Positions 1 through 64,000 of a DNA stretch of 64,000 nt are shown here, piece by piece; within the stretch, counting starts at the first letter, position 1; every line of letters begins with the position of its first letter. The stretch lies in assembly GCF_018350175.1 (NCBI RefSeq), contig NC_058368.1, positions 81,966,001 through 82,030,000 of the forward strand. Reading direction: 5' to 3'. This DNA comes from Felis catus (taxonomy: Eukaryota). The notes under the pieces are model-generated. The model was not told where the DNA came from and did not search any database. It saw nothing but the letters and a program-made list of their open reading frames with translations. The position numbers and the translations under genes are program-made.

Positions 1-241
1 CCCTGGGCTTATGGACACATCCCCCGTCTTTGCCTCCATGTTGGCACGGCATCTCCCTGTGTGTCTGTGCCCAAGTGTCTCCTTCCAATAAGGACTAGGC
101 ATATTGGGTTGGGGCCACACTGACCTCACATAAACTTGCTCACTTCTGTAAAGGCCTTTTCTCCAAATATAGTCACATCCTGAGGCACTGGGGTTTGGGC
201 TTTAACACGTGACTTTGGCAGGACACCTTTCAGCCTGTAAC
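1..241 (-). mobile_element. MLT1-family (ERVL-MaLR) LTR fragment
   Basis: Characteristic ...ctccaaatatagtcacatcctgaggcactggggtt...tcagcctgtaac end, recognised by eye. Confidence 0.7.
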
Positions 242-467
242 TAGTGTAATAAGCTTTTGACTTTATAGCTGATAACGAACGTGACGTAGCTGCAGAGGCG
301 GTGTGACTTTCTCCTGGTAAGACGTGGGACGTGTCTAACAGCCCAGCGTCAGCAACCACGCGGCCTCAGTGAGTGCCCTTCTGCCTGGACCACACATCCA
401 CTGCAGCCATGCGAGGACCCCGCATCCAGCAGTGCGTCTGCCCACACGCCTCTCTGTTCTCTTGCAG

Positions 468-587
468 GCGTCCTTCCCGGCAAACCTCCAGCTCGTCCTT
501 GTCCTGCGCCCAGCGGGGTTTTTCCAAAGGACCCTCTCTGACCTCGCTTTCAAATTCAACAGAGATGACTTTAAGATGAAGGTGCCG
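468..587 (+). CDS. MCF2L: MCF2L exon (Sec14/CRAL-TRIO region)
   Basis: ttgcag|...|gtgagt, 120 nt, ASFPANLQLVLVLRP...KMKVP. Confidence 0.93.
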
Positions 588-3500
588 GTGAGTGGCCTGC
601 CGCGGCTCTGTGGGCAGAACGGAGCGTGACCACGTTCTTGGCCCACGCAGCTGATCGAAACTCTTCAGGTGCTAAGCCCAGCGCCAGGGGCGTGCCCAAG
701 CGCACAGCAACCCCGCTGGGCATTGCCCCTTCATTCCCTAGCGCTCCCCAGGGCTGACATCCACCCTGTGCCTCGGGTGATCCCTGTGGAAGTGCAGGTG
801 CTTGTCAGAGCCACAAATCTAGAACATTCTTACTGAGGGTCAGGCCGAAGAACGAGAGCCCAACAGGCTGAGAGCCATCATCAGCCTCCTAGTGAGAAGC
901 AGCCAGGAAGCCCAGGAAGCCTATTTCCCGTGAAGCCTGCTTGCACCCCGCGTCACGACAGTCACTGTGGGAGCAGCGCGGGGCAGGCTGCCAGACAACG
1001 CCCAGGAAGCCTTTGTTTTCCGTGAATTAGTTTGCACACAAGCCCCCAGCTTGTGACCTCGCCTTGAGACCACCTCAACAACGCCCACCAGGTTGCCTTC
1101 AAGGACCTGAGCGCCCATGACGGTGGTTGTCCGTGACACCTTTACCTGTTCCTCGGTGCACGGGGTGGGGTGCTCTGCCTGGTCAGGGGCCATGAGTGAG
1201 GCGCCCCTGGCCCTGTGGGTGAGTCGCATGCTGCAACCCTGACCCCCGGGCTTCGGGTCTTGGAGAAAACCCATGCACCTGCGGTGTTTGCAGCACCGAA
1301 ACGCCTTCATTTCTGACAGCCCATTTCCTCGACGGTTAGGGACAAAACCAGAGACACCGGCTGAAAGTTAGTGGCCTGGCACTGAAATCACCAGATGTGC
1401 TCTGTGCTCCCACCAGGACCCAGTCTCCTCTGATGGCCACCTCTCAGCCCCAGGGGAGCGTGACACCCACGTCCAGCCACTGGGCACGTGAACCTCGTTA
1501 ACAACAGGTCTCTACGCAGACCTGTGGCGTTCAGTAATCAACAACACACAAGGGGGCGCCAGGCTCCATCTGGCCAGAAGCTCTCAGGACCTATTTTGTA
1601 GGACCTTAGCATCTGGCTGACAGCTTACAAAGCAAAGGCTGTATTTTTACCCAAAACTCACCAACAGAATGTCCTCAGAAAGGACAAGAGAAATAGACCA
1701 ATGAAAGCAAGCCCTGTGCAAAGAGCTTCCTCAGTCCCTGAAGCCACGTGTCCCATGGAAGGGCACGGCCCTGACTCTGGTGATGTCTGTAGTGACTTTG
1801 CTGGGCTTTGGTGGGAACAATGACAAAACCATCCTCTTTCAAGTCAGAGCACTGCTCAGTGACCACCGCGAGCTCCCTGGCGGATGCCTGACGTGGGTGG
1901 TATGCCCAGCTCTGTCAGGGTTCCAACACCTTCCCTCCGTGCTGAGGCCCATCGTCACAGGCCCATTTCACAAAGGGGTAAACTGAGGCACAGAGAGAAT
2001 AAGTGACTTGCCTGACGCCAACCAGCCTGGAAGTGGTAGAGCTGGGGTTTAAGCCCAGGTCCAAAGCCAGGCACCTCCTGTCCACACTGCCACCATTAGT
2101 GACCAGCGGGAGAGCTTTTCTCCCCCGTCCGCTGGGTGGTCTCTTCACGGGGTGGCTTTCTTCCTCCTCTAGGTCATAATGCTGAGCTCAGTGCCAGAGT
2201 TACACGGTTACATCGACAAGTCCCAACTGACTGAGGACCTGGGCGGGACCCTGGACTACTGCCACACGAGGTGGCTGTGTCACCGCACGGTGAGTCGTCC
2301 CGGGCTGCCCGCACGCGGGTGCTGGCTGTGGGCGGTGGGTCTCCTTAACCCTGAGTTAATCGGCCAAATAGCTTTTGCACTACGATGCTGCCTTTTCCAA
2401 AGCCGTGTTCCCAGTAACCTCACTTCTGTTCCCCAAGAATGAGGAGATGGTCTCAGTGGACCTCAGTCATCTAAAGAAATAACATGAGTAATAAGTTCGG
2501 GAGTGGCTTTCTCTGGGCTCAGAGACCAAGAAACAACAGCCCTGCGAGGGGTGGGGGCGGATGTGGCCCTCGGGCCTCTCTTAACTGGGCAAGGGGAGAC
2601 TGGGCGCAGAACGACTCTGGCTGATGAAAGTGAACGCAGAGAGTGTCCAGTACGTTTCTGAAGCCACCAGGCCTGGGGTCTGGTCTAGGTGTGACTGCGG
2701 CTTGCTGTGGTCCTGCCCTCTCTGATGACGCCCGAGCCCCTGCACCAGACACCTGCCTCCCAGTGCAGCTTGGTGATGGTGTTTTCCTTCTTCCCCAGGC
2801 GATCGAAAGCTTCGCCCTCATGGTCAAGCAGACTGCTCAGATGCTGCAGTCCTTCGGGACCGAGCTGGCCGAAACGGAGCTGCCCAATGACGTCCAGTCA
2901 ACAAGCTCGGTGCTCTGCGCTCACACGGAGAAGAAGGACAAAGCGAAGGTACGTGTGGCTTCTGTGCGAGGCCGCTAAGGGGAAGCAGCCCCGTGGGCAT
3001 TGGGCAAGACAGGCCGAGGCCGTTCCCAAGATGCCTGGGGCAGGGGACCTGGCGAGCGCTCCCAGGGGAACTGAACGCACTCCTTTCTAAAAGCGGCTCG
3101 TGGTCAGACTGAGGGACATGGAGCCTGAGTGCAGCCAGGGGCCGCAGCCTCGCTCTAATTGGGCGTCCGAGGTGCCGGGGCTGCAGGGCCGCTCGCCAGG
3201 CGGGTCTGCCGCTTATGAGCGCGAGCAAGGCAGGACTCCTGCCCCCAGTTCCCAGGCGGCAGGCCGGGTCATGGGCCGCCTTGGGCGACCGCAGCCCACA
3301 AAGCAGCGTCCGTGCTCCAGTACTGACCCCGTGCCCAGGGAGCCTGTGCCGGGTGGGGTGTGGCTCCGGGTCAGTGGTGGCCGTGACCCCCTCGCTGGTG
3401 GTCCTTGGGGGCGGCCCCCAGCCCGAGAAGCCTGCCCTCTCTTTCACTCCCGGCGGTGGGGACACTGTGGGATCAGGCCCACAGAGGTCTGGTTTCCTGC

Positions 3501-6500
3501 TATCTCTTACCTCATCCACCAACCCCGAGCAACCTGTAGCCTTAGCTGTGCCCCAGCCACAGTTGGGGGAGTCTTCCAACACCTGCCGTCCTTCAGTGGC
3601 TCTAGGGGAACGAGGGAGTGAGCGTGGGGTGCCAGGCCCTGTGCTGTCCCCGCAGGAGGACATGAGGGCGGCCCTGGACGAGGGACAGAGCCTCCTGCAA
3701 AGCGTCAGAGAGCCCCTGGCCAAGGGCGGGGGGCGGAGCCTGAGCCAGGACCAGCTGGACAATCAGACCACCGTGCAGAGGTGAGGGCCCGAGCCGGGGG
3801 CAGGGCATGGCCACGGACTGGGGACAGAGTGACAGGCGGCAGTGACCCCCATCCCCTCATCCTCATGGGAAGAAAGGGGGCCGCAGGTCCTTACCACTGA
3901 AATGCTCTTCTTCCATATCCTGAAGAAAGTGGCTGTTCTGGGCAGGAAAATTTCTCAGAGCGAACAGCGCTTTTCTGCAGCCTGGGAGACATTCAAGGGA
4001 GTCCGTGGTGACAGGGTCTTACCAGCCTCATGGAGCCTCTCCCCTCCCCACCTGCCCAGCCCTGCCCACCCGCTGGTGTGCCCGTGAGGAAGGGACCCGC
4101 CAGCTCCTGCCCCCCACTTGAGCCTCGGGTCTTCTCGCCTTCCCTGTGAAGGGGACCGCAAGCACGTCCTCCCTGGGCCCCCGCTGTGCGGATACTTGCC
4201 ATCCCTAACACCGCATGGCGCCCCGGAACGCCCGCAGCTCTATGCATAGGCCAGGTCCTTGTTTGGGGAGGAGGCGGGCACAGGAGCAGAGCCTCTGGAC
4301 GGCTTGCTGGTGACACCCAGGCCACCACAGGCTGACCCAGGCCCAGGTTCACACACCGGGCCAGTGCTCCATGCTGGGGATGTGGGAGGCCCCGGGGGAC
4401 GTGGGGGAGGCTGGGGTGAACCCCAGTGCTGACAGGGTAACACGCACAGGGTGGCATGGCTCTGGCCTGGGAGCCATGACCGCGAATGGTGGCAGCTCAC
4501 TGTGCCCTCCGTCCCGAACCCAAGTCAGATGTGAGAAGCGCAGAGCACTGTCACATCAACCTTGTAACACACTAGTCCCTTCCCCCGAAACACGTCCCCT
4601 CTGGCACATTTGGCCTGCGAGTCCCATGTCCAGGGCCTGAGAGAGAAGGCGAGGGTCCGGGCAGCCCTGGAGATGGAACCCGCGCCCTGCACCTCGCACC
4701 CGCTCAGACGGAGCCTCACCCCTGCCCAGGCTCCTGGCCCAGCTGAATGAGACCGAGGCCGCCTTCGATGAGTTCTGGGCAAAGCACCAGCAAAAGCTCC
4801 AGCAGTGTCTGCAGCTCCGGCACTTTGAGCAGGACTTCCGAGAGGTGAGTGGTCGAGGTGGGGGTGCCTGGCGCTCCGGCCACAGGAAGCTGCTGCGCGC
4901 TGAGCTGCCCTGGTGACGGTGGCGCCACACGGAGCCGCGAGACTGGGTGGGACGAGACCTTGGAACGCGTGGCGAGTGAGCCGTTGCGCACAACAGGTTA
5001 CCAGACCCCCGTCGGCATGCACTTCCTTCCGTGTTCCCCAGGGACGCGTCCAGGAGCCATGCATATGCTCCTTTACCAGCGTGCATTTGTCTGCGCCTGC
5101 TGTGTGCTGGCCCGGAGCCCCATCCTGCCCATACTGGGTGGCACGAGGGTCAGGACAGGGAGGCGTGGTCCTGGCATTAATCGTCAGCGTTGGGGCTCCA
5201 CAGAAGCCCACTGCTCAGTCATTTATGCAGGGTCAGGACACGGACACATCTGCGTGCCCTCACCTCACCATGGAACGACATTTTCCCTGGGCCTTCTGGT
5301 CAGGACTGGGGGTGGGTGGGGGGTGGGATCTCAAGGGCATGAAACGAGTAACAACACCAAGCCCGGCACTAAGGCTGTTGTAGGGCTGTGTGCAAGGGCA
5401 GGTTCCGACACCGCCCCCCCCCCCCCCCCCCCCCCGCCACCGACCAGTCCTGAAATGTCATGTTTCAGAAAACATGGGATTGGCTCAGTTAGCGCTCACT
5501 GCCAAGCTTGGGCAGGCACAGGGAGCCAGCCTCCCTGACTTGGACCAGAGAGGTCTCCCGCCAGCCCCTGTGAACAGCAGGCCGTTGGGGGCGCATGGAG
5601 AGCATGGTCGTCCATGACGTACTTCTGCAGGGGCTGAGGAAGGCTGGCCAAACAAGCTTTCTATTCGGGGATGGTTGCAGGTTTGTGTGCATTGTGAAAT
5701 AATCCAGCAAGACCTCACGTGCCCTCAATCCAGCTTCCCCCAGAGGACACATCTTGCAAAATCGTGCTCAGCATCACAGTGTGGACATTGACACTGACAC
5801 ACTCAGCACACAGAACATTCTGTCCCAACACAGACCCGTGTTTCCTTCTTACAGACACTTTCCTCCCACCCCGCCCCAGCCTGCCCCGTTCTGAACTCCT
5901 ATCCCTCCCCCTCCTGAGCCCCCAAACCCTCCTGAACCCCCACCCCCTCCTGAATCCCATTCCCTCCCACCCCTCCCCCTCCTGAGCCCCCAACCCCTCC
6001 TGAACCATACCCCTCACCCCTCCCTCCTGAACCCCCACCCCATCCTGCACCCCTGATAACCTCTGATCTCCCTGTTTCCATATGCTATCATGTCAAGAAT
6101 GTTCTAGAAGTGGCGCCACGCATACTTGGCCTCCTGGCTCTTTTCAGGCAGCGCCATCTGTTACATTCCCTGGAGATGGAGGCAGGTGTTTCGTCTTTGC
6201 TCTTGTCCCCGCTGAGTAGTTAGTGTTCTGGGCCGTGGACCAGCCACGGTTTAACCGTCCTCCTGTTGAAGGACACCTGGGCTGTTTCCAGGACTTTGCT
6301 ACCATATAAAACGTGCCACTGTCCATGTGAACACAGCTATCATTTCCCTGAGGTAAATGCTCAGGGGTGCAGTTGGGGGTCGTGGTTGCTGATGTTCAGC
6401 TTTCTGAGAAGCTGCTGACGTGTCCCCAGAGCGCCTGCACCTGTGCGCCCAGTGGTGCGCATGAGGACGTGGCTCTCGCATGCCCGCACTGTGCCCGGTG

Positions 6501-9500
6501 GTGTGCATACCTTACACGCCTACTCTGGGGGTATGGGGGACGACTCACTGTGGCTCTGCTGTGCGTTTCTCTTGGCTGGCGATGCGAACCGGCCTGCCTG
6601 CACTCGTGGCCGTGTCTGTCCTCCTGGTGAAGTGCCTCTTCTTCCTGGTTGCCCGTTTGTGACCCTCGTCCTGGGTGGGGGTGGGGGTTTTACTCCTGTG
6701 ACTTGGGAGTTCCCTATATGCGTAGGTCCTGGCCCCGGCCAGACCTGCGGTTTGAAAATCTGTTCTTTAGTTTGTCCCTGTGTCTCAGCCTCTGACAGCA
6801 CTTTTCACACGGCAAAGGTTTTAATTCTGATAAAGTCTCGTTTACCAATTTTTTTCTTTTAAGGATCACACTTTTGGTTCATCCCATATCCTAGGTCCCA
6901 ACCATGTTCTCCTCAGCTTTTCTTCCTAAAAGGTTTATAGTTTTACGGTAAGTCCGTGATCCATTTTGAGTTAACTTTTGTGTAGGGTGAGAATCAGGTC
7001 CTGGTTCAGTTGTTTTTTGTTTTTTTTTAACATTTTTATTTATTTTTGAGAGACAGAGTGTGAGCAAGGGAGGGGCAGAGAGAGAGGGAATCACAGATTC
7101 TGAAGCAGGCTCCAGGCTCTGAGCTGTCAGCACAGAGCCTGACGTGGGGCTCAAACTCATGAACCGTGAGATCATGACCTGAGCCAAAGTTGGACACTTA
7201 ACCGACTGAGCCGCACAGGCACCCCTATTGTTCAGTCTTTAATCTTGGGATGTCCAGGGGCTCTGGTGCCGTTGTCGAAAAGGCTGTCTCTTCTCCACGG
7301 GAGAAGAGAAATCATGTCAGAAAGCCATTGGGCAGGTCTGTTTGGGTGGGTTTCTGGGCATGCACCCCATCCATCTGTCAGCACCTCGCAGTCTCGGTGA
7401 CCATGGCTGTGCGGTGAGTCTTGAAGTCAAGTGCACAGTCCTTCTGTTCTCTCCCAGAATTGGCCTAGCTCTGCTTCTGCTCTGCCGGCTGCATTTATGT
7501 TGTAAGATCTTGCCTATATCTGCGTGGCTCTGCTGGGGTCTTGATAGGAACTGTGGTAAACCTGTATTTTGGGGAGAGTCAGATCTTTCCTACAGCGAGT
7601 CTCCCCATCAGTGAACGCAGTGGGTCTGTGTTACCTTGCATTTAGATTTTCTTAGAGCTTTTTCATCAGTATTGTACAGTTTTCAGCAAACCATTTCAAT
7701 ACATGTTCTGTTTGATTTACACTTAAGTATTTCATTCTTAAGCAATTGTAAATGGTGTTTTAAATTTTGGTGTTCATGTGTTCATCACCATAGGTAGAAA
7801 TACAACTGCTTTTTGCGTGTCTATCTTGTCTCCTGAAACCTCGCTGATCTCACTTTTTCCAGGAGTGGTTTCGTAAGAGTTCGGGGATTTTCTACATAAC
7901 GGAGTAGGTCATGTGCAAACAGGGATGGCTTGGTTCTTTCCGTTTCCATCTGATGCTTTTTGGTTGTGTTTGTATTTGTTCAGTTGTGTGTTAGTTTTGC
8001 TGTCTTGCACCGGCTTTATGACTGGTGAGAGTGGACACTCTTGTTCTCACCGATGTCACAGCTGTCCTTAGGCTGCAGGACTTGTGTGGAGGCTCCTTGT
8101 CATGCTGAGGGCATGTCCCTCTGCCCGGTTTCCCGGGAAGGACCTGGCTCTTCTGTCCTCCCTCCTCTCCTGCTTCAGGCAGGGCCTCCATACCTGACAT
8201 GGGCCCGGGCCTCCTGCCCCTCCTGTGTTCCAGGTCAAAGCCTCCTTAGACGCGCTGGCCCAGAAGATAGCGACCTTCACGGATGTGGGCAACAGCCTGG
8301 CACACGCAGGGCATCTCCTGAAGGACCTCACCAGCTTCGAGGAGAAGTCCAGCGTAAGGACAGTGGTGTGGGCCATTGTGGGCAGGAGACAGCCTACGGG
8401 GAGTGCTCAGGGCACCACCAGGGTCACTTAGGAAGGCGGGGGAATGGGGCTGTCTCGCCATCCGGTGGGGGGCGTCCGCGGGTGGAGGGACGGAGCCCCT
8501 TCCGCTCTCACTCCCACCCTGACGGATCCTGCCCAGGAAATCGCACCTGTTGCTCTAACAAACCCAAGCTGAGCCATGTGCCTGGGGTGGCTCCCACGCA
8601 GGTGTCTGTAGAGCGGGCCCTCGCACTGGCCCTGGAGGGTGAGAAGCTCATTGACAGCAGGCACTATGCTGTGGACTCCATCCGCCCCAAATGCCATGAG
8701 CTCCAGCACCTGTGCAACCAGTTCGCGGCAGAGGTCGAGAGGAGGAGGGAGCTGCTCAGCAAGTCCCTGGAGCTGCACAGCCTCCTGGAGGCGGTGAGAC
8801 CCCTCCCCATGCCCTCCTGGTCCCGCATGGTCCCCCTCCCCACACCTGCCCCTCCCACGTGGACCGCAGTCACTGGCTGGAAGCTGACCCCACGCCCTGC
8901 TGTCCATGGGCCTGTCTCGAGGCCCAGCCAGTCACAGATGCCCATTTCTAGAATTCACTTGCCACAGCTGATACATCTTGCCGAGGACCAGAAATTCTCT
9001 GCACTTGGCCCCTCTGTCCTCTGTGTGAACGAGTCCAGGCCGGATGACGCACGTAGCCTTGGGGTGCCGTGTAGCTGGGTTGCAGAGATCCCCAGAATCG
9101 TGGCGGCCGCCAGTGGGACGGGAGGGCCCCGGCCTAGCACGCGTAACACACACGCCAAGACCCAGCCTCTGACAGGCCCGCTCTCTCCCTCTGCCGTGCT
9201 TGGCGTGTCCAGTCCATGAAGTGGTGTGATGAGGGAATCTACCTGCTGGCCTCACAGCCTGTGGACAAGTGTCAGTCCCAGGAGGGTGCTGAGGCGGCCC
9301 TCCAGGAAATTGAGAAGTTTCTGGAGACTGGCGCAGAAAACAAGATCCAGGAGCTCGACAGAATCTACCAGGACTATGAATCCGTCCTCACCACAGACCT
9401 GATGGTAAGTGGGGCCCATGCTCGTGGTGGGGGCAGGGGCGGCCGCCATGAGCTCTTCCGGGACCCTGGGTGTCTTGAGGCTCAGCTTCCCCTCAGCACA

Positions 9501-12500
9501 GGATTCCGTGACCCGGCGGCCCTCCTGTGCCTGGGGTCTTTCCCTGCAAGACCACCACTGGGGGCGCCCCCACCCGGTTTCCCCAGCACCCCGCCTCCTG
9601 CATGCCCCCCTGTACATCGCGCCGACCCCAGCCCCCACTGCCGCCCAGCCGGCTGCCCACACCCCCAGGGCACCCACAGGGTCACACCCTTCCCGCAGGG
9701 AACGTGTGGGGGCCACGTGTCCCTCCCTTCCAGCTGACTCTCCTCAAAGCTCCAGGTCCTGCATTCCATGGGGTCCCACCCCTCCCTCCTGCGGCGGGGT
9801 GGGGGTGGGGGGAGTGCAGGGTTGCGCCCTGGCGGCTAGCTGTGACACTACAGCCCAGCCTCTAAGGAGGCCAGGCCTCTCACTTTGCTGGCATCACTGG
9901 CTCATGAGCCCACACACCTATCCCTTCAGGAGCACGTGCAGAAGGTCTACCAGAAGCAGGAGGGCACGGAGGAGATGTTCCACCGGAGACAGGCCAGCCT
10001 GAAGAAACTGGCGGCCAAGCAGACACGGCCCGTGCAGCCGGTGGCCCCCCGGCCAGAGGCACTCACAAAGTCACCCTGCCCCTCCCCAGGTGTGCACAGC
10101 CACCACCCCTCCCGTCCACGGTGGGCCCTCACCCAGTTTGTAAATGAACTTTTATCGGCACAGGGCCAGTGTGTGCTGAGTGGTTGGGGCAGAGAGGGGG
10201 TGGCCCATGGACTAGGACATCCACTGGCTGTCCAGGGACTTTTCCCCAGTTAGCATTCCGGTCTCTGCCCCAGCCCATCTGTCCTCAGTACTGTTGCCAA
10301 AATGGTTCTCCTTCAGCATCTCTGACCACAGCCCAAAGCCCCCGAGGCAGCAGCCCCTCATGGGCTCCTTGGAGCCCCTCCTGCAGCGGCACCTGCCCGC
10401 CGTCCTCTTTGGGGCTTTGGCAAGTGGGCCGCAAGTTGGTGAGACTGTGGAGAGCCGGCCCCCTCCCGCCACCTGCTGCAGCATGTGGCACCCATCAGAA
10501 GGGACCCTGGCCCCTGGCCCGGTGGTGTCCGGGTCCCTCGTGCTCACGGACTCCGTGCTAGCCTGTGCGGCCGGCCATCTTCCCGCTCACCTGTCTCCCA
10601 CCTGCTCTCCTCTTTCTCCATGTTTCTCTGCTTTCCTCGCCCTTCTCCAGGGGACTTGCTTCTTTTCTCTCTGAAAGTTCAAAGTAACCCCAGGTGCTCC
10701 CAGGTCCAGTCCTTCCTCTCCAGGCAGTAAGGTATGAAGCCACGTCTTCCTTCCCCACTTCTTTCCAAACCAGGCAGCCGGAGAGGCTCTGAGAACAGTC
10801 CTGAGGGCAGCATGCTCCGGAGAGGGCCCTACAGGAGGGCCAAGGTGAGGCCACAGTCCATGCTGCCCCCACAACAGCTGCCCGCCATCGCGGTCCAGCA
10901 CCACCAGGCTCCCCCTGCCCTGCCTGTGCCGTGGGACCTCAGATTCCTCCCCAGATGGGGAATGAGGTGGGGCTCCTTGAAGTCAGGATGCCAGGCTGCA
11001 CCTTCTGGCATCTGAATGCTCAATGCGCTCGTCTTTCCCCAGAGCGAAGTGACTGAGAGCCGGCAGGGCCGCGGCAGCTCCACAGGTGACGAGGAGGAGA
11101 GCCTGGCCATCTTGCGGAGGTGAGCGGCTCTGGTCCAGACACGGCAGGTGCGACCCTGTCAGATCTCCGCCTTTGGCCGCAGAGAATCCGAGTGCAAAGA
11201 AGCCAGAGCTGGCGGATAGTCAGCTTCTACCCCAAAGCTGGCGTCCTGGCGTGGACACATGTGCGCCACGCTGTGGACAGATGTGCGGTCCACTTCTGGA
11301 ACCAGGACTGATCCGGTTTCTCCTAGAAAAGCCTGTTGTCCCTGGACCCTCAGGCAGGACTCTGGTGACTTGAAATGGCTCGTGTCCCCCTTTCTCAAGC
11401 CGTAGGTGACAAGACTGATTCCACAGAGACAGGCGCATAGCCACGGCTCCTCAGTGGGCTGCACCCGTGTGCTGGCGCCCTCTCTCTTCTCCCACCACAC
11501 CTGCTCCGAGCATCTTCTCTCTGTGCCCTTCCTGCTCTAATGCTTTCTCCGCTGTCTGTGCCCCACTCACAGGCATGTGATGAATGAGCTCTTGGACACG
11601 GAACGGGTGTACGTGGAAGAGCTGCTCTGTGTCCTGGAGGTGAGTCTGCAGGGGTGGGGGGATGGCCAGGGAGCCCTGGGGCCTGTAGGCCCGCCCACCC
11701 CATGCAGCAAGGGTGAGAGGATGGTGGTGGCTTTACTCGCACGGCCCCACCAGCGGGACCAGGGACAAGGAGATTGAGGTACTCGGCTCAGGGACCCACT
11801 CCAGCAGCACATGGCTGACCCCAGGAGTGTGGCGGGAGCGGGAGGCTGCGTGTGACTCCATTGCAGGAAGAGCTGAACCGTCTGGGTCTGGGTGGAGGCA
11901 GAATGGAGGCCCCGGAGGACTGTTGCCAGCAGGGCAGGGGGCTTCTGGGCACTGGAATGTTCTGGATTTTGGTCTGGGTGGTGGTTACAGGGGTGTAGAC
12001 ATTGAAATGAGTCATCAAGGAGTACCCCCAAGATTTCTCTCCTTCATACAAGTTACGTGAATCCTCAAAGTTAAAAAGCAGAAGGACAGATCCCCCCCAC
12101 CCAAAACAGATGGTGCTGTTTGTAGCTCACGCACATTGGTCGGCACTTGCTGCCTCGTGGTCGTCCTAGAAACGGCCGGTGAATAAATATGGATGGATTC
12201 ACTTTCTAAAACCTGAGAGGCATCCTCTCCCCGCGGGCCTCCCTCCAAGCACGTGATGGAGGCCGCGTTCCGACCCCTCCCCTCCACGCAGGGCTATGCC
12301 GCCGAGCTGGACAACCCGCTGATGGCGCACCTCGTCTCACCCGGCCTCCAAAACAAGAAGGACATTTTGTTTGGAAACATGGAAGAGATTTACCACTTTC
12401 ACAACAGGTCAGGCCCTCCCCTGCCCACCCCCTGCTGGGCAGGGTCTGCCTCTAGAGCAGGCCCCTGTGGTGAGCAGGAACCAGTGGGCTCGGGGGCACG

Positions 12501-15500
12501 GCACCCCCAGGCTGGTTCCCGCGGCCCACCCGCCAGCCCGGAGATGTCGGATGCCCGGTGCTTGGAGGATGCAGGAGCTGCCGGCCCACTCCCGCTGGCC
12601 AATAGGGGCCGGTCTGCTTGGCATGAGCGTTGGGCCCTTTGGGGCAACCCCGAGGCCACACTGCCCAGCCAGGTGCATTTCGTTCCCAAGCCTGTTCTTG
12701 AAAAGGAGGCAACGGCAGACATCCCTATCCTGCCCTTCTCCCCTCGTGAGCGCTGTCTGTGGCCACCGTGGCTCCGGGGGCAGAACAGTGGTCCTTCTGT
12801 GGCTGTTCATCCCTGGCTCCTCACTGCAGTTTGTGGGAGCTTGTGGGGCAGGACGCGAGGAGGTGGATGCAGGGTGCATGGGGAGGGGGCAGTCACACAG
12901 ACGGCACAGGCCCTGCCCTCCTCTGAGCTTCTTGTGTCTGACCACATGCTTTCGCCCCTCGGTCGCTAGTGTCTCTCACCCACTGGTTCACAGAGGAGGC
13001 ACCGGTCTGCAGCCGGGCCCTCTGGACCCCACCCCTTTCCACAACGGAGGCACATGTCAGGTGGCCTGGTCCCTCAGTGTCCTTGGCTCACCCCAGCCTC
13101 CGCCCTGGGTCCCTAGTGGCTCTAAGCCACGGTGCTAGTGTTGTGAACTGACCCCAGGGAGCTCTCCCTCCCAGCAGATTCACCCCAGGCTCCGGCTGGG
13201 CATCTGGGAGTGTCCCTGGGGCAGAGCTACCTGTGTGGGCAGGGCTTTCACAGCTGGGCCTCATGCCTTTGTGTCTGTTGAAAAGGAGCTGTCCCAAGTT
13301 CTGTGTGAACACCGATGTCAGAAACATGAAGGGACCCATGAAGGGGCCAGAGTGCATAAACCTGAGAGTTTGCTTCAGCCAGGACCCAGGAGTGACCCGT
13401 GTGGTCCGCAGACTATCCAGACTTAGAAATAAAAGTCATCAGGAAAATAGTATCTGTTGATTTGTTATAGGAAGTGTCTCCTTTGGGTTGCTCATCGCAT
13501 GACCTAATGCAAACTTTCTTTGTCTAGAATATTCCTGAGGGAGCTGGAAAACTACACTGACTGCCCAGAGCTGGTTGGAAGGTGTTTTCTGGAACGGGTA
13601 TGTGCTGTTTCAACATGTGCTTGATGGTGCCTTACTTGTTAAAATAATAATGACTTTAATGTGTTTTTGTTTTGTTTTGAGAAAGAGTATGGGGGGCGGA
13701 GAGGGGCAGAGAGGGAGGGAGACACAGAATCAGAAGCAGGCTCCAGGCTCCGAGTTGTCAGCACAGAGCCCAACGCGGGGCTTGAACTCACAAACCATGT
13801 GTCATGACCTGAGCTGAAGTCAGACGCTTAACCGACTGAGCCACCCAGACTCCCCAATAATGAGTTTAAACCTTATCACAGTCTCCTTCTAACCAACTGA
13901 AATGACAAAGTTTCACTCTGTTCCTGGTTTGCCTGAGAGGATGTGATACTTTCTGGAAGGGCCAAAAGTATGTTTTTTCTTAAGTCCAAAAAGTTCAAAA
14001 AAGGGAAAAAGTATAAAACATCAGCATTTCGAAATGCCAGATTTATAATGCGTCTGTCTTGCCTGCACACGTTAGACAGAGCTGAACTTTTCTTGAGGTG
14101 GTATTAGTGTCATGTCTGGTCTTTCCCTGGTCACCCCTCTCTGCCCACCCCCATACTAGCAGGTGTGGGACGGGTCCCCTTATCTTTCTCCCTTTGAAAC
14201 TGCAGACGGCCCCTCTTCCAGGCAGGGAGAAGCAGTGGGAGAGGACAGGGCGTCTCCTCAGGCCAGCTTCACACACTGCTCGCTGAGCAGTGTGGCAAAT
14301 GTAGCGAAAGTGAAGCCATTTTCACAAAATGAGATGGAGGCTGAGACGCGTCACCATGAACTAGGGCCATCGGGCAGAAGGAAGGAGAAGGGGCCACATT
14401 TGTCCTCCGACCCTGCCTGCTCACTGGGGCGCTTCTGGGTGCTGTTTGAAAATTGGGGCGGAGGGTTCCTTCACACTGCAGGTCAGTGGTTCTCAAAAGA
14501 GGCCCCCTGGCCGACAGCACCAGCATCCCGGGATCTTACGGGGAATGCAGGTTCTCAGGTCCCGGCTGCAGCTGCTGAAGCAGAACCTGAAGTGCGGCTC
14601 TGTGTCGTAACAAACCCGCAGGCGGTCCTGGTGCACACGCAGGTCTGCGCACAGGCCCTGCGTGTTCTTCCCCTGGAAAGCTGGCGTGCACTTTCAGTCT
14701 GTTATCCTCACGGCACAGAGCCAGCCGCGTGGTGCTAACCTGTGTGAAAGGCGTCTCAGGACTAGCGCAGCCCTGAGCAGTGGTCCCTGGGGGAGCCATT
14801 TCACAGCTGCCCCACAATGAAGGACGCAGTGTCTGTGGTGGAGAAGGGTGCACGGGGTGCGGGGCTGTCAAATCGCACCCCGAGGCACTCTGCGACGTGC
14901 ACTCTGTCCCCGGCTCAGATGGAAGAGTTCCAGATCTACGAGAAGTATTGCCAGAACAAGCCTCGCTCTGAGAGCCTGTGGAGACAGTGCTCCGACTGCC
15001 CGTTTTTCCAGGTGTGTCTGGGGACCCTCCTAGTGAGAGTGCTGTCTCCTCATTAGCTGACTATCACACAGGGAACAAGAGGACCCTGTAAAGAGGTTTC
15101 TGGGACTTGCAGGAATGCCAGAGGAAGCTGGACCACAAGCTGAGTCTCGACTCCTACCTGCTGAAGCCAGTGCAGAGAATCACCAAGTACCAGCTGCTGC
15201 TCAAGGTGACGTGCCCGCAGCCGCCTGTCGCCCCTGCTGCACCCTCCCAGCCCCGCACCCCTGCCAGGGCCCCGTCTCTTCACAGACCTGTGTGGAGGGC
15301 TCACTGTCCACCGGCCATCATTGGGGGGGGGGGCGGGGAGCACAGAGGTGACCAGATGGGCAGACTCGTGGAGCACACACTTGCCACTCGCCCTGGGCCG
15401 TGCGCTCACACACAGTCCTCCCTGCAAGGCCGGCCCCCATGCGCAACCCGGTGGACGTGAAGGGCGTGCCTTCAGCTGTCCCATGTTTGGGGGTGCCAGG

Positions 15501-18500
15501 TTGGAGACAAAAGAGTACCCAGGTCTAGGAGTGGGAAGGCGGGAGCTGCACAAGGGGCCTCGCCCCATCCAGGCCTGGCCGCCTGGCTCAGGAGGCGTCC
15601 CTGTGTGCAGCGTCAGGCAGGACTATGGGAGTGAGGCACGAGGCGGCGGGCCTGGGGGTGGCTTCCTGAGCTGGTCTGAGGCCCGCGCCCCTGGCAGACC
15701 CACCACGAGCGGCCTTGTCCGCGGTGCCAGCTGTGCAGGGAGCCGTGCTGCATGTCCTGAGGGTCCAAGCATGGGCACGCAGCACGGAGCAGAGCGTCCA
15801 GTGCCCTGCGGGTATGTGAACGCGGCCTCGTCCCCCAGGAGATGCTCAAATACAGCAAGAGCTGCGAGGGGGCTGAGGACCTGCAGGAGGCACTGAGCTC
15901 CATCCTGGGCATCCTCAAGGCCGTGAACGACTCCATGCACCTGATCGCCATCACCGGCTATGACGTAAGGGCCTCCCCGTCCGCTGAGGAGCCTGGTGAC
16001 GGTCCACCCACTGTCCTCGAAGAGCTGTGCCTGGGGACATCCGTGTGCGGATGTATCACCTGCATATGCTGGGGCGTGCCCTGGCGCACGGGGACATGGG
16101 AGCCTTCACACCTCCCGCACCCACACGTCCCTGCACCCGCACCCACACCCCCCTGCACCAACACCCTCGTGCACCCACACCCACAACCCCCGCACCCGCA
16201 CCCACATGCCCCTGCACCTGCACCCACATCCCCCTGCACCTACACCCACATGCCCCTGCACCCATACCCATACCCCCCTGCACCTGCACCCACACTCCCC
16301 TGCACCCGCAACCCCCTGCACCCACATGCCCATGCACCCACACGCCCCTGCTCCCACACCTGCACCCCTCTGCACCCACACCCACACACCCCTGCACCCA
16401 CACACCCCTGCACCAGCACCCCCCTGCACCCGCACCCACACCCCCCTGTACCCGCACCCCCATGTACCCACACCCACACCCCTGCACCTGCACCCTCATG
16501 CACCCACACCCACACCCCCTGCACCCACACCCCCTTGCACCCGCACCCACACACCCCTACACCCACGCACCCCTGCACCTGCACCCACACATCCCTGCAC
16601 CTGCATGCCCCCACACCCACACACACATCCTCCCACACCCAGCAGATGGGACCTTTGTCCTAGCGGATGGTCCTCTGCTGGCACGTCCTCACCACCCAGA
16701 GTCCAGCGTGTGCATCCTGTGGGTTTGGACAGGGTGTGAGGCCGTCTCCCTGCTGGAAAGCCCCTGTGCTCCGCCTGTTCACCCTCCCTGGCCCATGACC
16801 ACCCCCGGCTCCTGTCTCCCCAGTTCTGCTTTTCCCCAAACATTACATAGCAGTGGTCTATGGGACACAGCCCCCCGCCCCCAGCCCGGGCGGCCTGCTT
16901 CTGTTTGGCGACGTGCACGTAAGGCCCCACTTTGTCCTGGGCTTAGGGGAACCTGAGTGACCTGGGGAGGCTGCTGATGCAAGGCTCCTTCAGCGTGTGG
17001 ACAGACCACAAGAAGGGCCACACGAAGGTGAAGGACCTGGCCAGGTTCAAGCCCATGCAGCGGCACCTCTTCCTGCACGAGAAGGCTGTGCTCTTCTGCA
17101 AGAAGAGGGAGGAAAACGGGGAGGGCTACGAGAAGGCCCCTTCCTACAGCTACAAGCAGTCCCTGAACGTGAGTGAGCCTTAGTCCCCGCAGCCTCAGCC
17201 ACGCTGCCCACTTCAGGCACGGGCCACTCATCTCTGGGTGTGGGAGTCTGGGACCCCGGGCGTCCTCAGCCCCCACCCCAAAACTGCTTCCGTTGCTTCG
17301 GGGACCCACCAACACCTTTCAGGGATGGGGGGCCGGCTCTCATCCCGCGCACTCATGAGCCCATCTCCCTGCTTGGCGCTGTCAGATGGCGGCAGTGGGC
17401 ATAACCGAGAATGTGAAGGGCGACGTGAGAAAGTTTGAGATCTGGTACAACGCCCGGGAGGAGGTGTACATCATACAGGTAGGGCTGGTGTCCCCGGGCC
17501 GGGTGCTGGGCACGTGTCAGAAAGGCCTGTGGCAAGAGCTGGTGTGTGTAGACTCTCCCGTGTGACTTTATCACCCGGAAGCCATTTAGGGGCATTGCCC
17601 TGGGCTGTCGCTACCCTGAACTGGGCCCAGAAGGAAGTACAGGAAACCAAGGTTAGGGTGCTCTGAGGGCGTGGCCGGGAGCACGGGCTTGCATGTGCCT
17701 GGACGGCACACCTGGGCCATGCTTATACACGTGACCGGGCTGCCTCACTGGTGAGGGCCGGAGGTGGGAGGGCATGAGTGTCCCCTGAGTCCGGTGAGCC
17801 CAGCGCCCTGTGAAGGGGTGCCCTTCACACCCAGGCACGCTGGCGGGACGTGGTGGTCACGGAGCGCCGTCACCACGCCCACCAGCACCGCCAGGCCCAC
17901 GGCGATGACGTGGGTCTGCTCGGCACGGGCTCAGGCGCCAGCCCCAGAAGCTGCCAGAACAGTGGCCGGCCTGCTTCTCCAGAGTCCAGCTGCCCGCCCG
18001 TCACTCCCACAGGCCTCACACACTGCACCGAGGCCAGACGGCGGCCTGCTCCCCTCTCTCGCCCTGAGAGTTAGAGTCTACTTCAGGGTCTCGGACTCCT
18101 GTCAGACATGTCACCTGAAACAACACCCTGGGCCACTTCCCAGAGGAAGGTGCTCTCAAAGGGTGGTCTGTGCCCCAGGGTTTCCACTGAGTCAGGCGCC
18201 AGCGAGGGCGCAAAGCTGGTGGCCAGGCGGTCACAGCCTGCCGCCTGTGTGGCCCACAGACCCTTCCTGTCACGCCCATGAGGCAGTCCTAAGGCAAAGG
18301 GACCATTTCTCCTTCCTCCTGGGCAGAGCTCTTGTTATCAGTCCCCACGGTCATCCTCAGAAGCTACCAGGGTAAAAGCAAAGCGGCATCTTCAGGGAAC
18401 ATGCGCCCTTACCTCCTGGCTTTCCCCCTGGGGCACAGGCACCGACGGTGGAGATTAAAGCAGCCTGGGTGAGTGAGATCCGCAAGGTGCTGACCAGCCA

Positions 18501-21500
18501 GCTGCAGGCTTGCAGAGGTAAGAGGTCTGGGCCGCCAGCGGCTCCGCTCTGCTCCGGGCGCATTCCCACACATGTCCAAAGCAACTCCCAGATTGTTGGC
18601 TGTTGTTGGAGGTGCGGTCGTGCAGCGCAGGGTCTGTGTGTCCCTTCCCGCAGAAGCCAGCCAGCACCGAGCACTGGAACAGTCCCAGAGCCTTCCTCTG
18701 CCCACGCCGCCCAGCACCAGGTGAGGAAGCCACCTCCGCTCGGGACCATGGGAGCCTGTCCCAGAGCCTGCCTCTGCATGCGCCACTGGGTGCACACGGC
18801 CCCTTCCCTGAACCTCCTCACTGGGAATTTGCTCCAAGCCCCCGGGGACGGCTTGTCCTCTGGCATTACATGCTCGGGGGTCCATCCCTGCGGGCCAGCT
18901 TCGGGGACGGTGTCTCCGGCCCCACCCCTGGGTGCTGCTGGCACAGGTGACTGTTAGCTGCCAGGTCTCCATGACGGTCGCGCTTCAGACAGGGCCTGTC
19001 GGGTGCCGAGGCGCAGAGCCACGCCCTCGGCTCACAGTTGATAGACACGCACGTTTCGGGTGCCAGCCCTGAGGCTGGCTTCACGGGACCTTTTCTGCCC
19101 TTAGCCTTACTTTGTTACCGTATTCATTCGCAGCTTTATTTTTCTGTTTCTTATATAAGCACATCTGGTCACTCGTGGGACAGGATGGGGGCTAAGTAAA
19201 TAATGCATAGAACAATAGTTTGAAAAGAAAAAGGCCACCCCCCCATCCCTGCAAGTCAAAAAATCAGCAACCATCTCCTACGTAACAGGAAGCAGGTGGA
19301 TTTGTTCTCATTCAGTTCTGCCCGGTTAACCCGGAAGTGCGTGGAGGGCAGGATGGGGCCCCGGGGTCTCTGCCTCGGATCCTCAGGGAGGCTGGAAAAC
19401 TAACCAGGCCACGTCCTCCTCCTTTTTTCATTAGTCCCTCGAAAGGGAACACAAGAAACATCAAAAAGCTGGAGGAAAGAAAAACCGACCCCCTAAGCCT
19501 GGAAGGATACGTGAGCTCCACGCCGTTGCCGAAGCCCCCCGAGAAGGGCAGAGGTGGGTGTCTGTGCGGCGCAGCCCCGTCACGGCTGTCCCCGAGTGAG
19601 CAGGCGCGTCCAGGACGTGCACACCTCTCAGAGGAGAGCCCGTGTGAGCTGGCGTGTGTCCCCGAGCACCCCCACTCCGTCCCTCTGTCTTCCTTCGGAG
19701 ATGACACAGCCCCGAGCTCTACCTCAGAGAGCTCCGCACTTTCCAAAACGCGCTTTGCTCTGCCGGGCCTTGCTGCCCTCACAGGTCAGAAAGGTAAAAG
19801 GCACCTGCCGCAGACCCACGCCCACGCCCCGGTGGCACGCTTCTCGTTCGTGTGGTGATCATTTGTGTGGACGGCCTGACAGGGGCAGCTGCCGCCATCG
19901 TCACCACGTGCAGCCGTTCAGAAGCTTTGCCCACTGACCCGCTCTCTTCCCTGGCGCTGGCGTGTCTGTGCCACACACGGCCAGGGGCCTCTCACTGGGG
20001 GCCTTTTATTTGCAAAGGAGGAGGCAGGCTTCTCTGGCAAACCTTGCTCACAAACTGCACTCGTCTTTTGCTTTTTTGGTGCACCTCCTCCTGAACCCCC
20101 ACCCCATCCTGCTCTGTCCTGCCCGGGACTGGCATCGGCGGGCCCTGGGGTGCTCGCTATCACACAGGCCACATAAGGAATCCGCTGGGTGGGAACCTCG
20201 GAAAGCTTGTCTGCCTTGCAAGGCTCCTCGGTGGTGAAGCGTGTGAGGGGAAGGACACAGATGAGCCCACGAAGCCTGGAGCTCCGGCCGGGTCGTTACA
20301 GGACCACCCGCCCGATGCTAAAAGCCAGTGTTTACGAGTCGAGGATTCTTTTCACTCATCCAGAAAATTGGAGGGTTTTTTGTTTGTTTCAACTTACAAA
20401 ATACTTTTAAGTTGGCCTCAAACTTTTTATTTTTAAAATATTTTTTTCACGTTTATTTATTAAGAGAGAGAAAGGGAGACAGAGACAAAGTGCCAGTGGG
20501 GAGGGGCAGGGAGAGAGGGAGACACAGAATCCAAAGCAGGCTCCAGGATCTGAGCTGTCAGCACAGAGCCCGACGCAGGGCTCGAACTCACGAACCGTGA
20601 GCTCATGACCTGAGCCGAAGTCGGACGCTTGGCCAACTGAGCCACCCAGGCGCTGCAATCAAACTTTTTTTAAAAAAGGAAAGACGCGCTCTGGTGCCGT
20701 GTACTTTGCCAAGCATGGAAAGTGCATACACTACACACTTTTATGCAGAGTTGAAAACCCGTGACCACCTGTAGCCTGCTGAAGTGAGGGTACGATTGCC
20801 ACCGTTGGCCCGAGCTGGGTCTCCTCTCCCCCCGTTCCCGGGGCCGCTCCCGTCACCCGCGGGGCCCCGTGGCCAGCTTAGTCTTGCGCACAGGAAGCCA
20901 CTTGGCAGCAGTGGGAACCGGCCTGCTGGCGGTGGCGTCCTGTCCCGCGTGAACACTGCTCCGCACGCCCCCCACGCCCTGCTTGCAGCCCCTCACTCTC
21001 CTGTCTGTTTTTGCCTCTTCCTTCTTCCACAGCCTCTCCTACCAGTCCTGGCAAAAAAGCTAAGCGACATGAAGTAAAGAGCGATCCAACGCCTTTTGGT
21101 TTACGAGGTAGAGTGGCTCAGCCTTGTGACGTAGCCTGCCGTCCGCATCCCCATGCGGCTGGGGACGCTGTCTGCCTGGCCGGGGCTCGCCCCCCAGGAT
21201 GCAGATCACGATAGGTCTCTACCAGCCAGACACAAATTCCTTGTTTTCTTCAAAAGCATGACGATCTGGCGACAGATCTGTGATGACATCGCCCTTCTCA
21301 GCTGGACTCCTGCCGGGTCTGCCCAGAACCGACCCCCTTAGGGGTTGCCGACACCTGGCCGGCATTCGGGTTGGGCTGTTTCTTGGTGGCTGTGCGGCCG
21401 TAGGCCTCCCCCGTCCAGGGCGCCCACCCATCCCCTGCTTCTTGGTGGGAGAAGCCGACAGGATCTTGTCAACTGACCATCTTGCAGGGAGATGACCAGT

Positions 21501-24500
21501 AGTACAGACAGAGGGGGCCAAGCTCCGTGTTGGAACTCAGGCCATTTCTTGCCCCCTCATATCACGAGGGTAAAGTGCAGCCCCCAAAACCTGAAGATCC
21601 CCTGGCCCAGGCTGAGGGGCTGAGGTTCTCAGGAAGGATTTCACTTTGTGAACCACCTTGAGTTTTCCAGCAACTGTGAAGGTTCCCAGGGGCACAGGCT
21701 GCGGCTCTCCAGCATCCCCGGGGCGAGAGCTCAGAGGCCAGGGGCCTTGGCCCACCCTCTCAGCCTTCACATGGATGCGCAGTGCCCCGGGGCCTGGGAC
21801 AGGAGTCATTTCTGCCCTGACAGCCTCATTTCCTACCTCACACCTGGAGACACCTGAGCACTGCCCTGGCTGAGTTCCCTTGGGCAGGAAGCTAGGGGGC
21901 TTCAGCCTCACCCACGGCCACCCGCCCATGGTTCCTACCGCCTTTCAGCCAAGTTGTGTCTCCTCCCGTGACAGGAAGATGAGGCAGCCTCGTGAGGTCA
22001 CAGTGGACGTGACCTGAGTGCAGCGCCTGGGGCCCAACTGCTAGCCCCCCTTCACACCCTACCCCTGCTCCCTATTGCCCATCCCATGCCCCCCCCCACC
22101 CCGAAGCAGGTGACAGCGCGCACGGGTCTCCTGGGCATTCTTGCACATACTTAGCAGCTTGCCCCCTGAAAAGAGTCATCTTCCCAATGTTTTACTCAAT
22201 GCCGCTGTCAGGAACTGTTTTGCAGAGGAGGGAGGGGACCCCACTCACCGTTACCTGGGCCTGATGTCCTACACACTCACCCACACGTGCGCAGATCAAG
22301 TGGGTTGGTGACACTTCGCTTCCCTCTTGGGCCTCGGTACTTTCCTGTCCACCCCCCCGTCACACAGTCTTGACCCAGGTGAGCCTGGTAGAAAGGCTTC
22401 CAGAGAGGCTGCTTGTCCCCACAGAGGCGAGCGAGCCCTTTGCACGCACCTGCTGTGACTCCCTCACATGCCTCAGCCTGTCGTCCTCAGGGAGGGCACA
22501 CCTCCTGCCACCCCACGTGTAATCTGGAACTGGTGTGCCCCGCCCACAGCCAGCAAGCAGCCTTCTCTCCCAGACCCGCTTGCCTCTTGCTGCACAGCCA
22601 TGGGACACATGGCCTGATGCTCCAGACTGTCACCTAGTGCCAGCATCCCTGTGTTTGTTCAGAACCCAGAATCCGACATCTCCTGTCTCCCCACAACTTA
22701 CTTGCATTCTCCCCCAAATTTCCCCCAAATGGGAAATACAGGTGCTACTCTTTGGGCCTACAAGGCAGTGGAAACGCTGATGAAGGGATGTGTGCGCATT
22801 TTATAAAGTCCCCAGAAAGATCTCTCCCCGCGTTTGCTGGCCCAGCCAAGCTCCGCGGCTGGAGCTCACACAGGCAGGCGGCCTGGCCTGGAATCCCAGC
22901 CTCACCACGTGGCCACGGGGGCTCAGCGGCCCTGTTAGCTTTCGTGTGCGGTGTCTGCTGGCCTGCGTCACAGCGCCCCTACCTCGTGGGCTAAGGGCCA
23001 GGACGGGCCGGCACAGGGCACGCGCAGCGAGCCTCAGCCCTTGTGTGAGGGGCGGCCCCCCAGGCGGTCGGCCGGGTGTTCACCCTCCAAGCACTAACTG
23101 CAAACTCCTTCCCTTTGGTGGCATTCGCTCCAACACAGTGGGATGGCAACGTCCCAGGCTAGTGGTTACTCAGGATCTCTGTGCTCCCCTGGGGCCACAT
23201 GCAGGGGCAAAGCGGCAGGGCCTAAGGGACCACCTCCCTGAGGGGCTGGGGTTCGCTGTGTCCCCCCGGCTGGTGATGGAAGCAGGTGTCTGGGCCCCGG
23301 CCCCCTGGACTGTGCATGGCTGAAGCACCCGTGTCAGCAGCGTGCCCCAGTCTGTGCTGCGTCCCGCCGGAAGGTCTTGGCTGGCTCCTGGGAAGGGGGC
23401 ACATGCGGGTGGTGGGAACTGCACAGACCCCCTTCACACAGTGAGGGTGGTCCTCACTGCGGCCCGCTCTCTCTCAGGTTGGAGCAAAACATCTCACCCC
23501 TCAGAGGCCCCTGAGGACGACGGCTGGTCGAGTGCTGAGGAGCTGATCAATTCCTCGGATGCGGAGGAGGAGGGCAGAGTGGGCCCCAGGAAGCTGGTAA
23601 CCTTGGGTCCCACTGGGCGTTCAGCCTGGCCCTGCTGGCCCCTGGGCAGGAGAGCTTCAGAGCACGACCTTACCAGTGCCCCGCACTTGTGGCTGCTGCG
23701 GGCACATGTTAGGTGCCAGGGCCCCCTGGGGTTGTGCGCCCGCCCGCCTCCATCGTCAGACCAGCCTGTTTCAGAGGGAACGGTGCACACACCTGACTTG
23801 CCCTCCAAATAAGTAGACTGTTCTGAGGAGCCGCTGTAAAGCGATGCCTTCAGCTCTTACTTTCTAGAGAACTGAACTGCTTTAAGTATGGATTTGCATT
23901 CTTTTTTTTTTTTAACTTTTTTTAATGTTTATTTTTGAGAGAGAGAGAGCTAGAATAAGCGGGGGAGGGTCAGAGAGAGAGAGAGACACGGAATCCGAAG
24001 CAGGCCTCAGGATCTGAGCTCTCAGCACAAAGCCCCACGCAGGGCTCGAACCCCCAAACCATTAGACCATGACCTGAGCTGAAGTCAGACGCTCAACCCA
24101 CTGAGCCACCCCAGATTTGCATTTGAAACAGTGGCAAGGAGAAGCTATTCACGTATTAAATCATTAGAGTCGGGTGACACTAACAGATGCTTGGGGCACT
24201 CCATGCTGCCCTGGTCCTAGCTTCAGAGCTTTGTCCATGTGTACGTGTCAAACATGGAGCACGGACTGGGTACCAGGCACTGTGGAGGTACAAAAGACAA
24301 AGCAGAGAACAAAATAGACAAGACTCTCCACTCTCACAGGGAAGCAAGATAAAAGGTAGTGAATACGGAGCATACTAGGCAAGGATGACTGCCATTTCAG
24401 ATGGGAGGCCCGGGGATAGGAGGGCGCTCCAGGAAGAAGGAGCAGCATGTGCAAAGGCCCTGGGGCAGAGGGCTATGTTTGTAGTGTTTGAAGCCGGCTG

Positions 24501-25329
24501 CAGCAGAGGGGGCAGCCAGACCACCAAGAGTGGGCCAAGGGCACTTTGCACGTTAGTTAGGATTTTTAACATGATCACGGTGAGAGACCTCTGGCATCCG
24601 CTTACGATTAGGAGCTCTTCCCAACTTAAGGTGACAGTCACATGAGAAGCCTGACAAACAGCAGGGCCCTGACGAAATACTCATTGTCTGTCTCCTGTTG
24701 GATGCTGGAAGCCCATCTGGGACCTTGCCTGCTCCTGCTATGGCCTCACTCTGCGCTTGGGGTTGGGGGGGGGAGGTGTGTGGATAGGGTGGACCGTGCC
24801 GTTTGATACACTGTGTCCTGTGCCACCAGGTTCCAGGGAAGTACACGGTTGTGCTGGGCGATGAGAAGGAAAGCCCTGAAGCGCTTGCCGTGAGAAGCGG
24901 AGACGTGGTGGAGGTGGTCCAGGAGGGTGACGAGGGCCTTTGGTAAGACGTCGCCGGTGGTGGGCTCAGGCCCAAGACCCTGGGGCAGGCCCGCGGCTGG
25001 AGCCCCTGACCCACCCCTGCCCCTTCCAGGTATGTCAGGAACCTGACCTCCAGCAAGGAGAGCTGGGTGCCGGCCAGCAGCCTCTCCACGCTCCTCGGCA
25101 CGTCGGGCTCGGCTCAGTGCCTGAGCAGTTCAGGTAAGACCCCCGTGCCGTGCTGGCTGCGATTCGAGCCCGCGGGGTCCGCGGCCTCGAGCTCGGGCGT
25201 GCAGATGCGAAGCCGCAGCCGTTCTCGCCTGGTTTTCCCGCAGAGTCCAGTGCAGGCTCCGCCCTGCTGAGCGCCTCGTCCAGCTGCAGCGAGAGCTGCG
25301 GGGCCCCCCTCTCAGACCTGCAGGGGTAG
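468..25329 (+). CDS. MCF2L: MCF2L (Dbs/Ost) Rho guanine-nucleotide exchange factor, 5'-partial gene span, 28 coding exons in window (2 probably alternative)
   Basis: Phase-consistent GT-AG exons spell the Sec14 C-terminus, spectrin repeats, DH (HVMNELLDTERVYVEEL...LLKPVQRITKYQLLLKEM), PH and SH3 domains, ending SDLQG-TAG. Lies directly upstream of F7, as in human 13q34. Confidence 0.97.
1940..2075 (-). mobile_element. MIR SINE remnant
   Basis: cccatttcacaaaggggtaaactgaggcacagagag...aagtgacttgcc core. Confidence 0.75.
2173..2289 (+). CDS. MCF2L: MCF2L exon
   Basis: ctctag|...|gtgagt, 117 nt, VIMLSSVPELHGYIDKSQLTEDLGGTLDYCHTRWLCHRT. Confidence 0.93.
2799..2948 (+). CDS. MCF2L: MCF2L exon
   Basis: ccccag|...|gtacgt, 150 nt, AIESFALMVKQTAQ...KKDKAK. 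Confidence 0.93.
3656..3780 (+). CDS. MCF2L: MCF2L exon
   Basis: ccgcag|...|gtgagg, 125 nt, EDMRAALDEG...DNQTTVQR. Confidence 0.92.
4730..4844 (+). CDS. MCF2L: MCF2L exon
   Basis: gcccag|...|gtgagt, 115 nt, LLAQLNETEAAFDEFWAKHQQKLQQCLQLRHFEQDFRE. Confidence 0.93.
5905..6055. repeat. C-rich degenerate tandem repeat (ccctcctgaacccccac-like)
   Basis: Repeated ~17-19 nt units seen directly. Confidence 0.7.
6080..8050 (-). mobile_element. Old L1 (L1M) 3' fragment, antisense, interrupted by a SINE
   Basis: Degraded ORF2-end/3'UTR motifs (gttgaaggacacctgggctgtttcca, tccattttgagttaacttttgtgtagggtgaga); - strand peptide AKSWKQPRCPSTG. Confidence 0.75.
7012..7225 (-). mobile_element. SINEC (CAN-SINE)
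   Basis: polyT, (GA)n, tRNA-derived head ...ccgactgagccgcacaggcacccc. Confidence 0.92.
8234..8353 (+). CDS. MCF2L: MCF2L exon (spectrin repeat)
   Basis: ttccag|...|gtaagg, 120 nt, VKASLDALAQK...FEEKSS. Confidence 0.92.
8602..8793 (+). CDS. MCF2L: MCF2L exon (spectrin repeat)
   Basis: acgcag|...|gtgaga, 192 nt, VSVERALAL...HYAVDSIRPKC...SLLEA. Confidence 0.92.
9213..9404 (+). CDS. MCF2L: MCF2L exon
   Basis: gtccag|...|gtaagt, 192 nt, SMKWCDEGIYLLASQPVDKC...TDLM. Confidence 0.93.
9930..10089 (+). CDS. MCF2L: MCF2L exon
   Basis: cttcag|...|gtgtgc, 160 nt, EHVQKVYQKQ...RPVQPVAPRPE...SP. Confidence 0.9.
10774..10844 (+). CDS. MCF2L: MCF2L exon
   Basis: aaccag|...|gtgagg, 71 nt, GSRRGSENSPEGSMLRRGPYRRAK; restores phase 0. 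Confidence 0.88.
11043..11119 (+). CDS. MCF2L: MCF2L exon
   Basis: ccccag|...|gtgagc, 77 nt, SEVTESRQGRGSSTGDEEESLAILRR. Confidence 0.9.
11573..11639 (+). CDS. MCF2L: MCF2L exon (DH domain start)
   Basis: tcacag|...|gtgagt, 67 nt, HVMNELLDTERVYVEELLCVLE. Confidence 0.93.
12292..12407 (+). CDS. MCF2L: MCF2L exon (DH)
   Basis: acgcag|...|gtcagg, 116 nt, GYAAELDNP...LFGNMEEIYHFHNR. Confidence 0.93.
13528..13597 (+). CDS. MCF2L: MCF2L exon (DH)
   Basis: gtctag|...|gtatgt, 70 nt, IFLRELENYTDCPELVGRCFLER. Confidence 0.93.
13660..13855 (-). mobile_element. SINEC (CAN-SINE) with TSD
   Basis: SINEC body flanked by aataatga(c/g)tttaa at 13646 and 13856. Confidence 0.92.
14480..14660. mobile_element. 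MER5-like hAT-Charlie remnant
   Basis: cagtggttctcaaa...cagcaccagcatcccggga...aatgcaggttctcagg. Confidence 0.55.
14919..15011 (+). CDS. MCF2L: MCF2L exon (DH)
   Basis: gctcag|...|gtgtgt, 93 nt, MEEFQIYEKYCQNKPRSESLWRQCSDCPFFQ. Confidence 0.93.
15113..15205 (+). CDS. MCF2L: MCF2L exon (DH)
   Basis: ttgcag|...|gtgacg, 93 nt, ECQRKLDHKLSLDSYLLKPVQRITKYQLLLK. Confidence 0.94.
15839..15964 (+). CDS. MCF2L: MCF2L exon (DH end)
   Basis: ccccag|...|gtaagg, 126 nt, EMLKYSK...AVNDSMHLIAITGYD. Confidence 0.94.
16110..16640. repeat. CA/C-rich degenerate minisatellite (cccctgcacccacaccca) in an MCF2L intron
   Basis: ~530 bp of repeated units; produces His/Pro-rich pseudo-ORFs in several frames. Confidence 0.9.
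16947..17168 (+). CDS. MCF2L: MCF2L exon (PH)
   Basis: gcttag|...|gtgagt, 222 nt, GNLSDLGRLLMQGSFSVW...YSYKQSLN. Confidence 0.93.
17386..17478 (+). CDS. MCF2L: MCF2L exon (PH)
   Basis: tgtcag|...|gtaggg, 93 nt, MAAVGITENVKGDVRKFEIWYNAREEVYIIQ. Confidence 0.93.
18439..18517 (+). CDS. MCF2L: MCF2L exon (PH end)
   Basis: gcacag|...|gtaaga, 79 nt, APTVEIKAAWVSEIRKVLTSQLQACR. Confidence 0.93.
18654..18720 (+). CDS. MCF2L: MCF2L exon
   Basis: ccgcag|...|gtgagg, 67 nt, EASQHRALEQSQSLPLPTPPSTS. Confidence 0.88.
19435..19553 (+). CDS. MCF2L: MCF2L exon
   Basis: cattag|...|gtgggt, 119 nt, PSKGNTRNIKKLEERKTDPLSLEGYVSS...PEKGR. Confidence 0.9.
19701..19793 (+). CDS. MCF2L: MCF2L alternative cassette exon (phase 1-1)
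   Basis: tcggag|...|gtaaaa, 93 nt, DDTAPSSTSESSALSKTRFALPGLAALTGQK; resembles an alternative exon recalled from mammalian MCF2L isoforms. Confidence 0.7.
20429..20656 (-). mobile_element. SINEC (CAN-SINE) with TSD
   Basis: SINEC body; tcaaacttttt on both flanks. Confidence 0.92.
21033..21107 (+). CDS. MCF2L: MCF2L alternative cassette exon (phase 1-1)
   Basis: Long pyrimidine tract, ccacag|...|gtagag, 75 nt, ASPTSPGKKAKRHEVKSDPTPFGLR. Confidence 0.8.
23478..23596 (+). CDS. MCF2L: MCF2L exon
   Basis: tctcag|...|gtaacc, 119 nt, GWSKTSHPSEAPEDDGWSSAEELINSSDAEEE...KL. Confidence 0.9.
23901..24113 (-). mobile_element. SINEC (CAN-SINE) with TSD
   Basis: gatttgcatt at 23891 and 24114. Confidence 0.92.
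24260..24500. mobile_element. L2 LINE remnant
   Basis: gtaccaggcactgtgg...acaaaatagaca...agcagcatgtgcaaaggccctgggg motifs. Confidence 0.55.
24830..24942 (+). CDS. MCF2L: MCF2L exon (SH3 N-half)
   Basis: caccag|...|gtaaga, 113 nt, VPGKYTVVLGDEKESPEALAVRSGDVVEVVQEGDEGLW. Confidence 0.9.
25030..25133 (+). CDS. MCF2L: MCF2L exon (SH3 C-half)
   Basis: ttccag|...|gtaaga, 104 nt, YVRNLTSSKESWVPASSL...CLSSS. Confidence 0.9.
25244..25329 (+). CDS. MCF2L: MCF2L terminal coding exon
   Basis: ccgcag| ESSAGSALLSASSSCSESCGAPLSDLQG-TAG. Confidence 0.85.
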
Positions 25330-26996
25330 CGCCGGGCCGCGCAGGATGGCAGCCTGCGGACCTCTAAGTGTTCTCTTTGCTTGGGCTTGCTTAGTTTGGT
25401 GAGGGACGGTGCTCTAAGACCCTGGGAAAGGAGGACCCTGGCAAGACCCAGAAGAGGAGCCGCCCGCTGCCCACGAGACTTGGCGGTGCAGACACAGGGG
25501 CACGCAGAGGAAAGGTTCTGGAAGATTCTGTCCTCCGGCCTTCACGCCAGGACCCCCCTGACGGAGGCGCAGAAGTCAGCTCCACGGGAGGATGGCGAAA
25601 CACCGAGCTTCCCCGCAGAACCAGGATGGACGGAGGGCTGTGGGGCAGCGGAGCAAACATGTGGCAGGTGCCACGGGGCCGTCGTCCACCTCCACAGGGC
25701 CGCGGTGGGGAGCCCGTCCCGGCCACTCGGCTTCGGTTCCTGCCGCATCTGGGCTGGTGCTTCCTGCAGGGATCAGCACGTTGTGGGAGGGACCGCTTCC
25801 CAAAGAAGTGGCCAACCTACTGACCCAACAGCTTGGTGGAGGACTTTTTGATTTTTACAAGAAAGCAGGGATTAATTCCATGGCCATTTTTTGTGGTACT
25901 TTGGCCGCTAATCTTTACCAAGAATCACTGTGTTTACATGAAATGACAATTTAATACTGTATTTGATACAAAACTATTTTCTGTTACTGGGGTTTACACT
26001 GCAGCGCGTTGTTTATACTGCTGGAGATTTGAGGGCTCTCTCTTGGGGACCAAAGCCCTCTCCAAGGCCGGCCTGGTCACCGGCGGTTGAAAACGCATCC
26101 CTCGATAAAATCCAGCAATGTTTCTACAAACAGGAGTAGTAGAAACCAAGGAGAGTCCTTTATCTGTGTAGGTTAATTTTCAAAAGAAAATTTAAACTAT
26201 AATTTAAAATATTTAGTTTCTTTTCTACAAAAATGGGGAACTTGATTTTTTTAACTAGCTTCACTGAATTAGGATTTTTTATCGTTTTTAAAGAATACAT
26301 AAAGATGCAGTTTCCGTGGGGTACCACCTGAACCGGTGCCCACACAGGGCTCAGTGAAATCTCCAGCCCTGGCACCTGTGCCGGCCTCCGCTGCTGCCTC
26401 CCAGGCTCGGGCAAGTCCCCGTGAACTCAGAAACGTAAAGGTTGCAGAGCTCATCACTGAAATCGAGGCAGAACTGGAAAGAAAACTCTTGTGGTTTACC
26501 TTTTTGTGTTTCTCAAACAAACTCTGTTCTCCGGAAACACTTTGTGTATCTGGTGGGGGCGGATCTCTTTCTACGTGTGCTTACGTGGATGTGTGTGCAT
26601 TGGTGTCCCATGTTAGGGATGCACGCGGCCTCCGCGATGCTGGAAACCGTCACTTTACTGCCCTCCCTGAGTCCCGCGCCCACCGCAGCCTGCTCCCGGC
26701 CACACGCGAGCCCCCACCCTGGCCGCCCCTGCGGTGCGTTAGAGAAAACAGCCGTGCAAGACTCAGCAGCTTTCCTCAGTGCCCCCCGATTTACTCAGTG
26801 CACTGACTGTGCAGAGACCGCCCCAGCCGCCTCGCCCAACACCCCCCACCATTGTAATCTCTTCCTCATAAAGGCACTTTAAAACCTCGTGTTTCAGTCA
26901 TTGCTTTTTGTTTGGTTTGAGGTCTTTTTTTTTTTTTATTGCTGATGTAAATGAAATTTAAAAAATCAGAGTTCTTTATTGTATGGATGGAGTTTG

Positions 26997-27002
26997 AATA
27001 AA
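26997..27002 (+). terminator. Candidate MCF2L polyadenylation signal (AATAAA)
   Basis: AATAAA ~1.7 kb after the stop, at the end of an AU-rich 3'UTR. Alternatives are CATAAA near 26867 (followed by a GT/T-rich tract) and AATAAA at 27165. Confidence 0.45.
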
Positions 27003-29348
27003 TATCAGCCCCTCTTGCTGTCTGCCTTCATCTGTAAAAAGCCCAGAATTCTGCTCATCGCGCTCAGCTACACACAGCACTGCAAGCGCCATTACAGGGG
27101 AGGCAGATGGCGAGCAGGACCCAGACTGTGTCCCCTATGCTTCCCTTTGTCAGAAAATGATGGAAATAAAGTAAGCGTGTTGTGTCAACACTGTGAAGGT
27201 AACAAAAGAAATGCAGACTCCCAGTGCTGGGACATTGGGGTCCGGTGGTGGAAGGGATGTGGTGGGGAGGGAAGCGTGACGGGCGGAAGCAGGAATCCGG
27301 AAGAGCAGCCGGAGCCACTCTCTCCCACGATGCTGGAATCGTGCTAGGCTGACCTGCCAGGAGGGGATCAAATCGGATGCATCACATGATTCCTGAAAGA
27401 CACCATCAAACAAGATCACACAAGGCTGGAAGAAAAGACAAGAACAGAGACTAACAAACCCTGACCTCCCAGGAGCCCCTCCCACAGACCTGAGGGCTGT
27501 GCCCCAGAGGCAGGTACACTGTTGGAGTTGGCCACTGGAGCGCCTGTCCCCCAGTCCAAGCGGAAGGCGTGGCCATGAGCGGAGGGTCGGGGAGGGGCCG
27601 CTGTTCACACGGGGCTACGCAGCTGGCCCTCTGCACTCAGCCACCCTGTCCTCCTCCCCTCGCCCCTCCTGGCCCGGGGTCTGGGGTAGGACTGCTCGGT
27701 ACCATGCTTGGTGGTCTTTCATGAAGAAAAAGCCACTTGGAAGCGTCAGTGGGGAAGCGGTGCCTCAGCCACGACCCCACTGGCCTGTGCTGTCCCCCAC
27801 CTCCCCAGAGGACCCTGGGACTCGAAGGCTTCAGTCCAGCACATGTCCCAAATCCAGGCTGCCTGGCAGCTCACCCATGGGAATCCCATTTCTCCGCAGC
27901 TTTGGGCAGTCGGAGGAGGAGCATCCCTTCCCCACACCTCCTGGCCAGTCGCCCACTGAGTCCACGGCCAGACACTCCTCGCGCTGCTCTGAGAACAGCC
28001 CAGCTGCGGCCCCACTCAAGGGGAAACATAGGCACCTGCTGACGGTGTCCCCAGGATGCAGTCTTGCTCAGAAGCAGGACCCTTGCCGGTAGAATTGGTT
28101 ATGATGAGTCACACTGGAGTGGGGGCCCTGACCCACGGGTAGTGTCTCTGTAAGGAGAGTTAGATCGGGACACACACCCAGGCCGACTGCAGGTGGGGCA
28201 CAGAGGCCCCCAGAACTCCCCAGCGGGAAGGGGCAGGCAGGCCCTCCCCCGGAGCCTCCAGAGACAGCAGGGCCCTGCACAGACACCGTGCCCAAGGGCC
28301 TGTGGCCTCCAGAGCCGGCACAGGATAGATTTCCGGTACAGTAAGCCCCGCGCATGCAGCCCTGTCATGGGGCCACCAGGAGTCAGGAAAGTGCTGAGCT
28401 CAAGGGCGGCTCCCCTGCAACCTTTGAGAGCAGGGCTCACGGGTGCTGCATGTGGACCGACACGGGACCGACAGCACCTCCACCTGCTCGGGCGAGACAT
28501 TCGCCAGATTTAGGGGCAGAAGCTCAAGGCTGAAACGCTTCTCCCCAAGCTGGGAGGAAACGGAGCCAGGACTGCCAGGCCATCCAGAGAATCCCCAGAA
28601 GGTGCAGCAGAAAGCGGGGGGGTCCCCCCCCCACCAACAACAGACTCCCAAGCAGCCAGCAATCGTAACCATTAGTAACACCTGAGGTGGTCAACAAACC
28701 ATGTTCTCTGCAGAGACTGACTCTCCCACTTGGGGAGTGGAGCTGGGACCCCGCCTGCAACAGCTGGGCCGTGTGGCTCCCACGCACGGGAGAGGAGCAG
28801 AGTGGGCGTCCCCAGTCTCCACCATTTGCAGAAAGGATATTTCAGAGGGTCGAGGCCAGACCCCACTGGAGGCTGGACGCCCACGTGAGCCTTGTTGGGG
28901 TGACTGACGATGTCCGAGGGCCCAGGATGGTCCAGGTCAGCACAGAAGCCGGGCAACCAAGACGGTTGGTCACCGCGGCTTGCGGCCTGGGCCCAAGAGG
29001 GCCCGGAGGGACACAGAGCAGGGGGTTCAGCTTGGGGCAGGTGCCCCAGGGCAATGAGGCCCTGTGTGGGTCTCCACCCACACCGAAGATCCACTCTCCT
29101 GTCCCCAGAGTTACTCTGCAGGCACACCTACCACCAGCTTGGATCTGTTTCCCAACTGCGGCCCTAAGTCCCCAGGGCTTCAGATTCTCAACCGCATTTG
29201 AGGCGCACGCGCCAGGTACACATCCCGACACAGACGCTTCCGAGAGGGAACCCCTACTTCGCGGTCACAGCTGTGCGGTGGGTACAGACAGTGTCTTCCT
29301 GTCCCCAGCGTCCCCCGCACGCCCCGCCCCTGGGTTTGGGAGGCCAGG

Positions 29349-29392
29349 CCTCCCTCCCCGCCCTCTGTCCCAGCTTGGAGGCCGGGACTTTG
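29349..29392 (+). promoter_or_regulatory. F7 TATA-less proximal promoter: Sp1 GC-box and HNF4 site
   Basis: cctccctccccgccc at about -99 to -85 and ACTTTG at 29387-29392 (-61 from ATG). Same order and spacing as the known human F7 Sp1 and HNF4 elements. Confidence 0.8.
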
Positions 29393-29447
29393 CTCGCCTT
29401 CCCAGCACGCCTGGAATGTCAACAGACCGTGTGACACAGGCCTCGCC

Positions 29448-38580
<9,133 letters not shown>

Positions 38581-38600
38581 CCTCAGTGCAGGGCCACCCT

Positions 38601-38606
38601 AATAAA
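38601..38606 (+). terminator. Candidate F7 polyadenylation signal
   Basis: AATAAA 20 nt after the stop codon. Confidence 0.65.
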
Positions 38607-38779
38607 GCTGCCACTCGTCCCTGCTCTGTTCCAGAAACACCCTGCACTTCTGGAGTGGGGGAAGGGGGTGCAAAGTGGGCTGAGCAGGATGTGCCCGGGA
38701 GCACCGATGTGCCTGCCAGGGAGGGGACGCACTGTTTCCCAGGGGACCGTGCTCCCCTGACCGCCGTTGTGGTGGTGCG

Positions 38780-38935
38780 TGTGCACGTTAGCATATATAC
38801 ATTGGTGCCTACACATCGGCACACACACACACCTGCATCCACACGTCGGCGTGCTTACATTTGCGTGCTCACACTGGCACACACACCTGTGTCCACACAT
38901 TGGCGTGCTCACACTTGCGTGCTCACATCTTTACG
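38780..38935. repeat. CA-rich degenerate repeat downstream of F7
   Basis: acacacctg..tccacac..ggcgtgctcaca.ttgcgtgctcaca occurs twice, with CA runs. Confidence 0.65.
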
Positions 38936-41788
38936 TTCCATTCCTGTCTTCTTGCACAAGCATGTCACCCTCATTTCACGTACACGGGAAGCATCATCCA
39001 TTCATCCTGGGGACTATCCTTCCAGATCTTTCTGTGTACGTAGCTTTGACCATAAAATGTGAGGCTGTCACCCTCCATATGGCGTTTGTCACTGGCCCAC
39101 CTGTGAGCACACCTCTGGAGCGCCCTCCTGCCACCCTGGAGCGCGCCCGTCCTCACCCTGTTGCCCTGCTTGTCCTGCAGCCACGCTTTCTCTCACGCTC
39201 ACAGCACCCCGGAGATGGGCCTTCCTCCACCAAGGCTGTTTTCCAAAACCAAAAGCACGTGGGCGGGTTTTGGAGGCTGTGGTTCCCCAAACCCTACAGA
39301 ACCGGGCATCCTTTTCCCGCCAAGGTCCCAGTCAACAACGGTCCTCAACGAGGGTCCTAGAGAAGCCCTGCCTGAGAGCCACCAGCTTCCTCAGTCCTGC
39401 CGCATCAGTGGGACCAGGGAAGGACCCAGTGAGTGACATTTTTATCAGGTCCCTCAGGTGATCGTGGGGCCCGCTCGGCCTAAAGCCACACAGGCCATGG
39501 AGGAGGGAGAAACAAGCCGTCTGGTGGGGGAGGGAGATGACACAGAAGTGGGGCCCCCCTAAACACGGCAAGGCAGGTAAGGGCCCTGCCCCCCACCAGA
39601 CACATCCGTGGGTGGAGGGGGCAGACTGGTTGCCCCAAGCCTGGAACGCCAACAGTGCTCCACACGGGTGCATTTGGCACCGGACTTGCTGGGCTGAGGG
39701 ATCAAGCCGTATTTAGTGTAGAGTGAACCCAGGCCACCTGGTTTTGTCCAAGTGTCCTGGGATACACCCGTTCCTTACACGGCATCCTCGGACAGAGATG
39801 GTCCGGCCAAAGAGACTATCTGCCCCTGGAGCCGGACGTGCTCACGATCTGGGCCTTTGCACAAGTGGTTCACTGGCAGCCCAGCCGGCCGCCAGCCGGG
39901 GTCTCAGCAAACGGACGGCTGTGCACCTAAGGAGACCCACCAGTGGGCGAGTGCGGCCCGCCTCATACTCCTGGTCAAGCCACCTCCTGCCCTGTGCCGT
40001 AGCTCCTTGTCTTCGAAACAGGGGCCTCGGTGCTGGTGACCAGGATGGTCTGGAGCACGTAAGATGAGGGCCCTGGGAGGGCCCGCTGTGTCATGGACAG
40101 TAAAGCCGGTGTGCAAGCCTCTGGCGTCCTCCCCACAGCTCGGGCTGCAGGTGCTGAGGGGAGTTTCCTGCGTGCAGAATCCAGGAGCTGCCAGGAGCCC
40201 CGCGCCTGGGGCACTGGAGCTGGCTGGCCCCCTTTCCTGGAGAGGAAAGAAGAGGATGGGCTGGCACACTCGGGCTTCTCTGGCTGTCAGGGGGAGACAC
40301 AGGCCCCTGCCCGGTAGAGCTGCCATGGCACGGGCGCCCGGTGACATCGGGACAGCCCCTAAAGGCTAACACGGCCGATGAGCCCACAGGCTCCCACGTT
40401 ACCCCCAGCACCGGGTGCCAGAGATGGGAGGGGCTCACCCGGGACCTGGTCTCCCCCACATGCTGAATGCACCCAGAGACAACACCACACACAAAGAGGC
40501 CGGCGAGACAGGCCCAGGGCACCCCCTCTCCCCAAGGGCCAGGCTCTGCATGTCACAGCGGCCACCCTGTGGACGACCAGCCAGAGCAGAAGACTTTTGG
40601 GACATCACTGCCGCATTCGGTCTGTGAGGGGTGGTTAAGCACCCACCGTGTGCCACACATCCCTGCAGCAAAAAGCAGACAGCCTGAGGCTTCTGTCCCA
40701 GTGAGCAAGGGTGTCGAAGGTCACTCACCACGTGCAGGATGTCAGGTGTGGTGGGCGCTGTGGGATATGGGGCAGTGTCTCCATCCCTGTCTCTGTCTCC
40801 TGCTGTCTCTCTGTCCCTGTCTCTGTCTCTCCCTGTCTCTGTGACACCCTCCCCCCCGCCCCCGAGGGCCCTGGCACATGGCCTGCGCCCACCATGTGGC
40901 TGGACTGCCACGGGCTGAGCCTCCTTGGGCTGGGGGGATGCGGCAGGTGTATCTCCCACGTCTCACGTGCAGTGCACTGGCCAGGAGCCCCCATACTCCT
41001 CACCCCCTCTCCCGGGTGGCCGGACCGGCTTGAGAGAGAGAGAGACTCACCGTAAGGCCCCCGATCTGGGGGCTCACTTCCCTGCCCCCGCCCACCCCCA
41101 GTGGGGTGTGCGAGGCAAAGCCCCTTCTGGGAAACCCCCAGCCCGCGGGCATCTCCAGGACTGAGAGGGCCAGCCCACTGTTCCCTGGCCACGGGCTCCC
41201 CGACCTCTAGCCAGATGTCCTGGGCTGGCACTGGCTGCACCGGGCAGGCCAGACCCCCCAGAAGTGTGGGCAGGAGCCCTCAGCCCAGAGGGGCCACAGG
41301 ACACCCCTGCCTCCTGGGGCCCCTGGATTTCAGCTGGTGGTGCCAGCCTTTCACACTGGCGAAGCCAGTGCACCAGGACCCCCTATGATGGTGGCACTTG
41401 GTGGCACCTCCTGATGCCACCTGGAGACAGAGGCCATGGGCAGAAGGTCTGCTGCTATGGCCGACAGCCCTGGGTCCAAACCCCATGTGCGCCCCGGACA
41501 GCCCTGGGCTGACACCTGCTGTAGACCTAAGAGTCTGTCCTGGAGAAAAGATGGGACTGGACACTCAGCTCTTAGCGTGGCTGGAAGGACAGAATGACTG
41601 CAGACGCAACATCTGCAAACTATAAAATGACACTTTTGTTCTCCTAAGAACTCCCTGTGCCCATGGCTGGCCCCTCAGACCGAGTGCCCAATGATGCCAG
41701 GGCCACCCCAGCCGCCCCAGGGCTGCACCTGCAGGGTGGCCCTGCCCCCGCGAGGTCACTGGCCCCCGGCCCCTCAGCGGCCCAGGCT

Positions 41789-41857
41789 CCAATCAGGAGG
41801 CGGTGATAAGAGAAGGTCGACCAGCCACCCGGGGCCAGGGTGCGCGAACCTTGCCCT
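41789..41857 (+). promoter_or_regulatory. F10 proximal promoter: CCAAT (NF-Y), GATA, HNF4-like DR1
   Basis: CCAAT 41789-93, TGATAA 41804-09 and cgaaccttgccct 41845-57 upstream of ATG 41903. Same order as the known human F10 elements. Confidence 0.75.
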
Positions 41858-41902
41858 GGAGGCCTGTCACGGCGGGACAGACACGCCGTTCTTGGCCACA
41901 CT

Positions 41903-53940
<12,038 letters not shown>

Positions 53941-53953
<13 letters not shown>

Positions 53954-54075
53954 GCGGGGAGCCTTGCGCCCCACCCCCAGCTGCTGGTGTCTCGTTTGTG
54001 CGGCCCAAGGCCGAGCGGGGGGCCCTGCGCCCCACCCCCATTAAAGTCATGCCAGCTGCTGGTGTCTCGTTTGTG
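53941..54075 (+). repeat. Tandem duplication (61 + 74 bp) spanning the F10 stop and poly(A) signal
   Basis: ggcccaaggcYgagcggggRgccYtgcgccccaccccca...gctgctggtgtctcgtttgtg occurs twice. Confidence 0.93.
54040..54045 (+). terminator. F10 polyadenylation signal (ATTAAA)
   Basis: ATTAAA followed by GT-rich ggtgtctcgtttgtgtttg; human F10 also uses ATTAAA. Confidence 0.75.
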
Positions 54076-56984
54076 TTTGCACGGGCCGGTCTCAGCGGCA
54101 GCGCCCGGACCAGGTCTCCTGTCTGCAGTGGCGCCACCTGTGTGGATTCCTTACCCTGGTGTTTTCCTCGCTCCGTGGAAGACACGTTCCTCTGGACACC
54201 AGAGCCAGCCTTTCCCTGTCCAGGTTGGGAAGTGCCATCAAGAGACGCTAGACGGTGGGACAGGAGTCCAGACGCCCCAGGACAGCCCCCCCCCCCATTG
54301 ACAGCAGGCTCTTCCAGTTGTGGTCAGGACACAGGGGAGGCAGTGGCGGGGGCTCTGGGAGCAGGGGCGGGGCGGGGGTCCCAGGAAGGCTGAGAGCCTC
54401 TCACCGGCCCCGATGCTTCTGCGTGGACTGAGCGGCTGCTCCTCCCGCTGGTCCCACGCTGGACGCGGCCGGGGGGCCATCCGCTGTCCTGCAAGCGGCT
54501 CGTGTGCTCCCAGGGGCAACGGTCCCCAGCCCCCAGATTAAACCAGTCTGTGTGGACGTGACTCCTCAGCGGCCCCGAGCGCCCTGTGTGCTGTGGGGTC
54601 TGGGGGAGGGGCCCGTCTGCTCTGCGCGGCCAGCCCTTCCCGTCAGGGTCCCCAGCCTGCGGTCATGAGGAGCAAAGTGCTTTAGCAAACCCTTTTCCAA
54701 ATGCCCCCACAGTTTGCATTTTGCGTAACTGCGATGAGCAAAGTTTCAAAGTGCCAGTACTGAGATGCCCCAAATGTCACAGGCTGGCAGCGTGCTTTGT
54801 CAACAGCAGGCAACGCGAGGTTAGGCAAATCGATGTGAGCGGACACGTGGTTTCCCAGAAGCCGTCAGAGGCACACAGAGAAGGCCCAGGCTGAGTGGGG
54901 GGGAGGCTGTCCTCTTGTGGGTTTTCCACGCACCTGAGCGCTCTGTGCGCCCCGAGCCCTGGACGGGTTCTGAGGTCAAAGGTGGTCTGGGGCCCAGACA
55001 GGATTGCAGCCGCCCCCATCTCTCACTGGTGGCCCGGGCGGCGATGGGGCTCACATGCGCATCAGAGGGGGAGACTGAGGCACACCAGAGAAGGGTGTGC
55101 CCCCGCTGCCTCCCTCTGGCAGCTCCTCCTCTCTTCCAGAAGGAGAATCCGTTCAGTGAGGCCCTGGAGGAGACGACGGGATGCCGTGGGGAGGGCGGTG
55201 AGGGCTGGGACTCATGACGGGGCACCTGCTGTCCCCTGTGCCCTGCCGCCACTCACCTCCCTCCATGATGCTATCTGCCTGGGGACGGAGCTAACGGAGC
55301 TGCCCGGCGCACATGTCCCTCTCACCAGGCTGGTCGGCTGCGACCGAGCATCGAGTGCCCCTCAGGGACACGGGGACATGGCAGGGTGGCTGGGGTGGGG
55401 CCCAGGCCCTGTGGACGGCGGGCACAAGGCCCAGGAGCTGCAGGGGAGAAGGTGGATGTGGTTCTTGTTCCCGAGGGAGAGGGCAGAGGTCTCAGGACAA
55501 ATGACATGAACCCCATCTGATCCATACCCCCACCTGTTCCTTGAAGGGTCAGTCGCCCCCAAACACTGAGTGGCTTCCACAGGCCCAGCCTGAGTTAGGT
55601 GGGGGGGGGGGGGGGGGGGAGGGCTCGCTGGATGGTGGGCTTGGCCAAGGCCGGGGACCAGGCCTGTTCAAGGGAGGCCGACGGAACTACCAGATCAGAG
55701 GGCAGGTGGGCCCGGGTTTCCATTTAGGGGCAATTCCACCGCAGGAATCCCTGATTGAAGCAGGTCACCAAGGACACCAAACCCTGGAGTCTCCCGGAGT
55801 CTCAACTTTGCAGAGAAATGACTGTTTCATCACAGACAGGACAGGTGGCTCCCCCAGCAAGACCGCCCACGGGAGTCAGTACATGAGGGGAGCGAGTGAT
55901 GGGGAGCCCGCGTGGCATGGGCTGTGAGGCCCCCGCAGCCAGGATGCTGACAGTGCACCATGTGTCCCCAGTCCTTCCCGTGTGACTGAGATTGAAGCCA
56001 AACTTGCTACTTCCCCCATCACGTGGTGCTGAGTGCGTCTCGGGTTTGAGGACACACTCGGTTCTTACAGAACGCCTCTGTGGTCCGCTGGTTGCCTGGC
56101 TCGAAGCCCCAGGCTGTGGTCCACTCTGTGCCTTTACAGAAACGCTTGCCACACTCCCTCGGGGACCCGTCCTGCCACACTGGCCTCCGTGCTGGGCCCC
56201 AGGCAGCCCATGGCCCTGGGGTCGCTCCAAGCCCCCGGAGGCTGCTTACTGGGCTCAGGTTCCTCTCCCCATCACACACCCCCTTATGTGCTCTCCTCCA
56301 GGCTGTGACTCTTGACCAGCCCCCTGCCCTCCTGTGTGCCCCCCGTGGAGGGGACCTGAAAGGTGAGCTCCAGGTGACTGTCCCCTGCCCAGAGCTGCCC
56401 ACGTGGGAGCCCCTGAGCCTTGTTACTCAGGGCCGCCCGCGGGATGCCGGCTGTCCCCGTTTCCTGGGACGGGACCTGCTGACCTCACTCCTGGGAAGCC
56501 CGCCCAGCTCCAGGGTCCTCGACACCTCACCTCAGCCCCCTGTGCCTTGGACACGGAAGAGAAGCAGTGCGGAGACACTGACACTGACTGTATGCGGTGA
56601 GGTGGTGTGTGTTGTAGGCCGGGGGCGTCCTCAGAAGCCCCTTGTCCTCAGGCCCGTGTCCGCAGACCTGTCCCTGGTGGCCGTGGGCTGGTGGGCCGCG
56701 TGGTGCTCAGGCCTCTGCTCCACCCCGCTGGGCCCTTCCCCAGAGGCCGGGGGCCAGGCAGGGCCAGACGTGACGAGCCGTCCTGCTTCTCTCACTGGTG
56801 ACACACGTGGGAAGTGGTGGCGTCTCTCCGGGCCCTTCTGGAGCCAGAGCCTGCCCTACAGTCGCCGCCACCCCACCAGCCCCACGCACCAGCCCCTCGC
56901 TGCCCTGCTCTCCCTCAGCACCCCCACCCTCTGCACACACAGGAGTAATGACATAAACCCAACTTTGTAACTTTTAAATGAAGA

Positions 56985-57085
56985 TGGCACATTGAAACCA
57001 TATTATTTTGGATCTATTGGGTTGGGTATGTGTATCATTAAAATTATTTTAAGGTCTCTCTTCTGATGTTTTAATTGTGCTGCCG
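56985..57085. mobile_element. MER33/MER3-like remnant
   Basis: attattttggatctattgggttgg...attaaaattatttt. Confidence 0.55.
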
Positions 57086-57489
57086 GGACACCGTTCTGAC
57101 CACTGGGGCTTCCGACGGTCCCGACGGCCCACCCCACCTCTGGTCAGAACCTCTGGAGCACACACCCCCATGTGCTGGGCTGATCAGCGTGTTGTCTGTA
57201 AGAGAGACCCACGCGGGACCTCAGGCAGTTTGCGGCACCGCGTCCGATCTTACACAACCCAAAACTATCACAGGACCTACAACAAAAGGGGATTTGTGGA
57301 ATTTCGTTCTGGAAGGGCTGTGGATAAGAGGAGTGGCCAGAAAACCCTCTAATAAAAGCCGAAAATGGACACTGTATATCCCTTTTAGTAAATGCGTCAC
57401 GGGGCTGGCACAACGGCAAGAAATCAAGAGGTGCGAAGGAAGAAAACGAAAGAAAGGTGAGCATACCCCAGCCGTGACCACTCACCCTC

Positions 57490-57700
57490 AAGTGGCCCGC
57501 AACCTCATGTCCCAGAATGGCACTCAGAGCTCCAGCCATCACACCTGTATCCCCAGCAGAAGGATGGAGGAAGGGACAAAGAAACAGCCACACCAGTTGT
57601 CTTTCAAGAAGTTTCCCGGGAGCTGCGGCCTGGCCATTCTGTCTGCATCCTGATGGCCAACACGTAGCCACACGGCCACACTTGACACCAGCAGCCCAGC
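57490..57700. mobile_element. Old MLT1 (J/K-like) LTR remnant
   Basis: gctccagccatcacacctgtat...tggccaacacgtagccacacggccacac. Confidence 0.55.
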
Positions 57701-59453
57701 TACACGTCGGGGGCTCTCGTCCTGGAGCCATGCTTCACCACTGTCATCCCTCCAGGGCAGATCAAAGAACCTCGAGGCTGCTCCCTGCCGTCCTTTGCCT
57801 GTGTCTGAAATGCCCCCACTTCCCACGCCTCTAGCTCCTGAGAGGACTCCTACCCACCCTTCGCACCTCGGAGGGAGAGCCACTTCAGGGGGACACTCTC
57901 GCTGGCCCTGCAGCCGTGGCATTGGGTCCCCCGGGTGTCTGACATAGTGTCTCTGCGGCCCCCTCGCTCTGCCTGGTTCGTTGGGAGGGATGGCTCGGCA
58001 GGTCCCGGCCCCGCACCACCAGCCGCGGCCAGGACCCGTCTGTCTGGTTTCTTGCTCAGCTCCCAGCACCCGGCCAGACCCTGGCATGTGGAAGTGCTTA
58101 GCAAGTACGTGCTGGGTGGGCTGAGCTGACCTTTCTAGCTCCCTGTCTCATCCCGCCTCCCCAGTCCTTCCCACGAGCCCGAGATTGGAGCCAAACTCGC
58201 CACTTCCCCCAATGGCTCGGGGGCAGACCAAACCCATGCTTATCCTCACGGGCAAGGACAGCTGGGAAGCCCCAGCTCAGGGGGGCTGCTTCTCCCAGCC
58301 CCCGTGGCCATGCTATGGTCACCCAGGGCATGTGAGTGGGGGCCCCGCAGGCCACTGAACCCAAGGGGAACACCATCCGGAGGCACTCAGAGAAAAATTC
58401 AGGAGCACCCGGCAGGAAGGAGACAGACACGGGCCTCGGCAAGGCTGCGCCCAGGGCGGGCCCCAGGCGGTTCCAGGACCCGCTGGTTCAGGCCGCGCTC
58501 TCCGCTCTGCCCCTCAGTGGTCAGTCGCCACCCTGGCGCCTCCATCCTGAGTGGAGTAACAGCGGCGCCCCCCCAAGCAGGGCCGAGATAAGGCTGGAGG
58601 GCAGACTCCCAGCGGCCGTTGGACCACCGCCTTCCTGAAGACGCAGCTCACACAAGCAGAGGCCCCAAACTGGTCTTCCCCAGGGCACGCACAGCACAGG
58701 CCCCAGGGAGCTCGAAGGGGCGGACACGACGTCCTTCCACAGGCTGATCTATTCACCCTCCCGCGCGGAAGCCACACAAGCCCTCAGCTGCGCAACCGGC
58801 CTGTCTCCGGTCTCCCCGGGGGAGCTGGAAGCCGCCGCAGGCCAACCGCCCCCGGAGCAGTGGCCGCAGTGGCCGCGGCTCTAACTGCCCAGGCACCACT
58901 GCAAGGGTGGACGCGGTCCACCAGAGAGAGCGCTTTTTAAAGGGATTAGAAATGTTAAGTTGATTCAAATACTTTTGAGTGAAATACCGGGAGTTGAAAC
59001 CTAGTTCAGATTTTTCAGCGTTAGGATTCTCAAACACATCGAGTGTATCTTCGCTCCTGACGTTATACCTCAACCCCAAGAGTAGACGTCCTGGGGGCCA
59101 ATCTCGCCCAGGAAGGGCCCTGGCAAAACTAAAGGTGATGTAGCAGCACACGCTGACTGGAGCGCGGAACCAGGGCAGGAGTGAGCCTTAGTCTTGGCCG
59201 AGGGCCTGTGTCATCTGCAAACCCCGTAAGGTCAGGAGGCTACAGATGTAAATGCCTGGATCTGCTAAGTGGGAACCTTACCTGGAAATTATCACCAACA
59301 CAGCATCAGCAGGGTGAACGCTCACAACAGCGTCCGGGTGACAACAGGGCTCGTCAGAGAGGACGCTGCTGGTAGACCTGCAGCGGAGACCCTGGGGGGC
59401 CAGAAAACGGAAAGGACTGCCCTTCCCCCACACAGCTCAGTGAAAGGGCTCTA

Positions 59454-59541
59454 GAGGCACCCAGCTGGCTCAGTCGGTGGAGCTCTTGATCTCAGGCTTG
59501 TGAGTTCAAGCCCCACGTTGGGGGTGGAGATTAAATAAAAA
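59454..59541 (+). mobile_element. Short/older SINEC
   Basis: gaggcacccagctggctcagtcggtggagc...ttcaagccccacgttggg head without the (CT)n body. Confidence 0.75.
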
Positions 59542-59542
59542 C

Positions 59543-59544
59543 TT

Positions 59545-59592
<48 letters not shown>

Positions 59593-59810
59593 TTTATTAT
59601 GGTTTTTTTTTTTTTGGAGAGAGAGAGACACACAGAGAGACAGAGCACAAGAGGGAGAGGGTCAGAGAGAGGGAGACACAGAATCCGAAGCAGGCTCCAG
59701 GCTCCGAGCTGTCAGCATAGAGCCCGACACGGGGCTTGAACCCAGGAACCGTGAAATCATGACCTGAGCCGAAGTCAGATGCTTAACCAACTGAGCCACC
59801 CAGGCACCCC
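59543..59810 (-). mobile_element. Full-length SINEC with (TTTA)n tail nested in the tail of the preceding SINE
   Basis: taaataaaaac on both flanks. Confidence 0.92.
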
Positions 59811-60773
59811 ATAAATAAATAAAAACATTATGAAAAAAAGTGTTCTAGAGGCCACTCGAGCACAAGAAGCAGGGACTTGGATTAGGGGACCCACCCCCAC
59901 TTGGGCAGAAGTGAGGTCTGTTCCTCTGACACAATGCAGACCAGCCGCAGGGACAAGATCTCTGTGTCCACAACCCTGAAGTGCCCCAATGTGCACACAA
60001 GCCAAGTCCAAAGAGAAGGCCATTGACACCCAAGGTGTGTCTCCTCCATGGCCAAGCAGGACCACATGCTACCGGTAACAGCTGATCCCGGATTTCTGCT
60101 GGTCGCTGTCCACTGCTGGAGGGAGGGCCTCATGGCGCTGACAAAGCCCAGAGTGAGATCCAGGCCATGAGCACACGGCTCTACACCCGGCTGCAGGGTG
60201 GCCCCACAGAGCAGCGGAAGGTGGCTGTTCCTCACGCACTGCCGTGAGAGAAAGGGACAGCGCGGCCCCAGTGCAAGAGGATTATGGGCCTGCCAGTGAC
60301 CACACTTTCCTGCTCAGGAAACTGGCTGGGGAAAGGGCAGCCTGGAGGTCAAGAACCTGCCGGCCATAAATCCACGGCACACGCTCCAACCCGCAGACAC
60401 CATCCAGGGCACATGGGTCCCTCAGCTGGGATCCGGATGTGCCTAGGGCACAGGTGACACTATGTGACTCGGGAGGCTGGAGCAGCCACCGGTGAGGCCC
60501 ATGTGGACTCGAACTGGGAGCCAGAGCCCAGAGCCAAAGCACCCCTAGTGGTCACCCAACCCCATGGGGCCAGCTGGCACCACAGGGAGCAGGCGCACAC
60601 CTCCCACCGAGCCCAGGGGGCCCGCCAGGCGGCAGGAGACTGACGCAGGACCAATCCGTCAGTCTTGAGCTGCGGCCTGTGCCGTAAGGGGAACCACGTT
60701 CTCTGAAGCAGCTTCTAAGCTTCTACCCTCAGTAACACCGCAAAGACAAGCTGAAACCACTTGGGACATTTTC

Positions 60774-60779
60774 TTTAGT
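60774..60779 (-). terminator. Possible PCID2 variant poly(A) signal (ACTAAA)
   Basis: tttagt on + strand at the end of an AT-rich 3'UTR-like block; I saw no canonical AATAAA on the - strand nearby. Confidence 0.35.
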
Positions 60780-61267
60780 AAATTTTGCACGAACAGAGGA
60801 AACGTGCACACTCTGAAAACATGGCAGGCTGTAAAATGTGGAACGTTATCGAAGTAAATTCATTTTGTACAAAGAAGCTTTAAATTAACCAAACACTTTG
60901 ATCAGATACAAAGTTCAAATTTAACGTATAAAAATAGATGTGCCTCCAGAAGACAGAATAAAGGACACGCCATTCGTATAAACTCAGGATGCTGTTTCAA
61001 AGGAAGGGTTACGTAAAAATTTACCAAGGTGCCTTTAGGAACAGCACCTCTGAGGTAACAGAGCTGTGCGGGGCACAGAGCCCCTTCGCCCGTCCACATT
61101 TTCTGAAGGAGCTCCCGCTCTCCGCATGGTGGACCTCAGTTGTGAGCCCAGAGAAACGAGCCCAGAGATCGCGGCGGCGGAGGGTCCTGGCACAGGATGG
61201 ATTTCATCTGCGCAAACGGTGACTGAAGGAACATGCCGCCCTCCCGTCCTCGGGACCGTACACGCAC

Positions 61268-63999
<2,732 letters not shown>

Positions 64000-64000
64000 G

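What the first reader, a model, noticed from the sequence alone, without database searches (positions are those of the whole stretch)
54076..60760. PROZ (protein Z) is missing from its conserved position between F10 and PCID2
Established: human and mouse gene order is MCF2L-F7-F10-PROZ-PCID2. PROZ is an 8-exon Gla/EGF/pseudo-protease gene of more than 10 kb in human. Seen: only ~6.7 kb of gap-free sequence separates the F10 poly(A) signal from the PCID2 3'UTR. It holds MER33, MLT1 and SINEC remnants plus GC-rich non-coding sequence. I found no Gla exon (LEE..G.LE.EC.EE.C), no 25-nt FW..Y exon, no 6-Cys EGF exon and no protease-fold exon on either strand, although the equivalent F7/F10 exons are obvious. 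Inference: PROZ was deleted in this lineage, removing the cofactor of the PZ/ZPI (SERPINA10) anticoagulant pathway. That would be relevant to felid haemostasis and thrombosis. I do not know whether this has already been reported.
Basis: partly seen in the sequence, partly recalled or inferred. Interest (0 to 1): 0.85.

Follow-up and report, generated by a model that had tools for sequence, protein, structure and literature searches.

The report
Protein Z gene missing in cat family
This cat-family genome really lacks the blood-clotting regulator gene PROZ, and its partner gene SERPINA10 is also dead, but the same pathway loss was already published for dogs and other carnivores, so this is a confirmation and not a surprise.

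Summary
F10 ends at 53953 and PCID2 (minus strand) ends its coding sequence at 61268. The gap-free DNA between them holds no PROZ exon by Pfam, by tblastn with 19 fish and 23 mammalian PROZ proteins, or by a PROZ profile. The same searches find the paralogous F7 and F10 exons. The whole 2.43-Gb assembly has 11 Gla exons, none of them PROZ, and a pangolin PROZ query finds only paralogues.

Two things change the reading.
- PROZ and SERPINA10 were listed as dog gene losses in 2009 (PMC2644713). SERPINA10 erosion was reported in cat, dog, ferret, panda, walrus and seal in 2020 (PMC7498332).
- In this genome I found the SERPINA10 relic beside SERPINA6. Only exon 4- and 5-like pieces remain, both best matching solved ZPI chains, with a frameshift in the reactive-centre loop.

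Among 73 mammalian PROZ rows in a database listing, none is carnivoran, although pangolins are there. The loss is therefore most likely an old, order-wide loss of the whole PZ/ZPI module, not a felid event.

I could not check contiguity at read level. I found no paper stating PROZ loss in a felid. Interest is low to moderate.

The parts
31048..38541 (+). F7 coding exons from the Gla exon to the last exon (paralogue, used as positive control)
   Evidence: Pfam Gla hit at window 31114-31212. PROZ queries hit exon positions 31048, 32977, 34712, 35805, 37390 and 38056. The name F7 rests on my reading of the Gla sequence and on F7-F10 fusion models.
43541..53953 (+). F10 coding exons from the Gla exon to the stop codon
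   Evidence: The Gla exon is 100% identical to felid coagulation factor X entries. Exon positions 43541, 47748, 49482, 50537, 52380 and 53393 are hit by PROZ queries. The last exon matches Trypsin at E 9.8e-48. TGA stop at 53951-53953.
54041..54046 (+). ATTAAA, the likely F10 poly(A) signal, inside the second copy of a roughly 70-bp imperfect tandem duplication that spans the stop codon
   Evidence: Read directly from the sequence. Function is inferred.
54076..60760 (.). F10-PCID2 intergenic DNA, the place where PROZ lies in other vertebrates; it holds no recognisable PROZ exon
   Evidence: all negative, with positive controls. 0 N. GC 0.50-0.67 with CpG observed/expected 0.29-0.73.
59543..59836 (.). 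Dispersed carnivore-type SINE copy, the only young repeat confirmed in the interval
   Evidence: 65 blastn matches in about 170 kb of other DNA from this genome.
61268..61360 (-). PCID2 last coding exon (the ORF ends ...PFPPLSTVC, then stop)
   Evidence: ORF 61268-61555 minus and sequence. The exon start is estimated by eye.
61676..61798 (-). PCID2 penultimate coding exon
   Evidence: Residues 102-142 of ORF 61583-62101 (-) match PCI domain-containing protein 2 residues 330-370 of 399, E 3e-18 to 8e-18, 7 of 7 hits.

Best explanation
The 6.7 kb between F10 and PCID2 is the scar of an old deletion that removed all PROZ coding exons. It is one half of the loss of a two-gene anticoagulant module. 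PROZ encodes the cofactor protein Z. SERPINA10 encodes ZPI, the serpin that protein Z brings to factor Xa on membranes. SERPINA10 is also dead in this genome, surviving only as a frameshifted relic of its last two exons next to SERPINA6.

The loss most likely happened in the stem of Carnivora, after the split from pangolins and before the cat-dog split. Once one partner was disabled, the other was under no selection. Both then decayed, PROZ by deletion and SERPINA10 by deletion plus point lesions. Factor Xa and XIa control in these animals must rest on the other inhibitors (antithrombin, TFPI and others; this is from established knowledge and was not tested).

Shown here: absence of PROZ in the interval and in the assembly; the SERPINA10 relic and its frameshift; absence of carnivoran PROZ entries.
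Inferred: deletion as the mechanism, the timing, the order of events and the physiological consequence.
For: Interval.
- 0 of 180 ORFs have Gla, EGF, FXa_inhibition or Trypsin domains.
- There is no coherent tblastn hit with 19 fish or 23 mammalian PROZ proteins, while F7 and F10 exons are hit by 19-23 of the 23 mammalian queries.
- The PROZ profile gives 1 of 257 ORFs at E 8.5, against 9 paralogue exons at E 1e-3 or better.

Genome.
- Pfam Gla gives 11 matches even at E<=10, with 21 of 21 candidates scored. I read them as F9, F10, PRRG4, PRRG1, PRRG2, PROS1, GAS6, F7, PROC, PRRG3 and F2 (labels recalled).
- Pangolin PROZ finds nothing above 49.5 bits, and last-exon matches reach only 30-32% identity to paralogues.
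- The control, whale F9, finds felid F9 at 90% identity and E 2e-111.

Position. A fish model fuses F10 with PROZ (P0010). Another fish PROZ model runs into the antisense of PCID2 (E 1e-9). PROZ therefore belongs between these genes.

Partner gene.
- Relics at C15:136952464-136952647 and C15:136954796-136954933 (minus strand) lie about 14-16 kb beyond the 3' end of SERPINA6.
- Their best solved-structure matches are all ZPI: E 2.1e-13 with 26 of 33 residues identical; E 1.5e-5; E 2.6e-5.
- The two exon-5 pieces are consecutive in human ZPI but lie in different frames here.
- No exon 2 or 3 was found among 146 ORFs.

Taxa. 0 of 73 mammalian PROZ rows are carnivoran (69 named, plus 4 unnamed that sit with shrews, rodents and tarsier). 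4 pangolin rows are present. 21 of 120 F10 rows are carnivoran, from 15 genera.

Literature. PROZ and SERPINA10 are among 28 dog losses (PMC2644713). SERPINA10 is eroded in cat, dog, ferret, panda, walrus and seal (PMC7498332).

Other samples. 14 of 24 run rows hold 0.98-0.99 of the interval's sampled 31-mers.
Against: - No outgroup or other carnivoran genome could be aligned, so no breakpoint is mapped and a shared deletion is not shown. The stem-Carnivora timing rests on annotation absence and on two papers.
- Absence from a 120-row listing (148 hits passed the E threshold) is not proof of absence.
- Contiguity of the interval was not checked with reads: one search gave no result. 31-mer shares cannot exclude a collapsed assembly, and 12 of the run rows may be the assembly's own source.
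- The genome search scores only the best candidates (101 of 235).
- Labels of the 11 Gla exons come from my recall, not from a named search.
- No expression or protein data were examined.
Confidence: 0.8

Rival explanations
1. PROZ was lost independently in the cat lineage and in the dog lineage, for instance after an earlier shared loss of SERPINA10. On this reading the felid deletion is a separate and younger event.
For: No breakpoints were compared between carnivores. Derrien et al. called the dog loss 'canine-specific', but their ten species included no other carnivore ('cat genome' and 'Felis' occur 0 times). SERPINA10 relics survive while PROZ left no trace, so the two genes need not have died in the same way or at the same time.
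Against: 0 of 73 mammalian PROZ rows are carnivoran, while 15 carnivoran genera have F10 entries. That would need many parallel losses. One ancestral loss is simpler. SERPINA10 erosion is shared by all six carnivores in PMC7498332.
Confidence: 0.12
2. Assembly artefact: the animal has PROZ, but the assembly collapsed or mis-joined the GC-rich F10-PCID2 region.
For: The region is GC-rich (0.50-0.67), and such DNA is often poorly assembled. Read-level contiguity could not be checked (one search gave no result).
Against: There is no N in the window. The assembly is chromosome-scale, 71 contigs. No PROZ exon lies on any other contig. 14 run rows hold 0.98-0.99 of the interval's words. The obligate partner SERPINA10 is independently dead. 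PROZ is also missing from the protein sets of all other carnivores listed.
Confidence: 0.03
3. PROZ is still present in the interval as a relic decayed beyond recognition, that is pseudogenisation without deletion.
For: The loss is old. Weak chance-level matches exist in the interval: E 0.023, E 0.18 and E 8.5.
Against: SERPINA10 exon 5 is still 26 of 33 residues identical to human ZPI after a comparable time, so neutral decay alone should have left detectable PROZ exons. The interval matches are no better than noise in the 29 kb upstream (13 hits at E 0.5-8.9).
Confidence: 0.05

Closest known systems
PROZ and SERPINA10 gene losses in the domestic dog (Derrien et al. 2009, BMC Genomics, PMC2644713; passages and a supplement row seen)
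   Same: The same two genes of the same pathway are missing from a carnivore genome, and both are conserved from chicken or marsupials to human.
   Different: That paper studied only the dog and called the losses 'canine-specific'. It gives no locus anatomy for PROZ in the passages I read. Here the species is a felid, the PROZ site is shown to be empty, and the SERPINA10 relic is described.
[quoted passage not shown] 2020, NAR, PMC7498332; passages and a supplement row seen)
   Same: SERPINA10 is a eroded orthologue at its conserved locus in cat. 'Much of the exonic portions' is absent in dog, as are exons 2-3 here.
   Different: PROZ occurs 0 times in that paper's main text and in its one held supplement. 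A fully deleted gene may escape a chain-mapping method (my inference).
Lineage-wide losses of other clotting genes, such as F12 and KLKB1 in whales
   Same: Functionally linked coagulation genes are lost together in one mammalian order without obvious harm.
   Different: A different pathway (contact activation) in a different order. Those genes are mostly pseudogenes with identifiable lesions, not a clean absence.
Protein Z / ZPI anticoagulant system of human and mouse (solved complexes 3f1s and 3h5c, listed)
   Same: The relic's last exon aligns to the ZPI reactive-centre loop and C-terminus. PROZ orthologues from fish to pangolin were recovered.
   Different: Neither gene can make a product here.

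Membership tests
PROZ gene (vitamin K-dependent protein Z) | A Gla-domain exon at the locus | tested here: not met
   There is no Gla match among the 180 interval ORFs. Genome-wide there are 11 Gla exons, none unassigned.
PROZ gene (vitamin K-dependent protein Z) | Two EGF-like exons and a protease-like domain without catalytic residues | tested here: not met
   No match in the interval with 19 fish PROZ proteins, 23 mammalian PROZ proteins or the profile. The genome search with pangolin PROZ gives only paralogues at 30-32% identity.
Unitary gene loss by deletion | Both conserved neighbours present, correctly oriented and joined without a gap | tested here: met
   F10 (+) ends at 53953 and PCID2 (-) ends at 61268, with 0 N. 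Fish models link F10 to PROZ and PROZ to antisense PCID2.
Unitary gene loss by deletion | No copy elsewhere in the genome | tested here: met
   with the positive control. Limit: only the best candidates are scored.
Unitary gene loss by deletion | Orthologue intact in outgroups, including the sister order | tested here: met
   There are 69 named mammalian PROZ rows, 4 of them from pangolins, plus reptiles, birds, amphibians, lungfish and fish. Intactness is taken from the annotated lengths and was not verified.
Unitary gene loss by deletion | Join confirmed by independent reads or assemblies | tested here: inconclusive
   14 of 24 run rows hold 0.98-0.99 of the sampled words, but words do not prove contiguity and 12 rows may be the assembly's source. 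The read lay gave no result.
Unitary gene loss by deletion | No transcript or protein in liver or plasma | not tested
SERPINA10 (ZPI) unitary pseudogene | Conserved position next to SERPINA6, same strand | tested here: met
   The relics on C15 (minus strand) lie 14-16 kb beyond the last exon of SERPINA6 at C15:136968735-136968917. The SERPINA6 label comes from my reading of the sequence.
SERPINA10 (ZPI) unitary pseudogene | Closest to ZPI and not to other serpins | tested here: met
   In one search the top 4 hits are ZPI (E 2.1e-13 to 2.6e-7) and the next serpin is at E 0.0023. In one search the top 4 are ZPI. In one search all 4 of 4 hits are ZPI.
SERPINA10 (ZPI) unitary pseudogene | Disabling lesions | tested here: met
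   The two halves of exon 5 are in different frames. Only exon 4- and 5-like ORFs match Serpin among 146 ORFs. There is no Pfam serpin hit left of SERPINA6 in the genome scan.

The most novel reading that the evidence does not exclude
The protein Z / ZPI pair behaves as an all-or-nothing module that mammals have discarded more than once. It was lost once in stem Carnivora, with PROZ cleanly excised and SERPINA10 left as a relic. It may have been lost a second time in rabbits and pikas, where SERPINA10 erosion is published (PMC7498332) and where I saw no PROZ row in the listing. If PROZ is also gone in lagomorphs, the repeated co-loss would be a natural experiment. It would show that factor Xa control by PZ/ZPI is dispensable, and that cofactor and serpin are each useless without the other.
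Probability: 0.3. Interest if true: 0.45.

Novelty: new member of a known kind. Interest (0 to 1): 0.3.

Why it matters
Cats and dogs are veterinary patients with important clotting disease, and they are used as models for anticoagulant drugs that target factor Xa. Knowing that the whole order lacks both protein Z and its serpin has practical consequences.
- Protein Z and ZPI assays, and reasoning carried over from human disease genes, do not apply to them.
- Their factor Xa and XIa control relies on fewer inhibitors.

For evolution, this is a tidy case of co-loss of a cofactor and its partner. It matters only modestly, because both halves were already in print for carnivores. What this work adds is the felid PROZ locus anatomy, the felid SERPINA10 lesion, and the link between the two reports.

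Tried and rejected
- Whole-frame translations were not accepted because of stop codons, so I used ORF lists instead.
- Getting a PROZ query took several steps.
  - The felid F10 Gla exon gave only F10 and F7-F10 fusion models.
  - One fish model, P0010, held F10 plus PROZ.
  - The search of representatives with P0010 gave only fish PROZ in its best 150.
  - A length-limited search with part of a fish PROZ gave one mammalian fragment, P0347.
  - P0329 from that list turned out to be whale F9, so serves only as a control.
  - P0347 then gave the mammalian set.
- A match at 39223-39366 (+) to all 23 mammalian PROZ proteins (E 0.002-0.007) was rejected. It lies in the F7 3' flank, runs across what are separate exons in PROZ, keeps no cysteine, and contains a stop. 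The 23 queries are not independent.
- A weak exon-2-like SERPINA match at C15:136961171-136961269 (E 0.044) was rejected after reading the frames. It has no Pfam hit.
- My first tblastn in the SERPINA region was swamped by SINE-derived ORFs and was redone with exon-only queries.
- The read lay gave no result. Organism B rows show only near-identical words.
- Earlier-findings look-ups gave nothing relevant.
- Papers on PROZ loss in felids or Carnivora: the searches found only PMC2644713 for PROZ. One search was badly designed (any two of six terms) and is uninformative. Subscription journals and genome-annotation resources were not searchable.
Full report
**Where the window lies.** The window is G000:C1:81966001-82030000 of a 2.43-Gb assembly in 71 contigs, and it contains no N. 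The F10 Gla exon (window 43544-43702) is 100% identical to 'coagulation factor X' entries of cheetah and of a jaguarundi-headed cluster with 23 members. The genome is therefore felid.

**The flanking genes.**
- The F10 last exon lies in ORF 53366-53953 and matches Pfam Trypsin at E 9.8e-48. Its TGA stop is at 53951-53953, followed by an ATTAAA at 54041-54046.
- PCID2 is on the minus strand. ORF 61583-62101 matches solved PCID2 at residues 330-370 of 399, E 3e-18, and all 7 hits are PCID2. The coding sequence ends at 61268.
- The two stop codons are 7.3 kb apart.

**Is PROZ in the interval? No, by four tests, each with a working control.**
1. Of 180 stop-to-stop ORFs of at least 25 aa in 54000-60800, none matches Gla, EGF, FXa_inhibition or Trypsin at E<=10 (150, 30). 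The only EGF-named row is a 7.6-bit, E 4.5 match to EGF_Pikachurin. The same call finds Trypsin in two F10 exons.
2. Nineteen fish PROZ proteins were tested. Eight of their source models were looked up and five carry 'protein Z' names. They hit six F7 and six F10 exon positions at E 0.016 to 1.6e-15. In the interval the best values are E 0.023 and 0.07, both on the wrong strand, and no better than noise elsewhere in the window.
3. Twenty-three mammalian PROZ proteins hit nine F7/F10 exon positions with 19-23 of 23 queries (best E 5e-15). The interval gives E 0.18 at best.
4. A profile of those 23 proteins gives 1 of 257 interval ORFs at E 8.5. It gives nine paralogue exons at E 1e-3 to 2e-20, and 13 of 1111 noise hits in the 29 kb upstream.

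Only one young repeat could be confirmed, a SINE at 59543-59836. MER33 and MLT1 were not testable.

**Is PROZ elsewhere in the genome? No.**
- Pfam Gla finds 11 exons, and still 11 when the threshold is raised to E 10, with all 21 candidates scored.
- Reading their sequences, I assign them to F9, F10, PRRG4, PRRG1, PRRG2, PROS1, GAS6, F7, PROC, PRRG3 and F2. The labels come from recall. The chromosome grouping fits: three on one contig as expected for X-linked F9, PRRG1 and PRRG3, and three on C1.
- Pangolin PROZ (P0426) finds nothing above 49.5 bits. Its protease-domain matches are the last exons of PROC, F7, F10 and F9 at 30-32% identity.
- As a control, whale F9 finds the felid F9 exons at 69-90% identity, with the last exon at E 2e-111.

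**PROZ belongs at this site.** A toadfish model (P0010) fuses F10 with a downstream PROZ. Another fish PROZ model (P0218) runs on into the antisense reading of PCID2, matching window 62068-62526 (+) at E 1e-9.

**The partner gene SERPINA10.**
- A genome scan with Pfam Serpin places the SERPINA cluster on C15:136.97-137.24 Mb. The leftmost intact gene reads as SERPINA6 (corticosteroid-binding globulin) and the next intact one as SERPINA1 (labels by eye). No serpin match lies beyond SERPINA6, where SERPINA10 is expected.
- tblastn with this genome's own SERPINA1 and SERPINA6 exons found a last-exon relic at C15:136952464-136952647 (minus strand), split between two reading frames (E 2e-7).
- Both pieces best match solved protein Z-dependent protease inhibitor. 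The C-terminal piece scores E 2.1e-13 with 26 of 33 residues identical; the top four hits are ZPI and the next serpin is at E 0.0023. The reactive-centre-loop piece scores E 1.5e-5, again with ZPI as the top four.
- The two pieces align to human residues 321-354 and 352-385 of chain 3f1s_A. They are consecutive in the protein but lie in different frames here, so there is a frameshift just after the SMPP codons.
- The residue aligned with the Tyr of human AYSMPP is Asp. I recall that Tyr as the P1 residue, but that was not checked.
- An exon-4-like ORF (C15:136954796-136954933) matches only ZPI, 4 of 4 hits, best E 2.6e-5.
- Among 146 minus-strand ORFs of at least 30 aa across about 12 kb, only these three match Serpin. 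No exon 2 or 3 is recognisable.
- SERPINA10 is therefore a decayed unitary pseudogene. Because it is an independent locus on another chromosome, it also argues strongly against an assembly artefact at the PROZ site.

**How old is the loss?**
- A search with a musk-deer PROZ fragment listed 120 of 148 hits, down to amphibian and bird PROZ at about 50% identity.
- I count 69 named mammalian rows: ruminants, camelids, hippo, whales, bats, horses, rhino, pangolins (4 rows), shrews, hedgehog, rodents, primates, afrotheres, xenarthrans and a marsupial. Four unnamed rows sit with shrews, rodents and tarsier.
- None of these 73 rows is carnivoran.
- By contrast, 21 of 120 rows in the F10 search are carnivoran, from 15 genera.
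- A carnivoran PROZ at the roughly 70% identity seen for bats and horses would have ranked far above the cut-off.

**Literature.**
- Derrien et al. 2009 list PROZ and SERPINA10 among 28 dog gene losses (PMC2644713; passages and one supplement row seen). Their species set had no other carnivore.
- Turakhia et al. [quoted passage not shown] They note that much of its exonic sequence is absent in dog (PMC7498332; passages and one supplement row seen). PROZ does not occur in that paper or its held supplement.
- Searches found no paper stating PROZ loss in a felid or across Carnivora. One search was uninformative.

**Conclusion.** PROZ was removed by deletion, and SERPINA10 decayed. This most likely happened in the carnivoran stem after the split from pangolins. 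Deletion is inferred, not shown, for two reasons: SERPINA10 exon 5 is still easily recognised after a comparable time, so undeleted PROZ exons should be recognisable too; and the interval is short.

**What remains open.**
- Breakpoints, because no other mammalian genome could be aligned here.
- Read-level contiguity, because one search gave no result and the word shares do not prove a join.
- Expression.
- Which gene died first.

**Verdict.** The finding is real, but it is an extension of published carnivore losses, not a felid novelty.

Noticed in passing
window 53937-54075: There is an imperfect tandem duplication of about 70 bp across the F10 stop codon and 3' end. The second copy carries a roughly 14-bp insert that contains the ATTAAA signal.
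   Followed up: no
window 39223-39366 (+): A 48-aa stretch in the F7 3' flank matches the Gla/EGF1 junction of all 23 mammalian PROZ queries at E 0.002-0.007. It has a stop, no conserved cysteine, and spans what are separate exons in PROZ. I judged it chance.
   Followed up: partly
G000:C15:137027476-137027940 (-) and C15:137112248-137112751 (-): Two further damaged serpin exon-2 copies lie in the SERPINA cluster. One is SERPINA1-like with an in-frame TAG, between SERPINA6 and SERPINA1. The other has five TGA stops.
   Followed up: partly
listing (no locus): No rabbit or pika PROZ row appears among the 69 named mammalian rows, although many rodents do. SERPINA10 is reported eroded in rabbit and pika (PMC7498332), so PROZ may be co-lost there too.
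   Followed up: no
P0002, P0021; P0010, P0218: Public gene models fuse neighbouring clotting genes: F7-F10 in a hamster and a gundi, F10-PROZ in a fish, and PROZ with antisense PCID2 in another fish. These are annotation read-through errors that happen to record gene order.
   Followed up: partly
G000:C17:7961521-7962228 (-): A single-exon, intact trypsin-like domain (274-aa open frame) matches F9 and PROZ protease domains at 31-34% identity. I did not identify it.
   Followed up: no
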